Source: a phage. Taken from it: a stretch of DNA of 64,000 bases. The stretch is taken from assembly GCA_018015315.1 (NCBI GenBank), contig GCA_018015315.1_3629.1. One strand, given 5' to 3'. The position numbers were made by a program, and so were the translations under genes. Shown here in pieces: positions 1-64,000 of this stretch (within the stretch, counting starts at the first letter, position 1; each line of letters starts with the position of its first letter). The notes beneath the pieces were generated by a model that saw nothing but the letters and a program-made list of their open reading frames with translations, was not told the DNA's origin and ran no database searches.

Positions 1-114
1 AAACATAGTGTACTTTACATCGCTTTCAGTTTGCTGCTCTGCCTTTTCAGCCTTTGGAGATTTAACCTCTTGAGGCTTGTACAGGTCTTTTTCATCAACT
101 ATATTGCTTGGCAT
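1..114 (-). CDS. hypothetical protein, N-terminal 38 codons only (continues past window start)
   Basis: ATG at 112-114 (minus) preceded by GGAGAGG; open frame to window edge; directly downstream of tape-measure gene. Confidence 0.35.
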   Translation of the reverse strand, partial: MPSNIVDEKDLYKPQEVKSPKAEKAEQQTESDVKYTMF

Positions 115-181
115 AACCTCTCCAGGACACTCCGATACCATCTAAATATTGTATCATAAAATAGCCGTTTTTACAACACCG

Positions 182-208
182 ATAAAATAAAGGGGGCCGG
201 AGCCCCCC
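182..208 (-). terminator. rho-independent terminator after tape-measure gene
   Basis: GGGGGC-CGGA-GCCCCC hairpin followed on minus strand by TTTATTTTAT. Confidence 0.55.
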
Positions 209-219
209 TGCACAGTTTA

Positions 220-2556
220 TTACCAAAGGTCGGTAGACATGAAGTTGATATCTTTATTGTTCTCCCACTCAAGTTTTGCATCAAATATTTTGTTAAACTC
301 ACCCTCATCTATTGAAATCGTGATTTTCCCATCACTGATCTCTAAAGGTAGCATTTCCATAGTTCTTAATTGAGAAGCAAAACCAGGGCCACCCGGCAAC
401 GGAAGAGTCCCGCCAGGCAAGGTGTCCAAAGGATTAACAAACCCGTTACCTCCCGATATGATATCTTTGCGAATCATATCGCTGATAGTATCCAGCTGCT
501 GATTTCTTTCACTTAGTGGGTTGTAACGGTCATTAAATAATTCCCCGGCGCTTAGTATTGTACCGATAATACCCAGCTTACCGAGCAGACCAACTTTGCC
601 ACCAGGTGTCTTGAGGCCACCTCCACCTTTTCCTGCCGGAGCTCCACCACCAGACCCTTCTGTAGTAGCGGCACCCGCTGCTCCAGCTGCACCCCTTAGA
701 GAGTTAAGGAATTTAAAGGTTTTTACAAGCATGGATGCCATGACAAAACCTTTTGTTAGGGCGTTGACTACCAGCATGATGGCAGCAGCAAACCCTGCCC
801 ATTTAGCATAGCTAAAGGTGTCATGAAGCTCTTCAGAATATTCCTTCGTCTTAGCTGTTATGAATCCCCATTTAATCCCCCATTCAAGGAAAAACATGCG
901 GATCTTGACTATAGTGTTGTTTAGTTCACCAACTACCCAGTTAAGGCCTCTCACAAACCCGCTAACAAAATCACCAGAGGCATCCCACACAAATTGCAGA
1001 GTCTCACCAGTGCGGATTAGTGTATAATAGAACTCTGTTAGTTCGTCAGACCAACGGGTGAACAGTTTCTGACGAGTCAGTTCGATGAAGGTTTTCAGTC
1101 TGTTTTCTGCCAGCACGTTAGACTTCTGCATTCTTTCATAACCAGCTGCAGATGCCTCGTTCATGTACTTAGCCACATACTTCATGATCTTGGCTGTTTT
1201 AACCTCACCTTTCTTCATCATGTCCATGAACTGATCCATGGAGAGTTCAGAAAGACCAAAAGCCTCTTTGGTGGCCTTGATAAAAGGTTCGTATGCACCA
1301 GGCAATGCTTCAGCAAGTTGTTGCTTCAGTTCTTCGGACATTACTTGTCCCTTGCCAAGCATCTGTTGGATTGCCATAATACCGCGCTGGTATTTTACCT
1401 CATCGGCACCATAAGCAGCAGCATACTGGGAGTATGCAGAAAACAGCTCATGCACTTCCTGATTTGTCATCTGGTTTTTGGCGTTTACCGACATCTGGGC
1501 GTAACCTTGAAGACCAGATTTGAGATCAAAACCAAGACGCATAGCCTCTTGCTGGACAAACGCAACCTCACTGTTAGCTTTGTTTGGATCTCCAGTAACA
1601 GCTGTAAGAGCAGCACTTGCCCCCTCCATCATGTGACCGGATCTGTTAACCGCAGCAAATCCAGAAAAAGCCGTATACGCAGCTGTTGCATTAATAACAG
1701 ATCTACGTAGGTCTCTCATGGCATCGCCTAGTGTAAGCGTTTGGCTGGTGGCGCTTTTAAACCCAGACTGCAGCGCTGACAGGTGGGCGTTAAAGGTTGA
1801 CTTCTTCATCTCCCCGCGAGCAAACCTGGACTCTAACTCTGAGTATCCTGGCAAGCTTCCACGGAATCCGGCCCCATACTTGGCAGAAAGTCTTATCGCT
1901 GAGTTGTAGAGGTGGGTTCTCCTTGCCTCACGATCCGACATAAGCCTATTATCCATACCAGCTTTACTGTCTCTTCTTAGCTGTCTATGATAACGATTCA
2001 TAGCGGCTGTCTGAGCTTTCACAAGGTTAGGGTCGGAAGCCACACCACCCATATTAGGGTTACCGGGGATATATTTGAAAGATTTGGCATTAGCCAAAAC
2101 TCTTGCCTTAGGTGCCTTATAACCACCGTAAGACACTGGTGCAGATTTGGCAGCCTTTTTGGCCTCTTTAGCTTGCTGCTGGTAGAACTTACGCATCCTA
2201 GCCATTTCTGGATTTTTAGCGGTAAGATTACCTACAGCTTGTTTACGTCTCGCATTCTCCCTACGTTCTATTGCAGCCCTTACTGCAGCCTCTTTCTTGG
2301 CCTGTGCTACGCTCTCTCTGTGCAGTTTAGCATTTGCCTGAGATTGCTGTCTGGCAACCCTCTGCATTGTCTGCTGGGTTTTAACAGCTACCGCCTGCCA
2401 TCTACTCATGGGGTTGGATGAGTTAAAATCCTCGCCCAGTTTCCTGAACTCCCTCCCAATACTGCGAATTTTCTCTACAGCTTTTTTGTAGGAGGAGTTC
2501 TCTATCTCAAAGCCAATCTTGTTGACTGTTGTGGCAACTATTTTGTTTGTAGCCAT
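220..2556 (-). CDS. tail tape measure protein
   Basis: 778 aa; Ala/Lys/Gln-rich coiled-coil N-half, Gly-rich segment near C-terminus; sits after sheath, tube and chaperone genes. Confidence 0.6.
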   Translation of the reverse strand: MATNKIVATTVNKIGFEIENSSYKKAVEKIRSIGREFRKLGEDFNSSNPMSRWQAVAVKTQQTMQRVARQQSQANAKLHRESVAQAKKEAAVRAAIERRENARRKQAVGNLTAKNPEMARMRKFYQQQAKEAKKAAKSAPVSYGGYKAPKARVLANAKSFKYIPGNPNMGGVASDPNLVKAQTAAMNRYHRQLRRDSKAGMDNRLMSDREARRTHLYNSAIRLSAKYGAGFRGSLPGYSELESRFARGEMKKSTFNAHLSALQSGFKSATSQTLTLGDAMRDLRRSVINATAAYTAFSGFAAVNRSGHMMEGASAALTAVTGDPNKANSEVAFVQQEAMRLGFDLKSGLQGYAQMSVNAKNQMTNQEVHELFSAYSQYAAAYGADEVKYQRGIMAIQQMLGKGQVMSEELKQQLAEALPGAYEPFIKATKEAFGLSELSMDQFMDMMKKGEVKTAKIMKYVAKYMNEASAAGYERMQKSNVLAENRLKTFIELTRQKLFTRWSDELTEFYYTLIRTGETLQFVWDASGDFVSGFVRGLNWVVGELNNTIVKIRMFFLEWGIKWGFITAKTKEYSEELHDTFSYAKWAGFAAAIMLVVNALTKGFVMASMLVKTFKFLNSLRGAAGAAGAATTEGSGGGAPAGKGGGGLKTPGGKVGLLGKLGIIGTILSAGELFNDRYNPLSERNQQLDTISDMIRKDIISGGNGFVNPLDTLPGGTLPLPGGPGFASQLRTMEMLPLEISDGKITISIDEGEFNKIFDAKLEWENNKDINFMSTDLW

Positions 2557-2610
2557 GGTTTCCTCATAATAAAAAGGGCCAGATCCCAGAAAAGGAATCC
2601 GGCCCTTAGA

Positions 2611-2859
2611 TTATCCTCTCCTGCGCTTAGCTTTCGCAGCAGCTGCGGCAGCCTTCTGCTCCCGCTCCATTTCCCTGTTTTGGACGGTATCTAGGAATTC
2701 TTCAATATCAAGATACTCACAGAGCTTCAGGAAATACGCCATATCTGCAAGATTTAGCGATTCAAAATTTTCCCCTTTGAAATTCTTGAGCACCCTGCAC
2801 CAAAGAAAGTCGAACCAGTTGAGTGAACTGTTCTTGGCTGCCCACTCACTGGCCCTCAC
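2611..2859 (-). CDS. tail assembly chaperone extension ORF (possible -1 frameshift product)
   Basis: 82-codon frame, -1 relative to upstream 2871-3344 ORF and open across its stop; GTG start; position as lambda G/GT. Confidence 0.35.
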   Translation of the reverse strand: MRASEWAAKNSSLNWFDFLWCRVLKNFKGENFESLNLADMAYFLKLCEYLDIEEFLDTVQNREMEREQKAAAAAAKAKRRRG

Positions 2860-2870
2860 AACAACCTTGC

Positions 2871-3344
2871 TTATTCCTGCTCTTCCGGAGTCTGATCCAG
2901 GTTGTTCACCTGCTGAATCATACCCATCTGCTGTAACATCTCCAGAAGGCTTCCTAAACCGTCTTGTGTGAAAAAACAGCCGTAGTTAACCTCCAGAACC
3001 TTACCTGCCAGCTTAATCATCTCCAGCAGATGCCCCGCAAACACAACATCCGGGTTAAGCTTATCCACACCATCTACGGTAATATCTTCGAACAAGATTT
3101 TAAATAGCTCTTCAATAGAGTTATCATCAAGTTCTTGGAACAGGTAAGCCAGAGCAGTAGGAAGGACCTCTGCCATGTTCTGACCGCCTGAGATAATAGA
3201 TCCACCGATAGCACCTAGCGGGACAGCCACAATCTTACCGATTTTAGGCATGTTTTTCATTGCTTTCATCGGTCCCCAATGGGTGATCACAAAGTTGTGC
3301 CCTGCTAAATCAATCTCTGTTGTAGGTCTAAAGTTTATAGCCAT
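2871..3344 (-). CDS. putative tail assembly chaperone
   Basis: 157 aa acidic protein between tail tube and tape measure genes. Confidence 0.4.
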   Translation of the reverse strand: MAINFRPTTEIDLAGHNFVITHWGPMKAMKNMPKIGKIVAVPLGAIGGSIISGGQNMAEVLPTALAYLFQELDDNSIEELFKILFEDITVDGVDKLNPDVVFAGHLLEMIKLAGKVLEVNYGCFFTQDGLGSLLEMLQQMGMIQQVNNLDQTPEEQE

Positions 3345-3505
3345 TTTATAGCATCCTTATTAGTCATGTTGTGCACCATATTTGTGTATTTTACCATGAT
3401 TAGGGTGCATTGTCAATTTAACCTTTCAAGCAATTCAAGAACGTGTGTCAAAACCATAAAAGCAAAAAGCCCCACCCGAAGGTGAGGCTTATGCTAAAGT
3501 TGCCC

Positions 3506-3979
3506 TTAGATAATACCTGCAAGACCTGCTAGGCCAGTAAGAGCACCAGTGATGTTATCACGGTTGAGCCATGCATCCAGAATACCGATATCCCAGTCCA
3601 GTTGACCTACTTCGGTTCCGTAAGTCAGGTCAGGCTGTTTCTGGATCCAACCGATTGTGGAAATACCAGGACCCTGGCTACCTTCCAGCAGAACCGGGAA
3701 GAATACCAGACCAGTAATCGATGCCTGTTTCTGCCAGTCAGAAAGGTAAGCGTTCCATACAGAAGTGTTCTGCAAAGATACAGTCATAACACCAGATTGG
3801 TTACGAGACAGGGCCGCAGACATTTCGCCATCCACACCAACGTGAGGGTAGATGTTGTCTTCGTTTCTTGAAACAACGATCTTGGTGTCAGCAGCGAAGC
3901 CAGTGACACGCTGCTGCATCAGGTACAGTTTGACCTTTTTAGGATCATAAGCATAAGGAGTTAAAATTTGAGTTTCCAT
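3506..3979 (-). CDS. tail tube protein
   Basis: 157 aa ORF immediately downstream of sheath gene; high-expression codon usage. Confidence 0.5.
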   Translation of the reverse strand: METQILTPYAYDPKKVKLYLMQQRVTGFAADTKIVVSRNEDNIYPHVGVDGEMSAALSRNQSGVMTVSLQNTSVWNAYLSDWQKQASITGLVFFPVLLEGSQGPGISTIGWIQKQPDLTYGTEVGQLDWDIGILDAWLNRDNITGALTGLAGLAGII

Positions 3980-3989
3980 CTAGTCTTCC

Positions 3990-5366
3990 TTATTCAGTCA
4001 TTGCAACAGCATTGGTGGATTTAGAACCAACTTTGTCCAGAAGGACGTTGATCCGGATACGAACGAAGTGCAGGGCGTTGTTATACACCAGTTCTACTTT
4101 CACACCTTCCAGAACACGAGCAGCCAACTGATTGGTTGGAATCTCTGCACGTTTAGGAACTGTGATGATCGGGTCGTAGAACACATTGTTGTCTTCGTCA
4201 AAACCTGTCAGGATCGCACCATTCTTAATGCCAGTGTTGATTGGGTTGTTCATCAGGACAGACTTGATAACCGGAAGATCATCATCAGACATCTTCATGC
4301 TTAAACCCATGTTGGAGCGACGATGCATGTACCCAAACATAGATTCTTCAGATCTGAACTTGATCCAGTGTGCAAAACGAATAGCGTCTGCATACTGACC
4401 TGAAGCACACTTACCTTCCCAGAAAGCACCAACACCGTTAATCATTCTGTAGAAGTTAACGTGGTTTTCCCAAATAGCCATACGCTGAGTTAAAGTCAGA
4501 GACGGTGCAATCACACCTGGCATCTGTTTTAAGTGCAAGCTGTCGCCGTAAGACGGATCGTTGGATGCCATAGCACCTATGATACCACCCTCCGGGAAGT
4601 CCTTATCTGCACGAGGATCGTACATGCCGACACTGTCATATTGTGCAGCTTTCAGTTTGGTGGCGATGTTATTATCTTTACCCGTCACATCTTCTGCAGT
4701 AGAGTAGACATGCAGCTTGTAGTTAGCCTGAGCCCACTTAGCACATGCTTCAATGTCGGTGTGGTCTTCATGGCACAGGAAGTACCAATTGTCACGCTCA
4801 GCATTGATCTTATCAACTACTGTAGAAGGTTTTTCAGCATTGGCGATATTTTTGATTGTATAGTTACCAGTATGGTAACCAACAGTACAGTCACCAGTGA
4901 TGGTGAGAACACCTTCAGAAGCCTCTACAGTGATATCGTCCAAGTTATCATCTGCTTCGATTTTAGTCTTCATTGACTCTGCAATCTGAGTTGCAGCTGT
5001 TCCACCAGAGATAGGGACTATCAAAGAGGTATTGTAGCTACCTTTTGCAATAGTCATTACGACATCGGTATCAGCTGCGGCAGCAATACCTTTAAAATCT
5101 ACAGTGGTCTTTTCTTTGGCCTGTCTGCCGATCATAACGTATTGTGGAGGGAATACACCACCAAAAGCTTTTGCTGCAAACTCATACGCTGCAGAGCCTT
5201 GTGCGAAACCATCTTCCACCATCTGATCCAGCTCTGCATATACGCGAGCTCGCTCAGTAAAGTTGTTGTGGATAGCGATGAACAGGGGAGTTTCGAAACC
5301 TACAGTGTCAATAGGCTGGGTTCCGAGGTTAACTGTAACATCTACCACTTTATCTAAATATGGCAT
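3990..5366 (-). CDS. contractile tail sheath protein
   Basis: 458 aa; size and position (before tube, chaperones, tape measure); strongly biased codon usage. Confidence 0.6.
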   Translation of the reverse strand: MPYLDKVVDVTVNLGTQPIDTVGFETPLFIAIHNNFTERARVYAELDQMVEDGFAQGSAAYEFAAKAFGGVFPPQYVMIGRQAKEKTTVDFKGIAAAADTDVVMTIAKGSYNTSLIVPISGGTAATQIAESMKTKIEADDNLDDITVEASEGVLTITGDCTVGYHTGNYTIKNIANAEKPSTVVDKINAERDNWYFLCHEDHTDIEACAKWAQANYKLHVYSTAEDVTGKDNNIATKLKAAQYDSVGMYDPRADKDFPEGGIIGAMASNDPSYGDSLHLKQMPGVIAPSLTLTQRMAIWENHVNFYRMINGVGAFWEGKCASGQYADAIRFAHWIKFRSEESMFGYMHRRSNMGLSMKMSDDDLPVIKSVLMNNPINTGIKNGAILTGFDEDNNVFYDPIITVPKRAEIPTNQLAARVLEGVKVELVYNNALHFVRIRINVLLDKVGSKSTNAVAMTE

Positions 5367-5438
5367 TTGTTTCCTCTTAATATCTGTGCACGGATATCAA
5401 ACACGCAGTGTAATCATTACACTACACAATTATAACGA

Positions 5439-5990
5439 TTACTGACCACTGTCTGTAACCGCTTTACCAGAATTGGGTGAAGGGAAGTGTGTGGTTATTT
5501 CAGCCTTAATTCCCTGAAGATCCTCAAAAGCCCCAATGTCTGTTTCAACAAACCTTACGTTAAATGTCAGCATCACAGTGGCTCTATTTTCATACGTCTG
5601 CTTATTCAACGGCACTCTTTGAGGTGAGATTGTTGAATTGTTAGAGTAGGCAAAGCACGATCCCAGAGGGAAATACTTGTCATAAAACATTGGAAGGTTT
5701 ATTGCTTGCAATACTCTGCTAAGTGCAGCATATGCCCTGCCACGATAAGCTGTTAACAGATAAGTAACAGTGTAGCTGTGGGTGACGTAAGCATTACCCT
5801 CCGCATCTTGAAACTCATTATCTTCCCAAGTGGTGGGATTGATCGCCAAGGTTTGTAAAAGCACAAACTCACCTTCCGGCTTCGGTATGGTAGAGCTTTC
5901 TGCCAGAACTACAGTTCTTCCTGTGGCAACCTTGACAAGCTTAGCAATGATTGTTTCAAGATCAGAAAAAACTTTTTCGAAAGCTTCCAT
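5439..5990 (-). CDS. hypothetical virion protein (tail completion/terminator candidate)
   Basis: 183 aa ORF between head-tail genes and sheath. Confidence 0.4.
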   Translation of the reverse strand: MEAFEKVFSDLETIIAKLVKVATGRTVVLAESSTIPKPEGEFVLLQTLAINPTTWEDNEFQDAEGNAYVTHSYTVTYLLTAYRGRAYAALSRVLQAINLPMFYDKYFPLGSCFAYSNNSTISPQRVPLNKQTYENRATVMLTFNVRFVETDIGAFEDLQGIKAEITTHFPSPNSGKAVTDSGQ

Positions 5991-6415
5991 CAGTCTTCTC
6001 CTTCAGGCTCTTCTACCACAAAAAATCTATATCTCCCACCACCAGAGGTAACATATGCATCGCATTTTAAAACGGTAAACCATTTCAAGTCACCACGGAT
6101 GTCAGGCAGCTGAATTTGATCAGCCATTGCATATGTTCCTTCATCTGGACTATACAACTTGGTTGAGGAGTAGACTGTAAAAGCCTCGTACTGTCTGTCA
6201 CCTTCTGGATTTATTTGAGAGGAGTAATCTTTAGCTGCCCTTCCTGTCAACGGCTGCACAACACACTCTAAGACATCAAACTCTTCATACTCAAGTTCTA
6301 ACCCCTCGTTAGCAAAAGGACCACCAACTGTTTTGTTATACACTCTGTGGCGACCTTTGAATGTTTTACGGGGTATTAGCCTGTTCTTTCCTATCAGCTT
6401 ATAACCTGCTGCCAC
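5990..6415 (-). CDS. hypothetical virion protein (head-tail joining region)
   Basis: 141 aa ORF, start/stop overlap with neighbour. Confidence 0.4.
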   Translation of the reverse strand: MAAGYKLIGKNRLIPRKTFKGRHRVYNKTVGGPFANEGLELEYEEFDVLECVVQPLTGRAAKDYSSQINPEGDRQYEAFTVYSSTKLYSPDEGTYAMADQIQLPDIRGDLKWFTVLKCDAYVTSGGGRYRFFVVEEPEGED

Positions 6416-6424
6416 TCAACCCCC

Positions 6425-6901
6425 TTATTTTTGCTGTCCAATTTTAAAGGTTGCAGATTCCAGCAGCACATCGTAATGCCGCATAGCCTCGTTGAAGCCC
6501 TTCTCTTGTGCCCACTGCTCACTAACAGTAGGGTTACTAAACTGACCAGCCTCAATAACAAACTGGATAGCTTTGGCCCCTGTGTCCCCCATCTGCTTAA
6601 GAATAGCCTCTGCACTTGATCCTCTAGCCATAGCTCTCAACAATTTTTCTGTCAAGGTCTGTAGTTGAGTGCTGTGAAATGCAAAAGCTGTCTCCATGAA
6701 ATTGCGAACAGGCAGCCCGTTCCAACCGAAGTTGTGAATGGCTGCCAATGTTGCCATATTTAAGCCTGACGGGTGAGGTTCGTCATAAAAGCCGTAGGTT
6801 ATTGTTTTACTTTCAAGTCTCACAAGTTCTTTGTAGAAGCGATCTAAACGCTTTAGGTTGAACCTTGTTTGACATTTAACCTTTAGCATTATATCTCTCA
6901 C
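6425..6901 (-). CDS. hypothetical virion protein (head-tail joining region)
   Basis: 158 aa ORF in structural operon. Confidence 0.4.
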   Translation of the reverse strand: MRDIMLKVKCQTRFNLKRLDRFYKELVRLESKTITYGFYDEPHPSGLNMATLAAIHNFGWNGLPVRNFMETAFAFHSTQLQTLTEKLLRAMARGSSAEAILKQMGDTGAKAIQFVIEAGQFSNPTVSEQWAQEKGFNEAMRHYDVLLESATFKIGQQK

Positions 6902-6942
6902 TAATGTATTTTACCACAAAGATACATCAAAAGCAACAATTT

Positions 6943-7563
6943 TTAAAAACTGCGTTTGCGTCTTGGGTGGCGAGGAGGTTGGTTATTTAGACCGCTGATA
7001 GGTGTAATCCCCTGGACATCGAACGGTCCGTTGCTGTTTTCATTAAATTTAACCCGAATTCCTTCGTCTACACGAACACCACCAATGATAATCATTCTGC
7101 TGTAAGCATCTAGCTCAGAATCTACATAATCTGGGTGTGCCAGCAGCCAATCAAGAAAATCTTTCCACTGAGCGTAGGAAGATCCACCACGAATCTCTAT
7201 GGTCTCATCACCTATTTTTTCCAGACGAGAAGTTATACTTGCATTACCGCTGGAAACTTCCTGCATCATCAGCCACCGCACAAGCTGCACAAGCACATTG
7301 TACTTAAGCAGGGGTAGCTTATCAGGGTCTGCCGGATAATTTAGTTTCAACTTCTCCATGTCAAGGAATGTTTTAATTACCCCATCAGGGAGTGTTTCCT
7401 CATCAACATTTCCAAGCAATAACCTCATAATATCAATAAGAGGTTGGTCTGGATCAGGTTCTGGGGGCACAGGATCTTCTTTTGGTGGTTCTTCTGGGGT
7501 ATCGACTACACCATCATGGTTAGGCGGTGACGGGATAATCTCTTCATCTTCATACCATGCCAT
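6943..7563 (-). CDS. hypothetical virion protein, acidic Pro-rich N-terminus
   Basis: start moved to internal ATG (MAWYEDEE) with GAGG RBS, downstream of stop of 7623-8477. Confidence 0.4.
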   Translation of the reverse strand: MAWYEDEEIIPSPPNHDGVVDTPEEPPKEDPVPPEPDPDQPLIDIMRLLLGNVDEETLPDGVIKTFLDMEKLKLNYPADPDKLPLLKYNVLVQLVRWLMMQEVSSGNASITSRLEKIGDETIEIRGGSSYAQWKDFLDWLLAHPDYVDSELDAYSRMIIIGGVRVDEGIRVKFNENSNGPFDVQGITPISGLNNQPPRHPRRKRSF

Positions 7564-7579
7564 TTGAAAATACCTCGTA

Positions 7580-7612
7580 AAAATAAAGCCCCATTCCTGA
7601 TTTGGAAGGGGC
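7580..7612 (-). terminator. terminator-like hairpin
   Basis: GCCCC..GGGGC hairpin followed by TTTATTTT on minus strand. Confidence 0.35.
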
Positions 7613-7622
7613 CTTAACAAAA

Positions 7623-8477
7623 TTATGCCAGTGCAGCCTCAAAATCTTTCATCATATTTTGGAAAGTTTTTGCCTTACTTAAGGTAACACCGTGCTCTTT
7701 AGCGAAGGTTTGGAGTGCATCTTTCGAACCACTTTTGTCATCTTCGTTGTTAAGAGCTGCGGCTTGGTGCAGTATGGCATCAACATCGCCGTGAGAAGAT
7801 CTTGATTCTTGTGCCTGCTCAGGATCCTGTTCAGTACCTTCCGTACCCTCCTGTGCGGTCGGGCCTGGTGATTCCTCACTGCCACCACCAGGTTCAGTAG
7901 GGCCTACAGGTGGCTCCGGCTCTGGTTCAGGTTCTGGGGCTACTGTAGAAGTCAGCCCAAGATTTACAACCTGAGAACGTTTCTTAGGCCACTCAATGGT
8001 GAAAGTCTGGGTATCTTCTGCATAAGCAACATCGCATTGCTCATCGTTTATGGTCACTTTTTTGGGCATCCCTTCAGGGTCCCACAGATGGCCCTCTGCC
8101 ACTGAAACTTTGAAAGCGGCATCTACCTCTTTAAACACTGACGGGGTGAGTGTGATATTGACATCACCGCTTTGCAGTGTTAAAGTGCTTTCATCAAGGT
8201 TCTCTGTGAAGAACAGAAGAATAACACCCATACGGATAGTTGAGATACCAGTATCAATTGGCAGGCCTGTGTGTTTTGCAATCTTCTCGAAGAAGTCTAC
8301 AATCGTTCTGCATGGATAGTGAACACTTCCAATAACGAACTCTGTTGGTGGCAGCAGGGCTGATAAACCAACATTGATTTCTGGATTGTATTGTGCTAAA
8401 AATTGATAAAAACTTAACTGATTGTTGAAAACTCTTAATAGAGGATCATACTCGACTGGATATACAACTCTATTCAC
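7623..8477 (-). CDS. hypothetical structural protein with (PE)n linker
   Basis: 284 aa; central PEPEPEPEPP low-complexity linker; immediately after major capsid gene. Confidence 0.4.
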   Translation of the reverse strand: MNRVVYPVEYDPLLRVFNNQLSFYQFLAQYNPEINVGLSALLPPTEFVIGSVHYPCRTIVDFFEKIAKHTGLPIDTGISTIRMGVILLFFTENLDESTLTLQSGDVNITLTPSVFKEVDAAFKVSVAEGHLWDPEGMPKKVTINDEQCDVAYAEDTQTFTIEWPKKRSQVVNLGLTSTVAPEPEPEPEPPVGPTEPGGGSEESPGPTAQEGTEGTEQDPEQAQESRSSHGDVDAILHQAAALNNEDDKSGSKDALQTFAKEHGVTLSKAKTFQNMMKDFEAALA

Positions 8478-8498
8478 GGGACACTCCTGTTAAACCCT

Positions 8499-8534
8499 AA
8501 TAAATAAAAAGGGGAGGGGGAGAACCCCCTCCCC
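8499..8534 (-). terminator. strong rho-independent terminator after major capsid gene
   Basis: 10-bp perfect stem GGGGAGGGGG/CCCCCTCCCC, loop AGAA, followed by TTTTTATTTATT on minus strand. Confidence 0.7.
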
Positions 8535-8558
8535 ATATGGGATGAATCACCTTAGTGA

Positions 8559-9575
8559 TTAGTCACCACCTTTCAGAGTTGCTTTAACAACCAGCTCTGG
8601 ACGGGTGTTAACTGCCAGCATAGAGGTTTCAGATTCGATTTTCTGTTCTCTCAGGTAGGCAGAGTGTTTATACCACATATACAGCTCTTGAGCTGGGGTA
8701 TTTGCATCTTCCACAGTGTCAGCCGGGGCAAAGTGCAGCTGGAACATCTGATCGATACCCATAGGCATCAGGCGAGCCTCACCGTCCGGAATGTTGCCAG
8801 AAATATCTTCGATAAAGGTCATACCCTTGTGTTCAAACACACGGTAAATGCTTTGTTCGCCACCTGCACCCAGACGACGACGCAGCGGTTCCTGAGAAGA
8901 GCTGTAGTAGGTGTAGGCCAGCTCTACCAGTGGGTGATGAACCAGTGCAGAGAAGAATTTCGGAGAGCACAGCGCGATGATGTTATAAGCACCAGCGTTG
9001 TCACCAGCCTGCAGAGCAATGTGCAGACGTGCATCTTCGATTACTTCCATCGGGTCCTGTGCTGCATTTTTAGGATCGATTTCGATAGATTTCTGAGAAA
9101 CGCCCCACAGCGTGTAATAGTCATACTGGCAAGTTTTGTCACCAGGTGCATAGGATTTACCCAGAATTGCAGAAAAAAGAGCTTTTTCACGCAGGGTTTC
9201 GTGGCTCAGACGAATACGACGAACTACACGAGTAACCACGTCTTGCACAGTTTTCGGTGCATCTGGGGTGAAGTAGCGACGAAAGTTCTGAACGTCCGCA
9301 GCAGTAATGCCCTTATCCAGCGGGAAGAACGGGATGTTCAGGTTTTTGATCTGTGCACGTTCGCTATCAACGTAGTTACGTTCACCACCACGACGGCGAG
9401 CGGCGATATCACCAACCACTTCATCAACACGTTCGATCTGTGCGATTGTTGAGGTGCCGAGATGGGTTTCAAACAGATCCATACCAGTGATCAGGCGATA
9501 TTGGCGCGGAACCAGTTCAAGAGTAGCACCTAAATCAACAATACCAAAATCATCTTTACGCATTATTTTCTCCAA
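8559..9575 (-). CDS. major capsid protein
   Basis: 338 aa; last gene of portal-scaffold-decoration-capsid order; strong codon bias; strong terminator downstream. Confidence 0.6.
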   Translation of the reverse strand: MEKIMRKDDFGIVDLGATLELVPRQYRLITGMDLFETHLGTSTIAQIERVDEVVGDIAARRRGGERNYVDSERAQIKNLNIPFFPLDKGITAADVQNFRRYFTPDAPKTVQDVVTRVVRRIRLSHETLREKALFSAILGKSYAPGDKTCQYDYYTLWGVSQKSIEIDPKNAAQDPMEVIEDARLHIALQAGDNAGAYNIIALCSPKFFSALVHHPLVELAYTYYSSSQEPLRRRLGAGGEQSIYRVFEHKGMTFIEDISGNIPDGEARLMPMGIDQMFQLHFAPADTVEDANTPAQELYMWYKHSAYLREQKIESETSMLAVNTRPELVVKATLKGGD

Positions 9576-9609
9576 ATAACTTTAAAATTTGTTTCCCAAA
9601 GATCTAGGA

Positions 9610-9984
9610 TTATTCCTGAACTTTGTTGCCTTTGGCTTCGAGAGCTTCCAGAACTGCAGCAGGTGCAGCTTCGCCGCTGGCTACTTTCAGGTGTTTTTTA
9701 GCGAAAGTAACGCCACGAACAGCAACGACTAATTTGTATTTCTGACCCACAGTCAGAGGCTCTGCCAGATTAACTTTGCCAGCAGAGTCCGGCAGAAGTG
9801 CACGGTCAACCAGAACACCAAATGTGTCTGTACCATCTTTGTTAGCCAGAGTGCCAGTTTTGGTAACTACTGCGCCAGCAACGTGATCAGCAGTAAGGGT
9901 AATTTCAATCTCTTTAAAGTTGAAACCTGCATCGCTTGCATCTACTTTGCCGAGCACGATATCAGAATATTGAGTGGTGATCAT
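9610..9984 (-). CDS. putative head decoration protein
   Basis: 124 aa ORF between scaffold and capsid genes (lambda D position). Confidence 0.4.
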   Translation of the reverse strand: MITTQYSDIVLGKVDASDAGFNFKEIEITLTADHVAGAVVTKTGTLANKDGTDTFGVLVDRALLPDSAGKVNLAEPLTVGQKYKLVVAVRGVTFAKKHLKVASGEAAPAAVLEALEAKGNKVQE

Positions 9985-10005
9985 TATTTTCCCCTATTAA
10001 GCAGA

Positions 10006-10986
10006 TTATTTATTAGATTCTTTACGTGCACGAGCCAGAGCTTTAGCGACGTTTTCAGCAATAATATCTTCAGCAGATTTAGCAATGTCATCTACTACGA
10101 CATCACCATCTTTGCCTTGCTCGGTGGTTGCGAACTCTTCTTTAGCTTTTTCAACTTTAGCTTCCAGTTCAGCAATACGAGCTTGAGCTTTTTCCAGCAA
10201 TTCAACAACAGGAGCGTTAGCTTTATCCAGCATGAATTCGACCAGAGATGCGTGGTCTTCTTCAGTGGTGAAGCTTAACGCCTGAGCTTTTTCCAGCATT
10301 TTAGCTTTTTCAACTTCTACCTGAGCCTTGATGATTTCTTCAGCTTTTTCATTGGTAGCTTTCAGTTCTTCGAACTGTTTCAGCAGGTCCAGGTACTCTT
10401 GAGACTTGGTTACGTCTTCCACCGGATTCTCCTCGGTATTTGCGGATTTATCAACATTGTCCACAGCGTCTGTAACAACTTCTTCTGTGGTTTCCTGCGC
10501 CGCTTTAATAAGTTTCCCTTCTTCATCGAAGAGATCAGCGGTCATCTGCTCAAAAACTTGTTGGGTTTTCAACAGAGTGTATTGGTCAACAATACTTAAA
10601 TCTTTACCTTCTTTAGCAGCTTTGTGAATGGTTACGTTATCACAACGTTCTTCTAACCACTGCACACAAGCCTCTGCATCAGCCTGTGCCCACTCCCAAT
10701 CTGGGTGTTCTTTTGCCCAAGCTTCTTCCTCAATCTCGAACCCAAGCAGGTGAGCCAGTGCCTTAGCATCGTCATACCACATATCGAAAAAACGACGCAG
10801 GTATTCTTCAAAACTGAGCTCCACAGTAACTTGGCGAAGTGCCTTAACAATATCGTCTGTTAACTGCTCAGGCTTAAGATCGCTCTTCATTAAAAGAGAT
10901 ACAGGCCGATTGTTAGCGCTATAGCCTTGCGCCTTATGGCACAGGGCAATACCCTTCTCTTTAATAGTGATTGTTTTTTCAGACAT
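10006..10986 (-). CDS. putative scaffolding protein
   Basis: 326 aa, highly acidic, coiled-coil C-terminal half; between portal and capsid genes. Confidence 0.5.
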   Translation of the reverse strand: MSEKTITIKEKGIALCHKAQGYSANNRPVSLLMKSDLKPEQLTDDIVKALRQVTVELSFEEYLRRFFDMWYDDAKALAHLLGFEIEEEAWAKEHPDWEWAQADAEACVQWLEERCDNVTIHKAAKEGKDLSIVDQYTLLKTQQVFEQMTADLFDEEGKLIKAAQETTEEVVTDAVDNVDKSANTEENPVEDVTKSQEYLDLLKQFEELKATNEKAEEIIKAQVEVEKAKMLEKAQALSFTTEEDHASLVEFMLDKANAPVVELLEKAQARIAELEAKVEKAKEEFATTEQGKDGDVVVDDIAKSAEDIIAENVAKALARARKESNK

Positions 10987-11417
10987 TATTCATTGCCCTC
11001 TTCTACAACACTGATCCCGAAATTTACATTGGTAATTTCGCCCGTCTCTTCATCAACATTACCTGTTGCCTGAATGCTTAGGCCACCAACAATGCCAGCC
11101 TTCTTAGCTTCCCATAATTCAGGATTATTGTATTTAACTTTAGCAACCCAAGAGCCAGCCTTGATGACCTGCTCAGTACCAATTACTACAACATCAAACT
11201 CTTCTTGAATCCACGTCTTTTCAATAGTGAAAGCATCTGTAGAGGTCAAGTGGAAAAGGTTTTCAGAAACTAGGCCTGCGGCGTATGCTGCGTCCCAATT
11301 ATCTTTAGCCTTTTTGATGGTGTCTTTACTCATCCACTCACCGTGAGCGTCTTTAGTGTCCGGTTCGTAGATGATTTCGTAGGAAATCATTTCTTCCTGT
11401 GGCATCTTATTCCCCAT
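10986..11417 (-). CDS. hypothetical head morphogenesis protein
   Basis: ORF between portal and scaffold; start uncertain (track ORF overlaps portal 3-prime end, internal ATG chosen); no protease motif seen. Confidence 0.3.
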   Translation of the reverse strand: MGNKMPQEEMISYEIIYEPDTKDAHGEWMSKDTIKKAKDNWDAAYAAGLVSENLFHLTSTDAFTIEKTWIQEEFDVVVIGTEQVIKAGSWVAKVKYNNPELWEAKKAGIVGGLSIQATGNVDEETGEITNVNFGISVVEEGNE

Positions 11418-11472
11418 GTGGATTATTTTATCACGCCAAAGGAGGTTTTGCAACCCCCTGTGTTGATAATTT

Positions 11473-13029
11473 TTAATTTTCCATGTTGGATATGGAATTA
11501 TCTCTGGTTGATGACATCTTAGAAGTGCCGTTGCCAGCGGATCCTGCAGCCATTCCATCGCCAGCCCTACTGATGTCCTGGCCCAAGAGCTTCATTAGCT
11601 CTTCCTGATCCATGTCCTCGTCAAATCTTTCATCAAACCCACCTACTTCAAGAATCTTATTAATTACTGCAGGAGTTTTTGGCAAGTAACCTACAGCACC
11701 GATCCTCTGGACAAACTTGGAGAAGCTCTCCATGTCCACCTCTTCAATCAGGCCAGGTTTCAGTTTAGGCATATCATCATCTTCAAGGATGATACCATTC
11801 AATGCCAGAAGCTGTGGAATAAGATCTTTATTGAAGGCCTCAGTGATAATATCTATATCACGCTGAACAAAATGACCATGGATAGACTGTTTTGACTCAG
11901 ACAGAGAGAAGGATCCGACGTTATCGTTACCGAGGTTAATAAAGCCAGCACCGAAACGGTCAAGAATCGCCTTCTTACGGGCATCAATCAAATCTTTAGT
12001 TGAATACTGCTTGCCCATACCGTCAACCCCCTTCAGGGTCATGGAGTAAAGCTCTTTACCAGACTTATCTCTATCAGACGGAAGTATAAAGAAACTTTGC
12101 TCCCCACTATGGGCGTTTGCTGCGTCAAGCATAAGATCTGCAACCATTCTCCCTTCCATTGAATTCGGGTCAATACTGGCCTTGTTCAAAATATTGGAAG
12201 GAATTTTCAGCTCAAGCACACCACCAAGGTCTTTGGAACAGCCAACAACCTCAAGGTTTTCAATCAAAACTTTCTCACGGAAAGATCTGTAGCAACCTAT
12301 CATCGGTGACACACCTGCAGGGTTAGATTCTGTTCCTGACAGAGTCATGAGCATAAGCTTTTTAGCAGGGATGAAAATTTCAGGCTCATTAAAGCCTTTT
12401 GAAGGCATTGCAGCGAGAGGACCAGCCCAGCGTGCATTCTGCGTGTTTAGAAATGCATTAGGTGATTGATAAATACCTGTCAGTGTTCTACTATTCTTGT
12501 CAAAGACAAACGGCTCTGATCTGGACAAACTGGCCTGTGGTCGGAACGCAATCTTATCAATAAGAAGCATCCCGGCGTATTTACCTTCTTTCTCTCTGCG
12601 GTATACTTTCTCAAACAGTGAAAAACCATACTCGTTAAAGGTAGCTGCGCTTCTTGCAATATCTCGAAGAGTTTGTTGGTTTGCCAAATTACGCAAAGAA
12701 TACTCTATAAGCTCGGCAGCTTTCTTAGAGTCTTCACTTTTAACATTATAAAGGATCTTAAAATCATTAAATGCTTTCGTGATGAAAACATATTTTGTAT
12801 CTAAGGCAGTAGCAACTGTGGAATCACATTTCATAGTCTCCACTGTGGCAATCAGTTGAGGCCAACGCAATTCCTCAACCATCATAGATTGTGATTCTGC
12901 CATAATTTGGGAAAGTGCGCCAGAACCGATCTCACTCATACGAACATTATGAGTTGGTGCGCCTGCGTTCCCAGATTTATTCACAGTTTTGGCTGTGGCG
13001 TTGTGTTTCCTGCGGTTCTTTTTGGACAC
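11473..13029 (-). CDS. portal protein
   Basis: 518 aa ORF directly downstream of terminase large subunit; acidic C-terminus. Confidence 0.6.
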   Translation of the reverse strand: MSKKNRRKHNATAKTVNKSGNAGAPTHNVRMSEIGSGALSQIMAESQSMMVEELRWPQLIATVETMKCDSTVATALDTKYVFITKAFNDFKILYNVKSEDSKKAAELIEYSLRNLANQQTLRDIARSAATFNEYGFSLFEKVYRREKEGKYAGMLLIDKIAFRPQASLSRSEPFVFDKNSRTLTGIYQSPNAFLNTQNARWAGPLAAMPSKGFNEPEIFIPAKKLMLMTLSGTESNPAGVSPMIGCYRSFREKVLIENLEVVGCSKDLGGVLELKIPSNILNKASIDPNSMEGRMVADLMLDAANAHSGEQSFFILPSDRDKSGKELYSMTLKGVDGMGKQYSTKDLIDARKKAILDRFGAGFINLGNDNVGSFSLSESKQSIHGHFVQRDIDIITEAFNKDLIPQLLALNGIILEDDDMPKLKPGLIEEVDMESFSKFVQRIGAVGYLPKTPAVINKILEVGGFDERFDEDMDQEELMKLLGQDISRAGDGMAAGSAGNGTSKMSSTRDNSISNMEN

Positions 13030-13052
13030 AAGCTTTACCCCTCAAAACAGTA

Positions 13053-13081
13053 TAACAAAATAGCCCTCGTGTTAGAGGGCT
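13053..13081 (-). terminator. hairpin between terminase and portal genes (attenuator?)
   Basis: AGCCCTC-GTGTTA-GAGGGCT followed by weak U-tract on minus strand. Confidence 0.3.
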
Positions 13082-13131
13082 AGTATCTCCGATTAATCTA
13101 TTCTACCACATCTAATTAAGATTGGCAACAC

Positions 13132-14679
13132 TTAGATAAAACGCTTGAACATAGAAGGTGATGAGATTGATGGAATCACACAAGGAAGTGCTACCTCCTC
13201 TTTCTCCAGGAAATTAATTGCAGAAGCTACACAGTCAGCCCAGTCGTCTTTTCTGTTAAATGTTGATCTTTCCCCGTTGAATTTTTCAAGTTCGGTCAGA
13301 AATGCTTCCAGAGTATCAGGATGGAAACTGGATTTTACAATCCTCACCATCCCTTGTTGGGCAAGATTGGCAAAAGGTGAGAACCTTGTCAGTTTAGACT
13401 TGTTGGAAGGCATTGGGTCTTCTTCAACCCTGAACCCTTCTGCGAGCAAGGATCTGGATGAGGTTAAGAACTCACTCTTACCTGCCTGACCAGGGTCCAC
13501 AGAGAATACGATTATACAATCATCACCATCAAACTGCGCCTGTTTCCTGATGATCACATCTCGTTCACCAGCCTTTTTACAGAACTTGCCTTCCAGACCT
13601 GTGGAATACCTCCCGTCATCCACGTTTTCAGGACAATAATCCCCTGACAGGTAATAAAATCCGTCGCTATCTTTACTTACCTTAACACTGGCGGTAAAGT
13701 CAGGAAATTTATTACCGGAAGTTCTCTCGGTTCCTGCCTTATCCCATGCCCTGCAAGATACTGATCCAAGGGGTACTCTATCGGCATCACGAAGGAAAGA
13801 TCTTTGAAAATAGTTTGCACCCTCAGGCTTTGCAAACCAGTTACCATGGAGAAGCTGAGCTTTTTCCAGCTCTGGTAGACCTTCGAGGAAAGCAAGGTAT
13901 TCTGGGTTGTCTCTCAAACAGACAGGATTATCGAATATTGTTGCGCCTATGAACGAGAATGACAACGGTCTTGGCTTGATCTCCACACCCAGTCCGTTAA
14001 CCGTGGTGTATTTCTCTATCAACTCTTCCTTAGAGTCTCCCCAAATAAATTCACCGTCGCGTCGGATAAAATATCTTTTCTTACCACATTTCTCCGGATC
14101 TGGATACCCTTCATCGTCCAACCACCATCTAACCAGTTTGGCAAGCATGTGTTCTGAATCAGGGTTACAGCTGATAACCATCCTTGATGGATACTTTGAC
14201 TGAGATCGCAGACGAGACATCAGGTAGTCTATCTGCTCCCATTCGAACTGCGTGCCCTCATCGAAGCAAACCATGGTGTACTCAAGCCCCTGATGGTTAA
14301 GCTTATCTTGTACATACTCCATGTGGCAGTATTTTACAACAGCTCCCTTTTTGCTTCTATCCCACTTGCCAGTGCTCGGATCAAACCGTGGAAAAATGAA
14401 CTTATGATCCTTCTCTCTAAACTTTGGCTTAATGTTTTCAGGCAGATCACTATAAATAGCTACTGCTTTAGGCCATAGTCCACCCTCACCTTCCAACTGC
14501 GGGGTTGTTCTTCGGAACATAACCACAGAGCTGTGGGGGTCATCAATAATTTTAAGCGGCATCAACTGCAAGAGGAACGACTTGCCAGACCCTGCGGCAC
14601 CGCCGATTACCAAAATATCTGCATCGTTTTCGAGGATCATCTTCTGCTTTTCAGAACACGGTCCGTAAATCTTAGACAT
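13132..14679 (-). CDS. terminase large subunit
   Basis: 515 aa; Walker A GGAAGSGKS near N-terminus, Walker B-like VCFDEG, C-terminal nuclease-sized domain. Confidence 0.85.
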   Translation of the reverse strand: MSKIYGPCSEKQKMILENDADILVIGGAAGSGKSFLLQLMPLKIIDDPHSSVVMFRRTTPQLEGEGGLWPKAVAIYSDLPENIKPKFREKDHKFIFPRFDPSTGKWDRSKKGAVVKYCHMEYVQDKLNHQGLEYTMVCFDEGTQFEWEQIDYLMSRLRSQSKYPSRMVISCNPDSEHMLAKLVRWWLDDEGYPDPEKCGKKRYFIRRDGEFIWGDSKEELIEKYTTVNGLGVEIKPRPLSFSFIGATIFDNPVCLRDNPEYLAFLEGLPELEKAQLLHGNWFAKPEGANYFQRSFLRDADRVPLGSVSCRAWDKAGTERTSGNKFPDFTASVKVSKDSDGFYYLSGDYCPENVDDGRYSTGLEGKFCKKAGERDVIIRKQAQFDGDDCIIVFSVDPGQAGKSEFLTSSRSLLAEGFRVEEDPMPSNKSKLTRFSPFANLAQQGMVRIVKSSFHPDTLEAFLTELEKFNGERSTFNRKDDWADCVASAINFLEKEEVALPCVIPSISSPSMFKRFI

Positions 14680-14966
14680 TAACCTCTCTCCTTTGGAAAC
14701 AGTGTTCTAATATAGTCTTGCAAAATGATCAATTTAGCTCTATCATTGCTACAAGACAAATTATTATCCCTCATAATGCCAGAATTTACTGCATCTGGAG
14801 CACCTTTCTTCAAAGGCATAGCTTTAGCAGGTGGTTTCATGGCACCTTCCGGGGGTTTAACAATCAACCTTCCTACATCTGGAGGGTCAATCTTGTATTC
14901 TCTCTCAACGCTGGTTGCACACCCACATAATAACAAGCACACAATAAACAGTGTAGCAACTCTCAT
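14679..14966 (-). CDS. o-spanin-like outer-membrane lipoprotein (Rz1-like)
   Basis: 95 aa; signal peptide with lipobox LLLCGC; Pro-rich mature region; start overlaps stop of upstream gene. Confidence 0.55.
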   Translation of the reverse strand: MRVATLFIVCLLLCGCATSVEREYKIDPPDVGRLIVKPPEGAMKPPAKAMPLKKGAPDAVNSGIMRDNNLSCSNDRAKLIILQDYIRTLFPKERG

Positions 14967-15361
14967 CTACCCTCCTGATTAATACTCTCATTATAAATAT
15001 CTATAAGCTGATCAGGGAGTGTTGACTTCTTACCCTCAGGTGACTGGAGGTAAATAATCTGCTTTTCTTTACCTGCCTTCTCAGCCATATTTAATTTATC
15101 CTGTAGATCAGAAAGGGATTTTTCAAGGTTTTTAACCTCCTCTGCGTGGCCCATTTTAATTTTGTCGGCCTGCTTTTGTTGCTGATCAAGGATCCGTTCC
15201 CACTTTAACTCTGTTGCTGACACACCTTCTTGGTAGGCATCATTAAGCTTAGAGTTAAACCAATACACGGCCCCAAGATAAGCTGTACCTATCGCAGCTG
15301 CAAAAACTAAACCTTTTATGATCCCTCTATACCTGCTCAGCCATGTTAAAACTGAAATCAT
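14963..15361 (-). CDS. i-spanin-like protein (Rz-like)
   Basis: 132 aa; single N-terminal TM segment then coiled-coil periplasmic domain. Confidence 0.55.
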   Translation of the reverse strand: MISVLTWLSRYRGIIKGLVFAAAIGTAYLGAVYWFNSKLNDAYQEGVSATELKWERILDQQQKQADKIKMGHAEEVKNLEKSLSDLQDKLNMAEKAGKEKQIIYLQSPEGKKSTLPDQLIDIYNESINQEGR

Positions 15362-15378
15362 TTTAAGGCTCCAGAAAC

Positions 15379-15410
15379 GAAAAAACCCCGCAGCTATACA
15401 GCTAACGGGG
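15379..15410 (-). terminator. rho-independent terminator
   Basis: CCCCG..CGGGG hairpin followed by TTTTTTCG on minus strand. Confidence 0.4.
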
Positions 15411-15466
15411 CGGGTTAAAATTGAGTAACCTAAATAGATCGAAACTAACTAAAAGGAGACTAATAC

Positions 15467-15736
15467 TTATCGAGGCACTCGGTGGATGATTCTAACAGTA
15501 ACTGCATTTTCATTCATCAAGTATGCATCTACATCTCTGTAAATATAAAACTTCTGCTCACTATCAACAACACAAGCTACCGCCCCTTCAGAGTTGTCTT
15601 CAAAAAAGACCACCACTGCATCGCAGCTGAGTTCATGATATGACTCTCGAAGATTTACAGCCAGAGGATTGAAATCGTCACGAAAATCTACGGTATGGGT
15701 TGGATTTACACGCTCTACAATTTTAAGTGTATACAT
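15467..15736 (-). CDS. hypothetical protein
   Basis: start moved to internal ATG (MYTLKIV) with AAAGGAA RBS because track ORF would overlap tRNA-Pro. Confidence 0.4.
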   Translation of the reverse strand: MYTLKIVERVNPTHTVDFRDDFNPLAVNLRESYHELSCDAVVVFFEDNSEGAVACVVDSEQKFYIYRDVDAYLMNENAVTVRIIHRVPR

Positions 15737-15782
15737 TTTAAAGGTTCCTTTTGTTTGTATATGTTTAAAGTATAACTGAAAG

Positions 15783-15859
15783 TGGTCTCCACGGAGTGAT
15801 TCGAACACTCGACCTCCTGATCCCAAATCAGGCGCTCTACCAAGCTGAGCTACGCGGAG
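15783..15859 (-). tRNA. tRNA-Pro (anticodon TGG)
   Basis: cloverleaf by eye: 7-bp acceptor stem (one G-T), anticodon loop TTTGGGA, T-loop TTCGAAT, encoded CCA. Confidence 0.8.
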
Positions 15860-15870
15860 TATTTACTATT

Positions 15871-15945
15871 TGGTGGCCCTGGGTGGAATTGAACCACCGT
15901 CTGGCGATTATGAGTCGCTTGCTTGAACCTTCCAGCTACAGGGCC
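15871..15945 (-). tRNA. tRNA-Met (anticodon CAT; initiator, elongator or Ile-lysidine not distinguishable)
   Basis: perfect 7-bp acceptor GGCCCTG/CAGGGCC, loop CTCATAA, T-loop TTCAATT, encoded CCA. Confidence 0.8.
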
Positions 15946-15946
15946 T

Positions 15947-16022
15947 TGGTGCTGATGGCAGGACTTGAACCTGCAACATATTGATTACAAATCAATTGCA
16001 CTACCAATTGTGCTACATCAGC
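15947..16022 (-). tRNA. tRNA-Thr (anticodon TGT)
   Basis: acceptor GCTGATG/CATCAGC, anticodon loop TTTGTAA, T-loop TTCAAGT, encoded CCA. Confidence 0.8.
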
Positions 16023-16029
16023 AAAAAGG

Positions 16030-16126
16030 TGCTAGGTGATGGAATCGAACCATCTATGTATTCAACGACTACCTCGTCTATTTTCAGGATTAAAAATCCT
16101 CGCCCTTGCCAAAGGGCTTACCTAGC
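16030..16126 (-). tRNA. atypical type-II tRNA-like gene (Leu-like scaffold, apparent anticodon TTT)
   Basis: perfect acceptor GCTAGGT/ACCTAGC, D-arm, perfect T-arm GATGG-TTCGATT-CCATC, discriminator A; anticodon hairpin AGGATTTTTAATCCT; about 30-nt variable region with GACGA/TCGTT hairpin; CCA not encoded. Confidence 0.45.
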
Positions 16127-16224
16127 TCAGTATGTTGACCATGTTGCTAGTCGGCGATGACGACTGTAACATTTGATAATCCGGTTCTGCTTCCGGCTTT
16201 CGCTTAATTACAAGGTCAACAATG

Positions 16225-16315
16225 TGGCAGAGGATAATGGAATCGAACCATCATCGAGTCATCCTCAACGGGACGGTTTTCAAGACCGCTTGAGCACCAT
16301 TGCTCCCTACCCTCT
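16225..16315 (-). tRNA. tRNA-Ser (anticodon TGA)
   Basis: type-II: acceptor AGAGGGT/ATCCTCT, anticodon loop CTTGAAA, about 20-nt variable arm, discriminator G, encoded CCA. Confidence 0.7.
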
Positions 16316-16432
16316 TTTATTATAAACAATACTGATAATGACACTGATTTTCGAGCAGTTAGTGACTAGTATAAACGACGATAAATACCAATGCCATTAT
16401 CTGTATGATTTATGCATCTAAAAATATAAATT

Positions 16433-16519
16433 TGGTGGGGAGTGGTGGAGTCGAACCACCCGAGTCGCAATGACAATAGATTTACAGTCTACACCGCTAC
16501 CTCTACGGGATAACTCCCC
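16433..16519 (-). tRNA. tRNA-Tyr (anticodon GTA)
   Basis: type-II: acceptor GGGGAGT/ACTCCCC, anticodon loop CTGTAAA, long variable arm, discriminator A, encoded CCA. Confidence 0.8.
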
Positions 16520-16523
16520 AATT

Positions 16524-16598
16524 TGGCACCCCGTACTGGACTCGAACCAGTGTCAACGGCTTAGAAGGCCGCTGCTTTATCCACTAAGCTAACAGGGC
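16524..16598 (-). tRNA. tRNA-Arg (anticodon TCT)
   Basis: anticodon stem-loop GCGGC-CTTCTAA-GCCGT, T-arm ACTGG-TTCGAGT-CCAGT, acceptor with two G-T pairs, encoded CCA. Confidence 0.75.
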
Positions 16599-16694
16599 AC
16601 TGGGTGGCTTTCTTTTACACCTTAGCCGCCAGAAAAGGTGGGAGACCATGTTTACAATATTACACTGTTAAGCAAAGTTTGTCAAGAAAATATT

Positions 16695-17033
16695 TTAGCT
16701 ATTGCTAACAGGCTGTATTTCTGTGGTGAATGGCATAAAAGGTGCTGGTTTTTCAGCCTCTTCTACTACCACCTCTTCCTCTTCACCAAACATCTCATCA
16801 TATTCTTCCTGCATTCGGTCTGCCTTATCAAGAACATACTCTGCAATGCTTTGACGAATATTTTGTTTGGTTTTCGGGTCCAACATCAGCTCTCTTAGAA
16901 CTTTGTGAGCTTCTGGAACCATCGCTATAAAAGATTCCTTCATATCAAGGATGTTCTTCTCTAGCTGAATGGCGTTGGACTCCTCTTTCAGAGGTCTGCC
17001 TCTACGGCGACGCTTTTTAGTTGTATCCGCCAT
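16695..17033 (-). CDS. hypothetical protein (basic N-terminus, acidic C-terminus)
   Basis: start moved to internal ATG (MADTTKKRRRRGRP) with GGAGG RBS. Confidence 0.4.
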   Translation of the reverse strand: MADTTKKRRRRGRPLKEESNAIQLEKNILDMKESFIAMVPEAHKVLRELMLDPKTKQNIRQSIAEYVLDKADRMQEEYDEMFGEEEEVVVEEAEKPAPFMPFTTEIQPVSNS

Positions 17034-17377
17034 GTTTCCTCCATTATCACGTGATAGGTGGATTTTATCATAGCAAATACTGATTGTCAAGTTCGCCGCA
17101 GGGTGGTATTCCCTGCGACTTGTCCAGCGTCCTGGACCAGCAAGACCCAACAAGTGGGTTACCAGAGCCCATTACCGCGCTTTGGCTAGACCTTATTACA
17201 GGTTGGCTGGGGTCACATCGTCATGTGCTGGCTGCCCCTACCATTTTAAGTGTGGTGCACTATCAAGCTCTCTAAGGGGAACTCAGCCTTCTCCGAACCC
17301 TGTTTCAAAGCATCCGGAGATAAAGCCATCAAATTCATCTTTAAATTGGATATTCATCATGATACACGAAAACAACC

Positions 17378-17620
17378 TCATTGTAAAGCACAAATAAATA
17401 AAACATACTTAATTTGTTTGTTATCAGGCTCAGGGTAGAAGTAGAAGATCTTGCTATCACCGATCTGAACACCACCATCCCAACAGCATAGCCCATAACC
17501 CGTATTCATACAAGCTAAGTCGTTGGCAAAATCTATTGCATCATCCAGTGCACGAAATTCACCTTCATCTTCTAAATAATCCTCATTCATGGAACGAAAA
17601 ACGAGCTTAACCTTAAACAT
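17378..17620 (-). CDS. hypothetical protein
   Basis: 80 aa ORF in minus-strand gene run. Confidence 0.4.
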   Translation of the reverse strand: MFKVKLVFRSMNEDYLEDEGEFRALDDAIDFANDLACMNTGYGLCCWDGGVQIGDSKIFYFYPEPDNKQIKYVLFICALQ

Positions 17621-17696
17621 AGCATTACCTGTAGACCTCGTAAGTTAAAATTGTATCACATCATATTGCAGATCTTATCAGGTAACATTATTTTTG

Positions 17697-17885
17697 TCAA
17701 CAGATTCCGGCCTTATCTCGCCTGTCTGTGTATTCTTTAATCGCAACCTCATCTGCATTAGTGACCAGGTCTTCAAAGTAACTCTCAAGCTCCTCGTCAA
17801 TGTCAGGAGACCAGCCCTTTTTCCTGTCAGTGTGAATCGCAGACTTGTTAAACTTAGTACAGTTCTTTGCTACCGGATTGTTCAT
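17697..17885 (-). CDS. hypothetical protein
   Basis: internal ATG (MNNPVAKN) with GAGGGG RBS after stop of upstream gene. Confidence 0.3.
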   Translation of the reverse strand: MNNPVAKNCTKFNKSAIHTDRKKGWSPDIDEELESYFEDLVTNADEVAIKEYTDRRDKAGIC

Positions 17886-17895
17886 TAAGCACCCC

Positions 17896-18474
17896 TCAGC
17901 GTTCATAGTAAATCTTATTTAACATTACCTCATCCTTTGCAGAAAGGATATCTAGATATGCATCACCGAATCTACCTGCAACAACCTCTGCATGATACAT
18001 CACTTCGTTAATATCGTCAAGAGTGATAACTGGATGACCGTATCTCTCTGAGTATTGTCTCAGAGTGCGATGTAGGGAGTCATCATCATAGGCAGACTTT
18101 TTAATATCACAAACACGACGAATAGCCTTGATGTCGAAAAACCCTGTACGATACCAACCAAGAAAAAGGTTTCGTGCAGTGTCAACATCTACATCAATAC
18201 CATTAAGAACCTTATCTACAAGATAGCTGTCATCCTTTGGACCAGCTTCCTTAGTGCGAATGTAGTTGCCATCTTTTCCAGGTGACATCTCCTTCTCATC
18301 ACCAACCTGCATGCCATCATTTGGCGGTGTTAGCCACTTATCCGGATGCTTACGATCACGAGCGTTAGAATGATTACGCTGGAAACCAGGCTTCCACTTG
18401 AAAGTTTTCTCCATCTGTTCTTCATTCTGATAACGTTTTGCAATCTTTTCACGGTCATCTTTGCGTGAACCCAT
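17896..18474 (-). CDS. hypothetical protein
   Basis: 192 aa ORF; no recognisable motif. Confidence 0.45.
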   Translation of the reverse strand: MGSRKDDREKIAKRYQNEEQMEKTFKWKPGFQRNHSNARDRKHPDKWLTPPNDGMQVGDEKEMSPGKDGNYIRTKEAGPKDDSYLVDKVLNGIDVDVDTARNLFLGWYRTGFFDIKAIRRVCDIKKSAYDDDSLHRTLRQYSERYGHPVITLDDINEVMYHAEVVAGRFGDAYLDILSAKDEVMLNKIYYER

Positions 18475-18978
18475 AGCTGCCTCCTCTTCAAGTTATAGAA
18501 AAACTCACTGTATCACTTTGTAACGAGCTTTTCTATCAAACTGGTGCGATTGCATTACCTGGTATAGTTTATATAGCTGTGGAGCGATTTAGGGGCCTTC
18601 TTGTCAGTTTCCACACATAAACTTCATCCAAGCTCGCGCGGGAGACTCTCAACCGACTCCTTACGGCGCTGGCAAGCTTTCGTCGGTGGTCCACATCAGT
18701 GCTCGGCCTTTGGCCTGCGCTATCGCTTCGCTCCCACACATGTTAACAGACCTGCATGTATGCACTTCTGTTATTGTGTGCACCAAGGAGGCCCGGCATC
18801 TCGCCCATCGTAGGCGAGTGCCAATGAAGGGCCGACACTACCTATAGTAAGTAATAATTTTAAAACATGGTACTTAGGATCTAGTATATTCTACATAAGT
18901 TAAGTATATGTACTTAGTACCATAAGTACTAGATCTTTTATTTTTTATTATTTAGTTATTTTAGTTATATTCTTTATG

Positions 18979-19059
18979 TGTCCGTATCACGGACAGTTAG
19001 TGTCCGTATTACGGGCAGATGTGTCCGCGTGACGGACAGTAGTGTCCGTATCACGGACA
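18979..19059. repeat. four phased 17-bp palindromic sites TGTCCGT-nnn-ACGGACA
   Basis: sites at 18979-18995, 19001-19017, 19022-19038, 19043-19059; centre spacing 22/21/21 bp; flanked by AT-rich DNA. Confidence 0.8.
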
Positions 19060-19134
19060 GTTACTGACCTCTGTTCCAGAGCGAACATAAAACATACGAA
19101 TCCTTATAGTACAGATATTTAAGTTTTTACTGGT

Positions 19135-19485
19135 CTAACCAGTTGTTGACATTCGAATAACCTCTTCTGGTGGCAAAACTTTGGAAAATGTACATCTTTT
19201 ACCTCTCCCTTGTGTGGATATTTCAACCACTCCTGCACATTCTAAAGTTTTAACGCACGCTGCTGCTTTTGTTTTCTTTATCCCAACATCTGCTGCAATT
19301 TTCCTTGTGCTTGGTGTGAAGCGTGAATTTCCTCCAAGCTTATACCAGTTGTGCAGGTAGCAGTATACGATCTTGTCATATAAGTCAAGAACAACAACCT
19401 CCCCAGTTGTGTCATTCAAAACTTTTGACATAGACAGTATTTCAAGGGGGACTTTAAGATATAGCAGCTTATCCCCATCTTTCAT
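19135..19485 (-). CDS. putative winged-helix DNA-binding protein
   Basis: 116 aa; C-terminal segment resembles HTH/winged-helix; gene ends about 60 bp from palindrome array. Confidence 0.4.
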   Translation of the reverse strand: MKDGDKLLYLKVPLEILSMSKVLNDTTGEVVVLDLYDKIVYCYLHNWYKLGGNSRFTPSTRKIAADVGIKKTKAAACVKTLECAGVVEISTQGRGKRCTFSKVLPPEEVIRMSTTG

Positions 19486-19532
19486 ATCTCCTGATTCTCC
19501 TTGTGTGGCAATTTTCTTTAAAATAGCAGGGA

Positions 19533-20087
19533 TTACTCCCCGCTGTCAATAGCAAGACTCATTGCAATAAGGTATGCCTCTTCTAATGGTAAGAGTCTCC
19601 CCCACACATCCCAACCGACATCAAACTGCCTGCCAAACAACTGCTGTGTGGTTCCGTGAGCATGACCGAACAGTTGGACTGATCCGTGAGGCTTTCTGTT
19701 CCACTTTGCAAACTGGTAATGGCTCATACAGATCAAATTCTTGTTGTGGCGAAGCTCGTAATAATCTACAACCTCATGACCGAACTCTTTCATAATTCTG
19801 ACAGTCGTCCTTGTGTCATGGTTACCACGAACAAGAATAATATGTCCGTTCAACATATTTAGAACATCTGGGAGCAATTTGTTGATATTCTTATCATTAG
19901 TGCACGCAATATCTCCCAAGTGAAACACAGTGTCTGCAGGCGACACAACAGAGTTCCACTCGGCGATGATTCCCGCATTCATACTGTCAAGATTGTGATC
20001 ATACTGAGATCTGTGTTTTTGACATGAATCAAACTCCATGACCCGCTGGTGGAGAAAGTGTGTGTCGCTTGTTACAAAGTATTTCAT
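19533..20087 (-). CDS. calcineurin-like metallophosphoesterase
   Basis: motifs DTHF, GDIA, GNHD in order; start moved to ATG (MKYFVTSDTHF) with GAGGA RBS overlapping stop of kinase gene. Confidence 0.75.
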   Translation of the reverse strand: MKYFVTSDTHFLHQRVMEFDSCQKHRSQYDHNLDSMNAGIIAEWNSVVSPADTVFHLGDIACTNDKNINKLLPDVLNMLNGHIILVRGNHDTRTTVRIMKEFGHEVVDYYELRHNKNLICMSHYQFAKWNRKPHGSVQLFGHAHGTTQQLFGRQFDVGWDVWGRLLPLEEAYLIAMSLAIDSGE

Positions 20088-20094
20088 ACATTCC

Positions 20095-20505
20095 TCATTT
20101 AAGTTTAATGCAGTTTTTAAGCTGGCGTTCCATACGATCCACAACCTTGTCTGGAACATCATGAATGCTTTTATTACCGTGGCGGTTTTCAACCACGATC
20201 ACGGTATAACTATACCCATGACTGATTGCCATGTCAACATATTCCTGCACATGTTTTTCTTTTGTAAACGTATTACTTACCACGATACGGTCGTATCCCA
20301 TACGCATCATATCTTCTACGTTATCTTTGCACCATTTTGCTGCGAGTGTTACTTTACTTGCATCCCAGTTGTAATTGCCGTCATCGTCATACCAGAACAT
20401 ATCGTTCTCAAAATGTGGATACAGACCTTCTAAAGATAGCGCATTTGCCAGTGTTGATTTGCCAGACCCTGGCAGACCACGCACGATATATAGCATTTTA
20501 GACAT
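20095..20505 (-). CDS. P-loop kinase (polynucleotide-kinase-like)
   Basis: Walker A GLPGSGKST at N-terminus, about 135 aa; start at ATG (MSKMLYIV) with GGAGG RBS. Confidence 0.6.
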   Translation of the reverse strand: MSKMLYIVRGLPGSGKSTLANALSLEGLYPHFENDMFWYDDDGNYNWDASKVTLAAKWCKDNVEDMMRMGYDRIVVSNTFTKEKHVQEYVDMAISHGYSYTVIVVENRHGNKSIHDVPDKVVDRMERQLKNCIKLK

Positions 20506-20533
20506 AGCAATCCTCCGTTTTAATTTTAATGAT

Positions 20534-20562
20534 AGTATACCTAACTGTTTTGTTAATTTCAA
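20534..20562 (-). promoter_or_regulatory. sigma70-like promoter for kinase/phosphoesterase operon
   Basis: minus-strand TTGAAA-17 bp-TATACT upstream of RBS. Confidence 0.45.
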
Positions 20563-20623
20563 GTGTTGACACTAGGTTATTTGTGTGGCAGGATAGACTG
20601 ACAAAATGACAAATGAGGAACGT

Positions 20624-21541
20624 ATGATGAAGTATTTTAATGCAGATGACCTAGTAGACAAAGGTCTTGTAACCAGTCGGTATTATCCAGATCTTGGATT
20701 AAAGATCTATAAATATGCCAGAAAAGTATTCTACAACAATCTGTGGCATTTGTCTCCGCGTTTACTGGAGTGCCGAGGTATTGTTGTTGGCAATGAGGGG
20801 AATGTTGTGGCATGGCCTTTCACAAAAGTATTCAACTTAGGAGAAAACTCCACCAACCTACCGGACAGTAAACTTGTTACTGCGGTAGAGAAAAAGAACG
20901 GATTCCTCGGTGTGGTATCATCTCATAAAGGTGAACTATTGTTCTCAACAACCGGGTCTCTTGATTCTCCATATTGTAACCTTGCAAAGGAAACCATCCA
21001 AGAGCAATGTGGTAATTTAGATCTTATCAAGAAGGTTATGGGCAATGAAAACATGACATTCATGTTTGAAATTTGTCACCCTTCAGATCCGCATATTGTT
21101 CAAGAAGACCATGGCGCATATTTGATAGGTTGCAGATATAATGATTCTGGAATAATGCTACCAGAAGCAGCTTTAGATGGGATTGCCAAATACCTTGGTG
21201 CAAAACGTCCTCACACTGTGCGTGAAATCCCGTTCAGCTATGCAAAAGAATTAGCTGCAGAAACAAGGGGCGAAGGGTATATGATCCGTAAGCCTTACTA
21301 CCCTTATGACCTGCAGCTGAAGATCAAGTCTCCATACTATTTGGCACGGAAGGCCGTAATGAGAGGTAAAGCATGGAAGATTTGGGATGACGATATTTTT
21401 AAACGTGTTGACGAGGAGTTTTACGGTATGGTAAAATTTATTCGTAGCAACTATACAGAAGATGTGTGGAATTGCTTATTAGAGCAGGAGCGTCGCGAGA
21501 TACTGGACTGCTATTTCCACAACGAGGACTACATGAAATGA
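20624..21541 (+). CDS. RNA-ligase-like nucleotidyltransferase
   Basis: ligase motifs: I EKKNGF, III FMFEI, IV EGYMIRK, V LKIKSP; start taken at ATG 20624 after GAGGA (track start 20606). Confidence 0.5.
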   Translation: MMKYFNADDLVDKGLVTSRYYPDLGLKIYKYARKVFYNNLWHLSPRLLECRGIVVGNEGNVVAWPFTKVFNLGENSTNLPDSKLVTAVEKKNGFLGVVSSHKGELLFSTTGSLDSPYCNLAKETIQEQCGNLDLIKKVMGNENMTFMFEICHPSDPHIVQEDHGAYLIGCRYNDSGIMLPEAALDGIAKYLGAKRPHTVREIPFSYAKELAAETRGEGYMIRKPYYPYDLQLKIKSPYYLARKAVMRGKAWKIWDDDIFKRVDEEFYGMVKFIRSNYTEDVWNCLLEQERREILDCYFHNEDYMK

Positions 21542-21888
21542 AGAAGTGGATTGTGTGGCTTGATGATTTTAGAGATCCGTCAGATTATGGACTCCCAGAC
21601 GCTCTGTGGCTAAAGAATTCTTCTGAATTTATGGATTTTCTTAATGATAAGAGAAAGCTCTACAGACGCGTATCTGAATGGTATTTTGACAATGATCTAG
21701 GTGAAGTTCTTGAAGGGTACGACTGCTTCTCTGCGCTAGAGGAGAAACTTGTATTCGGAAAGCCACCACTTATTGACAACGTGATTATTTTCGTGCATAC
21801 TTCTAATCCATCGGCAGCTCGTAAATTTATGCTTGCTGCTGACTCATTCAAGAAGTTTGGAATAGAGATCAAACAAAACATCTACTGA
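21538..21888 (+). CDS. hypothetical protein coupled to Sir2-like gene
   Basis: 116 aa; ATG overlaps ligase stop (ATGA); ends 9 bp before Sir2-like start. Confidence 0.4.
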   Translation: MKKWIVWLDDFRDPSDYGLPDALWLKNSSEFMDFLNDKRKLYRRVSEWYFDNDLGEVLEGYDCFSALEEKLVFGKPPLIDNVIIFVHTSNPSAARKFMLAADSFKKFGIEIKQNIY

Positions 21889-21896
21889 GGACACTT

Positions 21897-22658
21897 ATGC
21901 GACGACTGATTATTATCTCCGGTGCTGGTTTGAGCGCTGAATCTGGTATTCCCACTTTCCGATCTGGTAGCACTGCAATGTGGGAGAATTTCAGCATCGA
22001 TGAGGTGTGCAACATCCACACCTTTGCCAAGAACTACTATAAGGTGCATGACTTTTACAATGCACGTCGTGTAGCTCTGGGCAGTGTTGATCCTAACCTT
22101 GCACATCTTCGGATCGCTGAGTGGTATTCCCGCTGGTCTGGTCGTGTGATCAACCTTACCACCAATGTAGATGATTTGCTGGAGCGTGCTGGTGTAAAAC
22201 ATGAAGATATTTTACATGTCCACGGGTATTTGCCTGAAATCACCTACGAAGATGCTGAAGGTAATGATGTAATTAAAAATATCGGATACACGGAGGTAGA
22301 TACAGGCAAGTATACCTGGGTTAAGCCCAATGTAGTGTTCTTCGGTGAGGTTGCTCCTAAGTATACAGACATGTATGACCTGTTGACATCTCTCACAAGC
22401 AATGATATGGTGATCCTAGTAGGTTGTTCTAACACAGTTATTAATTTTAACTGGGAATTGTTTCCTGCTACTTGTAAAGGCACAAAACTGCTGATTGTAA
22501 ACAAGTATGACTCGCAGAGTGCAGATGGAAGTGGCATTTCACGTAGCGACCTTTATCAATATGAGGATCGCGGGATCCCTGTATGGTTTAACGGTGCTGT
22601 TGACGCTTTCTCTGATAAAGCATTTATTGAAACTGTAGAAAACTTTATGGAACTTTAA
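21897..22658 (+). CDS. Sir2-family protein (no zinc ribbon)
   Basis: GAGLSAESGIPTFRS, TTNVDDL, catalytic HG, VVFFGE motifs; no CxxC pairs. Confidence 0.75.
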   Translation: MRRLIIISGAGLSAESGIPTFRSGSTAMWENFSIDEVCNIHTFAKNYYKVHDFYNARRVALGSVDPNLAHLRIAEWYSRWSGRVINLTTNVDDLLERAGVKHEDILHVHGYLPEITYEDAEGNDVIKNIGYTEVDTGKYTWVKPNVVFFGEVAPKYTDMYDLLTSLTSNDMVILVGCSNTVINFNWELFPATCKGTKLLIVNKYDSQSADGSGISRSDLYQYEDRGIPVWFNGAVDAFSDKAFIETVENFMEL

Positions 22659-22671
22659 AAGGAGACCTTTA

Positions 22672-23385
22672 ATGCTGAATACTAAACTGATCGACAACCT
22701 GGAAAAACTGTCTCAGCCTGAAAACTACCTTTGGTCTGCCAACTGGGTGGAAAACTGGAACCGTGTGGCAGCTAAAGTGAAAAAATCATACACACCATTC
22801 GAATTACAGCTTAGCTTCATTGAGGAAGAGTTCAATGAGGTTTTGGAAGAGCTGGAGAAAGGTGATGGTGGAGATCACCTGCTAAAAGAGGCCTGCGATC
22901 TTCACGTTGTCACAAGTTATGCCGCTTATCTTGTTAATGATAATCACGAAAAGTGGTCAAACCTGTTTGATAATCCACGAGGTCTTAAGTTCAAGATCGG
23001 TGAGTTCTATGATACACTGATCGCTGCGAAAAACACATCCAAGCAAAGAGCGTCAGCTTACCGCTTAGCGGAGTTGTCAACAGCTTTGCTGTTCCAGCTT
23101 CGCGGCGATGTGTGTGGGATGATGCGGAAGGTTCTCAAATCTAATGACAGTAAGTTTGCACGGATCAACCATCTACGATATTCTCACAGTGCCAGTGCAG
23201 ATATGTCTACTGAATTGCTCATAGAGTTAGAGATTGAAGATCTTGAGCGTCGTTTTGGTGGTCGCTACGAAGGTTTCGTTGCTAAAGAGGAGTTCTACAA
23301 CGGTAATAAAGTTATTATATTCCTTGACAGTAAAGGTAAGATTATGAAGCCTTCGAGCTTCAAGGATGTAACAGAGTATATTTAA
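22672..23385 (+). CDS. MazG-like nucleotide pyrophosphohydrolase domain protein
   Basis: N-terminal EEEFNEVLEELEKGD...KEACDLH resembles MazG EExxE/D motif. Confidence 0.4.
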   Translation: MLNTKLIDNLEKLSQPENYLWSANWVENWNRVAAKVKKSYTPFELQLSFIEEEFNEVLEELEKGDGGDHLLKEACDLHVVTSYAAYLVNDNHEKWSNLFDNPRGLKFKIGEFYDTLIAAKNTSKQRASAYRLAELSTALLFQLRGDVCGMMRKVLKSNDSKFARINHLRYSHSASADMSTELLIELEIEDLERRFGGRYEGFVAKEEFYNGNKVIIFLDSKGKIMKPSSFKDVTEYI

Positions 23386-23391
23386 CAACAT

Positions 23392-23418
23392 AGCCGGGAT
23401 TACCCGGCTTTACTTATT
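23392..23418 (+). terminator. rho-independent terminator
   Basis: AGCCGGG-ATTA-CCCGGCT followed by TTTACTTATT. Confidence 0.5.
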
Positions 23419-23447
23419 ATGGAAAGTATGCAGTGAGGTAGTTAGTT

Positions 23448-23756
23448 ATGTACAAGCATTCCAGAGATCTTGAAAAAGATGCTGTGTTTGGCGACCAGAT
23501 GAAGGAGCTGATCAAACTTATAGGTAGAATGGAAGATAAGTTTGACACTAAAATCTACATCGATAGCAAGATCTTCAACCACAAAATATGGACAAATGTG
23601 TGTGTTGGGCTACATGGTGATAAAGATATTGTAAATTTGGTTGTAATAAAGTTCATAGTGTGGCAGAATAGGACTATACGTTATTCCGATCCACACTTAC
23701 TTGTTTATCCTATAAAAGACCTACTACAGAAGGAGGACTGCAATGCCGTTATTTAA
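23448..23756 (+). CDS. hypothetical protein
   Basis: 102 aa ORF. Confidence 0.4.
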   Translation: MYKHSRDLEKDAVFGDQMKELIKLIGRMEDKFDTKIYIDSKIFNHKIWTNVCVGLHGDKDIVNLVVIKFIVWQNRTIRYSDPHLLVYPIKDLLQKEDCNAVI

Positions 23757-24012
23757 TCTTGCTAAACCTGTAGAAGCACACCAGTTTGATGGAAGCTCTT
23801 CATCAGTATCTGATCTGCAACGGTGGATTGATACAGGTGTGTTTACATCGTCACCTGTTCGGACCAGAGATATTCGTCGCATGTGTGAGCTTGTTGAGCC
23901 GTTTGGCAACTTGGTTTTGTACCAGGGAGATTGGTTAGTTGACTTTATGGGAGACTGGTCGGTAATGAGTAAAGAAGAGATGTTTAAAATTTTTAAGGAA
24001 GAGGCCGAGTAA
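23743..24012 (+). CDS. hypothetical protein
   Basis: 89 aa ORF overlapping neighbours. Confidence 0.4.
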   Translation: MPLFNLAKPVEAHQFDGSSSSVSDLQRWIDTGVFTSSPVRTRDIRRMCELVEPFGNLVLYQGDWLVDFMGDWSVMSKEEMFKIFKEEAE

Positions 24013-25295
24013 TGCATCAAATCAAAACAACACTGTACGCACTGAACAAAGATGGCAGCTACCAACAGTGGAAAGTATTCACTGATGGCGAAAAGGTTAT
24101 CGTAGAGTTTGGCAAGCTTGACGGTAAATTGCAGTACAAAGAGACGGTATGCACACCTAAAAACGTAGGTCGTGCCAACGAGACTACAGCTGAGCAACAG
24201 GCCGAGCTTGAGGCTATCAGCAAGTGGGAAAAACAAGTCCGTCTGGGGTATGTTGAAAACATGGAAGATTGCGAGCAGGGTGTTGATCTTTTACCTATGC
24301 TGGTGCATGACTACCTGAAGCGTGGCAAGGCACTTAAATTACCTTGCTGGATCTTGCGTAAGTTAGATGGCCTTCGTCTGCTTGTTGTTTTCCAAAATGG
24401 TGAGCCTAAATTTATTTCCCGTGGTAATAAGTCCTACCCTATTCAAGGAAAGCTTTTAGAGCAACTTCGTTCTTTCCATTCTACCACTGGGATTAAACAA
24501 CTTGATGGGGAACTATACATTCATGGTCTTCCTTTGCAGAAAATAGTGTCTCTTGCTAAACGGTGGCGCACACAGGAAGAGATTCAGGCCGAGATCGATA
24601 AAGACTATGAGGCAGATAAAAAACGCCGTCATGCAGCAATTAAGGCAGGCTTATCAACATACAAAAACTTCAACAAGGTAGATATTCCTGTCGATGTTGA
24701 GCCTGTTCGTGATGATTTGCGTTACGGTGGGTACTGTAGCTACGATCTGGAGTATCACATTTTTGATATTCCTAGCGACAAGGTGTGGTGGGATCCAGAA
24801 ACAGAGTCTGGACGCTGCAAGGATCTTATGGATGCAGAGGATACCGTTACCACTCTGATGCTTGATCATATCAAGGTTGTTGACGCAGAGCTTGCGTACA
24901 CAGTTGATCATTGCGAAGAATCTGTTGGTATATTCATGTCCGAAGGATATGAAGGTACTATCATGCGTAATTTCTGCGGTAAATATGAGTATGGTCAGCG
25001 AACATCTGAAGCATTGAAATGGAAAAAGTTCAACGACGCAGAGGTGAAAGTTATTGACGTTGAGAAAGATAAGAATGATGAAGGTGTTCTTATCTGTGTT
25101 GACAAGGAAGGTGTTGTTGTTAAAATGAAGATGAAAGGCACGCACGAGGAGCGTAGCTATGACAGGATGCAGGAAATGATCGGCAAGTTTGTCACCTTCA
25201 AATACCAAGCAAGGACAGAAGACAACAACTACCAATTCCCTGTCGGTATCTGCGTCCGAAATGTTAACCCAGACACTTGGGAGGTGCTTGAATGA
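24012..25295 (+). CDS. ATP-dependent DNA ligase
   Basis: 427 aa; motif I KLDGLR (KxDGxR) and downstream ligase-like motifs. Confidence 0.8.
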   Translation: MHQIKTTLYALNKDGSYQQWKVFTDGEKVIVEFGKLDGKLQYKETVCTPKNVGRANETTAEQQAELEAISKWEKQVRLGYVENMEDCEQGVDLLPMLVHDYLKRGKALKLPCWILRKLDGLRLLVVFQNGEPKFISRGNKSYPIQGKLLEQLRSFHSTTGIKQLDGELYIHGLPLQKIVSLAKRWRTQEEIQAEIDKDYEADKKRRHAAIKAGLSTYKNFNKVDIPVDVEPVRDDLRYGGYCSYDLEYHIFDIPSDKVWWDPETESGRCKDLMDAEDTVTTLMLDHIKVVDAELAYTVDHCEESVGIFMSEGYEGTIMRNFCGKYEYGQRTSEALKWKKFNDAEVKVIDVEKDKNDEGVLICVDKEGVVVKMKMKGTHEERSYDRMQEMIGKFVTFKYQARTEDNNYQFPVGICVRNVNPDTWEVLE

Positions 25296-25418
25296 TGTAG
25301 GAAGGTTCAGTAGGTAACGGTAGCCAATTGAATGATGGTTTTCAATCGGCACCTACATAACCACACTGTGTAGTGTTGTTGATCGTGTTAGTTATGAGTA
25401 AACTGGAGAGTATGAAAA

Positions 25419-25889
25419 ATGAAACTTGATAAAAATGTTCAACGAAAAGCTTTCTTGGACATGATCGCATATTCGGAAGGCACAGATAATGGTAGGCAAC
25501 CCACTAAGGATCGGGGATACGATGTCATAGTTGGTGGCAAGCTGTTTAGCGATTACAGCAAGCATCCAGGTGTGTACGTTAAGCTAAATGCTAAACTTAC
25601 CTCCTCCGCTGCTGGTCGTTACCAGGTTTTGGAGAAGTTTGCTAAACACTACATGGAACAGTTAGGATTGCCAGATTTTGGCCCTGCCAGTCAGGACAAG
25701 ATTGCGTTGCAACTGATCCGTGAGTGCAAGGCTCTCGCCGACATTGACGAAGGGCGTATCCACGAGGCTATCCATAAATGCCGTTCCCGCTGGGCTTCGT
25801 TACCTGGTGCTGGATATGGTCAGCATGAACAGAAGATCGAGAAGTTGATCGAGGTGTTTAAAAAGGCAGGCGGTGTTGTCCTTGATTGA
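25419..25889 (+). CDS. endolysin, lambda R-type lytic transglycosylase
   Basis: 156 aa; near-colinear similarity to lambda R from memory (QRKAFLDM..SEGTDNGRQ..GYDVIVGG..ASLPGAGYGQ). Confidence 0.9.
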   Translation: MKLDKNVQRKAFLDMIAYSEGTDNGRQPTKDRGYDVIVGGKLFSDYSKHPGVYVKLNAKLTSSAAGRYQVLEKFAKHYMEQLGLPDFGPASQDKIALQLIRECKALADIDEGRIHEAIHKCRSRWASLPGAGYGQHEQKIEKLIEVFKKAGGVVLD

Positions 25890-25952
25890 TCATTGACATA
25901 ACCACACGGACGTGGTATTGTTACCTCATAAAATGTTTAGGAGGGCTTAACC

Positions 25953-26159
25953 ATGAAAGATTTTCTGTTGGCAATTTTGTTCATGGCAGCATGTCTGGCC
26001 TGTGGTGTCGTGTTTGCAGGTGAAACAGCGTATCTTGTCGATGTATATCGGGACAATGGTAAACGTATTTGCCTTTATGAGACAAGTCAAGGTGAGCTCT
26101 ACGAGCTTGTGAAACAAGGCGAGGCTGGATCTTGTCCTCGCACCCATTTCTTTGAATGA
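25953..26159 (+). CDS. small secreted/lipoprotein-like protein after endolysin
   Basis: 68 aa; single N-terminal hydrophobic segment with Cys; not holin-like topology. Confidence 0.4.
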   Translation: MKDFLLAILFMAACLACGVVFAGETAYLVDVYRDNGKRICLYETSQGELYELVKQGEAGSCPRTHFFE

Positions 26160-26168
26160 GGAGAATAC

Positions 26169-26633
26169 GTGGAAGACGGACGTTTAATGAAGTCTGAACG
26201 CAGGCTTATTGTGCAACTGATCCCAGAAACAGCTTGGTATAATAACCTCCGAAACGCTGTGAAGAAGAGTGAGTGGGATAAGATCCGTAAGAAGTGCTAC
26301 AGAGAAGCAAACTACACTTGCGAGGTGTGCGGAGGTAAAGGCAGCAAACATCCAGTTGAGTGTCATGAACTTTACACTTTCGAAGAAGGAGTGATCCGGC
26401 TTGTCGGACTGATAGCGTTGTGCCCAGATTGTCACACATCGGTGCATCCTGGGTTAGCAAATATCCGTGGAAAGTATGCTCAGGCAGTTAATCAGTTGGC
26501 TAAGGTGAATAAGATCACCAAGGGTATGGCAGAGGCGTATTACCGAGACTGCTTTGCAGAGTGGCGTGAGCTTAGTAAAGTTCCAGAATGGAAGACTGAC
26601 TTTTCGTGGATAGAGGGTTACCTTGATGGCTAA
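26169..26633 (+). CDS. zinc-finger protein, HNH-like nuclease candidate
   Basis: CEVCGG...ECHELY...CPDCH cysteine/histidine pattern; GTG start after GAGGAG. Confidence 0.4.
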   Translation: MEDGRLMKSERRLIVQLIPETAWYNNLRNAVKKSEWDKIRKKCYREANYTCEVCGGKGSKHPVECHELYTFEEGVIRLVGLIALCPDCHTSVHPGLANIRGKYAQAVNQLAKVNKITKGMAEAYYRDCFAEWRELSKVPEWKTDFSWIEGYLDG

Positions 26634-26916
26634 GAAACCTGTAAAAGAGAAATTTGATAAGACAGCTTTTGTATTCGATACACCTTTGGACGATATCATC
26701 AGAGGTATGCAAGCCTTGTATCGGAAGTCTGAATCTGAGCAGCTGTCGGAATCAGAGCTTTACTGGTTGGGTTGGTGGGAGCTTAATCTACCTAAAGCTG
26801 AAAGCTCTGATCTAAAAACCGTTAAAACGTGTGCCCAAGAAAATGCTGCACTTGGAATTTACCACAAAAGAAAAAGATCAACAAAAAGCTCTCCAAGAAA
26901 GACTAAAAAGTCTTGA
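26626..26916 (+). CDS. hypothetical basic protein
   Basis: ATG overlapping upstream stop; Lys/Arg-rich C-terminus. Confidence 0.4.
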   Translation: MAKKPVKEKFDKTAFVFDTPLDDIIRGMQALYRKSESEQLSESELYWLGWWELNLPKAESSDLKTVKTCAQENAALGIYHKRKRSTKSSPRKTKKS

Positions 26917-26942
26917 CAAATGAGTCTCTGATCTGATATTAT
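26913..26942 (+). promoter_or_regulatory. sigma70-like promoter
   Basis: TTGACA-18 bp-TATTAT. Confidence 0.5.
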
Positions 26943-26975
26943 CAGTTAACTATTTATTAACTAGGAGAACTAGGT

Positions 26976-27284
26976 ATGCTTAAAATTTTTATTGTTGAAG
27001 ATAAAGATATCGTCCAGTTGTATGCAAACGAGAATCACAAAGGTATGATTCTGAAGAAGGCAAAAAACCTTCATGAAAACACAATTCAACCGGGCGATGT
27101 AATTAAGATCTGTGGTTATATGATACCAGACTCCTTGATGAAAATAACCCACCACTGGGGGTCTAATCCGTTCCTTTTTGAAAAGTATTGGGATGTTGAG
27201 TCACTTATTGCAGAGAGTGATGATGCATTTCATTACAGCATCCAACCATCTTGCAGAATAACTAACAGGAGGGGCTTTGAGTAG
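26976..27284 (+). CDS. hypothetical protein
   Basis: 102 aa; AGGAGAA RBS. Confidence 0.45.
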   Translation: MLKIFIVEDKDIVQLYANENHKGMILKKAKNLHENTIQPGDVIKICGYMIPDSLMKITHHWGSNPFLFEKYWDVESLIAESDDAFHYSIQPSCRITNRRGFE

Positions 27285-35778: not shown

Positions 35779-38090
35779 TCACCAAGGTAATTAAAAGCAA
35801 CGGATGTGAAGTGGCATTCGATCCAGAACGTTTAAATAAGGCAGCTATTTTCGGTGACGACGGTAACGGCAATTGGTCACACATTGCACTGGATGCATAC
35901 AAACGACTGTATGATGGATGTACAACTAAAGAAGTTAACCAAGCTATCATAGACTCCTGTGTTAGCCGTAAAGACGAAGAACATTCCCGTATGGCTGGTC
36001 GTGTTCTTATTGGTCAGATTTATAAAGAGGCTTTTGGAGGGTTTACAAAGATCCCTTCCTTACCATCATTTTACAATACCATGGTTGAGAAAGGGTATTG
36101 GGAGGATATGGGCTATAGCTTTACCGAGCTAAACACTTTAGACGCTGTTATTGACCACAGTAAAGATCTCGGTTATGGCTATGCAGTCCTTAAACAGTTT
36201 CGCGACAAATACGGGATCAAGGATACTCTTAAAGACACCTTGTTTGAATCTCCCCAGATGATGTTTATGGGGATAGCAATGGCTGTCATGAAGAATATGC
36301 CGAAAGAACGTCGTATCAACGATGTTGTAAAATTATACACTTATCTGTCCGACTTAAAGATCAATGCCCCGACACCGTACTTAAACGGGCTGCGCACAGG
36401 TAAGACAGGGTATGCATCTTGTTGTGTAATAAAAGCTGATGATACAGCAAAATCTATTGGTGTGGCACGTGAAGTTGCGTACACAATGACGGTTAACCAA
36501 GCAGGTATCGGCTACTATTTATCATCAAGATCTGCAGGCGATGGTGTTCGTGGTAACACTATTAAACACATGGGTAAGATTCCATATTATCGAGGTATTG
36601 ATGCTGGGGTTAAGGAGAACAGACAACAATCACGTGGCGGTTCTGCAACAGTATCATTCCTTGCACTAGACCCGCAGATTGATGAGCTAATCCGTTTGAG
36701 AAACCCTATGACTGTTGCTTCAAAAAGAATCAACACCATGGACTACTCTATAGGTATTAATAGATCGTTTATCAACCGTGTGGCTAAGAATTTAGATTGG
36801 ATGCTTGTTTCTTATAAGCACGCGCCTCAACTGCATGAAGGTATCTTCACCATGTCTATGGAGGAGTTTGATGCAGAGGTTGATCGTATCGCTAAAGATG
36901 ACAGTATTCCTAAAACATGGATCCGAGCTAGAGATCTTGCTGTTGAACTGCTCACGCAGCGTATTGAGGTTGGAAGGCTGTTCGTATACTGGACAGACGA
37001 GATGAATAGACATACACCTTTTAAAGATGTGATCTATTCAAGTAACCTGTGTGCAGAAATAGCCCTCCCGACAAAAGGCTATTCAGATATGCGTAATATC
37101 TTCAAGCACGATGTTGATGATGGCGAAGTTGCATTGTGCTTCCTGTCATCACTTGTAGCTGGAAGGGTTACCCCAGAGGAGTATGAGGATGTTGCATATT
37201 ACACGGTGCTTATGATTGACAATGTTATGGAAATCATGACATATCCGTATGAAAATATGGAGAGCACTGTTAAAAAACGCAGATCCATCGGAGTTGGCCT
37301 TACCAATGTTGCACATTTTATTGCCAGCCACAAGGTTACTTACGGATCTCCTGAAAGTAAACAGCTTGTTCACGATCTTGCAGAACTTCACAGCTACAGC
37401 TTGCATAAGGCAAGTTTACGATTGGCAAAAGAGCGTGGTGTCTGTGAGTGGATGCATAAAACAAAATACCCGGAGGGTTGGTTACCAATCGACACCTATA
37501 ACAAAGAGGTCGATAGCGTGGTGAAAGATCCTTCTCTTAAACAGGATTGGGAAGGGTTACGTAAAGAAATCATTGAAAATGGTGGGCTACGTAATAGCGT
37601 TCTTGAAGCATATATGCCTAATGAAAGCTCTTCGCTGGCAACAAACACCACTAACGGGGTTTATCCTGTCCGTGAGCACATTATCTTTAAAAAGTCGCCA
37701 CAAGGGCAGGTGCTATTTATCGTTCCTGACTATGATGAGTTGAAAAAGTATTACACTTCGGCTTGGGACGTTGATACTAACGACATGATCGATATGTATG
37801 CTGTGATTCAAAAATTCACAGGTCAGGCAATCAGCGCGGATTTATACATAGACTACACCAAGTTGAAAGATGGTAAAATTTCAATGAAGGAGCAGCTAGG
37901 GTACCTTATCCGTGCCACTAAATTCGGGATGAAGACATGGTATTATTTAAACTCTAGGGTTGGTGCTGGTGACTCCTTGGCAGAGGAACTTCATGCCAAG
38001 AAACAGGCTGAAGATGAAACCAGAAAGAACTACCCTTTGATTGCAGATAGTTCAGTTGAAGATCCGTATTGCGAAAGCTGTGCACTATAA
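35775..38090 (+). CDS. nrdA: ribonucleotide reductase class Ia alpha subunit
   Basis: 771 aa; N-terminal ATP-cone, active-site NLCAEIALP, C-terminal CESCAL tail. Confidence 0.95.
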   Translation: MITKVIKSNGCEVAFDPERLNKAAIFGDDGNGNWSHIALDAYKRLYDGCTTKEVNQAIIDSCVSRKDEEHSRMAGRVLIGQIYKEAFGGFTKIPSLPSFYNTMVEKGYWEDMGYSFTELNTLDAVIDHSKDLGYGYAVLKQFRDKYGIKDTLKDTLFESPQMMFMGIAMAVMKNMPKERRINDVVKLYTYLSDLKINAPTPYLNGLRTGKTGYASCCVIKADDTAKSIGVAREVAYTMTVNQAGIGYYLSSRSAGDGVRGNTIKHMGKIPYYRGIDAGVKENRQQSRGGSATVSFLALDPQIDELIRLRNPMTVASKRINTMDYSIGINRSFINRVAKNLDWMLVSYKHAPQLHEGIFTMSMEEFDAEVDRIAKDDSIPKTWIRARDLAVELLTQRIEVGRLFVYWTDEMNRHTPFKDVIYSSNLCAEIALPTKGYSDMRNIFKHDVDDGEVALCFLSSLVAGRVTPEEYEDVAYYTVLMIDNVMEIMTYPYENMESTVKKRRSIGVGLTNVAHFIASHKVTYGSPESKQLVHDLAELHSYSLHKASLRLAKERGVCEWMHKTKYPEGWLPIDTYNKEVDSVVKDPSLKQDWEGLRKEIIENGGLRNSVLEAYMPNESSSLATNTTNGVYPVREHIIFKKSPQGQVLFIVPDYDELKKYYTSAWDVDTNDMIDMYAVIQKFTGQAISADLYIDYTKLKDGKISMKEQLGYLIRATKFGMKTWYYLNSRVGAGDSLAEELHAKKQAEDETRKNYPLIADSSVEDPYCESCAL

Positions 38091-38097
38091 TTTTAAA

Positions 38098-38116
38098 GGG
38101 GCTTCGGCCCCATTTT
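38098..38116 (+). terminator. hairpin terminator/attenuator between nrdA and nrdB
   Basis: GGGGC-TTCG-GCCCC followed by ATTTT, 12 bp before nrdB start. Confidence 0.45.
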
Positions 38117-38128
38117 AGAGGTAGAATA

Positions 38129-39217
38129 ATGGCTGTATTTAATGCTGAGAACACCGCTCATAAAACTGGTGACTATCCGCTGTTTCTGGGACAGCAAATG
38201 GGTATGTACGACTCTATCAACAAAAAATATCCACAACTGTTCGAACTGTACAAAAAACAAAAAGAACAAGACTGGGCAGAGGATGAAGTGGATTTGTCGC
38301 AATCTATTTCAGATTTTGTAACATGCTCCAAGTCAACTTATGATGTGATGGTGCAGACCTTGATGTGGCAATGGGAGGCTGATAGCGTTGCGGCAAGATC
38401 GATCATCTGCCTCTTTTCACCATTCATCACTAATAGTGAGCTTTTCACTCTATTGATGAAACAGTCAGAGATTGAAGTTCTTCACGCACTAACTTACTCA
38501 GAGATTGTTAGACAATGCCTCCCCAATGCCCGTGAGATTATAGAAGAGATTCAGGAAAACCAAAACGTTCTGAGCAGATCTGGCGTTATTGTCAAATACA
38601 TGCAAGAGCTTGAGGTTATTGGTGCAAAATACCGACTGGATCCTTCTAGTGTTGAAGAGGATATTGTGCGGAAATGCATTCTTAGAGCGCTTTTTGCACT
38701 TTTAGCCCTGGAAAGTATTGAGTTTATTGCAAGTTTTGCATGCACTTTCGCAGTAGCTGAACAGGGTATTTTTGTTCAGGTGGCGCAGCTTGTTCAAAAA
38801 ATCATGCTTGACGAAATGCTACATTCGAAAGGTGATTTTGCCATCATTGATATCCTGCTTAATGATCCGGCATGGGAGAAAAGCTTCCTTGAGATAAAAG
38901 GGGAGTTAAAAGAGATTCTTGATGAAGTACGAACCAAAGAGTACGGTTGGAGTGACTACATTTTCAGCGAAGGAAGAGCGATTATAGGTCTTAACTCACC
39001 GTTGCTTAAAGAATGGGTTGACTATAACTGCTCACCGATTTATGATTACTACGGCATCGACAAAGACTTTGTGCCGCCAACAAAGGACCCTCTACCGTTT
39101 ATGCAGGTGTGGATGAAACCTTCATTGCAACAGACGGCGAACCAAGAAATGTCGAACACTGACTACCGCGTCAACACAACTGTTAATGACGCTGAAGAAG
39201 AAATTTGGGAGTTTTAA
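38129..39217 (+). CDS. nrdB: ribonucleotide reductase class Ia beta subunit
   Basis: start at MAVFNAENT with AGAGGTAG RBS; ferritin-like di-iron fold implied by size and context. Confidence 0.9.
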   Translation: MAVFNAENTAHKTGDYPLFLGQQMGMYDSINKKYPQLFELYKKQKEQDWAEDEVDLSQSISDFVTCSKSTYDVMVQTLMWQWEADSVAARSIICLFSPFITNSELFTLLMKQSEIEVLHALTYSEIVRQCLPNAREIIEEIQENQNVLSRSGVIVKYMQELEVIGAKYRLDPSSVEEDIVRKCILRALFALLALESIEFIASFACTFAVAEQGIFVQVAQLVQKIMLDEMLHSKGDFAIIDILLNDPAWEKSFLEIKGELKEILDEVRTKEYGWSDYIFSEGRAIIGLNSPLLKEWVDYNCSPIYDYYGIDKDFVPPTKDPLPFMQVWMKPSLQQTANQEMSNTDYRVNTTVNDAEEEIWEF

Positions 39218-39220
39218 TAC

Positions 39221-39499
39221 ATGAGCTGTGAAAAATCTTTTTTCTTTATTATTTACGGTAAAGATAACTGCCCACATTGTGTAAGAGCAAAAGAATTTGC
39301 AGTCAGTAAAGGTCTGCCTTTTGTATATAAGACACTTGGCGAGGGTTACACAAAAGAAGAGCTTATTGAGAAGTGCAGTCCAATCGTACCCAGAACGTTG
39401 CCGCAGATCTTCTTAGAAAGCAATCTTGAAAGTGTCCATATAGGCGGTGCCGACGATTTCATCTCTTTTGTTAAGAATGGTTTTGGAGAGAAAAAGTGA
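39221..39499 (+). CDS. glutaredoxin/NrdH-like redoxin
   Basis: 92 aa; CPHC active site near N-terminus; between nrdB and nrdD. Confidence 0.8.
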   Translation: MSCEKSFFFIIYGKDNCPHCVRAKEFAVSKGLPFVYKTLGEGYTKEELIEKCSPIVPRTLPQIFLESNLESVHIGGADDFISFVKNGFGEKK

Positions 39500-41619
39500 A
39501 AGTTGTAAAACGGGACGGTAGAGAAGAGGTCTATAACGGAATTAAGGTGATCAAGGCGGCAGAGTCCGCCTTACTTGAGTCTGGACATACTGAAGAAGAA
39601 GCTTACCGGATCGCCTGTGCGGTTAATGAAGTTGTTGCTAACAATCTACCAACCGATCAGTGCACGATCTCTGTAAAAAATATCCATATCCTTGTTGAAG
39701 ATGCTCTTATGGATATGGGTTTAAAATGTGCAGCCAGAGAATACATCCAGTATAGGCAGACAAGAGATAATAACAGAGAGGCAGGTGGAAAACTGCTTGC
39801 AGATATTAGTGGCTTCTTGGATCGCACTTGTGATGAATTTACAAAAGAAAACGCAAATAAGCCTACCAATCATGTACACACTCATCGTGACCTGCTTGCA
39901 GGCATCCTTAGCAAACACCTTGCATCAACACAGATCCTGCCAGACCGTGTCTCAGAAGAGCACAATAAAGGCTTCATCCATGTGCATGATCTTGACTACT
40001 TGATCAGTCCGTTAACAAACTGTTGTTTGGTAAATTATCCAGATATGTTGGAAAACGGATTCAACATTGGCAACGCCCATGTCAGTAAGCCGAAGTCAAT
40101 AGGGGTTGCAACAACAATCCTTAGCCAAATCTCTAGTGCAGTAGCTAGTGCTCAATATGGAGGTCAGACTATGAGCCATATTGATCATTATCTGGCACAG
40201 TATGCTGAGGCGACCTATGAGAAGAATCTTAAATTTTGCCAGGAACACTGGTTGCCAGATGCTGAGACTGTTGCAATGCAAATGACAGATAAAGACGTAT
40301 TTGACAGCATGCAGACTTTGCTCTATCAAATCAATACGTTAACCTCTGTCAACGGGCAAACTCCATTCATCACATTAAGTTTAGGACTGGATACCTCGGT
40401 CTTTGGTAGAATGATTACCAAAAACTACTTGAAAGTCCACAAAATGGGTCTTGGTGAAGAACGTATCACACCTGTGTTCCCTAAAGTGCTGTTCTTCCTA
40501 GAAGAGGGTGTCAACATGAGCCCTGGAGATCCCAACTATGATTTGAAACGATTAGCTCTGGAATGCTCTGCAGAGCGGATTTATCCTGACTTTGTTTCTG
40601 TTCCACTAAATCGTAAAGTGACAGGCTCGACAGATGGCAAAGTAACGAGCATGGGTTGCCGGAGTTTTCTTAGCAAATACAATGACTTGGAAACAGGCGA
40701 GGAGAAATACCTTGGTAGATTTAACTTAGGCGTTGTTAGCCTTAACCTGCCAATGATTGCGGCAAAAGCTAAAACGGAAGGTGTTGATTTCTTTGCAGTT
40801 CTTGACGAATACCTGGATCTTGCATACGAGGCTCACCTTGTAAGGGTTAACCGTCTAAAAGGAACAAAGGCAGGGCAGAACCCTATCATGTGGTGTGAAG
40901 GCGCTCTTGCTCGCCTGGATCCTGAAGAGAGTATTGATAAACTCTTCTATGACGGGTACGCTTCCATCAGTATTGGGTATATTGGTGTGTATGAAACCTG
41001 TCAGATTTTGGGCAGGGAGGGTGACAAGGCTTTAGCTCTTGGAATACTCCAGCACATGAGAGATGCTTGTGAGCGATACAAGAAGGAAAGTAGACTAGCG
41101 TTTAGCTTGTACGGCACCCCTTCTGAGAGTCTATGCTATAAAGCTGCAACCTGTCTGGATCGTGAATATCCTGAAGTGTTGAAGCACGAGCATGAATATC
41201 TCACCAACAGTTTCCATCAGCCAGTATGGATCAATAGCTCTCCTTTTGATAAGTGGGAGTATGAGGAAGGTTTTGCTATGATCTCCTCTGGTGGCAACAT
41301 CGGATACGTAGAGACACCAAATCTGAAAAACAACTTAGATGCTTTGGAAGCTCTTGTTGATTTCGGATATAAACACATTATGTATTTTGGTATCAACCAG
41401 CCTGTGGATAAATGTCTTAAGTGTGGTTTCTCTGGTGAGTTCAGTGCAACAGCTAAGGGATTCGTATGCCCAGAGTGTGGAAACCATGAAGAGGGAACGA
41501 TCAGTGTGATCAGACGTGTATCCGGGTACCTGTCTAGTCCAAACTCCCGTCCTTACAATAAAGGTAAGCAAGCGGAAGTTATAGAACGGGTTAAGCACTA
41601 CGGAAGTTGTGGTTGCTGA
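39496..41619 (+). CDS. nrdD: anaerobic ribonucleotide reductase class III
   Basis: 707 aa; N-terminal ATP-cone; C-terminal zinc site CLKCG...CPECG and glycyl-radical motif RRVSGYL. Confidence 0.9.
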   Translation: MKVVKRDGREEVYNGIKVIKAAESALLESGHTEEEAYRIACAVNEVVANNLPTDQCTISVKNIHILVEDALMDMGLKCAAREYIQYRQTRDNNREAGGKLLADISGFLDRTCDEFTKENANKPTNHVHTHRDLLAGILSKHLASTQILPDRVSEEHNKGFIHVHDLDYLISPLTNCCLVNYPDMLENGFNIGNAHVSKPKSIGVATTILSQISSAVASAQYGGQTMSHIDHYLAQYAEATYEKNLKFCQEHWLPDAETVAMQMTDKDVFDSMQTLLYQINTLTSVNGQTPFITLSLGLDTSVFGRMITKNYLKVHKMGLGEERITPVFPKVLFFLEEGVNMSPGDPNYDLKRLALECSAERIYPDFVSVPLNRKVTGSTDGKVTSMGCRSFLSKYNDLETGEEKYLGRFNLGVVSLNLPMIAAKAKTEGVDFFAVLDEYLDLAYEAHLVRVNRLKGTKAGQNPIMWCEGALARLDPEESIDKLFYDGYASISIGYIGVYETCQILGREGDKALALGILQHMRDACERYKKESRLAFSLYGTPSESLCYKAATCLDREYPEVLKHEHEYLTNSFHQPVWINSSPFDKWEYEEGFAMISSGGNIGYVETPNLKNNLDALEALVDFGYKHIMYFGINQPVDKCLKCGFSGEFSATAKGFVCPECGNHEEGTISVIRRVSGYLSSPNSRPYNKGKQAEVIERVKHYGSCGC

Positions 41620-41682
41620 TACTTGACAAAAGCCACAAGGATGTGGCATATTATTGACACACAGTGAGCTAGGAGGTACAGT

Positions 41683-41799
41683 ATGTCTACAGGTATTTAT
41701 AAAATTTGCAAGTGTGGTTGTCGTTGCAATCTTCGTTGGTGCAAGGCACTGGACGATTTTATTTGGCATTGCCCTAAATGTGATGCGGAGTATCTATGA
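41683..41799 (+). CDS. small Cys-rich zinc-ribbon-like protein (38 aa)
   Basis: AGGAGG RBS 7 bp upstream of ATG; 8 Cys in 38 aa; stop overlaps nrdG ATG. Confidence 0.4.
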   Translation: MSTGIYKICKCGCRCNLRWCKALDDFIWHCPKCDAEYL

Positions 41800-42269
41800 A
41801 TATTGCCGGATACACAGAAATATCTTACACCGAAGGGCCAGGTATTAGAACTGCCTTGTGGGTATCTGGGTGCCCACACGCTTGCCCTGGTTGCTTTAAT
41901 CAGGCATTTTGGTCAAAAGATAAGGGAAGGGAGTTTACTGAAGAAGACTTGCAAAAAATCTTGTCAGATTTAGATAACCCGTCTGTGTGCGGTATCTCTC
42001 TGCTGGGTGGAGAACCCTTAGCATACTATAATGAGCCAGATATTATTAGCCTGATGGAGAAAATTAAGGAAAAATTTGGTGACAAGAAAACTATTCTTGT
42101 ATATACTGGGTTCACATTTGACCATATCTCTAGTGATGTTCTTAAACTGGCTGATATCATCATTGACGGTAAGTATGTAAAAGATTTACCAACCAAGAAA
42201 CCGTTCCGAGGCAGTGATAACCAAAGAATGTTTAAAAAAGTATCAGGCGGTTGGGTTCAGGTAGACTAG
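41796..42269 (+). CDS. nrdG: anaerobic RNR activating enzyme (radical SAM)
   Basis: 157 aa; CPHACPGC cluster motif; follows nrdD. Confidence 0.85.
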   Translation: MNIAGYTEISYTEGPGIRTALWVSGCPHACPGCFNQAFWSKDKGREFTEEDLQKILSDLDNPSVCGISLLGGEPLAYYNEPDIISLMEKIKEKFGDKKTILVYTGFTFDHISSDVLKLADIIIDGKYVKDLPTKKPFRGSDNQRMFKKVSGGWVQVD

Positions 42270-42272
42270 CTG

Positions 42273-42302
42273 TTGACAAAGCTTTGTTTAGATAGGTATA
42301 GT
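42273..42302 (+). promoter_or_regulatory. sigma70-like promoter
   Basis: TTGACA-18 bp-TATAGT. Confidence 0.45.
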
Positions 42303-42333
42303 TATCGTAAAATGAAAGCAGAGGAGGTGCCAA

Positions 42334-42447
42334 ATGGCTAAAAAAGCCTTGAAGAAGGCGTACAAAAAAGAAATTGCGCTTGAGCTTAAGAAAAAACACA
42401 AGCGTGAAAAGAAACATCATGAGGATGAAGAGGTGGTGCAACAGTGA
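42334..42447 (+). CDS. small basic protein (37 aa)
   Basis: GAGGAGG RBS; Lys-rich; stop overlaps GTG start of next gene. Confidence 0.3.
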   Translation: MAKKALKKAYKKEIALELKKKHKREKKHHEDEEVVQQ

Positions 42448-42794
42448 CACAAGAACGTATCGATTTGGCTAATAAGTTTGTAGATCTCATTTTGCCACGG
42501 TTAGTTACTCAACATGCAGACGCTATTTCTACTAATCTTGATGGCTTACGCCTAATGCTGAATCGCACAGATGACCCTCGCATTCGGGCTGATTTAGAAG
42601 CCTCTGCCAACAAACTGGAAAAGTTCTTGCAAGTAGACACGCAAGAAGCCTTACACAAGATTATGGTGGAAGGTTTCTCTAAAGAATTTACCATTAAAGA
42701 GCTTAAGGAGCTGATCCACCAAGAAGAGATGAATATCCGAGTTCAGGCTGTTGCAAGCAGCATGGAAGAGGCTATTGAAAAACTGTTGCAGTAA
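42444..42794 (+). CDS. hypothetical protein
   Basis: 116 aa ORF. Confidence 0.4.
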   Translation: MTQERIDLANKFVDLILPRLVTQHADAISTNLDGLRLMLNRTDDPRIRADLEASANKLEKFLQVDTQEALHKIMVEGFSKEFTIKELKELIHQEEMNIRVQAVASSMEEAIEKLLQ

Positions 42795-42832
42795 AAGTAC
42801 TTGGCACATCTCAATCTAAAAGGAGTCCCAAC

Positions 42833-43621
42833 ATGGGTCGAGCTAAAGAAACAAAACGCATGCGTGATGAAGCTAGAGAGGCTCGCAAATCTGATCGCCT
42901 GCGTAAGGCTGCTGAGAAATTTGCTGACGAAAGAGAGTACACCGCTCCAGCTCTCCGACCAATGAATAAGAAGCAGCAAAAGTATCTTGATTATCTAGGG
43001 TCACGTAAGATTATCATTGTAAACGGTGTGTTTGGATCCGGTAAGACATTCATGGCATCTGCATATGCAGGTGATCTTCTGCGTAAGAACGAGATTGATA
43101 AGATCATTGTTGCACGTCCTTACGTTCAGACAGGAAAGACTTCAGGATTTAAACCTGGAAATGCAATGCAGAAACTGTGGCCCTATCTTCGAAGCATGAT
43201 GGACACGATTTGTCGTCGTGTTGGCAAAGGTGCTTTTGCCGCAATGCTGGGAGACGGTCAGAACAGCCGTATCGAGATTTGTGAGGTTGAAAGCATTCGT
43301 GGTCGTAGTTTCGATGAGCGATGCTTTGTCCTGATTGACGAGGCACAGCAAACTAACCCTGAAGAAATGTTGTCAATTATCACAAGGATCTCTGATCAGG
43401 CCACCCTTGTAATTATGGGCGATAATAGCCAACGTGACATCCCTGGTAAATCTGGCCTTGCATGGGTGACGGATTTCTTTACTCGTCATCCAGATCCTGA
43501 GGTTGGAATGATCAGCTTTGATAGTCCAGACGATGTTGTTCGTTCCGGGTTGGGTCGTCAGATTGCACTCAATCTTATTGAGGATCGTGCAAATCATATT
43601 TGGACCCCTGTTTCCGAGTAA
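42833..43621 (+). CDS. phoH: PhoH-like ATPase
   Basis: 262 aa; Walker A GVFGSGKTF, Walker B-like VLIDEAQ. Confidence 0.8.
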   Translation: MGRAKETKRMRDEAREARKSDRLRKAAEKFADEREYTAPALRPMNKKQQKYLDYLGSRKIIIVNGVFGSGKTFMASAYAGDLLRKNEIDKIIVARPYVQTGKTSGFKPGNAMQKLWPYLRSMMDTICRRVGKGAFAAMLGDGQNSRIEICEVESIRGRSFDERCFVLIDEAQQTNPEEMLSIITRISDQATLVIMGDNSQRDIPGKSGLAWVTDFFTRHPDPEVGMISFDSPDDVVRSGLGRQIALNLIEDRANHIWTPVSE

Positions 43622-43665
43622 TACAGAAGGGTGGTTATTCCACCCTTAGATATCTAAAACAGCTG

Positions 43666-43694
43666 TTGACAAACAGGTAAGATTTAGATATTAT
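43666..43694 (+). promoter_or_regulatory. sigma70-like promoter
   Basis: TTGACA-17 bp-TATTAT. Confidence 0.5.
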
Positions 43695-43724
43695 TACCGG
43701 ACAAGACAAGGAGAAGGAGATAGT

Positions 43725-44036
43725 ATGGCTACAATACAAGAGAGACTGAATAAAATATACTGCCTGTTTGTCTATAACGGCGAGACAATTTTGGCAAATA
43801 AAGGATCCAAGAATGTGTGGATCAAGGACAGTGGTGGTAATATAATCAACTTAGCGTTGCTACGTGAGCGCCGACACAGATTCTTTATCGAGTCTCGGAT
43901 TATTGAAAGCAGCACCTGCTACAGAACAGGCGATAAAGTAATTGTTGACAATGATACGTGGTATGTGGTAGACTGGCAATCATTGAGCTGTGATGCTTCT
44001 GACAATCGTAAGTATTCCCTAGTGATTGCTAAATAA
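43725..44036 (+). CDS. hypothetical protein
   Basis: 103 aa; AGGAGAAGGAG RBS. Confidence 0.45.
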   Translation: MATIQERLNKIYCLFVYNGETILANKGSKNVWIKDSGGNIINLALLRERRHRFFIESRIIESSTCYRTGDKVIVDNDTWYVVDWQSLSCDASDNRKYSLVIAK

Positions 44037-44096
44037 AGGTAAATGTGAATCAGGTTTAAATAAATAGCTTTCAACTTCCAATATTAAGGATTTCTC

Positions 44097-45146
44097 ATGA
44101 ATTTAACACCTCGCAGCACCATGGTACACGGCATGAAAGAAAAACAGAACGGTTTCGAACCTATGAGTAATAAAATGTTTGGTATGCCGGGTGGTATTAT
44201 GGAAACATACAGCTACCCAACACCTGTTGTTGACCACGTTCTTTATATCGACGATTTGGAAGACTTACAAGATCATATGTCTCGTCTGCAGACGATCCGT
44301 ATGGCTCAGCCGGAAGAAAGCATTCGGGTGATCATCAATAGCCCTGGGGGTTGCGTGCACATTGCAATGGCCTATCTGCAGGCATTCCGCGAGTCTCAGG
44401 CAAGCGTTGTTGCACATGCTGAAGGGATGTGCTGCTCTGCTGGAACAATCTTATGGCTTGGTTGTAAAGAACGTACTGTGGCTCCGGACACAGAGTTTAT
44501 GTTCCACTACTATCAAGGTGGCACTTATGGTAACGGTGTGAACATGAATACTCAGGTCAGCTACTGGAAAAAACGTTTTGAACGCCTGATCGAAAAATAC
44601 TACGGTGGGGTGCTGACAGAAGATGAGATCGCATCCATCACAGCTGGTGGCGAAGTGTGGTTGGACGGAGAAGAGCTGGCAGCACGCACTGGAGCTATTA
44701 TTCTGGATGAAGGCAACATACAACGCATCCAGAACGGACAAAAACCGAAAAAGCTTCTGGCAAAAGGTGATGAAGAAGGCGTGTTAGGTGAAGCAGGTCT
44801 TCCGGAGATTCACCAGTGCACATCTTTAGATGAGTTAGTTCATGCTGTTGAATCTGCAAAAGCGGGTGGTTCGAAAGGTGATGTTCACACTGTGTTCCTG
44901 AATCTGCAGATGGAGAGTGGCGAGACCGTCAGAATTGCCCTGGGTGAGATTACTTCAGAAGATCTGCAGAGATTCTCTGTCGTTGAACTTCAGGATATTC
45001 TGTCTCAATTGAAGACTACTCTGAACGGCGGTGAAGAGGTTAAGGTGAAAGATAAGACGCGCAAGCGTCTGGTGGACAATATTATTAAAACAGCAAAAGA
45101 GCTCAATGAAAAAATCCTGGGTGCAGGAATTGTCGAAGAAGCTTAA
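44097..45146 (+). CDS. ClpP-like serine peptidase with C-terminal extension
   Basis: INSPGG, MCCSAG (Ser), MFHYYQGG (His) match ClpP landmarks; about 130 aa extra C-terminal region. Confidence 0.65.
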   Translation: MNLTPRSTMVHGMKEKQNGFEPMSNKMFGMPGGIMETYSYPTPVVDHVLYIDDLEDLQDHMSRLQTIRMAQPEESIRVIINSPGGCVHIAMAYLQAFRESQASVVAHAEGMCCSAGTILWLGCKERTVAPDTEFMFHYYQGGTYGNGVNMNTQVSYWKKRFERLIEKYYGGVLTEDEIASITAGGEVWLDGEELAARTGAIILDEGNIQRIQNGQKPKKLLAKGDEEGVLGEAGLPEIHQCTSLDELVHAVESAKAGGSKGDVHTVFLNLQMESGETVRIALGEITSEDLQRFSVVELQDILSQLKTTLNGGEEVKVKDKTRKRLVDNIIKTAKELNEKILGAGIVEEA

Positions 45147-45158
45147 ACATTAATTCTA

Positions 45159-45182
45159 AAGCCCTCTTCGGAGGGCTTTTAT
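45159..45182 (+). terminator. rho-independent terminator
   Basis: AAGCCCTC-TTCG-GAGGGCTT followed by TT-rich run. Confidence 0.6.
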
Positions 45183-45197
45183 GATCTGGAGATTTGC

Positions 45198-45731
45198 ATG
45201 ACTTGTGCTAGAAAACCTGATGAACAACGTAACGCCTACGATGAGTATGTGACACCGGAGTGGTGTGCAGAAGGGCTGTATGACCTTATTCCGTTCCCAG
45301 AAGACTGGACCTACTTAGAGCCTTGCAGGAATAGTGCCTCAGGTGTGTTCTACTCCCGTATGCCGTTAGGATCTGCATGGGGAGAAATCCAAGAAGGTGT
45401 TGACTATCTGAATACAGAATACAACCATGTTGACTGTATTATCACCAACCCGCCGTACAGCCTGGCTCGTGAGTTTGTGGACAAGGCGTTGAAAGATGCC
45501 GACGTAGTTATTATGCTTTTGCGTCTTAATTTTCTGGAAAGCAAGGCCAGATTTGAATGGTGGCTTGATAATGCACCTACCACTGTGATCACAATATCTA
45601 AGCGCCCGTCATTCCAATCCAATGGTAGAACGGATGGGCAGGCATATGCATATTTTGTATGGGACAAGAAAAACCGTCTAAACTTGCCGCCATTTATGTG
45701 GTTGGCACCACCAGAGGCAGATTTGAAATGA
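45198..45731 (+). CDS. small DNA adenine methyltransferase-like protein
   Basis: 177 aa; catalytic IITNPPY motif. Confidence 0.6.
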   Translation: MTCARKPDEQRNAYDEYVTPEWCAEGLYDLIPFPEDWTYLEPCRNSASGVFYSRMPLGSAWGEIQEGVDYLNTEYNHVDCIITNPPYSLAREFVDKALKDADVVIMLLRLNFLESKARFEWWLDNAPTTVITISKRPSFQSNGRTDGQAYAYFVWDKKNRLNLPPFMWLAPPEADLK

Positions 45732-46012
45732 AAATGAGTGCTAAGGACAAGTTGCACCAGTTAGCGCTAAAACGTCCTGTAACGCTCCCTGACGAGCTTA
45801 ACTCCATTTATGATGCGATTGTAGGGGAGATACAAAATAAAGCGTTAGCAGGCTTTCTGGGATGCGGATTTTCGATAAATCTACCCTCACATCTCTCAGA
45901 TTACTTCCCGCATATTGTTGGGGATTTGAGGGCAGGAGGTCTGCAGGTAGATGTTGTTGGCATCTCTCCAGAGAAAAATAACACGGTTGCCTACTTGACA
46001 GTAACCTGGTAG
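45728..46012 (+). CDS. hypothetical protein
   Basis: ATG overlapping upstream stop. Confidence 0.4.
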   Translation: MKMSAKDKLHQLALKRPVTLPDELNSIYDAIVGEIQNKALAGFLGCGFSINLPSHLSDYFPHIVGDLRAGGLQVDVVGISPEKNNTVAYLTVTW

Positions 46013-46046
46013 TTATGTATTGTTGTTCTCAACAAGGGGGTCATTT

Positions 46047-46286
46047 ATGTACAAGTCATTTTCAATTTACTCAAGACAGGCGAAACACTACACAGAGATC
46101 CTGATTACTCAGAAAAAATCTGTAGAAGGTGAGTGGGAGTATCACCATAAAATGTTGCGCCCAGATTGGGTTTTTGATAGACTTATTGCTATGATCCCTC
46201 TTGGAGAAGTATACCCTCTGACAGGTCATAGGGATGCTTGGGATTTAATTGATTACATAGATTCATTTAAGGAGCCCAGTGTATGA
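46047..46286 (+). CDS. hypothetical protein
   Basis: ATG after AGGGGG RBS. Confidence 0.4.
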   Translation: MYKSFSIYSRQAKHYTEILITQKKSVEGEWEYHHKMLRPDWVFDRLIAMIPLGEVYPLTGHRDAWDLIDYIDSFKEPSV

Positions 46287-46681
46287 AGATTGAGATCACT
46301 AAAGAAGGTAAGAAAGTGTCTGGAGACTATGCAACAGTAATTCGAGATTTAATGTTTGAAACCACCAAGTTCGGCACATCTAAAGTTGGTCAAACGGTGA
46401 GTGTGCAAGGTAATATCACCTCAGGAGAGAAGATAATCATCGTGATCAAAGGACAAGATCCTGTGGAAGGAACAGTGGGCCGAGGAGGCTACCTGTGCAT
46501 TTCTGAAGAACCGCGCATGCTGGTCGCTGATGACTCCACAGGTAAAAAGCGGGTATGTAACACTGACGAGGTGATGATTATCTATCCAGTCAACCCAGAT
46601 GATCCTGCAACATGGATTGTGGGGAATGAAATCTTCTCTTTAGAAGAGTTATCCTTCCCAGCTCCGCGCTCTGTTCAGTAA
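46283..46681 (+). CDS. hypothetical protein
   Basis: 132 aa ORF. Confidence 0.4.
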   Translation: MKIEITKEGKKVSGDYATVIRDLMFETTKFGTSKVGQTVSVQGNITSGEKIIIVIKGQDPVEGTVGRGGYLCISEEPRMLVADDSTGKKRVCNTDEVMIIYPVNPDDPATWIVGNEIFSLEELSFPAPRSVQ

Positions 46682-46720
46682 TAATTTATCTTACCAGAGA
46701 CGGTAGAAGTAGGAGGTAGC

Positions 46721-46954
46721 ATGAAAGTTAAATTTCTTACAGATTTAGGGTACCCTTCCTTGGTTGACTGCGTTGGTAAAATTGTGGAAGCAAAACGACT
46801 ATCTGCAAACGATAATGTTGTCATGGTTAAGGGAAAAGATTTACTATCTGCAGGTGCAGAGTCTGGCAGGATCTCTCCTGACTATACGTATTACCTGTCT
46901 TTAAGTAATCTACCAGAACGAGGCGGCAAAGGCCTTGAAGTTGTGGAGGAGTGA
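46721..46954 (+). CDS. small acidic protein, MKVK paralog family
   Basis: MKVKFL N-terminus, VKGKDLLSAGA core, C-terminal LEVVEE. Confidence 0.5.
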   Translation: MKVKFLTDLGYPSLVDCVGKIVEAKRLSANDNVVMVKGKDLLSAGAESGRISPDYTYYLSLSNLPERGGKGLEVVEE

Positions 46955-47478
46955 CAGGTATGCTACTGGTTGATTGGAAAGATTTTTATGGCGATAAAGA
47001 CCCGAAAGCATTTATATATAAGCCTTGGAGATACTCAGAGAGTCAAATTGCTGCAATAAACCTTACAGCAAAGCGCCGAAAAATTATTGAAAGTAAATAT
47101 AGATACGCCCAGCTAGTGGCTGGTGTTTCTCCACAGGTAGAGGGTTTTGTACTTAAACTGTACGAAAAGTTTATGAATTACGATTTGTCATTCGTGAAGG
47201 TGGGCGAGGATTTATCCCCTGGTAACAACGTAACCCGTTGGAAAGTTTCGTGTGACAAAAAACTCCCGATCAGTATTGAGGTGTGTCGATACTGGGGGTA
47301 TCATGATTGTGGATTGTATGACTACCATGATGTGGAAATAAAGCCACGCAATCATCTAAGCGACCCAGAAAAAGATTACTTGAAGCATGTGATTCTTTCC
47401 ATGTTTGGAGGGTATATCACAGAGAAAAATAGCGAAGACAGAGTATCCTTTCTTAACAGTTTGAACCAGGAGATGTAA
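46951..47478 (+). CDS. hypothetical protein
   Basis: 175 aa ORF. Confidence 0.4.
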   Translation: MTGMLLVDWKDFYGDKDPKAFIYKPWRYSESQIAAINLTAKRRKIIESKYRYAQLVAGVSPQVEGFVLKLYEKFMNYDLSFVKVGEDLSPGNNVTRWKVSCDKKLPISIEVCRYWGYHDCGLYDYHDVEIKPRNHLSDPEKDYLKHVILSMFGGYITEKNSEDRVSFLNSLNQEM

Positions 47479-47479
47479 T

Positions 47480-47716
47480 ATGGCCATAGATACTGTGTTG
47501 GTTTGGTATTGCGCATTGACCTTTCTGACAATGGTTGTTTTAGCAACTCTTTGCATCATATCTTGTAGAAAAATTAAGTTTGACGACTTTATAACTATAA
47601 TCACTGCCGCACCTTTTTGGCCTGTCGTTCTCTTCATTGTTGTTATGTGCTTGGTAGATCACTGTAAAACCGTCAGAAAAATGAAGGAGGAAGATAAGAA
47701 TGGTAACAGTGACTGA
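47480..47716 (+). CDS. small membrane protein (holin-like topology)
   Basis: 78 aa; two hydrophobic segments and charged C-terminal tail. Confidence 0.35.
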   Translation: MAIDTVLVWYCALTFLTMVVLATLCIISCRKIKFDDFITIITAAPFWPVVLFIVVMCLVDHCKTVRKMKEEDKNGNSD

Positions 47717-47830
47717 AACTGTTTATACTGTTCTTAGGGAGATTGCATTCTATACAGACCTTAGTTCAGTATCTTCATGGGAAAAGAGTGTGTATTTAAA
47801 ATGGTGCGTGAAATTAGAGGGGACCTTCTA

Positions 47831-47950
47831 ATGTTTCAAGCCATGTTTATTGAAATGCTCTCCGGAGTATTACTGCTGGTAGCCATTTTGGGTGGTGCGG
47901 CACTAATGTATAATTATCTTGAAAAAGGGGACAGTAATGACAAAAAATAA
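47831..47950 (+). CDS. small hydrophobic peptide (39 aa)
   Basis: GAGGGGA RBS; single TM-like segment; below track size cutoff. Confidence 0.3.
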   Translation: MFQAMFIEMLSGVLLLVAILGGAALMYNYLEKGDSNDKK

Positions 47951-48122
47951 ATCCTTAGAACAGGCTGAAAACCTTCTCCACGAGCTGGTAAAGGAGTGGA
48001 AAGTCGAATACTCAGATTTTAATGCAAGAGAGGGTGAAGATTATTGGCCTACGGAGCGCTCAGAGGGAGAGTGGTATCAAGATTTCATAGAATGGTTATA
48101 TCAGACGTGTGATGAGGGGTGA
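47937..48122 (+). CDS. hypothetical acidic protein
   Basis: ATG after AGGGGA, overlapping upstream peptide. Confidence 0.35.
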   Translation: MTKNKSLEQAENLLHELVKEWKVEYSDFNAREGEDYWPTERSEGEWYQDFIEWLYQTCDEG

Positions 48123-48580
48123 CGATGTTTGTTAAATATGTAAAAACGTGCCTCAACAACCTTGGTAGAGAGCATTGGTACACCTTGCTTGAAAAAGGAG
48201 AAATTTTAACAAAATCTGGAAAGATAACTTTGATACCCTTGGATGATAAAGACCCGTCACTACTTGTCATAGATGATTACGTTACAGGTGTGTCGTACGA
48301 GGTCTCTGTGGAGAGGTTAATACGCAGATCTGGAGGGCCTTATGACCGAAGAGAGTATGTTTTCGATTCTGTTACAGAGAAGGAGGATCCGTCTCTAATG
48401 TTTAGGATGGTAATCAGGGATATGAAATCATCTATAAATAGGATCGTAAAGGACATTAAAGAGCCTTTTAGGGTAAAAGTTAAGAAGTTTTTTGATTCTA
48501 AGATTAACATACTCGCCGTTGTGCTAGGCGTAATTCAACTTCTGTTAATTTTGCACTATCTTGAACTGTTGTTCAAGTAG
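48119..48580 (+). CDS. hypothetical protein with C-terminal TM segment
   Basis: 153 aa; C-terminal hydrophobic stretch. Confidence 0.4.
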   Translation: MTMFVKYVKTCLNNLGREHWYTLLEKGEILTKSGKITLIPLDDKDPSLLVIDDYVTGVSYEVSVERLIRRSGGPYDRREYVFDSVTEKEDPSLMFRMVIRDMKSSINRIVKDIKEPFRVKVKKFFDSKINILAVVLGVIQLLLILHYLELLFK

Positions 48581-48640
48581 TGTGCAACAAGGCACAAAGG
48601 ATGTGCCATGATTAAATAAACTAAGAAAGAGGTAGAGAGA

Positions 48641-48988
48641 ATGCCAAAGATTAAGTCGGTATTAATGTGGGCAGCTGTTGTAGCTTTTGTAGGATACTGG
48701 ACTTGGGAAACTGAATTAAAAGATATCGGATATACCAGTCTTGAGAGCAAGGCATGCATTGGCATAACCGATGCATTCAGGCAAAATGCTATGGATCATG
48801 AATGTGTTGATGCAGATATAGATGAGAAACTGTCTAAGGACAAGGATTTTTACCATGGGCATGCTTTGCTTGATAGTGGTGACACTGTAGAGTTCTGGTC
48901 GTGGTTCCGTGAAGATGGAACAATAAAAACAGCAGTAAAGATCTCTAACAAAGAGTTAATGCTGTTGCAGCAGAAGGAGGCTCAATGA
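48641..48988 (+). CDS. hypothetical protein with N-terminal TM/signal segment
   Basis: 115 aa; AAGAGGTAGAGAG RBS. Confidence 0.45.
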   Translation: MPKIKSVLMWAAVVAFVGYWTWETELKDIGYTSLESKACIGITDAFRQNAMDHECVDADIDEKLSKDKDFYHGHALLDSGDTVEFWSWFREDGTIKTAVKISNKELMLLQQKEAQ

Positions 48989-49272
48989 TCTGGATATCCT
49001 ATACTGATGGCACCATGCTGTATACTGCAGGTACCCGATATGAGGTTCAGGAGGACGATAAAAAATTTATCGTAAAAACATTTGACAAGGACGACAACCT
49101 TTTGCTAGAATTGACTTACAAGGTTGGAGAGGTATCCGATATCCAATTGGATTGTGGTCATAAAGATAATCCACTCAAAAAACCTGGAATAGGCAAGGCT
49201 TCAGAAGAACGTTTGTCTCGTATTGCAGAAAGCGTTTCTCCCCAAAAATCTAAGAAGAGGAGTAGAAAATGA
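48985..49272 (+). CDS. hypothetical protein
   Basis: 95 aa ORF. Confidence 0.4.
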   Translation: MIWISYTDGTMLYTAGTRYEVQEDDKKFIVKTFDKDDNLLLELTYKVGEVSDIQLDCGHKDNPLKKPGIGKASEERLSRIAESVSPQKSKKRSRK

Positions 49273-49469
49273 GTGACAAAATTCTTAAATTTAATACCTA
49301 CTATGAGAATGATTTGAACGATCTGTATTATATAGTGCGTAGCGAAAACCCGAATGTAGTACTGTTTTGCCGAGAACCTTTCAAAGGAGAGGAGATTGAA
49401 TCTACCATGAATGTGGATCAGATTTCACACCTGCTGCTCCTTGGATCATTAAAAGAGGCAGTATTCTAA
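49269..49469 (+). CDS. hypothetical protein
   Basis: 66 aa ORF. Confidence 0.35.
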   Translation: MSDKILKFNTYYENDLNDLYYIVRSENPNVVLFCREPFKGEEIESTMNVDQISHLLLLGSLKEAVF

Positions 49470-49488
49470 ACCAGGATGGAGGGTTTTT

Positions 49489-49677
49489 ATGAAGCACTAT
49501 TGTCTGTCTGGTAGGATGGGTGCAGATTGTGATTGGGTTTTCTTAAAACTTGTCAGTATTCGAGAGTTCATTCCAGAGGAAGAGCAAGAAAGTGAGCTGA
49601 TGTCATGGATCAACCATTACGGTAACACTTTTCGGCATGTTAAGGTGGAAGAGTTGCCAAGCGAGGCTGAATTATGA
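49489..49677 (+). CDS. hypothetical protein
   Basis: 62 aa ORF. Confidence 0.35.
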   Translation: MKHYCLSGRMGADCDWVFLKLVSIREFIPEEEQESELMSWINHYGNTFRHVKVEELPSEAEL

Positions 49678-49967
49678 AACTTTTTGAGTGGTTTAAAAAG
49701 TTTAAATATAAAGCTGTAGCCATCGTGCCGTGGTCCATTCAGTGGGTGGACGATGATGGATTACCAATTCCAGGTGATAAAGACACGGGATACTGGATCA
49801 TGCTTGAGAACGGGTTCGGTAAACGGAAATATTCCTGCACGGATACCTCAGGAGCATCTTTTAGGAGAATTCCTGGGTATAAATGTATGATTGTGTGGAA
49901 GATGTCTGGTGTACCTCCGGCCAATGCACAATATCTTACTACCAATCCAACCACAGAAGAGGACTAG
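49674..49967 (+). CDS. hypothetical protein
   Basis: 97 aa ORF. Confidence 0.4.
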   Translation: MKLFEWFKKFKYKAVAIVPWSIQWVDDDGLPIPGDKDTGYWIMLENGFGKRKYSCTDTSGASFRRIPGYKCMIVWKMSGVPPANAQYLTTNPTTEED

Positions 49968-49969
49968 TA

Positions 49970-50251
49970 ATGAAAAAGATTTGCGATACAGATGTGGAGT
50001 TCAAGGTGTGTAGTAAGGAGACCTATTGGGAAGTGAGACAAAAGGTATATTTGTTTGGACTTATCCCATATTGGTCTAAATTCTACTGGGGAGCAGATGA
50101 ATTAGGGAGATATGCCACCAAAGCTATGGCGCTTATAGGTATAGCTGAATATATTGCTGCTAGGGACAGGGCTGGAAAAACCTGCTACTACACTGCTGAC
50201 GAGATTCGTAACAGTGTTTACGTCCCACAACCACCTGATGGAGACCGTTGA
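49970..50251 (+). CDS. hypothetical protein
   Basis: ATG after GAGGA RBS directly after upstream stop. Confidence 0.4.
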   Translation: MKKICDTDVEFKVCSKETYWEVRQKVYLFGLIPYWSKFYWGADELGRYATKAMALIGIAEYIAARDRAGKTCYYTADEIRNSVYVPQPPDGDR

Positions 50252-50475
50252 TGAAAGTTAAAGTTTTAGATTCAAGCTTCTATATTGGTCAGGAGCCTTT
50301 AGTAGGGAAAGTGTTTACTGCTGTCCCTAACGAAGATTACCCTGACCTTTTAAAAATAAAAGGGGCAGATCTTATTGCCGCTGGTGCATCTCAGGACTGC
50401 TTTGACAGCCAGTGGGACTACAACTTTGCCCTAGGTGAGGATGTAGAGATAGTGGAGGACGATCATGAAGGTTAA
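50248..50475 (+). CDS. small acidic protein, MKVK paralog family
   Basis: MKVKVLDSSFYIGQ, IKGADLIAAGA, C-terminal VEIVEDD. Confidence 0.5.
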   Translation: MMKVKVLDSSFYIGQEPLVGKVFTAVPNEDYPDLLKIKGADLIAAGASQDCFDSQWDYNFALGEDVEIVEDDHEG

Positions 50476-50719
50476 AATTCTTGATTCTAACGTCTACTTG
50501 GGGCAATCCTTCCTGAAAGGAAAGGTCGTCCCTGCGGTATACTTTGAAGGGTTGCCGTGGGATGATCCTGTGCGGCAACATCACAGTTATGTAGGCCACA
50601 ACGTGGTGTTTATTTTAGGATCAGACCTGATCACCGCTGGTGCACCTGAATATTATTTCGGGGAAGAGTCCTATTATGCCTTTGGGGTAGGGTCAGATGC
50701 AGATATTGTAGAGCTGTGA
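50465..50719 (+). CDS. small acidic protein, MKVK paralog family
   Basis: MKVKILDSNVYLGQ, ILGSDLITAGA, C-terminal DIVEL. Confidence 0.5.
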   Translation: MKVKILDSNVYLGQSFLKGKVVPAVYFEGLPWDDPVRQHHSYVGHNVVFILGSDLITAGAPEYYFGEESYYAFGVGSDADIVEL

Positions 50720-50731
50720 TGGGTAACCGTT

Positions 50732-51130
50732 GTGAAAAATAAACTGTTCAAAGTTACAATGAAAATTCGCGGAGCTTGGAGCGTAAAGCAAGGGCGTATC
50801 CCAGAATTTGAGAAAGACTTCTACGTAGTCTCCACCTCGGAGGAGGCTGCATGCTGGCAGGCTGGCTATGCCTATGCAAGAACCTGGTACGAAGGATACC
50901 AGACTGGGGGCTATGACGGAGAAATTGTCAGCAAGGGTGTAGAAGAAATTAATGTGTTGACAAGTGAAAAAGTTTTTGTTATAGTGCATCCAGATTCCAG
51001 AGTGAAGCATTACTGGAATGCCAGAACAAAAACTTGGACACCGTTTGCAGATTCTGCTACTCCACTTTTAAACCAGAAAGCTCTTGACTCTGCCCCAAGT
51101 TATGGGGTTGTTGAAGAAAAGCTAAACTGA
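50732..51130 (+). CDS. hypothetical protein (paralog of 52941-53336)
   Basis: shared segment HPDS..YWN..WTPF with 52941-53336 product. Confidence 0.45.
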   Translation: MKNKLFKVTMKIRGAWSVKQGRIPEFEKDFYVVSTSEEAACWQAGYAYARTWYEGYQTGGYDGEIVSKGVEEINVLTSEKVFVIVHPDSRVKHYWNARTKTWTPFADSATPLLNQKALDSAPSYGVVEEKLN

Positions 51131-51147
51131 AACAGTGAGGTGTCACC

Positions 51148-51438
51148 ATGATGGATTTAATTCTAAATATTGATAACGCAGGAGAGTTTAAAGACGATGG
51201 TGTAACAAGCATGGACAAACCCTGCTCTGCTAAGGTTGACTCAAAATGGACCTATAAGTTTGATGGAGAGATCTTCGCAAATGATGAGAAGGTTGTAGAT
51301 GCTGCAGCCATTTTGAACGCTCTAGGTTACGACCCTGTGAATTCTTTGATCAAGGATCCTGTTGAGTTTGCGGAGTATGTTCGAAAAATGGCAGATCTTG
51401 CTGTAGATATTTTAAAAACTATCGACAACAAGCTATAA
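51148..51438 (+). CDS. hypothetical protein
   Basis: 96 aa; GAGGTG RBS. Confidence 0.4.
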   Translation: MMDLILNIDNAGEFKDDGVTSMDKPCSAKVDSKWTYKFDGEIFANDEKVVDAAAILNALGYDPVNSLIKDPVEFAEYVRKMADLAVDILKTIDNKL

Positions 51439-51443
51439 AACTG

Positions 51444-51472
51444 TTGACACAATGCTTCAGCTATAGTATTAT
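51444..51472 (+). promoter_or_regulatory. sigma70-like promoter upstream of hpf-like gene
   Basis: TTGACA-17 bp-TATTAT, then leader hairpin AGAGAGA..TCTCTCT and AAAGGAG RBS. Confidence 0.5.
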
Positions 51473-51524
51473 TGTTTTCAAAGAGAGATGGTTGTTACTC
51501 TCTCTTCCTTAAAAGGAGCACGTT

Positions 51525-51842
51525 ATGCAAATTGAAATCACTGGCAACGTAGAAATCACTGAAGGTATGGTGTCTTTCATTTCCCACAAAATGTCTAAGC
51601 TGGAGCGTTTGCACCCATCTGCCAACTATGCACGTGTGAGTGTAAAAGTTGAAAATGATCACCAGGAAGTCATGGCGTTCATTTTTGACACTTCCGGAAA
51701 AGAAGTTATTGCCAAAGCTAAAGGCAGTGACGCTTACGAGGCAACTGACCGTATGGTAGATGTTGCAGCACGTCAGTTGGCTAAATGCGGTGGAAAGAAA
51801 GGTAAAGGGAAAGGCAAAGTAAAGATTGACTTTGGAGAATGA
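51525..51842 (+). CDS. hpf: ribosome hibernation promoting factor / RaiA-family homolog
   Basis: MQIEITGNVEITEGM closely matches E. coli HPF N-terminus MQLNITGNNVEITEA (from memory); about 100 aa; basic Gly/Lys tail. Confidence 0.7.
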   Translation: MQIEITGNVEITEGMVSFISHKMSKLERLHPSANYARVSVKVENDHQEVMAFIFDTSGKEVIAKAKGSDAYEATDRMVDVAARQLAKCGGKKGKGKGKVKIDFGE

Positions 51843-51979
51843 GGTGCTACAATGGGCGTGATTAAGAAATTAGTCCCAAATGTAGAGATTGCATGCTTTG
51901 AAATTATGTTTGCAATCGCAGTTGTAGTTAATGTGTTAGGTTACGGCTATTAATATCAAATAATTGAGGAGACCTCTAA

Positions 51980-52249
51980 ATGAAAATTAAATTATTCAAA
52001 ACTGAGCTGGCAGACAAAAACTGTGGACTGGTTGAAGGCATGATTGTTGAAGCACAACCAGTGGACTATATGAAAGTGGTTCGTGATGCCCTGGGTGAAG
52101 GTTTTGATCTGATGGAGCCAGCTCTGCGCGAAGATGTTATCGAGATGGCTAAAAAGCACACACCTGAAGGTTTGGTGGTGTTTGTTGCACCGGGTAACGG
52201 AGAAGAGTTGATTGTAACTCCTGATGTGTATGAGATTGTAGAGGAATAA
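51980..52249 (+). CDS. small acidic protein, paralog family (YEIVEE tail)
   Basis: MKIKLFK N-terminus, C-terminal PDVYEIVEE. Confidence 0.45.
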   Translation: MKIKLFKTELADKNCGLVEGMIVEAQPVDYMKVVRDALGEGFDLMEPALREDVIEMAKKHTPEGLVVFVAPGNGEELIVTPDVYEIVEE

Positions 52250-52340
52250 TCCTGCTTGGATTAGCATACTTACTCGATAAGGAAGATTTGTAATTATTTG
52301 TGGGAAAGGAATCCCAATCTCTTACCAGAGGTGATACTAT

Positions 52341-52604
52341 ATGATTGTTTATTTTAAAACTTCAGGTGGATACCCTGATTCTCAAAGCTTGATCGGGAAA
52401 ACGTGCACAGCATACTCACCTCTTGATGAAGAGGTAGGTGATATTCTACGAAATATGTATCGGATTGACCCCCAAGAAGCTTTTGATCAAAACCTTGTAT
52501 TTGTCAAGGGCTCAGACATGAAGTCTTTGGGAGCATTCCCTGAAGCAGATGATGATGCCGTTTATTCGTTCATGACCCCTTTTGAAGCTATGGTTGTTGG
52601 GTGA
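52341..52604 (+). CDS. small acidic protein, MKVK family relative
   Basis: VKGSDMKSLGA core. Confidence 0.45.
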   Translation: MIVYFKTSGGYPDSQSLIGKTCTAYSPLDEEVGDILRNMYRIDPQEAFDQNLVFVKGSDMKSLGAFPEADDDAVYSFMTPFEAMVVG

Positions 52605-52608
52605 TAAT

Positions 52609-52941
52609 ATGAAAGTACGCTTTATTGGTGAAACAATTCCTGTGCATCTCCGGTCGCCTGAAGATTCTGCAGATCTTGCATCTCAGAAGGCGAGAGGTTA
52701 TGATAAGAAAGTAATCTCAACCGATGTAGAACTTGAGGCTACTAGTCTACCTGACCCTGCTGCATTCTTTAATCATTATGGATACTATTTCAGCAATCTG
52801 ATGAATATCGGTGAGCTTGTGTTTATTAGTGGTGGAGAAATTGTTAGCAAGCTTGGCGGCGATCCGGATGTCTTTCATGAAACCTGTCCTTTTGCATTTG
52901 TGGTAGGTTCAGATGTGGAAGTTATTGAGGAGGTGCGGTAA
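52609..52941 (+). CDS. small acidic protein, MKVK paralog family
   Basis: MKVRFIGE, VVGSDVEVIEE tail; internal ATG chosen. Confidence 0.45.
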   Translation: MKVRFIGETIPVHLRSPEDSADLASQKARGYDKKVISTDVELEATSLPDPAAFFNHYGYYFSNLMNIGELVFISGGEIVSKLGGDPDVFHETCPFAFVVGSDVEVIEEVR

Positions 52942-53336
52942 TGGTAAGACTATACCGTGTTGAGTATAGCTCAGATACTGTATACAATGTAAGAAGCAAA
53001 GATCGCAGCGACAGAGTGCAAGAAATGTATGTTCTTGCCGACAGTCCGTTATCTGCAGCGTTCAAGGCAGGGTCTCTTGCATCTCGTTGGAAATTTGAAG
53101 GTGGATCTTTCTATGAAGAAACCCTTGAAGATTCTGTTGTTATTTCTTCTGCAGAGGTTTCAGATGACTACGAAGGGAAAAAGTTCGTAATGCGGCACCC
53201 ACACAGCAACATTGCGTACTACTGGGATGTTCTGAACAACGAGTGGACCCCAGATCTTCAGAAGGCCACTGTGCTAACACCGTTTTTGGCAGATAAGTTT
53301 CCACCAGAAGGTAATTTATCCGCACTGTTTCAGTAA
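52941..53336 (+). CDS. hypothetical protein (paralog of 50732-51130)
   Basis: RHPHS..YYWD..WTPD segment shared with 50732-51130. Confidence 0.45.
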   Translation: MVRLYRVEYSSDTVYNVRSKDRSDRVQEMYVLADSPLSAAFKAGSLASRWKFEGGSFYEETLEDSVVISSAEVSDDYEGKKFVMRHPHSNIAYYWDVLNNEWTPDLQKATVLTPFLADKFPPEGNLSALFQ

Positions 53337-53354
53337 TTTTCTTGCACACAGGTG

Positions 53355-53383
53355 TTGACAACGCCAACCCTGTGTGAAATAAT
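53355..53383 (+). promoter_or_regulatory. sigma70-like promoter (weak -10)
   Basis: TTGACA-17 bp-AATAAT. Confidence 0.35.
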
Positions 53384-53412
53384 ACCTTCATCTTAACAAG
53401 ACAGGAGACCGA

Positions 53413-53673
53413 TTGATGAAGATTAAATTGAAAAACCTTGAAACGGCAGAGATTCAGGACGGTGTGGATTTCCGTTCTAAAGATGGTGACATCTTAGAGG
53501 TAAATATTCCAACCTACGAGCTGATCAAAGGTTTTGGCAACGTCCCCGAGGAAGGTATCGCAGACGTTCTTCTAATGTTAATCGTTAGTGGGACAGTGTT
53601 CTTGGGGGAAGGTGAGAACGCTATTGCAATCCCAAGCCATTTTTATGAAGTAGTTGACGAAGAGGCGCTGTAA
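53413..53673 (+). CDS. small acidic protein, paralog family
   Basis: MMKIKLKNLE, C-terminal YEVVDEEAL. Confidence 0.45.
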   Translation: MMKIKLKNLETAEIQDGVDFRSKDGDILEVNIPTYELIKGFGNVPEEGIADVLLMLIVSGTVFLGEGENAIAIPSHFYEVVDEEAL

Positions 53674-54024
53674 ATGAAAGTAGAAATTACTGGTTTTGAT
53701 GTGAATGTGGTTCCGGAAGATATTTTAGCTAAACTCCCGGAAGGTTTTGGTAACGGTGTTGTGGTGGATGCTGTTCCTCCTACCAAAGACATTCTGCTGC
53801 AGTATGGTGTAGCAGAGGAAGATGTTGATAAAGTTCTTACAATGATGGCAATCGATCGTGTTGTCGTTGTTAAAGGTCTCGATAATTTTGAGAGTGATCC
53901 TCTGATTATTCGTGGAGATGACTACAAAATCATCGATAATGAAGGCCAAGAGTTCTATGAGCCTTGTGCAGAAGATATTCTTAACTTATTACTGGAAGCA
54001 GGCACCGAAGAGGAGGACGAATAA
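53674..54024 (+). CDS. small acidic protein
   Basis: MKVEITGFD N-terminus, acidic C-terminus EEEDE. Confidence 0.4.
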   Translation: MKVEITGFDVNVVPEDILAKLPEGFGNGVVVDAVPPTKDILLQYGVAEEDVDKVLTMMAIDRVVVVKGLDNFESDPLIIRGDDYKIIDNEGQEFYEPCAEDILNLLLEAGTEEEDE

Positions 54025-54353
54025 TGAAGATTGACCCGTTACTGAAGGCTCGTGCAGAAAAAGCGTACACCATTAAGCTGACCAACCTGGTTCCTACTTG
54101 TCATCCAGATGTAGGTTGGCCCGAAGGTTTGGTGGAGGGAACTGTAACAGCTGCATACCTTCCTAACATCAAATACCTCATGGAGATCTTAGAGATGGAT
54201 GAGGAAACTGCAGAACAGTTCCAGTTGGATATGAAACAGAGTGGGACTCTGGTTATTCACGGGTGGTATAATACTAAAGATGCAGAAGACCCTCTGGTAA
54301 CTTCTAATCTGGCATATGAAATCTTAGGGCCTTTGAACCTGGAGGAAGACTAA
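54024..54353 (+). CDS. small acidic protein
   Basis: 109 aa, ATGA-coupled to neighbours. Confidence 0.4.
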   Translation: MKIDPLLKARAEKAYTIKLTNLVPTCHPDVGWPEGLVEGTVTAAYLPNIKYLMEILEMDEETAEQFQLDMKQSGTLVIHGWYNTKDAEDPLVTSNLAYEILGPLNLEED

Positions 54354-54640
54354 TGAAAGATCTGGTTAAGATTAAGATTAAAGATACCAATGGGGAGCTC
54401 AGCCATTTTGGAATTAATGATGGTGACGAGCTGATCGCACACCTGCCTACCAAGGAGGTTGTAAGCAAAGCAGTTGCCGGAGAAGAAGCTGCAATGCAGG
54501 CTGCAGGTGTGGATGAAAACTATGTAGCTATGTGCATGTGCCGAGATCAGGTTGTTCTGTATAAAGCGTATCGACCAAACGGAGCCACGGAGTGGCTTGT
54601 ATTCCGACCCGAAGGATATGAAATCTTAGAGGCACTATGA
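54353..54640 (+). CDS. small acidic protein, paralog family
   Basis: KIKIKDTNGE, C-terminal EGYEILEAL. Confidence 0.45.
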   Translation: MKDLVKIKIKDTNGELSHFGINDGDELIAHLPTKEVVSKAVAGEEAAMQAAGVDENYVAMCMCRDQVVLYKAYRPNGATEWLVFRPEGYEILEAL

Positions 54641-54729
54641 TAAATCTTGCCAAGGTTGCAACGGCACTGTTAATTATTTGCTGGTCAGTAACCTTAACAC
54701 TGTGTCTTGTATTTCAGTGAGGTGCTTGT

Positions 54730-54993
54730 ATGAACATCCTGATGTGGGTTATAGCAGTGGCGTTTGTTGCATGTTTTTGCTGCTGGGTTGCGGTGAGGAT
54801 TTCTGTAGCTACCCTTCGGAAGTTGGGGTTCTCAGAATGGGATATTGATATCCTTTCTTTTCGCAATGAGACAATATCAGCCGCCCTGCTTTGTAAGAAA
54901 TTCAAGTGGGAACCTTGTGAGGTCATGAACTATCTAAGAACGGGAGATATCCCTGAAAGATTTAAAAAAGTTCTTGACGGTAAGGATAAATGA
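54730..54993 (+). CDS. small membrane protein
   Basis: 87 aa; N-terminal TM segment. Confidence 0.4.
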   Translation: MNILMWVIAVAFVACFCCWVAVRISVATLRKLGFSEWDIDILSFRNETISAALLCKKFKWEPCEVMNYLRTGDIPERFKKVLDGKDK

Positions 54994-55002
54994 TAGTATA
55001 GT
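54974..55002 (+). promoter_or_regulatory. sigma70-like promoter
   Basis: TTGACG-17 bp-TATAGT. Confidence 0.45.
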
Positions 55003-55021
55003 GACTAACAAGAGGTGAGGA

Positions 55022-55162
55022 ATGACAGATTTTACTGAAGCTTTAATGATGGCCTTGTCTGTTTTAGCGCTATCGGTGTGTTTTGGGGCGTTATTCACAT
55101 CTCTGGTTAAAGTTTTACATACAGTATTATTACCCAAGGAGCGCAGTAATGACGAAGATTGA
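55022..55162 (+). CDS. small hydrophobic peptide (46 aa)
   Basis: AGGTGAGGA RBS; hydrophobic core; below track size cutoff. Confidence 0.35.
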   Translation: MTDFTEALMMALSVLALSVCFGALFTSLVKVLHTVLLPKERSNDED

Positions 55163-55400
55163 CTTGAATGCTGGCGACCATGTTGTTGTCAAATGCATCG
55201 GAGATTATCTTGGATTCACAATCGGCAATACTTACGAGGCGGTAGTGGCGAAGGTTTATCATGATAAAGTCCTCAGTCTTGTATTTGACTGCGATGATGA
55301 TGGGGATGACCGATACGTCTGTGAGGTGCTGGCACGAGACGATAGTGAAGACCAGAAATTCCTGGTTATTGAACTGAACGGTATTTTTGTAGAACGTTAA
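55149..55400 (+). CDS. hypothetical protein
   Basis: ATG after AGGAGCG, overlapping upstream peptide. Confidence 0.4.
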   Translation: MTKIDLNAGDHVVVKCIGDYLGFTIGNTYEAVVAKVYHDKVLSLVFDCDDDGDDRYVCEVLARDDSEDQKFLVIELNGIFVER

Positions 55401-55428
55401 TTTAAAACAACATAAGGAGACTCTTACT

Positions 55429-55734
55429 ATGGCTAAATCTAAAGTTGAACTGTTCACCTCTCTTCCTTCTGACACTGCAGAGCGTGATCGCCTTCGCAAA
55501 ACAATCGAAGAACTGGTGGAACTCCAACTTCAGATTAAAGATCTGAAAGATGCCATCAAGGATATCATTCTTGTTGAGAAGCAGGATCATCTGTATTCTC
55601 CTAAATTCATCAAATCTCTGGTGGCTACCGAGTTCGATATTCGATATGAGGCTGAAAAACGTCGAGCTAAAATCGAAGAAGAGGTTGAGCACATGTCCGA
55701 GGCAGACATTCTGTTCAAACGCTCTGTAGAATAA
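55429..55734 (+). CDS. hypothetical coiled-coil protein
   Basis: 101 aa; AAGGAGA RBS; terminator downstream. Confidence 0.45.
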   Translation: MAKSKVELFTSLPSDTAERDRLRKTIEELVELQLQIKDLKDAIKDIILVEKQDHLYSPKFIKSLVATEFDIRYEAEKRRAKIEEEVEHMSEADILFKRSVE

Positions 55735-55742
55735 TGACAAAG

Positions 55743-55768
55743 AGAGGGGCTTGGGCCCCTCTTTTTAC
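55743..55768 (+). terminator. rho-independent terminator
   Basis: AGAGGGGC-TTGG-GCCCCTCT followed by TTTTTACT. Confidence 0.65.
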
Positions 55769-55789
55769 TATCTATGAAGGAGATTTGAG

Positions 55790-56116
55790 ATGGGTATACC
55801 GATCACTGTAAAAGAATTGAATGAACGTGATGCAGGTGGTCTATGGCCTGCACGAAAAATACGCTGCGTCTACATGAAAGAGAACCTTGAACATCTTGAT
55901 CAACAGATCAAGGTCGGTGATATTTTCGAGGTCTTCTATTCCAATCGTCGCAACTGGGAAACCATTCAGCCTTCTGGTTTTGTTCTTGCCAAACTTGACA
56001 CTGGAGAAGTGATTATCCCAGGGTTGGATATTGTCTTCGAAATTATCCAGGAGTGGGATCCGGATAAGATTAGATATGAAGAGTTATTCGGTGAAGGTAT
56101 TATCAAACCTGTGTGA
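55790..56116 (+). CDS. hypothetical protein
   Basis: 108 aa; GGAGA RBS. Confidence 0.45.
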   Translation: MGIPITVKELNERDAGGLWPARKIRCVYMKENLEHLDQQIKVGDIFEVFYSNRRNWETIQPSGFVLAKLDTGEVIIPGLDIVFEIIQEWDPDKIRYEELFGEGIIKPV

Positions 56117-56424
56117 GGTGGATTATGTCTACAAAGACGGCTAAATACTCCTACATGCCATCAACCTCTGCAGAGGTAGATTTTAGTTTCGATGTGTTTC
56201 CACTGTTTGAGGTGGTTCTGGCATACCCAACAATACTATCTACTCCGGAATCACTTGTGCCTGTTAAGTTGCAGAACGCCATGCATTCTATGCACTACAA
56301 CAATAAATGCAGGCACAGATGGTGTCAGGACGAGGAAAAAGATCTGGATAGTTTGAGAGATTTTGACAGTCACCTTTTGACACCTTTCAGCTACTCCAAC
56401 CTTGATAAGCCATCATGGGTATAG
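56113..56424 (+). CDS. hypothetical protein
   Basis: 103 aa; terminator downstream. Confidence 0.4.
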   Translation: MRWIMSTKTAKYSYMPSTSAEVDFSFDVFPLFEVVLAYPTILSTPESLVPVKLQNAMHSMHYNNKCRHRWCQDEEKDLDSLRDFDSHLLTPFSYSNLDKPSWV

Positions 56425-56448
56425 CAAAATATCAAATTTAAGACACCT

Positions 56449-56479
56449 AGGACGCTCTGTGGCGTCCTTTTCTTTATTT
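56449..56479 (+). terminator. rho-independent terminator
   Basis: AGGACGC-TCTGTG-GCGTCCT followed by TTTTCTTTATTT. Confidence 0.65.
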
Positions 56480-56637
56480 AGTGCACGATTGCATACCTTG
56501 GACAGATAATCTCATTACAGAGCGTTTAAGAGCTTCCTACAAACAACTCCATATTTCGAGCGTAGCGAGAACGCACGTCCGTTTTGACCCAAATCACCAT
56601 ACGCTCGGATTTTAACCAAACCCTCGCGGCGTTTCTG

Positions 56638-56666
56638 TTGACACATTATCGCTCCAGTGATAATAT
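56638..56666 (+). promoter_or_regulatory. sigma70-like promoter
   Basis: TTGACA-17 bp-TAATAT; lies inside track ORF 56584-56997. Confidence 0.5.
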
Positions 56667-56686
56667 CCACACATCATTTGGAGAAT

Positions 56687-56788
56687 ATGGAATACACAAT
56701 GAAAACACTGTCCGAAGTTTTGGTGGTGATCCTGATGATCATTACGTCCATAGCAGCTGTTGCCGGAATACTCACGGGTGGAACATGA
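56687..56788 (+). CDS. small hydrophobic peptide (33 aa)
   Basis: ATG after GGAGA (short spacing); single TM-like segment; stop overlaps next ATG. Confidence 0.3.
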   Translation: MEYTMKTLSEVLVVILMIITSIAAVAGILTGGT

Positions 56789-56997
56789 TCAACACACATG
56801 TATCTGAAGAGACATCCGAAGGAGTTACCATATGTCCATTGGCTGAGCCAGTGAAAGAGGAAAACTTCGATTCTGATGACTCTTCATCTTCGCTCCAGGT
56901 AGACCCTGAGGCTGATGACCTGACGTGGGAAGACATCGTAGATATCTGGTTCTCTATTATGCCTGAGCACGAAGAGTTCAGGGGCGGTAGACTATGA
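56785..56997 (+). CDS. small acidic protein
   Basis: 69 aa; C-terminal part of track ORF 56584-56997, restarted downstream of promoter. Confidence 0.4.
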   Translation: MINTHVSEETSEGVTICPLAEPVKEENFDSDDSSSSLQVDPEADDLTWEDIVDIWFSIMPEHEEFRGGRL

Positions 56998-57117
56998 AGC
57001 ACCGAGCCCACACAGGTTCCTCATGCTAAAGCATGGCCTGAAGAGGCAAACGTGCATAATTCCTGTGCATTGTGACGTATAAAACCCGTTCACACTCTCA
57101 TTTCCAGAGGAGATTTC

Positions 57118-57333
57118 ATGAAGATAGAAATATTTGGTGGAGTTGACAACACTCGTGGCCTGATTTACCTTGAATTCGATGAATCATACCTGCCAGAGGT
57201 GTTAAATATAGACTCTGTTGCTGAGGCTTTGGGAGTAAACCCTAAAGAACTCCACTCTTGTGCTGAGATCGATGGTTGGGAAGAGACCATGAACATTGAT
57301 TTCAGTGAAGTAGAGGATGAACCGCTGGACTGA
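57118..57333 (+). CDS. small acidic protein
   Basis: MKIEIFGG N-terminus like other family members; last plus-strand gene before non-coding region. Confidence 0.45.
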   Translation: MKIEIFGGVDNTRGLIYLEFDESYLPEVLNIDSVAEALGVNPKELHSCAEIDGWEETMNIDFSEVEDEPLD

Positions 57334-57683
57334 CACACAATTAGCTGCCAGGCTAAAGTGCTGGAAGCACCTATAACACATCTTTCAACTAAATTTCCTA
57401 CCACCACAATCACTTACCTCCCACACATGACTGTTTGCTTGTTTAGTGAGCAGTCATGCCTTGACATTCTTGCCTATCCTGATAAAATTAAGTTCTTCTC
57501 TTTTCTTTTACCGAGTAATTCGGGTTTTCTGTTCTCTTCGGTTTGAAGGGGTATGGAGATACACCTGAGTGAACAGGGTGAACAACCGAACATTTGGCTA
57601 TGGCATTAGCATGGCGAAGCGGACGGGTGACGAAAGAGGGGCCGGAGGACACCAGTCACTGCCATATGGTATATGGGTGATAA

Positions 57684-58224
57684 CCTGAAGAGTCTGAATA
57701 AGTGTTTAAGTACCAGTCAGAGGAAAAGGTGAATGGTAGCCGAAGGGGGAGGGGGGTTTCTTGTATCTTTAATTTGTATATTATGTATACACTTGTAAAC
57801 CAATCTCATTTGAATTTGTTTACCACACAAAGTGGATAGAGACAAATATTACCTATTAAACTTGAATTATTTATAGAAAATACCACAACACTACTTAAGT
57901 CTTTGATTTTACACACAAATCCTGCAGATATTCACCCTCCATATTTAACATACTTGTAACATATTCCATACTCTACCTGCCCGATCAATTCACCCAACTA
58001 CATCCCCATATTTTCCCTGTCTGTACTACCCCTGCCCCGCCGGGAGTCCCGTCATATCTGGCTTTCCAGCAAATATCACACCCACAAATATCATTGCCTG
58101 AAGAGGGTTTCATCCCATAGTACATGCCTTACCTGAAGAGCGCTTCATATACCCCGTAAATTTTTTAATTGACACCCTCCCCGCCGCCGGAGGGGGTTGG
58201 CTTTTCCCACACAGACCTGAAGAG
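57684..58224 (+). repeat. dispersed direct repeat CCTGAAGAG (4 copies)
   Basis: exact 9-mers at 57684, 58097, 58132, 58216 in non-coding DNA. Confidence 0.7.
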
Positions 58225-58785
58225 CCAGCCAGAAATATCTGAACAGGTCCAGCTATGCCACGATTTTGTGCTTGTCCTACAGGAGTGCTTCCCTGTCAGG
58301 AGCCGGTAGCGACTGGAGTGCTGCCAGGCGGACGAAATGGGAATACTTCTCATTCTTATAACAATTCTCAAATATCGAGGCAGTGAGACAAATTAATAGG
58401 CTTTGCCGTTCACACAATGGCACAACATTTGCAGCCTATCTTGTGGGGGGTGAATGAGAATACCTATCATTGCGAGAATAGTTATCATTACGGGCAATTT
58501 AACATAATACCCATTATGCGCACCACTGGCGATATATACAGGGGTTAATAACATGGTGGACTGTTTACGCACATTACAATTGCATTACTTATTATTTGTG
58601 TGGGATATAGTTAGCCACCAACAGATTGCATAATAACCTGCAGACTTCCAGCCGTCCAGACGCCTAAGCGCCTACACAATAAGGATTATACATACACAAC
58701 TGAATGTAAACAGGGCCGCAAAAATGCTACCATACAAGATTGTAAATTTTTCATGCAGCACTTGACAAAGAGGAGAAAAACTTGT

Positions 58786-58875
58786 CTGACATACTGGTGA
58801 CATAATATGACACTTTAGACACAATAGTGACATACTGGACACGATATGACACACTGGGCATAATTGACATACCTG
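58786..58875 (+). repeat. iteron-like array of (A/T)GACA(C/T)A motifs at 10-11 bp spacing
   Basis: about 8 copies, including TGACATACTGG twice and TGACACACTGG once. Confidence 0.7.
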
Positions 58876-58983
58876 ACTGTTTACGCTGTCACTATTCACT
58901 CGCTTACATGCTTAATAGACTACATGACTAATAGTTTACATAGCTAACTGTTCACGTATAGATTGTTTACTTAAAAATGATAA

Positions 58984-59264
58984 GCCATGCCATTCGTTTG
59001 CATGATAAAGATTAGCAAGTTAATAATCTTTCACTGGCTATGCCAGGTGACCTTTTGTCACCTCTTCGGGTGTTTCTATGACATAATATAAAAGCAGGGC
59101 AACTATTAGCAGATCTATAGTTGCCTTGCTTGTTATGTCATGATTAACTAAATACAAGGCAACTATGATCTGATTAATAGATTGCAGACAAACTATCACG
59201 GGGGTGATGGTTACTGCTTTTATATTATGTCGCGACTCCGTCGCGCCATGCCATTCGTTTGCAT
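58984..59264 (+). repeat. 20-bp perfect direct repeat GCCATGCCATTCGTTTGCAT (2 copies)
   Basis: copies at 58984-59003 and 59245-59264. Confidence 0.8.
59098..59125. repeat. palindrome GGCAACTAT-10 bp-ATAGTTGCC
   Basis: 9-bp inverted repeat; further half-site copies near 59160 and 59265. Confidence 0.75.
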
Positions 59265-59880
59265 AGTTGCCTTATTGTTACAGATAAAATAATTATATTG
59301 TTAATTATTTCTTATCTTTCTCTTAGTCATCTAATGATTCCAGTCAGTATAGTAATGTACAGTAAACATTAGACGACTAAAGATTTATCTGCTTATAATA
59401 ACTTACCGTGACAATTCCGGACTGTTTACGAAAAATGTTGACACCTGAGCTGATTTATGTTATGCAATTTACACGAATAATTATTTTATGCAGGTATTGA
59501 CTATTACGTTATTCTATGGTCGGAATAAATACTTAGCGGACTATAGAATGGTGACGCTACGTGAATTCTGGAATTTAGTGGCTATAGTTATACCCGATTT
59601 TTCACGTAGAACACGCTTTTGTGGTTATGTAAGTGTATGACTTATAAAGATTTTTAGTTGTTGACAAGGCACTGAAGATATGCATCAGGTTAAATTTTGT
59701 GCAATAGCTGCATTACGTGCAATTTTGGAAGGAAAAACGTGTAAAAATGGCCCTGCTACCACACAATGAAAGATTATGCAATAGCTATTTTACATGTATA
59801 TTTGTACAGTGTGTGGGATTGATGGCTAGTCAATTATTCCACTTGCCAGGCTGGGCCGTTTGTGGTAGGAGAAATACAGA

Positions 59881-59909
59881 CAAAAAGAAAGGGGCCTTTT
59901 AAAGCCCCT
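59881..59909 (-). terminator. rho-independent terminator
   Basis: GGGGC..GCCCC hairpin followed by U-tract on minus strand; 20 bp downstream of stop of 59928-60347. Confidence 0.6.
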
Positions 59910-59927
59910 GATAGTTTAGTTAAGAAA

Positions 59928-60347
59928 TTATAATGATTCGTATATTTGATAGATTCGATTTGCCAGGTCATTACGATAGCGGAATTTTTCATCACGCTTG
60001 ATCATCAGATCTTTGAAGCCATATTCTTTAAGCACTTCATTAACTTTATAGCGGCATACCTTCATATTATCTTGCGCGTCACCGATAAACTTGTTGCTAT
60101 GATGCATGGCTTTGATCTCTTCCTCCAGGACCAGGGCAACTACGCGGACCGGATCAAGCTGATATGCGGTAACATCAATGCGGCATTGTAAACGGCTTTT
60201 AACGTCTGCCACCGGATATACTGCAACCTCTTCCCCGTCAACATTCACAATAACCAGTTTACCATCAATTTCAAAACCTTTTGCGGCTGGGCCGTGACAA
60301 AAAGCGTTATCAAAGCTGTATGCGGGATTGTTAGATTTAATATTCAT
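59928..60347 (-). CDS. hypothetical protein
   Basis: 139 aa; own promoter and terminator. Confidence 0.5.
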   Translation of the reverse strand: MNIKSNNPAYSFDNAFCHGPAAKGFEIDGKLVIVNVDGEEVAVYPVADVKSRLQCRIDVTAYQLDPVRVVALVLEEEIKAMHHSNKFIGDAQDNMKVCRYKVNEVLKEYGFKDLMIKRDEKFRYRNDLANRIYQIYESL

Positions 60348-60393
60348 GGTGTTTACCTCTTAGATAATTTTCTTACAACTTCCCTTCAAAAAG

Positions 60394-60422
60394 AATATAG
60401 CAAAACTGCCGATCCCTGTCAA
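60394..60422 (-). promoter_or_regulatory. sigma70-like promoter
   Basis: minus-strand TTGACA-17 bp-TATATT. Confidence 0.5.
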
Positions 60423-60483
60423 CAAGGGATAGCATAATTTTTGTGTGGGCAATAGGGGCCGTAGCCCCTGGTTGTATCGCCTG

Positions 60484-60747
60484 TTATTTGTTATTCATCC
60501 AGTTTTCCCAAGATGCCTGATACTCGGCCTCACTGCGGCGGATCTCTTCTTGTTCTGCAAGGCGGATCTCTTCTTCCAGGTAGCCTAAGATGTCAGCTTT
60601 TTTGGTCTGGCGTAACATCCAATCGTCCTTTTTGCGAGTAAAGATTTTATATGCTTTCTCACAAACTTCTTTTTTGCTACCTTTCTGTACTTCAAGGATA
60701 CGGTAGGCCATGTATTGAACTAATTTAAGTTGGTCGATACGTTTCAT
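60484..60747 (-). CDS. hypothetical protein
   Basis: 87 aa ORF. Confidence 0.45.
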   Translation of the reverse strand: MKRIDQLKLVQYMAYRILEVQKGSKKEVCEKAYKIFTRKKDDWMLRQTKKADILGYLEEEIRLAEQEEIRRSEAEYQASWENWMNNK

Positions 60748-60806
60748 GATGTTTTCCTCTTTTGTGGTCTTGATTAGTGGGCCTTCCGGCCCGTGTCATT
60801 ATCTTA

Positions 60807-61079
60807 TTACTTACGGCGGCAGAATTCAAGGGTTTTTAATTGATAATCTTCCTCGGCCTGGAGTACAACCGCCTCGATCATTTCGTTGGCATTGTTGAAG
60901 CCATAACCTTTAGCGAACTCATCCGCACCACCTTTGTGATCATGTTCTGCGTTCATCGCTTCCACAAAATGGAATTCCAGATTGTTAAGGTATGGGCTTG
61001 ATGTTCCGTCCTCTTTTTCGATGAGATCCCAAATAGCATTAAAACGTGATTCGACTTCTTGATTAATCCAGCTTGACAT
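60807..61079 (-). CDS. hypothetical acidic protein
   Basis: 90 aa; GAGAGAGGAAAA RBS. Confidence 0.45.
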   Translation of the reverse strand: MSSWINQEVESRFNAIWDLIEKEDGTSSPYLNNLEFHFVEAMNAEHDHKGGADEFAKGYGFNNANEMIEAVVLQAEEDYQLKTLEFCRRK

Positions 61080-61244
61080 AATGTTTTCCTCTCTCCTGGT
61101 TGTTGTGTGGGCACCTTTGCCCCTTCAAGATAAATGTTAACTCACTTATCGAAAGGTGTCAACGGTTTTTATAGTTCTTATATGACAGGCAGGCCCGGTG
61201 ATTGTCTCCCCCCGTCGCCAGGTGCCTGCCGTATAATAAGTATA

Positions 61245-61276
61245 ACAAAAAACAGGACCATTGCAAGCCCTGTTTT
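61245..61276 (-). terminator. rho-independent terminator
   Basis: AACAGG..CCTGTT hairpin with T-runs on both strands. Confidence 0.5.
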
Positions 61277-61283
61277 GTAAAGA

Positions 61284-61487
61284 TTAGATGATCTGCATAT
61301 CCTCCACGATAATTTCTAATTTACAAACAAGATGATCTAAGCTCCCTGATAAAAATGATTCCGATACATAACCGCCATCGGATACTGTAGCAAGGATCTC
61401 TCCATTTGCTTGCTCTTTGATTTGAACGTCTAGGCGGTTAGCCTTTGCTTTGTTCAGGACGGCAATCAGGCGGTTAGCTGTAGTCAT
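61284..61487 (-). CDS. small protein, early-gene paralog group
   Basis: 67 aa; GGAAGG RBS; conserved leader GTAGGGCGGC upstream. Confidence 0.45.
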   Translation of the reverse strand: MTTANRLIAVLNKAKANRLDVQIKEQANGEILATVSDGGYVSESFLSGSLDHLVCKLEIIVEDMQII

Positions 61488-61570
61488 GGTTTTTCCTTCC
61501 AGTGGTTAGCGGCACCATTGCCGCCCTACAAAACACATCTTACACTATCCGGCACATCATGCAAGCTATT

Positions 61571-61762
61571 TTAAATCTTATCGCCAATATAATCTGATCT
61601 ATTCTTCTCTGTCATGCGTTTAAGCAATTCTTGCATATGGCTGATAGCTTGTAGCGTGTCTTCTTCCAGGCTTGAATCTACATAATCAGGATCGTCTATC
61701 ACCTTTCTATGATTATGATAACGCAGTACTGCTAATACCTTTCTGACTTGTTCAGTATTCAT
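61571..61762 (-). CDS. hypothetical protein
   Basis: 63 aa ORF. Confidence 0.4.
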   Translation of the reverse strand: MNTEQVRKVLAVLRYHNHRKVIDDPDYVDSSLEEDTLQAISHMQELLKRMTEKNRSDYIGDKI

Positions 61763-61778
61763 TTTACATCGCCCTTGC

Positions 61779-62069
61779 TTATTGTTGGCGGTTTACATAA
61801 GCTTTACCGTTTACCGTCATCGGCAGATCTTCCAGGTTTGGATCTTCCTTAAGGTCGCGCGCAAGCTCACCGCACCGGATACCCTCGAATCCGTAGTACT
61901 CTGTTGTACCGTCATTAAAAGTTTTAGCGGCAAGGCATAAGCGATAAGTAACCCCGATTTGATTGACGGCATGGATATCCGTTAGATCAACCTCTTTTGC
62001 CAGCTCTTTAGCCATTACAGGTGCGTTAAGTCCAACAACCAGGGCAACTACTGCGATCATCTTTTTCAT
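61779..62069 (-). CDS. secreted protein with signal peptide
   Basis: N-terminal MKKMIAVVALVVGLNAPVMA signal-like segment. Confidence 0.5.
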   Translation of the reverse strand: MKKMIAVVALVVGLNAPVMAKELAKEVDLTDIHAVNQIGVTYRLCLAAKTFNDGTTEYYGFEGIRCGELARDLKEDPNLEDLPMTVNGKAYVNRQQ

Positions 62070-62216
62070 TGTGTCTAGCCTCTTTCCGCTACGTTTAAGG
62101 CGGCGGTAACCGCCTGTTTATGCTTTGTTGGTTAATTTTCAGGTATCGCTATAAATTAAACTATGCTGTACGCTCAACTATAACAACGGTTTGGGGGATC
62201 TCACCTTCCACCACTA

Positions 62217-62375
62217 TCAAGGCTTTTTCTGCGTGATGGATATCTTTACCCGTTGCAGTGTGGCGGTGAAGTCTTTCATTTCGTCACGTGGTGTTTTAGT
62301 GCAATGCCAGATCTCAGGCTTACCTATTTGCAAGCCGCGTAAAAATTCTGTTTTGCCTGTTTTGTTAGTGATCAT
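62217..62375 (-). CDS. small protein (52 aa)
   Basis: minus-strand ORF with AAGGTG RBS; preferred over antisense track ORF 62191-62409. Confidence 0.3.
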   Translation of the reverse strand: MITNKTGKTEFLRGLQIGKPEIWHCTKTPRDEMKDFTATLQRVKISITQKKP

Positions 62376-62385
62376 TTGTTACACC

Positions 62386-62490
62386 TTAACCGATACCATT
62401 GGAAGATAGGATCATGTTAGCCAGAGTCGCAACCACTCCAACCGATAACACCAGGCCCACTATTACAACCGTGAAAATTTTCTCTAACAT
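62386..62490 (-). CDS. small hydrophobic peptide (34 aa)
   Basis: GAGGG RBS; single TM-like segment. Confidence 0.3.
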   Translation of the reverse strand: MLEKIFTVVIVGLVLSVGVVATLANMILSSNGIG

Positions 62491-62532
62491 GATTCTACCC
62501 TCATTGATGGGCGTTACTGCCCCGCTTATGGT

Positions 62533-62769
62533 TTATTGATTGATGTTATAATGAAAGTTATTTTCTTCAGTAGCTTTTAAAATAAAAGCCGTGATCGCTT
62601 TTGTGTCTACTTGTTCGAACGTATCAGAATAGCACCAATAATAATCATCCCCTACTTTCGGCGGGTAAACCTGGACAAGGAGATCGCCACCTGGTTGATC
62701 TATAATCTCAACATGCAAGCCGGATGATTCAGCGGTTTTAACGGCGGTTAATACTGTTGCAATACTCAT
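62533..62769 (-). CDS. small protein, early-gene paralog group
   Basis: 78 aa; conserved leader upstream. Confidence 0.45.
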   Translation of the reverse strand: MSIATVLTAVKTAESSGLHVEIIDQPGGDLLVQVYPPKVGDDYYWCYSDTFEQVDTKAITAFILKATEENNFHYNINQ

Positions 62770-62849
62770 AATCTTTTCCTTTCCGATGTGGGGGCGTTGC
62801 CTTATTGCCCCGCCCTACGAAATACATTCTATCAGATAACAAATTATCG

Positions 62850-62996
62850 TTAAGATTTATTTTTTACTTCCCAAACGGAAAATTCACTACCTATCGGGAG
62901 CATTCTTTTAATCTTGTTTGCTGCCGCTACCAGATCCACGGCTTGCACTGTAATAATATAACCAATTGTCGAGGCTGTTGCGTTGAAAGTTTTCAT
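62850..62996 (-). CDS. small protein
   Basis: internal ATG (MKTFNATAS) with AGAGGA RBS downstream of promoter. Confidence 0.4.
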   Translation of the reverse strand: MKTFNATASTIGYIITVQAVDLVAAANKIKRMLPIGSEFSVWEVKNKS

Positions 62997-63067
62997 TATA
63001 TTATCCTCTAATCCAGGCCGCCCTACGTGATACATCTTACACTATTTGAAAATGTTGTCAAACTATT

Positions 63068-63247
63068 TTAACGATAATCATCATATGCTTTATTTACCTG
63101 GCGAATATAACATTCAAAAGCCAGATCAATAGATTCATATTCACGGATATATTCACCATAGGAAACCACGTACATCTTTATAGCTTCCTCATATGCTAGG
63201 AGAATAGAATCTAACCCTACGATCTCAGTCTTTGCAATAATAGCCAT
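63068..63247 (-). CDS. small protein (59 aa)
   Basis: AGAGGA RBS; TTGACA-16-TAATAT promoter upstream. Confidence 0.4.
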   Translation of the reverse strand: MAIIAKTEIVGLDSILLAYEEAIKMYVVSYGEYIREYESIDLAFECYIRQVNKAYDDYR

Positions 63248-63322
63248 GATTTTTATCCTCTTTGTGGTTGGTGGGGCTTGTTGCCCCCTTTGATTTATAT
63301 ATTACAGTCTTATATGGTCATG

Positions 63323-63556
63323 TCAACTATTTTCAAAAAATTTTTCTGCTGTGATATTCTTCCCGGTGGGGTTCGCTACTTTTAAAATTTTATCATGCAC
63401 TGGACGCCCAAAAGAATAAGATCCGTATGCAGTAAACCAATAATCGCCGTCAGGCTGTACTATTACCGCCGCATATGGTACGCCTTTCTCGTTATTGCTC
63501 ACAAAATAGATCACATTGCCATTAATAGCCTCAGCGCGTTTAATTTGTTCCATCAT
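63323..63556 (-). CDS. hypothetical protein
   Basis: 77 aa; AAGAGG RBS. Confidence 0.45.
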   Translation of the reverse strand: MMEQIKRAEAINGNVIYFVSNNEKGVPYAAVIVQPDGDYWFTAYGSYSFGRPVHDKILKVANPTGKNITAEKFFENS

Positions 63557-63618
63557 GATAATTTACCTCTTTTTATTTTCATAATCTCAGGTTAGGGGCC
63601 TTATCGGCCCCTCCAGGC

Positions 63619-63903
63619 TTATTTATTGATAGCGTGCAGCGGGAAAGGTGCGCCAGGTTGATAAATAACTTTTACAACCTCATCAGGGCAAAAGAAGTTG
63701 CAGAACTCACCCCGATAAGCTTCCTCTTCTTTCAATTCGTCATCAACATACTCGAAAAAATAATCTACGCTTGGATAGTCCTGCCCGGGGTTGTAGTCAA
63801 CCATTGTAAGCACCAGTTCAAGATCATTGCGGATGATATGCATACCCGCTTTTAAATATTTTGCTTCCATTTTTACTACATCGCCAGCGGTAACAATAGC
63901 CAT
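63619..63903 (-). CDS. hypothetical acidic protein
   Basis: 94 aa; AGGAG RBS. Confidence 0.45.
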   Translation of the reverse strand: MAIVTAGDVVKMEAKYLKAGMHIIRNDLELVLTMVDYNPGQDYPSVDYFFEYVDDELKEEEAYRGEFCNFFCPDEVVKVIYQPGAPFPLHAINK

Positions 63904-64000
63904 GGTTTTAACTCCTGTTCAGGTTAATGATTGATTGGAGGCATCACCTCCTGACAACTCCTATTATCCACATTGTCAGGCTTGATGCAAGCAATTATTT

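Follow-up and report, generated by a model that had tools for sequence, protein, structure and literature searches.

What occupies the 344-nt gap between two minus-strand genes (positions 17034-17377) of a 64,000-nt stretch of phage DNA? The whole of this stretch was analysed and is referred to below as the window. The original prediction, made from the sequence alone, described the gap as GC-rich and free of minus-strand open reading frames (ORFs) of 60 aa or more, overlapped only by plus-strand ORFs, and proposed that it contained a small RNA or a long structured leader. The gap was dissected into its parts, the conserved part was compared across phage collections, and the possible roles of the resulting RNA were weighed against one another.

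Organization of the locus

The region around the gap was 99.4% identical to Escherichia phage rV5 (Vequintavirus), and the full gap stretch was present in 119 GenBank phage records. Judged by sequence identity, the source phage is an rV5-like coliphage (Vequintavirus). The genes run on the minus strand in the order ORF75 homologue, gap, ORF74 homologue and seven tRNA genes. The upstream gene, the ORF75 homologue (17378-17620, 80 aa; phrog_5676), is annotated in rV5. The next gene downstream, the ORF74 homologue (16695-17033, 112 aa; phrog_3330), carries KKRRRRGRP at its N-terminus and starts with an ATG at 17033, with GGAGG at 17042-17038. Searches of ORF74 against Pfam, NCBIfam and PDB returned no informative match. 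The seven-tRNA array (15783-16598, minus strand), located with ARAGORN and Rfam, begins approximately 570 nt downstream of the RNA core described below. A mechanical list of ORFs also contained a TTG-started, 152-aa form of ORF74 reaching 17153. This longer form was rejected, as it crosses the annotated P74 promoter and is annotated in no relative.

The span treated as one region in the original prediction is a mixture of a possible 32-codon ORF, an RNA unit, a promoter and the ORF74 5' UTR, all on the minus strand. The possible ORF (17283-17381) matched phrog_6828 (E 5.5e-9), and its ATG shares bases with the TGA stop codon of the ORF75 homologue (ATGA). It is annotated in some relatives. Its DNA was invariant among rV5-like phages except for the last codon (GGC, GTC, AGC or GAC), and in L055-type contigs it was reduced to 8 codons (MKDEFDGF*) followed by a promoter.

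The structured non-coding RNA unit (17091-17282, approximately 192 nt) extends from the G after the stop codon of the small ORF to the base before the P74 -35 hexamer. Its 5' boundary is the point at which conservation with L052-type contigs starts. The first part, a 5' module GUUCCCCUUAGAGAGCUUGAUAGUGCACCACACUUAAAAUGGUA (17239-17282), was nearly identical in rV5-type and L052-type contigs, and the sequence just upstream of it was unrelated between the two. Hairpin H0 (17209-17238), in which GGGG/CCCC encloses CACAU-GACG-AUGUG, comes next and abuts a three-way-junction core (17163-17211) that was matched by covariance model R1 with 63.3 bits (E 6e-20). Three further hairpins at the 3' side (17097-17158) were predicted by folding: CCCA-CUUGU-UGGG, GUCCAG-GACG-CUGGAC and CGCAGGG-AAUACCA-CCCUGCG. 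The first two have counterparts in L052-type contigs, and no U-tract follows any of the three. The remainder of the gap is made up of the sigma-70 promoter of the ORF74 homologue, P74 (17062-17090; TTGACA-17-TAAAAT, 11/12 consensus, with TG), which is annotated in rV5, and the ORF74 leader with its GGAGG (17034-17061).

Coding capacity and composition were as predicted. No minus-strand ORF of at least 60 aa lies wholly inside the gap, those within approximately 17034-17393 being of 30, 34 and 36 aa, and the overlapping plus-strand ORFs are present at 62-71 aa. The GC content was 0.552 over 17091-17282 compared with 0.428 for the whole window, which places the RNA unit at the 99.7th percentile of 192-nt windows; over the full span 17034-17377 it was 0.474. 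In close relatives, indels of 1, 1 and 4 bases fell inside the plus-strand ORFs and the core, so that neither strand retains a frame open across the core. The proposal of a small RNA or structured leader held for the RNA unit, where covariation was found in all three core helices in two alignments. The upstream third of the span (17283-17377) may encode a short peptide. The RNA part is neither a conserved protein gene nor a spacer lacking conservation, and conservation of the core extends far beyond the phage family.

Structure and covariation of the core

At the centre of the RNA unit is a module of approximately 80 nt (17163-17238), consisting of hairpin H0 and the small three-way junction. 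The junction is closed by stem 1 ('P-b'), in which 17204-17208 pair with 17171 and 17166-17169 and G17170 is bulged. Across cores this stem has 4-5 bp, with the bulged G after the first pair. Stem 2 ('P-c') is formed by 17200-17203 with 17190-17193 and closes the loop GUAAUA; across cores it has 4 bp (ACCU/AGGU) and a GNRA-like GURAWA loop. Stem 3 ('P-d') is formed by 17185-17186 with 17177-17178 and across cores consists of 2-3 bp closing a loop of six bases. The junction strands C-N-A and GGUAA are nearly invariant, as are the loop bases.

Covariation was first measured on 37 distinct aligned cores. The three inner base pairs of stem 1 (6-44, 7-43 and 8-41) were formed in 97-100% of these, with a single unpaired cell, in 8-41. 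The first of them was CG in 25 cores, GC in 10 and AU in 2; the second was CG in 26, GC in 6, UA in 3 and AU and GU in 1 each; the third was AU in 18, UA in 12, CG in 3 and UG in 3. Pair 27-34 of stem 3 was CG in 33/37 and UA in 4/37 and was never broken. The covariation score for this alignment was 0.346 versus 0.102 after shuffling (0/500 as high), and fell to 0.08 or below when the pairing partners were slid. A second set of 32 distinct metagenome sequences scored 0.327 versus 0.103 after shuffling (0/500 as high), in an alignment that was fitted to the model and therefore leans towards the structure. Compensatory changes thus keep pairing in all three helices, in two sequence sets drawn from separate collections. 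The sequence of stem 2 had been set by the patterns used in the first searches; its variants GCCU/AGGC and ACCA-GUAA-UGGU, the latter with a true GNRA tetraloop, came from a relaxed scan and from the metagenome set. G-U pairs occurred at several positions and are compatible with the transcribed strand only.

H0 was found at the same place, 5' of stem 1, in all lineages examined, with varying sequence and retained pairing. It reads GGAAC/GUUCC enclosing CUACG-GAC-GCGUAG in the L052-type contigs, and GGGAA/UUCCC or AAAGC/GCUUU in T4-like phages. Model R1 found exactly one copy in the 64,000-nt window, which contains neither a second core nor a repeat of the 5' module. Folding energies gave z = -1.64 for the 192-nt unit and z = -2.37 for the 344-nt span, and the minimum-energy fold misses stem 1. 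The thermodynamic signal is modest, and the case for the structure accordingly rests on the comparative evidence. Among rV5-like phages, which are otherwise 96-99% identical, the differences were concentrated almost entirely in two places, the loop of stem 3 and the linker that follows GGUAAU. Pairing between this variable loop and the variable 3' linker was considered and rejected, no complementarity being apparent by inspection. Taken together, the comparative data make it very probable that the core represents a real, strand-specific family of structured RNA.

Distribution among phages

The 43-base stretch 17168-17210 matched approximately 465 T4-like phage records at 91-93% identity. A search with the gap sequence matched 584 GenBank phage records, and a query of the T4 type found 1136, belonging to Tequatro-, Mosig-, Gelderland-, Teguna-, Jiaoda-, Moon- and Karamvirus. 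Scanning IMG/VR and metagenomes for the pattern brought in other Vequintavirus-like contigs (approximately 140 kb), a class of approximately 47-kb contigs similar to Klebsiella phages, one jumbo-phage contig of 360 kb, a Vibrio phage and several unplaced contigs. Several phage lineages with no relation to one another, whose hosts are enterobacteria and Vibrio, share the module.

In T4 itself the core lies at 64855-64903, a stretch that RefSeq annotates as the N-terminus of vs.8. In T4-like phages the module was always found at one site, bounded by the stop codon of denV, ipIII or Ip4 on one side and by the vs.8 start on the other, and ended 10-25 nt before the vs.8 ribosome-binding site. In RB3 there is an in-frame stop within the extended vs.8 frame. 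Tandem double copies were present in some Karamvirus-type phages.

The motif was absent from many tRNA-bearing relatives. In representatives of other Vequintavirinae genera, where ORF74 homologues lie inside the tRNA arrays, none was found within 1.5 kb of the ORF74 homologue: Seunavirus (two phages), Mydovirus and Certrevirus (one representative each). Mosigvirus G2469 has kept vs.8 and the proximal leader from GGUAAAUACAG onward, and carries an early-promoter-like cassette exactly at the position occupied by H0 and the junction in other T4-like phages. This patchy distribution, with sister genera that lack the motif and the replacement in G2469, fits a transferable accessory RNA module. From these sequence comparisons we infer that it is a discrete, dispensable and mobile accessory RNA cassette.

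tRNA neighbourhood and transcription

In lineages other than the T4-like phages the module is on the same strand as the tRNA genes and is located in or close to tRNA arrays. It was found approximately 40-60 nt after a tRNA in three lineages (L009/L233, L223 and L238), between tRNAs in L143, L136 and L215, and 175-300 nt after a tRNA in L127 and L200. The distance was greater in L209 and the Vibrio phage (L104), where the module lies approximately 1.2 kb downstream of tRNA genes. In the approximately 47-kb class, the L052-type contigs and this window it is placed 250-600 nt upstream of the array. Genes for homing endonucleases are common in the vicinity of tRNA arrays with the motif. Features downstream of the module differ between lineages (vs.8, ORF74, tRNAs or none), and its orientation is always co-directional with the downstream genes and with transcription. 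A leader shared with a homologous downstream gene was rejected, as ORF74 and vs.8 are unrelated and no homologue of vs.8 was found in the window or at the non-T4 loci.

In L052-, L055- and L208-type contigs the module is preceded by a promoter (TTGACA-17-TATACT, 11/12 consensus) whose predicted start is the first base conserved with rV5, equivalent to window position 17282. The corresponding 39 nt in rV5-type phages contain the end of the small ORF and no promoter, so that the RNA would have to come by read-through from P75 or from the site at 17387-17359. This promoter-like site (17359-17387, minus strand; TTTACA-17-TATCAT, 10/12) was found by consensus scan only, is not annotated in rV5 and is not conserved in L055; it could drive the RNA in rV5-type phages. 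No intrinsic terminator was found after the RNA unit, and a discrete RNA would therefore require processing.

Searches for known RNAs and host counterparts

An Rfam scan had been suggested as a check on the predicted small RNA. With the 4227 models of Rfam 15 no match was obtained in 17034-17377 at gathering thresholds. At E≤10, within 16600-17700, there were only two chance matches, both outside the RNA unit, and at E≤1 nothing was found at the motif in five related loci (L009, L004, L052, L056 and L049). ARAGORN, run in tRNA, mitochondrial and tmRNA modes on the module from six lineages, made no call. When the threshold was relaxed, one weak call appeared, confined to the L009 fragment; by the fragment coordinates it lies downstream of the core. 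A degenerate tRNA or tmRNA was rejected on the negative ARAGORN result and because Rfam tRNA matches fell only on annotated tRNAs.

Mimicry of the rRNA 530-loop or of RNase P was suspected from the shared sequences GCGGUAAU and GUGCGGUAAG and was rejected, as scores were at chance level: R1, run with filters off, scored no higher than 5.9 bits (E 3.3) on the E. coli rrnH operon and rnpB. The 344-nt span had no match in E. coli genomes, and the core pattern had chance matches only in 185,579 representative bacterial and archaeal genomes, in a scan whose pattern was fairly strict, so that distant mimics could be missed. On these two results a host origin, or a host mimic, was rejected. R1 found nothing on T4 rnaC and rnaD.

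Sequences resembling boxA (GCUCUUUAACAA-like with up to 3 mismatches, or GCUCUU[UA]) were sought from -600 to +900 nt of the core in the window, L052 and L009, and none was found. GCUCUU[UA] was present in long flanking hairpins of the approximately 47-kb class only. GGA motifs of the CsrA type, counted by eye, occurred in the rV5 unit in about the number expected by chance.

No description of the core was found in the literature searched on T4 vs.8/denV, on rV5 and Vequintavirus and in surveys of structured RNAs in phages, and its sequence occurred in none of the papers searched; a survey of 10,006 candidate viral RNAs may list the motif unnamed. It appears to represent an undescribed RNA family in T4 and rV5-type phages.

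Discussion

The role proposed here is that of a stable RNA acting in trans. The RNA would be made as part of the tRNA-operon transcript, which would start at a promoter of the RNA's own in some lineages and reach it by read-through in this phage, and the RNases that mature the tRNAs would release the module as a stable RNA. Its invariant junction and loop bases would then be presented in trans to a conserved partner, of host or phage origin, possibly in the setting of tRNA-related counter-defence. On this proposal the regulation of one particular downstream gene would not be the task of the module. The trans-acting role is put forward tentatively, at somewhat less than an even chance; the structured RNA family and the stable trans-acting RNA, blended into one reading, stand at about an even chance.

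Phages have other structured RNAs that are not tRNAs. Like the module, the species 1 and 2 RNAs of T4 (rnaC and rnaD) are encoded by a phage, and they are annotated in the tRNA array; they are co-transcribed with tRNAs and processed from the same precursors. With R1, no match in sequence or structure was found between them and the module. The T4 copy of the motif lies approximately 6 kb from rnaC and rnaD, upstream of vs.8, and rnaC ends in a tRNA-like T-arm and acceptor that the module lacks. ROOL and GOLLD are orphan structured RNAs that often occur in phages and prophages beside tRNA genes. They are 500-800 nt in length and form multimeric assemblies, whereas the module comprises approximately 80 nt in a unit of approximately 190 nt and was not matched by the Rfam ROOL and GOLLD models.

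The RNA could instead act in cis, as a riboswitch-like aptamer or a protein-binding operator in the leader of vs.8 or of ORF74 and the tRNAs. The layout resembles that of an aptamer, in that two hairpins and a closing helix meet at invariant junction bases. Purine-type riboswitch aptamers share this arrangement and also occur in tandem, as the module does in Karamvirus-type phages; tandem copies are typical of riboswitches. Orientation always follows that of the downstream genes, and the fixed, leader-like position before vs.8 in T4-like phages keeps a cis-regulatory role under consideration. Compared with purine-type aptamers, however, the helices of the module are much shorter, it has no match in Rfam, and it shows neither a conserved expression platform nor a shared regulated gene. 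Of the features used to recognize riboswitches, a fold supported by covariation was found, as a fold only, and an association with a gene family and an expression platform were not. No covarying terminator or platform sequestering a ribosome-binding site was detected. No downstream gene family is common to the carriers, and in several lineages tRNAs come next or there is no ORF for hundreds of bases. In this window the separate promoter P74 stands between the RNA and ORF74, and G2469 has a vs.8 leader without the module. On balance a cis-acting sensor or leader is considered unlikely.

A signal acting during transcription would be either an antitermination element for tRNA operons, of the nut, put or rrn type, or an RNase entry site that separates mRNA from tRNA precursors. 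The promoter-proximal position keeps both of these under consideration: the module follows immediately on a strong promoter in L052-type contigs, and it heads or sits inside untranslated tRNA arrays. Lambda nut and the rrn boxA-boxB elements are likewise promoter-proximal, precede long operons and carry a GNRA-like hairpin loop (in boxB), and the approximately 47-kb class has its boxA-like GCUCUU[UA]. They differ from the module, which is a three-way junction. No boxA-like sequence was found near the motif in the window, L052, L009 or T4-like phages, no similarity to put, nut or other Rfam models was seen, and many relatives with tRNAs do without the motif. The arginine-rich N-terminus of the downstream ORF74 also suggested an N-like protein acting with a nut-like RNA. 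This pairing was rejected: ORF74 homologues occur without the motif in the tRNA arrays of the Seunavirus, Mydovirus and Certrevirus representatives examined, so the two do not form an obligate pair. A co-transcriptional signal is thus judged to have a low probability.

A new self-cleaving ribozyme that processes the polycistronic transcript is a very improbable reading. The compact junction with its near-invariant unpaired bases would suit one, and self-cleaving ribozymes are common in phage DNA, some of them beside phage tRNAs. Against this, there was no hammerhead, twister, pistol, hatchet or HDV-like match at E≤10, and by inspection the junction strands CNA and GGUAA are unlike the hammerhead core (CUGANGA...GAAA). 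The helices are very short, and no cleavage-site signature is evident.

That the locus contains no RNA at all, being a small coding region with spacer or a DNA site (origin, recombination or homing), is the least credible reading and can almost be dismissed: the 32-codon ORF is annotated in relatives and matches phrog_6828, the T4 RefSeq record reads the motif as the first codons of vs.8 and homing endonuclease genes are common near carrier arrays, but that ORF is confined to 17283-17381, outside the RNA unit, reading frames are broken by the indels of 1, 1 and 4 bases inside the core and by the stop in the extended vs.8 frame of RB3, and the compensatory changes, the G-U pairs and the constant co-directional orientation point to a folded strand of transcribed polarity.

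Within the preferred reading, a stable RNA acting in trans, one specific function can be suggested, at low probability. A tRNA-sized RNA in tRNA slots might be a decoy or inhibitor of a host factor that targets tRNAs or translation, such as an anticodon nuclease or another RNA-directed defence, with the rapidly changing stem 3 loop setting the specificity, and might be exchanged horizontally as a counter-defence element among T4-like, rV5-like, jumbo-phage and approximately 47-kb Klebsiella-phage-like lineages. This idea is drawn from the distribution pattern and the genomic context. There is a precedent in the rV5-like Pectobacterium phage PhiTE, whose pseudo-ToxI is a fast-evolving accessory non-coding RNA locus for counter-defence, made up of tandem 36-nt repeats that mimic the host antitoxin (PMC3475682). 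The module differs from pseudo-ToxI in being a single-copy, 49-nt junction core with no repeat-unit layout, and no host counterpart was found for it in the fairly strict scan of 185,579 genomes or in the E. coli search. The precedent indicates that rV5-like phages use RNA for counter-defence and does not link the motif to a particular system.

T4 and the rV5-type phages are heavily studied, and the latter are widely used, yet this RNA fold has been unannotated in both. Describing it gives annotation pipelines a new RNA family, puts the start of vs.8 right and clears rV5-like genomes of spurious ORFs called over the motif. The strong conservation of the core across unrelated lytic phages, together with its tie to tRNA arrays, implies that a molecular partner is common to their enterobacterial hosts. 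Identifying this partner could partly explain why phages carry tRNA regions, and could reveal an RNA-based accessory or counter-defence function.

Elements surrounding the RNA motif in the window

The protein encoded by the next gene downstream of the RNA unit, the ORF74 homologue (window 16695-17033, minus strand), comprises 112 aa; KKRRRRGRP is found in its N-terminal part, and its C-terminus is acidic. In several genera of the Vequintavirinae, homologues of ORF74 are enclosed by tRNA arrays (L240-L243: PVP-SE1, KpS8, LNA4 and P7_Pc). ORF74 is a conserved, tRNA-array-resident protein. Within the array of the window itself, a 99-nt tRNA-like gene was located at 16028-16126 (minus strand). This was called as 'tRNA-???' by ARAGORN with a four-base anticodon (atcc) and received an Rfam score of just 37.5 bits; the gene is kept in relatives, where it is annotated as 'tRNA-OTHER'.

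A further GC-rich stretch lies at 18540-18860 (minus strand) and contains the GC maximum of the window (0.594, at 18632-18823). It is probably the 'first' GC-rich gap meant by the original prediction. The sole rV5 annotation in this stretch is ORF78 (56 aa). Matches to it were confined to 119 rV5-like records and none was found in other phage families, in contrast to the RNA motif at 17163-17238. Directly downstream of the ORF79 gene (a GntR-like regulator according to the rV5 annotation), four copies of the inverted repeat CTGTCCGT-NNNN-ACGGACAC are arranged at close spacing (18975-19065, minus strand). This looks like an operator array.

Matches to window 16600-17700 included 18 GenBank records (MG0656xx) labelled 'Campylobacter phage'. 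These share 96-99% identity with E. coli rV5-like phages across the region, and their host label looks doubtful.

RNA elements accompanying the motif in other contigs

In a Vequintavirus-like contig (L052), the motif is followed at a distance of approximately 3 kb by a group I intron (3115-3418), which scored 81.4 bits in Rfam. In the 360-kb jumbo-phage contig (L009), the motif is followed after approximately 200 nt by a T-arm and acceptor-like end, CUUGGUUCGAAUCCAAGACUUCCUACCA (~12650-12910, minus strand), which recalls the tRNA-like 3' end of T4 rnaC, a stable non-tRNA RNA. No tRNA was annotated here by the default ARAGORN scan; at a relaxed threshold a single weak 'tRNA-???' call was returned within the stretch.

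In ~47-kb contigs resembling Klebsiella phages (L111, L118, L134, L139, L145, L209 and L235), the tRNA array has a long untranslated leader in which long, repeated hairpins were observed, at distances of up to 600 nt from the core on both sides. The sequence of the hairpin arms is CACAACAGGUAAGAGCAYUG ... CAGUGCUCUUUCCGUUGUGG, with a boxA-like UGCUCUU[UA] at the start of the 3' arm. In this combination of hairpins and boxA-like 3' arm, the leaders resemble rrn-type antitermination leaders.

The site upstream of vs.8 in T4-like phages

The 219-aa vs.8 CDS of the T4 RefSeq record (NC_000866) starts within the RNA motif (64855-64912, equivalent to 2356-2413 of L239). A 180-aa protein with a start further downstream is annotated in other T4-likes, and in RB3 the N-terminal extension contains an in-frame stop codon. 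The RefSeq start codon of T4 vs.8 is probably mis-assigned.

In Mosigvirus G2469 (L244), a cassette like a T4 early promoter, GTTTAC...TAGTAT, is present upstream of vs.8 (650-705). This promoter-like cassette occupies the exact site of the hairpin-plus-junction module of other T4-likes, which suggests that the site upstream of vs.8 undergoes exchange in cassette fashion.

Follow-up and report, generated by a model that had tools for sequence, protein, structure and literature searches.

A conserved hairpin array beside a candidate replication origin of rV5-like phages, with modules in common with satellite-like plasmids of E. coli

The lambda origin and the origins of iteron plasmids have a layout of four phased dyad iterons and an AT-rich stretch; in ori-lambda the O-protein iterons are accompanied by an AT-rich region and a flanking palindrome. 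The ssi signals, or primosome assembly sites, are single-strand hairpins that lie near plasmid origins. Other non-coding hairpin elements of phages work in different ways. The nut sites of lambda and the put sites of HK022, which offer an analogy, belong to leader RNAs that modify RNA polymerase, and the PeSL cassettes of T4-type phages are mobile repeats made of a promoter plus a stem-loop. For rV5-like phages, neither the origin of replication nor the pac site is known (PMC3606486).

The locus described here is a G+C-rich intergenic island in an rV5-like Vequintavirus (an Escherichia myovirus), the source of the window, that is, of the whole 64-kb stretch of DNA analysed. The island is real, conserved and selected for pairing, with the layout given in Table 1. 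The favoured reading, with a probability of roughly 40%, is that it forms a cis-acting single-strand hairpin array flanking a replication origin, with a role at the DNA level. The 621 nt around the island are matched by 119 phage records at 90-99.7% identity, all from rV5-like Escherichia myoviruses of the genus Vequintavirus, and the island is conserved in the 119 at 88-99.7%. Some of these records carry the label "Campylobacter phage", which is wrong.

Table 1. Features in and around the intergenic gap (positions in the window)
Feature	Position	Strand	Remarks
192-aa gene, phrog_12226	17896..18474	minus	ORF; first gene downstream of island
Conserved 5' region of 192-aa gene	18475..18559	minus	diversity 0.044
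Pre-RBS hairpin, 12 bp, one G.U	18525-18536 with 18495-18506		5' of 192-aa gene
Palindrome TGCAATCGCA	18545-18554		within conserved 5' region of 192-aa gene
Variable spacer	18560..18632	minus	diversity 0.117
H4: ATGTGGACC, 6-bp stem, 24-nt loop GAAAGCTTGCCAGCGCCGKAAGGA, then GAGAGNCTCCCGCGCG	18633..18696	minus	satellite-shared core
H3: TGTGTGGG, GCGAAGC..GATA..GCGC mini-hairpins, GGCC-AAA-GGCC	18697..18740	minus	diversity 0.036
H2, variable, outer stem CACACA..TGTGTG	18735..18780	minus	dispensable; diversity 0.10
H1, outer stem 18790-18794/18829-18833, inner stem 18795-18805/18814-18823	18786..18838	minus	fold
AT-rich stretch, candidate DNA-unwinding element	18846..18977		19.7% G+C
Four iterons, 17-bp dyad TGTCCGTATCACGGACA each, spacing 21-22 bp	18978..19069		diversity 0.036
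116-aa winged-helix gene	19135..19485	minus	ORF; transcriptionally directly upstream of gap
56-aa ORF	18739..18569	minus	overlaps island
31-aa ORF	18838..18743	minus	overlaps island
70-aa ORF	18601..18813	plus	overlaps island

The original prediction of a GC-rich island in AT-rich intergenic DNA holds. The segment 18600-18840 has a G+C content of 0.560, whereas the window averages 0.429 (sd 0.036 in 241-nt windows; z 3.6), and just 0.04% of all 241-nt windows reach the value of the segment. The 241-nt maximum of the whole window (0.568) starts at 18594, within the island, whose natural limits are about 18590-18845 (G+C 56%). The jump in composition to the adjoining 132 nt (18846-18977; 19.7% G+C) is very sharp.

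The gene-free gap around the island is 660 nt long and lies between the 116-aa and 192-aa genes, both of which, like all genes neighbouring the island, are on the minus strand. Read along that strand, the order is the winged-helix (wHTH) gene, four iterons, the AT-rich stretch, the hairpin array and the 192-aa gene. The 192-aa gene has the RBS GAGGAGG. No relative of its protein was found in the PDB, its AlphaFold model (pLDDT 48.7) is too poor for a fold search, and a homologue with 50% identity sits in a packed, unrelated gene context. About 2 kb downstream of the island are seven tRNA genes, which are all the tRNA genes of the window (15783-16598); ARAGORN and Rfam find no tRNA or tmRNA in the island itself.

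The island is non-coding. Some GenBank records, BASEL records among them, list the 56-aa and 31-aa ORFs as hypothetical proteins. Nucleotide diversity was taken per codon position (1/2/3) across 15 phage genomes, and is.061/.088/.067 for the 56-aa ORF,.074/.060/.043 for the 31-aa ORF and.066/.040/.082 for the 70-aa ORF, compared with.051/.017/.123 for the flanking 192-aa gene. An excess of variation at third positions is absent from all three island ORFs in these genomes. In addition, the reading frames of the 31-aa and 70-aa ORFs are disrupted by indels inside them, a +1 insertion in ECML10 and a -1 deletion in MaxTheCat, and the plasmid copies treated further on do not keep the ORFs. A small protein-coding ORF is rejected by the codon-phase diversity and the frameshifting indels, and the original view that the island holds no convincing ORF was correct.

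Judged by the diversity values among the 15 genomes, purifying selection acts on H1, H3, H4, the iterons and the AT-rich stretch but not on H2 and the spacer. The AT-rich stretch, which contains the inverted repeat ATGGTACTTAG/CTTAGTACCAT, is the most conserved non-coding segment (diversity 0.017). H1 (0.024) is nearly invariant in 13 phages, and H4 (.056) has three hypervariable sites and is otherwise invariant. The hairpins H1, H3 and H4 vary 2-5 times less than the third codon positions of the 192-aa gene (.123), and are nearly invariant even in the most divergent relative, in which the flanking protein is 83% identical; the third-position value for the 116-aa gene is.069 in the same set. 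In Pr121LW, typing phage 5 and MaxTheCat, H2 has lost 18 nt, and it also carries non-compensated changes. The spacer holds the third TGTGTGG of the island (18611-18617) and a conserved GCCCCTAAAT (18587-18596) that is also present in the satellite-like plasmids. TGTGTGG occurs three times in the island, 3-5 times in the plasmid arrays and at 27 sites in the window. A promoter role for GCCCCTAAAT or TGCAATYGCA was rejected, as neither is enriched in the window.

H1 is a two-tier hairpin in which GGCCC/GGGCC surrounds GGCACUCGCC/GGCGAG-A-UGCC, with a conserved 5' flank GTGTC. Its 16 pairs are 100% paired in seven distinct sequences (slid controls 34-50%), and two of them are compensatory with respect to plasmid NZ_CP020521. 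The H4 stem ACCGAC/GTCGGT (18682-18687 with 18652-18657) encloses an invariant 24-nt loop and is 100% paired in 15 of 15 distinct sequences, against 25-57% for slid partners. Between phage and plasmid this stem changes to GCTGCC/GGCAGC with the loop identical, and three of the six pairs differ on both sides (A-U to G-C, C-G to U-A, and A-U to C-G). In total, five stem positions are changed on both sides and none on a single side; the number of independent events behind them is small, because they all fall between the phage clade and the plasmid clade. Still, five double changes without any single-sided one are not what drift gives. The original prediction had named an Rfam scan and RNA folding with covariation as checks; the scan matched no family, and the covariation analysis yielded these compensatory pairs in H1 and H4.

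The fold of the island as RNA has a z score of -2.6, and both strands fold equally well as RNA. Folded as DNA, the sense (minus) strand has a z score of -3.1, with none of 200 shuffles as good. In a census of stems chosen by eye, 217 of 218 pairs are Watson-Crick and 20 of 27 loops are triloops. All wobbles present read as G.U on the minus strand (in H4 of Aya and of an IMGVR sequence, at the terminal H1 pair, and in the pre-RBS hairpin), so that the strand specificity of the pairing rests on few wobble pairs, with the H4 G.U in two phages. A polymorphic loop site is either GUAA or GGAA, with the GNRA tetraloop and a C-G closing pair retained. Long-range closing helices from the MFE folds were discarded, since the variants give them no support, and the data are compatible with a 3-bp GGA/UCC pseudoknot yet uninformative about it.

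The array may be the fourth element of a lambda-type origin module, after the wHTH gene, the iterons and a 130-bp AT-rich region. The 116-aa protein matches Pfam HTH_36 (E 2e-5) and DUF6945, as well as phrog_12838, phrog_8102 and phrog_428, all three annotated as "replication initiation protein"; in relatives it is annotated either as a transcriptional regulator or as a replication initiation protein. The locus thus combines an adjacent wHTH gene that is initiator-like at the level of annotation with at least three phased repeats, here four 17-bp dyads, beside 132 nt of AT-rich DNA. The iteron motif has seven matches in the window, all of them in the iteron block, against 0.43 expected. Scanning for other origin motifs found no DnaA boxes in the locus and no enrichment of T7-type primase sites or pentamers on the sense strand.

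In the proposed mechanism, the 116-aa protein would bind the iterons, and the AT-rich DNA would then melt. The minus strand, which runs 5' to 3' away from the melted region, would be the lagging-strand template of a leftward fork, and once exposed it could fold into H1, H3 and H4. The hairpins would hold the bubble open and may also serve as ssi-like signals, for helicase or primase loading or for the first primers. The satellite-like plasmids bring iterons and an initiator-like protein of their own, and the hairpin module would therefore be the component recognized by machinery that phage and plasmid replicons share. That the locus is an origin, that the array acts as DNA rather than RNA and that it takes part in priming or loading are all inferences. 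The DNA-level role is favoured because the stems are Watson-Crick and most of the loops are triloops, an argument that is only suggestive given that the stems in the census were picked by eye. The hairpins also include GCGAAGC and C-GAAA-G motifs, both of which form very stable DNA mini-hairpins.

Several observations bear on where the origin lies. The window's cumulative GC skew reaches its minimum at about 20 kb, a signal confounded by its coincidence with a change of gene orientation 1.5 kb away; the rV5 genome paper also noted a skew minimum at the orientation switch and did not locate the origin (PMC3606486). A second, larger gene-poor region with repeats, at 56.4-61.2 kb, could equally hold the origin, and the four dyads could be mere operators of a 116-aa repressor. 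The exact H4 sequence is not indispensable to the plasmids, as three to four of ten carry a different last unit. The GNRA tetraloop kept at the GUAA/GGAA site and the sense-strand G.U pairs fit an RNA as well.

The plasmids were found by blastn of the island against complete E. coli genomes and PLSDB, which retrieved small circular plasmids of about 13.2-13.7 kb (NZ_CP020521, NZ_CP035869, NZ_CP178698 and CP148565) and a 39.6-kb trimer, NZ_CP043822. Among 5,426 complete E. coli genomes the island has no chromosomal match, and the six places found are all on small plasmids; a host-derived chromosomal fragment is rejected on this count. The plasmids encode a major capsid protein (phrog_29), a Dit-like tail-tube initiator that is 50% identical to Vequintavirus proteins, a tail-completion protein 45% identical to the product of 6461-6883 in the window, and a tape-measure protein 25% identical to that of 826-2544. 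They also encode small HTH proteins and an initiator-type protein of about 300 aa that matches HTH_36 and the PHROG O-like initiator families. The similarity of the 116-aa phage protein to the plasmid Rep proteins is a generic wHTH similarity only. No terminase, portal, sheath or tube genes are annotated on the 13-kb plasmids. The plasmid capsid protein family has more than 450 member sequences, and these occur only in E. coli, on contigs of 13.2-14.3 kb. By their gene content, the 13-kb plasmids look like satellites of rV5-like phages.

The hairpin modules lie in a 2.2-2.9-kb non-coding region of these elements. Of ten elements examined, seven have H4 (84-85% identity over 61-68 nt) and one has H1 (84% over 61 nt). 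Three to four of the ten lack the H4 core, and most lack H1. The elements without H4 have another last unit between the same flanks, with a different stem and loop (A-TGTGGA-GTCCGGAT-(18 nt)-ATCCGGAC-..TTCCGCGCGC), and no phage record in the collection matches it. The array units of the plasmids are paralogous, each consisting of TGTGTGGG followed by three mini-hairpins whose stems differ while the complementarity is kept (GTGCC/GGCAC, GTCAC/GTGAC and GTGCT/AGCAC in one set; TTAGCC/GGCTAA, TTTAGCT/AGCTAAA and TTAAGCC/GGCTTAA in another).

The order in the plasmids begins with four to five AT-rich iterons (ACCTGTAAAATATTTTACTACT / ACCTGTAAAATATTTT..), followed by C/G-run hairpins and the TGTGTGGG-hairpin array, which ends in H4. 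Downstream of the array are the blocks CCCCTAAAT and TGCAATTGCATTAC, a sigma70 promoter (TTGACA-17-TAAGAT) and the initiator operon. The phage gap is colinear with this order of iterons, array and operon, and H4 (in one case H1) occupies the equivalent place in both. A second triple-hairpin element common to phage and plasmids is found at 59027-59077 in the window, with a degenerate copy at 56804-56860; its position varies among the plasmids, and it has one compensatory pair. The original prediction had also offered an acquired fragment as an explanation. Modular exchange has taken place, because two modules are common to the phage and the satellite-like plasmids, and a recent passive insert does not fit because the island is fixed and conserved in the whole genus.

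The island family is narrow. The island occurs in about 119 Vequintavirus genomes, and blastn against 50,697 phage and 72,556 plasmid records returned only Vequintavirus and the 13-kb elements, with no known ssi or microvirus origin. The covariance model R1, built on H3-H4, detects one copy in each phage and one in each H4-type plasmid, and no others. Scanning 185,579 species genomes for exact 18-mers gave 59 loci as candidates for a wider family, which was rejected because they score no more than 25 bits with R1, the level of chance. Apart from chance look-alikes in coding sequence, the 20-mer scan of metagenomes yielded rV5-like and satellite contigs alone, and IMG/VR contributed one rV5-like contig. 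In the sister groups Mydovirus and Phapecoctavirus the island is absent from the syntenic place, where Phapecoctavirus has an AT-rich GTACT-repeat region instead.

The main rival reading, possible if rather doubtful, is that the island is transcribed on the minus strand and acts as an RNA, either a structured 5' leader or a non-coding RNA. As a long leader of the 192-aa operon it could govern processing, stability or nut/put-like processive antitermination; as a non-coding RNA it could use the invariant 24-nt H4 loop to bind a protein or a target RNA, and in the satellite-like plasmids the same module would tap the same helper or host factor. The orientation of the neighbouring genes, the minus-strand G.U wobbles, the GNRA tetraloop retained at the only polymorphic loop site and the RNA fold z score of -2.6 all agree with such a role, and covarying stems with invariant loops are seen in many RNA elements. 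The similar triple-hairpin element at 59027-59077 lies directly after a promoter-like TTGCAT-17-TAATAA. There is also a precedent in phiTE, a phage of the same subfamily, which has a functional non-coding RNA locus (pseudo-ToxI).

The transcription signals point the other way. Neither strand of 18300-19300 has a sigma70-like promoter or an intrinsic terminator (hairpin plus T run; 0 sites), so that the array has no such promoter upstream or terminator downstream. The plasmids have a single clear sigma70 promoter, which follows the array, and terminator-like hairpins that are oriented the other way. Rfam gives zero matches at gathering thresholds for 18400-19100 and for the plasmid non-coding region, which has none at E 10 either, and up to E 10 the hits in the phage are at chance level only (rli43, 22.8 bits against a threshold of 100). 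The near absence of G.U pairs, the dominance of triloops and the equal folding of both strands as RNA also argue against an RNA, and the H4 loop has no complementary stretch of at least 11 nt, as expected of an antisense target, in the phage or the plasmids. Of the original prediction of a structured RNA, the selected structure is upheld by compensatory changes in two hairpins and by constraint above that on synonymous sites. The RNA level is not upheld, given the empty Rfam result, the lack of a bracketing promoter and terminator, and the Watson-Crick triloop stems that would fit DNA at least as well.

A further proposal concerns what the phage and the plasmids share. It is unlikely, though possible, that the island is the helper-side copy of a cis element common to rV5-like phages and undescribed 13-kb plasmid satellites, in which H4 would be the plug-in point for helper replication or packaging, and H4 and the alternative last units would define specificity classes. 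Another reading, which is improbable, takes the shared modules as the satellites' handle on the helper, namely the Vequintavirus terminase pac region or a helper-activator site, with the island as the phage's own copy of that signal. H4, together with the single instance of H1, is the only non-coding similarity of at least 60 nt between the 13-kb elements and the phage, and these elements combine their own capsid gene with tail genes 25-50% identical to Vequintavirus proteins. P4, which shares cos with its helper P2, is a precedent for such an arrangement, and the repetition of TGTGTGG in the island and in the plasmid arrays could reflect a recognition signal of this type. Packaging in vequintaviruses, which is of the headful type and starts at a still unmapped pac site (PMC8407724; PMC13211470), also agrees with it. 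However, terminase small subunits and activators read duplex DNA, for which compensatory stem changes are not expected, and the island is far from any terminase gene of the window. The lack of H4 in three to four of the ten elements and of H1 in most, with an alternative unit that matches no phage, also weighs against a handle, as does the dispersal of TGTGTGG over the window, and the helper dependence of the 13-kb elements is itself putative.

It is very improbable that the island is a tolerated, functionless remnant (a fragment exchanged with satellites, or a decayed gene) conserved only through the short divergence time of the genus, or that it codes for the annotated small proteins: the confinement of the family to one genus and its satellites, the nearly neutral H2 (partly deleted in three phages) and post-core spacer, and the 56-aa and 31-aa ORFs in BASEL records would suit these explanations, but H1, H3 and H4 are too constrained relative to synonymous sites and too nearly invariant in the most divergent relative, compensatory substitutions preserve 100% pairing, and the ORFs lack codon periodicity, suffer frameshifting indels and are absent from the satellite copies.

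The rV5-like phages are widely used in phage therapy and biocontrol, and the conserved module of iterons, AT-rich DNA and hairpins provides a concrete origin candidate for them. The most interesting by-product is the link to an apparently undescribed satellite family; no account of the island, of the rV5 origin or of the 13-kb satellites was found in the literature. If the plasmids are indeed satellites, therapeutic phages could suffer interference from them or help to spread them, and the hairpin module would be a handle on how a satellite recognizes a large virulent helper. Should the shared cis element prove true, rV5-like phages would provide the first case of a large virulent coliphage with a satellite system, along with a new single-strand recognition element.

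Set against known systems, the element falls in no Rfam family, and the searches made here found no known ssi or origin sequence like it. As in P2/P4 cos and SaPI pac, a non-coding block is common to a phage and small elements that have related morphogenetic genes; unlike those, the block of the island shows single-strand covariation and is not in all elements, and helper dependence is putative. The PeSL cassettes of T4-type phages likewise combine a short motif with a G+C-rich stem-loop at several intergenic places, with positions that differ among relatives, whereas here no promoter or consensus -10/-35 can be assigned to TGTGTGG and the units are clustered in arrays.

The nut boxA/boxB of lambda and the put of HK022 resemble the locus in that a short conserved single-stranded motif precedes small hairpins, with a long operon downstream; they differ in that the island has no promoter upstream, its motifs are unrelated, and the plasmid promoter is downstream of the array. 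The ssi signals (RSF1010 ssiA/ssiB, the R1 G-site, and the G4 and phiX174 types) share with it conserved hairpins beside iterons and an AT-rich region, invariant loop and flank bases, and a module common to different replicons; pairing selected on one strand may be a further likeness. Unlike them, the island has no detectable sequence similarity to microvirus or plasmid ssi elements, and its strand specificity depends on a few wobbles. With the lambda origin and iteron plasmids the locus has in common a wHTH protein, initiator-like in the phage, beside four phased dyad repeats, an AT-rich stretch and inverted-repeat DNA. Unlike lambda, its initiator-like protein of 116 aa has no C-terminal domain to bind a helicase loader, its module is intergenic rather than inside the initiator gene, and its hairpin region is about 250 bp compared with 28 bp. 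By analogy, its nearest functional counterparts would be the palindrome that flanks ori-lambda and the ssi signals near plasmid origins, or, if the island acts as RNA, leaders of the nut/put type.

The four iterons near the G+C-rich hairpin array (the island), the AT-rich stretch and the 116-aa HTH_36 gene form a candidate lambda-type origin of rV5-like phages. The AT-rich stretch directly follows the iterons; no other non-coding DNA at this locus is as conserved. A gene-poor region elsewhere in the window could be an alternative site for the origin, or a pac site or early control region. It is the counterpart of the 'non-coding' box in the rV5 genome paper (PMC3606486), has transcription running towards it from both sides, and contains the maximum of the cumulative GC skew. 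Repeats are abundant in it, including TGACATACTGG(T/A)GACA.. at 58787-58870 and two copies of GCCATGCCATTCGTTTGCAT.

Positions in the window of the features discussed
Feature	Position	Description
tRNA-like gene	16028-16126	99 nt
Second G+C-rich stretch	17034-17300	G+C about 0.54
AT-rich stretch	18846-18977	132 nt, 19.7% G+C
Four iterons	18978-19069	17-bp dyad TGTCCGTATCACGGACA, period 21-22 bp
Gene-poor region	~56400-61200	3-5 kb
Triple mini-hairpin element	59027-59077 (+), 56804-56860 (-)	51 nt
TGTGTGG, sites among the 27	18611-18617, 18734-18740, 20582, 56667, 57823, 58207, 58597, 59759, 59810, 60442, 61104	

The heptamer TGTGTGG occurs at 27 sites in the window, where 9.3 +/- 3.1 are expected. 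It is often intergenic, lying either about 10-12 nt 3' of a TTGACA/TTGCAT-like hexamer or immediately 5' of a G+C-rich hairpin, and it is found 3-5 times in the satellite arrays. Its candidate roles are a promoter element or a component of CCACACA/TGTGTGG stems.

The satellites are a family of circular E. coli elements of ~13 kb each (L006, L076, L077, L078, L083 and L095-L099; L006 is NZ_CP020521.1, 13,689 bp). They have a major capsid gene of their own; over 450 sequences belong to the capsid family, and E. coli is the source of every one. Their tape-measure, tail-tube-initiator (Dit-like) and tail-completion genes are Vequintavirus-related. They also encode an HTH_36/O-like initiator-type protein and contain a non-coding region of 2.2-2.9 kb. 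Their annotation includes no gene for a terminase, portal, tube or sheath protein. These elements resemble satellites of rV5-like phages, carried as plasmids and apparently undescribed.

A triple mini-hairpin element is common to the phage and the satellites (84-88%). Its three mini-hairpins are CTGGC-TAT-GCCAG, GGTGAC-CTTTT-GTCACC and CC-TTCG-GG, with a compensatory change in one pair. The position of the element varies by satellite: it is inside the Rep ORF in L006, in non-coding DNA in L076 and in a small ORF in L077. The element resembles a mobile module in its behaviour.

The second G+C-rich stretch is located 1.3 kb downstream of the island, between a 112-aa gene and small genes, and has no annotated gene. 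Its RNA fold is unremarkable (z -1.5), and no similarity to the satellites was found. The tRNA-like gene has an odd anticodon loop; ARAGORN reports it as 'tRNA-???' with a 4-base anticodon, and the Rfam tRNA model scores it at 37.5 bits. Its counterpart in relatives is annotated as tRNA-Lys or tRNA-OTHER, and the gene may carry an insertion or intron.

Escherichia phage anhysbys (L092), a Phapecoctavirus from another subfamily, has an AT-rich region at 1840-2080 that adjoins its tRNA block and contains GTACT repeats and agatct motifs. This region is akin to the AT-rich DNA at the rV5 locus, though it lacks a G+C-rich island.

Follow-up and report, generated by a model that had tools for sequence, protein, structure and literature searches.

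The 64,000-nucleotide stretch of phage DNA analysed here (the window) contains a compact locus in which, read along the minus strand, the gene gp075 is followed by a spacer, an array of four palindromes, a 124-bp AT-rich segment, a GC-rich element and the next gene of the same strand. The gene (19135..19485, minus strand; gp075 or ORF 79 of phage rV5) was taken from the list of open reading frames. It encodes a winged-helix protein of 116 amino acids, which we propose to be an origin-binding mini-initiator on the basis of PHROG, Pfam, AlphaFold2 and Foldseek comparisons. A promoter-like site of the sigma-70 type (19520..19549, minus strand; TTGACA-18-TATTTT with an extended TG) was found by scanning and coincides in position with “P76” of the rV5 record. 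Transcription from this site (19549-19520) would cross gp075 and then the array, and no intrinsic terminator was predicted on the way, the region 18300-19700 being without terminator-like sites. A spacer of 75 bp (19060..19134), variable in an alignment of 13 Vequintavirus loci, separates the stop codon from the first palindrome; an earlier note, made from the sequence alone, was thus right to place the array beside the 3′ end of gp075, whereas its distance of about 60 bp was too short.

Counted from the gene, iteron 1 (TGTCCGTATCACGGACA) is located at 19043..19059, iteron 2 (TGTCCGCGTGACGGACA) at 19022..19038, iteron 3 (TGTCCGTATTACGGGCA) at 19001..19017 and iteron 4 (TGTCCGTATCACGGACA), beside the AT-rich segment, at 18979..18995. 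All four were recovered by pattern search and alignment, and iterons 1, 2 and 4 also as repeats. In the pattern search of the window with TGTCCGT-N3-ACGGACA, the copies starting at 18979, 19001, 19022 and 19043 show 0, 1, 1 and 0 mismatches. The four palindromes described earlier are therefore confirmed, but two copies of the 7+7 palindrome deviate and not one; only for the 6+6 core TGTCCG-N5-CGGACA is the mismatch confined to a single copy, copy 2 in coordinate order (iteron 3), in which one half-site reads TGCCCG on the other strand. By chance, a mean of 0.08 matches with up to two mismatches is expected, and 0 of 100 shuffles reached five. The array is real and non-random. The start-to-start spacing of 22, 21 and 21 bp bears out the claimed distance of about two helical turns, and Tandem Repeats Finder reports a period of 21 with 4.0 copies; a few records carry the array as an unnamed “repeat_region” from this program.

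The AT-rich segment (18855..18978, ~79% A+T, two GATC sites) is a proposed DNA-unwinding element, judged by its duplex stability and conservation. Its interleaved inverted repeats, which had also been noticed before, are real, with arms at 18867-18877/18913-18923 and 18878-18886/18927-18935, and the A+T content over 18858-18978 is 79%. In the 60 bp after the array 83% of the bases are A or T, compared with 63% in the 60 bp before it. Between the AT-rich segment and the next gene lies a GC-rich (~55%), conserved non-coding element of 260 nt (18590-18850, minus strand). This element is found in Vequintavirus only, folds better than shuffles on both strands (z −2.6) and is annotated as tiny hypothetical ORFs in some records; RNAalifold with 11 sequences gave 68 pairs and 0 compensatory changes, the few one-sided changes being G-U-compatible on the minus strand. 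Rfam searches at gathering and E-value thresholds assigned nothing to the array or to the GC-rich element; the sole hit, rli43, reached 22.8 bits against a gathering score of 100 and was discarded as a chance match. The next same-strand genes past the array occupy 17896-18474 and beyond. A consensus scan, whose reach does not extend to phage-specific promoters, found neither a sigma-70-like promoter nor a terminator on either strand of 18475-19134.

The window belongs to a Vequintavirus. Its 1.1 kb around the array match 119 phage records with 90-99.6% identity, every one an rV5-like myophage of E. coli from this genus, and the locus is present in 119 of these 119 related records. A window position x corresponds to rV5 position x + 46,173. 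Eighteen GenBank records named “Campylobacter phage” (MG0656xx, e.g. MG065654; host Campylobacter jejuni) match this E. coli phage locus with up to 99.6% identity and encode a gp075 protein that is 98-100% identical; mislabelling or contamination is likely. The genome of phage rV5 is reported to be circularly permuted and to encode a family-A DNA polymerase, a PIF1-like helicase and a primase-helicase of the T7-gp4 type (PMC3606486). Its origin was sought by AT and GC skew, which changed only where the direction of transcription switches, so that the origin was not located; one such switch, at 66,675-66,725, is 1.5 kb away from the array (PMC3606486). Our literature searches retrieved no paper on iterons, the origin or the transcriptome of Vequintavirus and no relevant report of the iteron sequence. 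In another part of the window, seven tRNA genes are clustered at 15783-16598, one of them with an odd 4-base anticodon call (16028-16126), and RNA-repair-type genes near this cluster (19533-22658) encode a metallophosphoesterase, an AAA_33 kinase-like ATPase, an Rnl1-type RNA ligase and a Sir2-like protein.

Conservation and genomic context of the array

The conservation alignment comprised 13 Vequintavirus loci, of which 12 are distinct. Variable columns account for 8.6% of the array and 7.3% of the AT-rich segment, compared with 17% of the gp075 gene, 20% of the other non-coding stretch before the next gene, 26% of the GC-rich element and 33% of the spacer. Taken together, the array and the AT-rich segment have significantly fewer variable columns than the gene (Fisher p 0.002) and also fewer than the remaining non-coding DNA (p 2e-8). 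Variable positions in the array number 2 of 48 in the half-sites, 4 of 20 in the central N5 and 1 of 13 between the sites, a contrast that is only a trend (p 0.11). Both variable half-site positions are a T/C exchange at half-site position 3, a polymorphism that recurs in relatives, among which the conserved core is TG(T/C)CCG-N5-CGGACA. In a metagenomic relative with 71% protein identity (L096) the spacer has wholly diverged, yet the palindrome is kept at the same place, where the sequence reads TGTCCGTCACACGGACA, four bases, TGTC and then the contig end.

This contig and two other independent metagenome contigs bearing gp075 (L100, L101), one of the three being 44 kb long, end inside the array or at most 12 bp beyond it. 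Because the genome is circularly permuted, we do not read these contig ends as physical genome ends; they are most likely assembly breaks at the repeat or at AT-rich DNA.

For the genome-wide view we scanned the complete 135.5-kb genome of phage phiWec189, which is 99.5% identical over the locus. Core sites with at most one mismatch occur four times in this genome, all inside the array, and sites with two mismatches occur three more times, which is the chance level (3.2 ± 1.7 expected). By nearest-neighbour energy, the AT-rich segment is the least stable duplex of the phiWec189 genome at segment lengths of 100 and 150 bp (−159.5 kcal/mol at 150 bp, compared with −171.0 for the runner-up); it also ranks as least stable in the 64-kb window, there at 60, 100 and 150 bp. 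The global minimum of the cumulative GC skew of phiWec189 is at ~85.0 kb and the array at 83.95 kb; this minimum is confounded by a divergent transcription switch at 85.5 kb, and a switch of transcription direction alone can produce a skew minimum (PMC3606486).

Ranks two and three for low duplex stability in the window go to segments of a different region, 57.5-59.7 kb. There, at 57550-59700, two transcription units converge in ~2.1 kb with few short unannotated ORFs, the “non-coding” box of the rV5 paper. Its repeats include a 19-bp unit in 3.7 copies (58799-58869), a 16-bp unit in 2.7 copies (58904-58947), GACTGTTTACG four times and CATGCCATTCGTTTGCAT twice. This region is possibly a second or alternative origin, a packaging region or a regulatory region.

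Relationships of gp075

Database records label gp075 either “putative transcriptional regulator” (many) or “replication initiation protein” (RefSeq and pharokka-style annotations). PHROG 12838, named “replication initiation protein”, matches it at 2.5e-80, and weaker matches are obtained to PHROGs 8102, 428, 270, 678, 391 and 8540, all named replication initiation or O-like. Pfam scores stay slightly below the cut-offs for DUF6945 (PF22182; 27.1 vs 28) and HTH_36 (PF13730; 24.5 vs 25), and a cluster representative with 98% identity is precomputed as PF13730. Among the Pfam hits of gp075 Phage_rep_O (PF04492) is absent even at E values up to 10, and RepA_N of Pfam gives no sequence match.

An AlphaFold2 model calculated from a 21-sequence alignment reached a pLDDT of 81 and a pTM of 0.79, while an input of 5 near-identical sequences gave an unusable pLDDT of 47. 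The model consists of a β-hairpin, helices H1, H2 and H3 and a wing, and this order, H-H-H-strand-strand, agrees with the winged helix that the earlier note had assigned to the product of 19135-19485. The protein is a single domain, which ends at residue 116 just past the wing and is without a C-terminal domain for the recruitment of a helicase loader.

Closest to gp075 in both sequence and structure is 4RO3 (DUF6945), an N-terminal domain from Vibrio cholerae with no assigned function, with E values of 1.4e-6 in phmmer, 9.6e-13 with the family profile and 3e-6 in Foldseek (TM 0.63). 4RO3 is therefore silent on the mechanism of gp075. In the Foldseek search of the PDB, 4RO3 is followed by the N-terminal domains of RepA_N initiators (4PQL, 4PT7, 5KBJ; ~114 columns, E 3e-4 to 1e-3, TM ~0.55), and only then by CodY, ArsR, LexA and MarR-type regulators, for which 70-80 residues are aligned. 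In a PDB profile search, SlyA/MarR-type regulators appear at E ~2e-5, behind 4RO3.

Direct sequence searches with gp075 retrieved almost nothing outside Vequintavirus. A profile search added DUF6945/HTH_36 homologues of 180-217 amino acids from other phage contigs, which entered the alignment for the AlphaFold2 model; these are the closest by sequence outside the genus and have no comparable arrays nearby. Palindromes of other sequence are found beside small genes in two further relatives. A Mydovirus relative (L007, 2006-2045) encodes a 105-aa DUF6945 homologue of gp075 (score 28.7 for DUF6945) beside TGCTCAA-T-TTGAGCA and AT-rich, GATC-rich intergenic DNA. In a Seunavirus-like relative (L008, 2151-2254), a 120-aa protein with no Pfam hit and marginal similarity to gp075 is encoded beside two to three copies of ATTCCC-N4-GGGAAT, 24 bp apart. 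In both, the palindromes are situated just upstream of the small gene, between the gene and AT-rich, GATC-rich intergenic DNA, and the gene order is unlike that of Vequintavirus. The intergenic regions of these two relatives are homologous to each other; homology of the AT-rich segment to them was considered and rejected, the alignment scores being within the range of shuffles.

The same palindrome in other viruses and bacteria

When IMG/VR was scanned for the core palindrome in one and a half copies, 43 contigs were obtained; they are all unrelated to the window, and their G+C contents are 36-70%. About 20 of the 43 have a single site plus a half-site, which by our own estimate is roughly what chance yields for 18 specified bases in this amount of sequence. 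The other 23 carry arrays of 3-7 copies with a spacing of 20-25 bp, mostly 22. These arrays are located inside ORFs of 130-420 amino acids, 5-20 codons past an N-terminal winged helix. Since the frame in which the arrays are read differs among lineages, they are DNA elements and not a peptide repeat. When the lineages from a scan of bacterial genomes are included, 11 of 14 distinct array-bearing gene lineages match PHROGs with the name “replication initiation O-like” or “replication initiation protein” (270, 391, 678, 428, 8540, 8102, 345). The DNA that follows the array is AT-enriched: in 15 such genes the A+T content of the 60 bp past it averages 55%, above the 43% of the contig (p 0.0003) and the 44% of the DNA before the array (p 0.002), and 13 of the 15 show the same polarity as the window.

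The relationship of the encoded proteins to gp075 is distant. When profiles of the gp075 family and of eight such N-terminal domains were compared by hhalign, the probability was 69% (E 4e-5) over the helix-turn-helix core. With phmmer against 1,369 ORFs near arrays, the nine best matches of gp075 were array-bearing ORFs of one lineage, each of them marginal (E 0.05-0.15). The recognition helix of gp075 reads KKTKAAA, as against the S-R-S-T-V type of most array-bearing O-like proteins; an array-bearing protein of Parachlamydiaceae has a similar “KTKA” helix, yet BLASTP gave no alignment with gp075. Initiators that are less than 30% identical and differ in their recognition helices nevertheless share one half-site. 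The architecture itself is general and not tied to one iteron sequence: in the cultured Vibrio phage D77, the winged helix of the O-like gene is immediately followed by GTGACA-N3-TGTCAC in three copies with a spacing of 21-24 bp.

TGTCCG-N5-CGGACA arrays of 2-5 copies are also present in Myxococcota and Burkholderiales assemblies (L054, L056, L062, L065, L067, L076, L079 and others). Their spacing is mostly 20-21 bp, in many exactly 20 bp, and they are often intergenic with no winged-helix ORF detected alongside. They form a second, unexplained context of the same sequence word.

A candidate replication origin and its relation to known systems

We propose that the locus is the vegetative replication origin of rV5-like phages, a lambda-type iteron origin with an initiator reduced to its DNA-binding domain and with the iterons outside the gene. 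We put the probability of this reading, which is based on sequence comparison, at roughly 60%. It is suggested by the occurrence of the same module in the same order and polarity, namely a winged helix, phased palindromic iterons and an AT-rich tract. The more modest claim that gp075 binds to the array is quite likely. The earlier note had considered an operator-, centromere- or origin-type array; the origin part of this proposal is favoured by the comparative and genome-wide evidence. Against it count the absence of comparable arrays near the closest homologues outside the genus, the deviating recognition helix of gp075, its missing C-terminal domain, the Pfam scores slightly below the cut-offs, the confounded skew minimum, the alternative candidate at 57.5-59.7 kb and the fact that winged helices are just as characteristic of transcription factors.

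We infer the following course from gp075 binding at the array to unwinding, loading of the helicase and origin activity. gp075 would correspond to the N-terminal, DNA-binding part of an initiator of the O-like or RepA_N-like kind, and a gp075 dimer probably binds each of the four dyad-symmetric TG(T/C)CCG-N5-CGGACA sites, which face one side of the helix because they are two helical turns apart. The nucleoprotein complex formed on the array could put strain on the DNA and so open the AT-rich segment of 120 bp next to it, and read-through transcription of the array from the promoter upstream of gp075 may help this opening. As gp075 is without a helicase-loader-recruiting domain, we suggest, as pure conjecture, that the T7-gp4-like primase-helicase of the phage loads by itself on the opened DNA; loading without such a domain is plausible because the phage has a primase-helicase of the T7-gp4 type.

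A transcriptional role of the array would be the principal alternative. In this case, gp075 would be a transcription factor that acts on the four sites as an operator or roadblock, controlling early-promoter read-through into 17896-18474 and beyond or a promoter within the AT-rich segment that has escaped recognition. A winged-helix protein of this size would be a typical repressor, and both the SlyA/MarR-type matches behind 4RO3 and the name “putative transcriptional regulator” in many GenBank records agree with such a function, as does the position of the array between gp075 and the next same-strand genes. The palindromes of the Seunavirus-like and Mydovirus relatives are found where one expects the promoter of the small gene, an arrangement that would suit autoregulation in those phages. 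The array in the window, by contrast, is 460 bp away from gp075's own promoter and is therefore not an autoregulatory operator. The operator suggested by the earlier note also finds no promoter-like site at the array, since the consensus scan detected neither a sigma-70-like promoter nor a terminator on both strands of 18475-19134, and no second site exists in the phiWec189 genome. Moreover, elsewhere the same arrays are located inside initiator genes and not at promoters, and an operator leaves the flanking least stable duplex of the genome unexplained. We regard a transcriptional role as unlikely.

Much less probable is a function at the RNA level, in which the palindromes would fold into four stem-loops in the 3′ UTR of the gp075 transcript and serve its stabilisation, processing or termination. 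The array is probably transcribed, as no terminator is predicted between gp075 and the array, and the fold of the transcribed strand is much more stable than that of shuffles (z −5.2), but this strong fold is a consequence of the palindromes themselves. U-tracts are missing and the stem-loops do not qualify as intrinsic terminators (18300-19700), one stem has a C-A mismatch in most genomes, and changes of the inner pair (positions 7/11) in SYGMH1 and L101 are uncompensated. The conserved 6-bp half-sites with a free central 5 bp show the pattern of a protein-binding site, and other phages read the same palindromes as codons, in different frames, inside initiator genes.

It is similarly improbable that the locus stems from a lambdoid replication module acquired by an ancestor and is now an inactive relic. 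The truncation of the initiator relative to O-like proteins and the confinement of the gp075 family to (nearly) one genus would fit a relic, but in the 13 genomes no part of the locus is better conserved than the array and the AT-rich segment, the palindrome persists in the lineage with 71% protein identity, and all 119 related records have the locus. Least probable of all is a packaging (pac) recognition site or partition centromere: although phased repeats with small winged-helix proteins bound to them are found at pac and par sites, the gene of the large terminase follows ~4.3 kb downstream on the same strand and three metagenome contigs end in or just after the array, the genome is reported to be circularly permuted (PMC3606486), the array is not beside the terminase genes, contig ends are expected as assembly breaks at a tandem repeat with very AT-rich DNA, the comparative link of the array is to initiators, and the centromere of the earlier note has nothing in its favour, the phage being virulent and no partition genes being annotated near the locus (naam, MiataMamis) or anywhere in the sparsely annotated genome of phiWec189.

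If the origin reading is correct, it would bear on replication initiation in a large virulent phage with a T7-like primase-helicase. The origin of Vequintavirus has so far been unmapped, and the candidate described here comprises ~650 bp with the gene, four sites and an unwinding element. Vequintavirus phages are common typing and therapy-candidate phages for E. coli O157, with 119 near-identical genomes in the phage collection, and a candidate origin would be useful for phage engineering and for phage-dependent replicons. We speculate further, with the odds somewhat against it, that rV5-like phages start replication with a winged-helix-only initiator on iterons outside its gene, with opening and helicase loading uncoupled and the primase-helicase loading itself, and that TGTCCG-N5-CGGACA is a widely shared iteron word of very divergent O-like initiators in phages whose hosts belong to different phyla. 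If true, a shared word would point to a conserved recognition mode or to repeated exchange of a cassette of winged helix and iterons. One iteron sequence across unrelated initiator genes offers a handle on how such winged helices read DNA.

Among known systems, the origin of phage lambda is the model for the proposed reading. It has four dyad-symmetric iterons and an AT-rich tract in the middle of gene O, is bound by O to form the O-some and is transcriptionally activated (PMC7466680). Lambda and lambdoid/Stx origins share with the window four dyad-symmetric iterons of 17-19 bp that are about two helical turns apart (PMC7466680). In both, the iterons come directly behind the DNA coding for the N-terminal DNA-binding domain of the initiator and are followed by the AT-rich unwinding tract, and transcription from an upstream promoter, in the window a promoter-like site, crosses the origin. 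Unlike the situation in lambda, gp075 stops 75 bp before the iterons, which are thus outside the reading frame. The 116-aa gp075 is a winged helix only and, in contrast to O, has neither a C-terminal domain binding P or a helicase loader nor a match to Phage_rep_O. The iteron sequence is another one, and the phage is a 136-kb virulent myovirus with its own primase-helicase.

The O-like initiator genes with TGTCCG-N5-CGGACA arrays (PHROGs 270, 391, 678, 428 and 8540; e.g. loci L010, L022, L030, L046, L060, L064) have a half-site identical to that of the window. They also resemble it in that the array follows directly behind a winged helix of the HTH_36 type, with AT-enriched DNA beyond. They differ from gp075 in that the array lies inside a gene of 225-420 amino acids that continues into a C-terminal domain, and the sequence similarity of their winged helices to gp075 is marginal.

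The RepA_N plasmid initiators (4PQL, 4PT7 and 5KBJ, representing the N-terminal domain and its DNA complex) are the best functionally characterised structural match to gp075. The match spans ~114 of the 116 residues, including the N-terminal extension before the winged helix, whereas sequence identity is ~23% and the phmmer match is weak (E 1.2). RepA_N plasmid origins are located inside the rep gene, and RepA_N proteins have, unlike gp075, a C-terminal domain, which contacts host replication proteins.

Iteron plasmids of the RepA/π/RepE type likewise combine phased repeats of 17-22 bp beside an AT-rich unwinding element with the gene of a winged-helix initiator. Their iterons are direct repeats, each recognised by a monomer that has two winged-helix domains, whereas the sites in the window are palindromic and gp075 has a single winged helix.

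Follow-up and report, generated by a model that had tools for sequence, protein, structure and literature searches.

In the stretch of phage DNA analysed here (the window; 64,000 nucleotides, contig GCA_018015315.1_3629.1), genes for a P-loop kinase, a calcineurin-like metallophosphoesterase and a nucleotidyltransferase lie side by side in the neighbourhood of a phage tRNA cluster. The question raised by this locus is whether the three proteins act together in the repair of broken RNA, and to what extent such an arrangement is already described.

Identity of the locus

The window belongs to an rV5-like Vequintavirus, a phage of E. coli, and is 98.7-99.3% identical to published phages (99.3% to phage MiataMamis and 98.7% to rV5). 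The three genes are homologues of rV5 gp076 (metallophosphoesterase), gp077 (P-loop kinase) and gp078 (RNA ligase). The MiataMamis and rV5 records already carry the labels RNA ligase, phosphoesterase, and ATPase or polynucleotide kinase, and the BASEL annotation of the trio reads "polynucleotide kinase / phosphoesterase / RNA ligase". Exactly such a neighbourhood, with phage V5 as the prototype, was described by Iyer et al. in 2022 (Viruses, PMC9503650); the "sirtuin-centred RNA-repair neighbourhood" of V5 and Proteus phage Mydo of Iyer, Burroughs, Anantharaman and Aravind is the same locus as that of the window. Since the arrangement was published and annotated before, it is no discovery. The RNA-repair reading of the cluster is supported as correct and is already known, and in content the finding adds nothing to the databases and the 2022 comparative-genomics paper. 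A literature search for experiments on the rV5-type ligase, kinase or phosphoesterase retrieved no biochemical or genetic test.

An earlier note, made from the sequence only, had described three activities encoded as separate neighbouring genes, and this is confirmed by the open reading frames, the motifs and the Pfam and PHROG matches, which for all three proteins are far above chance. The canonical DNA ligase (KLDGLR, 24012-25295) which it had listed separately matches the DNA_ligase_A_M and OB domains of Pfam. Its unit of 19533-21541 correctly holds the trio, but the end at 21541 is too early: the cREC, Sir2 and MazG-like genes and the terminator-like hairpin after them had been missed (Table 1).

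Table 1. Features of the RNA-repair locus and its surroundings; positions are those of the window.
Feature	Position	Strand	Remarks
Seven tRNA genes	15783..16598	-	Pro, Met/Ile-CAU, Thr, Lys-UUU (long insert), Ser, Tyr, Arg; ARAGORN, Rfam
Calcineurin-like metallophosphoesterase (rV5 gp076 homologue)	19533..20087	-	184 aa from MKYF; proposed 2',3'-cyclic-phosphate/3'-phosphate healer
Small P-loop kinase (rV5 gp077 homologue)	20095..20505	-	136 aa from MSKM; proposed RNA 5'-OH kinase
Sigma-70-like promoter inside kinase gene, 5' of phosphoesterase gene	20209..20237	-	TTGACA-17-TATAGT, 11/12; P80 in rV5 RefSeq
Sigma-70-like promoter of kinase-phosphoesterase unit	20534..20562	-	TTGAAA-17-TATACT, 10/12, consensus match only
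Perfect -35 hexamer toward ligase operon	20566..20571	+	TTGACA, read from sequence
Rnl1-like ATP-dependent RNA ligase, predicted (rV5 gp078 homologue)	20606..21541	+	311 aa, or 305 aa from ATG 20624
cREC, cyclic-phosphate-processing receiver-like, predicted (rV5 gp079 homologue)	21538..21888	+	116 aa; Pfam PF20274 cREC_REC 9e-14
Sir2-family protein without zinc module (rV5 gp080 homologue)	21897..22658	+	253 aa; Pfam SIR2 7e-28
MazG-like nucleotide pyrophosphohydrolase, predicted (rV5 gp081 homologue)	22672..23385	+	237 aa; phrog_671 6e-22
GC-rich terminator-like hairpin, end of ligase-cREC-Sir2-MazG unit	23392..23409	both	7-bp stem, 6 GC pairs, T-rich tail; terminator scan

Ligase, kinase and phosphoesterase

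The ligase carries the motifs EK96KNG99F, F154E155I, E223G224YMIRK and LK239IK241SP. Of its two possible starts ATG 20624 is more likely than 20606; a GAGGA Shine-Dalgarno sequence (20615-20619) precedes it, and the same start is used in the record of BASEL phage EmilHeitz. The protein passes the cut-off of Pfam RNA_lig_T4_1 (PF09511; 9e-15, 55.6 bits against 28.3) and has a best PHROG match of 9e-66, but remains below the cut-off of the NCBIfam equivalog TIGR02308 for T4 RnlA (38 bits against 242); by profile score it is classed as a member of the Pfam family and not as a T4 RnlA equivalog. Single-sequence searches of the PDB with the ligase, and likewise with the kinase, gave noise only, and family profiles were needed for matches of either protein. 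For the ligase family profile, T4 Rnl1 entries were the sole PDB matches (E 5e-13), and hhalign against T4 Rnl1 gave 97.5% probability. The proposal that this second enzyme is an RNA ligase, against which matches confined to DNA-ligase or capping-enzyme profiles would have spoken, is in this way supported.

The residues K96-x-N-G99, E155, E223-G224 and K239-x-K241 are identical in all of 73 homologues and align to T4 K99/G102, E159, E227/G228 and K240/K242, with Lys96 as the predicted adenylylation site. R57 and K74, invariant in the phage ligase family, and F76 (93%) align to T4 R54, K75 and F77, the roles of whose equivalents are taken from PMC6379707. All catalytic and N-terminal subdomain residues of T4 Rnl1 are common to the gp078-type ligase. 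In overall fold T4 Rnl1 is the closest relative and Trl1-LIG is nearly as close. The C-terminal domain of T4 Rnl1 defines the clade and gives tRNA specificity. It has about 120 residues, some 50 more than the all-helical C-terminal region here (about 70 residues, 243-311), with no detectable similarity between the two. The idea of a shortened T4 C-domain is favoured by a MAFFT alignment, which pairs D269-E-E271 with the T4 D-D-E though without statistical support, whereas hhalign of the two C-domains finds no significant similarity (E 0.19-0.25).

The kinase, whose ATG has a GGAGG Shine-Dalgarno sequence 6 nt 5' of it, contains the P-loop G10-LPGSGKST-18, with G10, G13, G15, K16 and T18 invariant and S17 at least 90% conserved. 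It matches Pfam AAA_33 at 1e-10 and, among the PHROGs, phrog_2071 at 3e-58 and phrog_505 "polynucleotide kinase" at 5e-10. Its family profile matches the Mucorales stand-alone RNA 5'-OH kinase, Pnkp1, PSTK, T4 Pnk and CthPnk, the best PDB match being the stand-alone Rhizopus RNA 5'-OH kinase 9d8a (E 3e-6). The kinase domain of T4 Pnkp is alignable as well (hhalign against residues 1-141, 95.7% probability, E 9e-9), and Asp35 falls on Asp35. The structural model (pLDDT 82.7, falling under 60 for the lid, residues 111-130) has TM-scores (TMq) of 0.71-0.77 to T4 Pnk, CthPnk, PSTK and Pnkp1, as against about 0.5-0.6 to shikimate, gluconate, adenylate and UMP-CMP kinases; a grouping with polynucleotide and tRNA kinases, and not with small-molecule kinases, is supported by the model.

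S77-N78-T79 of the kinase align to T4 S84-D85-T86, with T79 invariant; the threonine which anchors the first phosphodiester is T86 in T4 and T80 in CthPnk. In the Asp-x-x-Arg motif of RNA-repair kinases the Asp serves as general base and the essential Arg binds the first phosphodiester (PMC3902929). The general-base Asp35 is present here and invariant in the family, but the motif is incomplete, an aromatic residue standing at the Arg position (W38 in this protein, F or Y among its relatives), so that R38 of T4 Pnkp has no equivalent. The role of the missing Arg might fall to R9, an invariant residue that precedes the P-loop. In the terms of Iyer et al. the protein is just a "nucleotide kinase" (PMC9503650).

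The phosphoesterase shows the motifs D8-T-H10-F, G58-D59-I-A and G88-N89-H90-D91, the complete set being DxH, GD, GNH[DE], H and GHxH. It matches Pfam Metallophos_2 (1e-6) and Metallophos, and phrog_547 at 7e-51. The binuclear-metal ligands D8, H10, D59, N89, H90, H123, H142 and H144 are all invariant in 21 diverse homologues. The profile of these homologues, searched against the PDB, found Aquifex aq_1665 (1xm7, E 1e-21) as the nearest solved relative and then weak, unrelated metallophosphoesterases, CthPnkp and lambda phosphatase being absent from the matches. The protein is assigned by these profile matches to the uncharacterised aq_1665 subfamily, and it lies outside that of lambda phosphatase and CthPnkp. 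As metallophosphoesterases able to heal 2',3'-cyclic-phosphate ends PMC2190708 gives the CthPnkp phosphatase and lambda phosphatase; with the phage enzyme placed outside their subfamily, it is from context only that we infer an RNA 3'-end activity.

Operon structure and gene neighbourhood

The ligase heads a rightward operon of four genes (ligase, cREC, zinc-less Sir2 and MazG-like), and kinase and phosphoesterase are read leftward. A shared promoter region at 20534-20571 had been proposed between them. Its minus-strand site was found, but the plus-strand half was rejected: toward the ligase operon the -35 hexamer is present alone, no -10 at 16-18 nt reaching the threshold of the scan.

The ligase stop and the cREC ATG overlap as ATGA (21538-21541), and cREC is translationally coupled to the ligase. 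Assignment of cREC to PF20274 agrees with its score (52.3 bits, cut-off 27), with its receiver-type residues (D51, D53, T88, S89 and K96 invariant, D9/D10 at least 90% conserved), with the lack of a histidine-kinase partner and with the RNA-repair context; its activity is a prediction. A homologue search with cREC found 55 close relatives, all of the same phage group, so that they provide no independent evidence of context, and a profile search returned no solved relative. The nearest solved relative of the Sir2 protein is CobB of E. coli (1s5p, 3e-21); GAGxS, N90, D92 and H109 are conserved, and there are no cysteines at the positions of the CobB Zn ribbon. In the MazG-like protein, labelled nucleotide pyrophosphohydrolase in RefSeq, E52, E53, E56 and D76 are conserved.

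Neighbouring genes were counted in viral contigs for those 45 ligase clusters whose flanks extend 3 kb or more to either side. Within 3 kb of the ligase the kinase is found in 42 clusters, the phosphoesterase in 40 and both in 37, and no cluster has neither. Compared to Iyer et al. 2022, whose paper is centred on the sirtuin, this ligase-centred survey shows kinase and phosphoesterase to be widely conserved partners of the ligase. Three different orders of the trio occur among related phages, and kinase-ligase fusions in a single ORF are present in independent metagenomic contigs; by Pfam, no substitute 3'-healing enzyme was found within about 3-4 kb per side of such fusions (L053). Kinase and ligase are adjacent in 465 records of cultured phages. 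The conserved linkage, the permuted orders and the fusions support a functional heal-and-seal triad. cREC or Sir2 is near the ligase in just 8-10 of the 45 clusters, confined to rV5/Mydo-like phages of about 145 kb, and cREC, Sir2 and the MazG-like gene are lineage-specific additions.

The seven phage tRNA genes seen near the cluster were found again by ARAGORN and Rfam. Their distance, given earlier as about 4 kb, holds for the ligase start (4.0 kb), but the phosphoesterase gene is nearer (2.9 kb). Related viral loci have tRNA genes close to the ligase gene as well, at no more than about 10 kb in 34 of 44, and the phage tRNAs are likely substitutes or substrates.

Proposed pathway, alternatives and known repair systems

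Quite probably the cluster is a module by which the phage repairs RNA breaks ("heal and seal"), and what it re-joins are most likely tRNAs cut by host defences. Enzymatic activities, tRNA substrate and anti-defence role we infer; the analysis itself shows to which families and folds the proteins belong, that their catalytic residues are conserved, how the operon is built, and that linkage and fusion are conserved. The metallophosphoesterase would hydrolyse the cyclic or terminal phosphate to leave a 3'-OH, the small P-loop kinase would phosphorylate the 5'-OH with Asp35 as general base, and the Rnl1-like ligase, adenylylated at Lys96, would seal the 3'-OH and 5'-phosphate ends at the expense of ATP, presumably in tRNA anticodon loops. 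cREC, Sir2 and the MazG-like protein would most likely act on ends with a cyclic phosphate or 2'-phosphate, or on NAD-derived by-products, as proposed by Iyer et al. 2022 (PMC9503650).

The 3' end could also be healed mainly by a 2'-phosphate route in the style of fungal and plant tRNA splicing, which we consider unlikely. Here a 2'-phosphate/3'-OH end, made by cREC from the cyclic phosphate, would be sealed by the ligase, Sir2 with NAD+ would strip the 2'-phosphate from the junction in a Tpt1/KptA-like way, and the by-product would be cleared by the MazG-like enzyme or the phosphoesterase. cREC, Sir2 and MazG do share the operon of the ligase, in Mydo-like phages cREC lies between ligase and kinase, and Iyer et al. 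draw the analogy of Sir2 with KptA, yet the literature reports no activity for cREC or for this Sir2 clade (PMC9503650). The match of the ligase fold to Trl1-LIG is almost equal to that to T4 Rnl1, but the ligase family profile, which reaches T4 Rnl1, fails to find Trl1 with E as high as 10. The ligase family further has an invariant N98 (motif I), H163 (8 residues past the motif III Glu) and K249/R253 (at +8/+12 after motif V), where T4 Rnl1 has D101, I167, H250 and S254; they stand at offsets like those of CthTrl1 N150, H227, R334 and R337, which bind a sulfate taken as a mimic of the 2'-phosphate (PMC6379707). This is a match of sequence offsets and not a superposition, and the four residues are conserved family-wide, against the few clusters with cREC or Sir2. 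It is in our view unlikely that the rV5-type operon is the phage counterpart of fungal and plant tRNA-splicing chemistry, with cREC as a new cyclic phosphodiesterase leaving a 2'-phosphate, a ligase that tolerates or requires this phosphate and the sirtuin as a new NAD-dependent 2'-phosphotransferase replacing Tpt1/KptA. If true, two unrelated folds would gain new RNA-repair enzymology.

The remaining alternatives take away one or more of the partners. It is rather doubtful that the ligase alone acts on RNA, with a nucleotide or small-molecule kinase (e.g. for NAD or nucleotide salvage) and a general or protein phosphatase beside it. Lambda phosphatase was reportedly first described as a protein phosphatase, the phosphoesterase subfamily is uncharacterised, and in JG004 and Mydo the module is bordered by NAD-salvage genes; as to the kinase, the missing DxxR arginine and weak profile matches to nicotinamide riboside, gluconate and shikimate kinases have to be set against its fusions with the ligase and linkage to it, the TM-scores reported above and the conserved general-base Asp and phosphodiester-anchoring Thr. 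Mammalian PNKP heals DNA ends, and kinase and phosphoesterase might in the same way prepare DNA ends with 3'-phosphate and 5'-OH for sealing by the ATP-dependent DNA ligase nearby. That the module is mainly such a DNA-repair unit we take to be very unlikely: linkage, translational coupling and fusion are all with the RNA ligase and none with the DNA ligase, whose spacing and orientation relative to the module vary. With this ligase 2.5 kb downstream in the window and no more than 10 kb away in 46 of 83 loci, DNA ends are nonetheless a conceivable target; the phosphoesterase has a weak match to the ligase-associated PdeM model (E 2e-4, far under the cut-off), and characterised polynucleotide kinases accept DNA too (PMC11571804). 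Hardly credible is a function of gp078 chiefly as a catalyst of tail-fibre attachment, the second activity ascribed to T4 gp63, which many annotations have copied. GenBank product names do read "RNA ligase 1 and tail attachment protein", but the name is carried over from T4 by similarity, the adenylyltransferase residues are all strictly conserved and the gene stands among early nucleic-acid-metabolism genes beside the healing enzymes, not among tail genes.

One of the systems closest to the heal-and-seal module is that of T4, whose Pnkp (PseT) and RNA ligase 1 are to our knowledge the sole proven phage RNA-repair pair. T4 likewise encodes a 5'-kinase, 3'-end healing and Rnl1-type sealing, and its Pnkp and Rnl1 genes are also neighbours, 1.4 kb apart. 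T4, however, joins kinase and HAD (DxDxT) phosphatase in one protein, whereas here the kinase stands alone and the metallophosphoesterase is the candidate phosphatase. The same chemistries (P-loop kinase, binuclear metallophosphoesterase and ATP-dependent ligase) are found in Clostridium thermocellum Pnkp-Hen1 and Capnocytophaga Pnkp1-Rnl-Hen1, but there the modules are fused or in a complex with Hen1, and here they are separate, with a phosphoesterase of another subfamily. No Hen1-like gene is annotated near the module, and the single polypeptide, Hen1 partner and Rnl4-type ligase of bacterial Pnkp-Hen1 are not what this locus encodes. Healing and sealing on separate polypeptides, as here, is also seen in the split version of the Trl1 system in Mucorales, where ligase, kinase and CPD are individual proteins (Ghosh et al. 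2024, PMC11571804); compared to fungal Trl1 and Tpt1 there is no 2H-type CPD or Tpt1 here, and cREC and Sir2 are proposed analogues only. Pakpunavirus and other phages (JG004, Adele, phiPsa, Vibrio and Acinetobacter phages) carry homologous ligase and kinase genes next to each other, and the pair of Adele has been read as tRNA repair (PMC12846349). In JG004 the phosphoesterase lies about 1 kb upstream of the pair. Unlike in the rV5 type, the genes of JG004/Adele-type phages are all co-directional, and cREC and Sir2 are absent.

Phage RNA repair is among the few known viral ways to undo tRNA-cutting host defences. The ligase-kinase pair is present in hundreds of cultured phages of Escherichia, Pseudomonas, Vibrio, Klebsiella and Acinetobacter, so that the module described here is far commoner than that of T4, from which its healing enzymes differ. 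This wide spread, together with healing enzymes unlike those of T4, makes it a good and cheap target for biochemistry and for plating against host defences (PrrC, RloC, PARIS, retron-Eco7 and Cas13-type).

Annotation and assignment of the three genes

By megablast, segment 19000-22000 of the window matches 120 phage records, best of all Escherichia phage MiataMamis (99.3%) and rV5 (98.7%), genus Vequintavirus. The locus contains the genes of a metallophosphoesterase (gp076 in rV5), a P-loop kinase (gp077) and, on the opposite strand, a ligase (gp078). The rV5 RefSeq labels are 'phosphoesterase', 'ATPase' and 'RNA ligase 1 and tail attachment protein'; those of BASEL phage EmilHeitz are 'putative phosphoresterase', 'polynucleotide kinase' and 'RNA ligase', the kinase having already been named by the BASEL annotators in GenBank records. 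About 20 unannotated 'Campylobacter phage' GenBank records (MG0656xx; H8-H13, H24, H25, H49 and H54 in the megablast list) are ~98% identical to the rV5-like region and are probably mislabelled or contaminant genomes.

The three reading frames are those described in the earlier note, with the motifs reported there: DTHF, GDIA and GNHD in the phosphoesterase, GLPGSGKST in the kinase, and EKKNGF, FMFEI, EGYMIRK and LKIKSP in the ligase. With GAGGA ahead of it, ATG 20624 is a likelier ligase start than 20606. Pfam matches are RNA_lig_T4_1 (ligase, 9e-15), AAA_33 (kinase, 1e-10) and Metallophos_2 (phosphoesterase, 1e-6), and the PHROG matches lie between 1e-51 and 1e-66; Pfam also confirms the separate DNA ligase. 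The proposed shared promoter is supported in part: the minus strand has a sigma-70-like consensus site, but on the plus strand the -35 box has no acceptable -10. All seven tRNA genes were recovered; their reported distance of about 4 kb applies to the ligase start (4.0 kb), but the phosphoesterase gene is only 2.9 kb away.

Features of the window (coordinates in nt)
Feature	Position	Strand	Remark
Terminase large-subunit gene, match to rV5	~11854-14699	-	
Seven tRNA genes	15783-16598		
tRNA-Lys (anticodon UUU)	16030-16126	-	one of the seven; 26-nt insert in variable region
Phosphoesterase gene	19533-20087	-	
Kinase gene	20095-20505	-	
Promoter inside kinase gene	20237..20209	-	ahead of phosphoesterase gene; rV5 'P80'; stronger than 20562..20534
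Sigma-70-like promoter	20562..20534	-	10/12 positions match
TTGACA	20566-20571	+	perfect -35
Ligase gene	20606-21541	+	
Sir2 gene	21897-22658	+	closest to CobB
GC-rich hairpin with T tail	23392-23409		after MazG-like gene
DNA ligase gene	24012-25295		
Six copies of ACTGTTTACG-like motif	57423-59606		
Repeat-rich region	~57800-60450		2.6 kb
Perfect 20-nt direct repeat	58984 / 59245		
Perfect 18-nt inverted repeat	59080-59097 / 59214-59231		

The ligase has 1682 relatives of ~300 amino acids. Across 73 unique viral-contig homologues conservation is 100% at R57, K74, K96, N98, G99, E155, E223, G224, K239 and K241, and 93% at F76. In hhalign (97.5% probability against T4 Rnl1) R57, K74, F76, K96, N98, G99, E155, E223, G224, K239 and K241 fall on T4 R54, K75, F77, K99, D101, G102, E159, E227, G228, K240 and K242, motif I thus having Asn where T4 has Asp. 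The only PDB matches of the family profile are three T4 Rnl1 entries (E 5e-13), and the AlphaFold model has a mean pLDDT of 90.4. A protein related to DNA ligases or capping enzymes alone is argued against by the profile and hhalign matches to T4 Rnl1, and the reading as an RNA ligase stands. Its score is far below the NCBIfam cut-off of the T4 RnlA equivalog; the C-terminal domain is ~50 residues shorter than that of T4, with no significant similarity to it.

An invariant His lies 8 residues past the motif III Glu, and Lys/Arg are conserved 8 and 12 residues past motif V. Together with the Asn these have offsets similar to N150, H227, R334 and R337 of fungal Trl1, which bind a sulfate taken to represent the 2'-phosphate (PMC6379707). 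As they are also conserved in many phages devoid of cREC and Sir2, a strict requirement for a 2'-phosphate is argued against.

The kinase belongs to a family of stand-alone proteins of ~130 amino acids (at least 7989 clusters), in which R9, G10, G13, G15, K16, T18, D35, N78, T79, E106, N107, R108, H109 and H115 are invariant in a 30-member alignment. Its profile matches in the PDB are weak, and all those with real coverage are RNA or polynucleotide kinases: the Rhizopus stand-alone RNA 5'-OH kinase (3e-6), Pnkp1 (3e-4), PSTK (6e-4), T4 Pnk (7e-4) and CthPnk (1e-3). Against T4 Pnkp hhalign gives 95.7% probability across the kinase domain, placing D35 on the T4 general base D35 and S77-N78-T79 on T4 S84-D85-T86. 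The model (pLDDT 82.7) fits best to T4 Pnk, CthPnk, PSTK and Pnkp1 (TM 0.71-0.77), with small-molecule kinases at ~0.5-0.6. The Asp-x-x-Arg motif which defines RNA-repair kinases (PMC3902929) is only half present, the Arg position being aromatic family-wide.

All binuclear-metal ligands of the phosphoesterase are invariant. Among solved structures, only that of the uncharacterised Aquifex protein aq_1665 is strongly related to it (1e-21), and neither the CthPnkp phosphatase nor the lambda phosphatase gave a match. An action on RNA 3' ends is proposed because of the gene context and because metallophosphoesterases are known to be able to hydrolyse 2',3'-cyclic phosphates (PMC2190708).

Gene order and linkage in other phages

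Iterated HMMs that started from the proteins of the window were run against the ORFs of 80 loci, which a scan of viral contigs with the ligase alignment had yielded. Among 83 loci, including the window and two reference records, the kinase was present in 77, the phosphoesterase in 65, cREC in 13, Sir2 in 14 and MazG in 16. Collapsing the ligases at 90% identity and requiring at least 3 kb of flanking sequence to either side left 45 clusters; within 3 kb of the ligase, 42 had the kinase, 40 the phosphoesterase, 37 both and none neither. The order is permuted (phosphoesterase-ligase-kinase, kinase-ligase-phosphoesterase, ligase-phosphoesterase-kinase), the divergent arrangement being peculiar to rV5-like phages. 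In viral contig loci L040-L054 kinase and ligase are fused in a single ORF of 421-432 amino acids, except in L050, whose ligase is truncated by the end of the contig; Pfam confirmed the fusion on L053:9527-10825. Such fusions were seen only in metagenomic viral contigs (IMG/VR) and not in cultured phages, and no metallophosphoesterase lies within 10 kb of them. Permuted order together with fusion is standard evidence for a joint function of the three proteins. The genes are present in 669 cultured-phage records, including Pakpunavirus, phiPsa-like, Vibrio, Klebsiella, Acinetobacter, Erwinia and Salmonella phages, and kinase and ligase stand side by side in 465. Of 44 loci scanned for tRNA genes, 34 carry them no more than ~10 kb from the ligase.

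Suppressor-type tRNAs (anticodon CUA or UUA) lie within 10 kb of the module in L052, L053, L058, L060, L062, L064 and L068, some of which also carry a phage tmRNA, a hint that stop-codon recoding or ribosome-rescue functions cluster with RNA repair. In two distant phages, Pseudomonas phage JG004 (L085 4361-7196) and Proteus phage Mydo (L086 1-1005), NAD-salvage genes directly adjoin the module, encoding proteins like ribose-phosphate pyrophosphokinase and nicotinamide phosphoribosyltransferase; they are absent from the part of rV5 corresponding to the window. Their position suggests an anti-defence gene island.

The rightward operon and other features

Three genes downstream of the ligase were missed in the earlier note. 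The next gene, whose ATG shares nucleotides with the ligase stop codon, encodes a 116-amino-acid protein matching Pfam cREC_REC ('cyclic-phosphate processing receiver domain', 9e-14); the Sir2 gene starts 8 nt past it, a MazG-like gene 13 nt past Sir2, and a hairpin follows, so the rightward unit is ligase-cREC-Sir2-MazG. The Sir2 protein aligns with E. coli CobB across the NAD-binding and catalytic parts, H109 being conserved, but lacks zinc-ribbon cysteines: the stretch corresponding to the zinc-binding part of sirtuins contains none. The cREC, Sir2 and MazG genes are lineage-specific additions, restricted to the ~145-kb rV5/Mydo-like group; in Mydo-like phages cREC lies between ligase and kinase. 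In the proposal of Iyer et al. (PMC9503650), 2'-phosphates would be the target of the sirtuin, working in the manner of KptA/Tpt1, and cREC would resolve cyclic phosphates.

The tRNA-Lys (Rfam tRNA, 37.5 bits) is mis-read by ARAGORN with a 4-base anticodon; it is unannotated in the rV5 RefSeq record and labelled tRNA-Lys in BASEL. PrrC and PARIS both target tRNA-Lys(UUU), and this odd-shaped phage tRNA may therefore be a nuclease-resistant substitute. The repeat-rich region has no annotated gene in rV5. Gene orientation and GC skew both change over there, and the region may contain an origin of replication or have a regulatory role. The terminase large-subunit gene is annotated in rV5 as three joined pieces, and is therefore interrupted by intervening sequences.

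The proposed pathway and its relation to known systems

Most likely the three proteins heal and seal cut tRNAs: the phosphoesterase would strip the 2',3'-cyclic or 3' phosphate, the kinase would phosphorylate the 5'-OH, and the ligase, adenylylated on K96, would seal the ends. Substrates would be host or phage-encoded tRNAs cut by host anticodon nucleases. The analysis itself shows the families and folds, the conserved residues, the operon and the linkage of the genes, from which the enzyme activities and the role in infection are inferred. The system would work like T4 Pnkp/Rnl1 and bacterial Pnkp, but is a member of neither: its phosphatase and that of T4 belong to different superfamilies, its kinase lacks the canonical arginine, it has no Hen1, and its ligase is not an Rnl4. 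Like the split Mucorales tRNA-splicing enzymes, it is unfused.

The exact gene neighbourhood, with phage V5 as named prototype, was published in 2022 (Iyer et al., PMC9503650), and a homologous Pakpunavirus pair was interpreted as tRNA repair in 2025 (PMC12846349); experiments on the rV5-type ligase, kinase or phosphoesterase were not found in the literature. The RNA-repair finding is therefore correct, already known as a prediction and of modest interest, and the value of the module is that it offers an alternative to the T4 paradigm which is widespread and easy to test.
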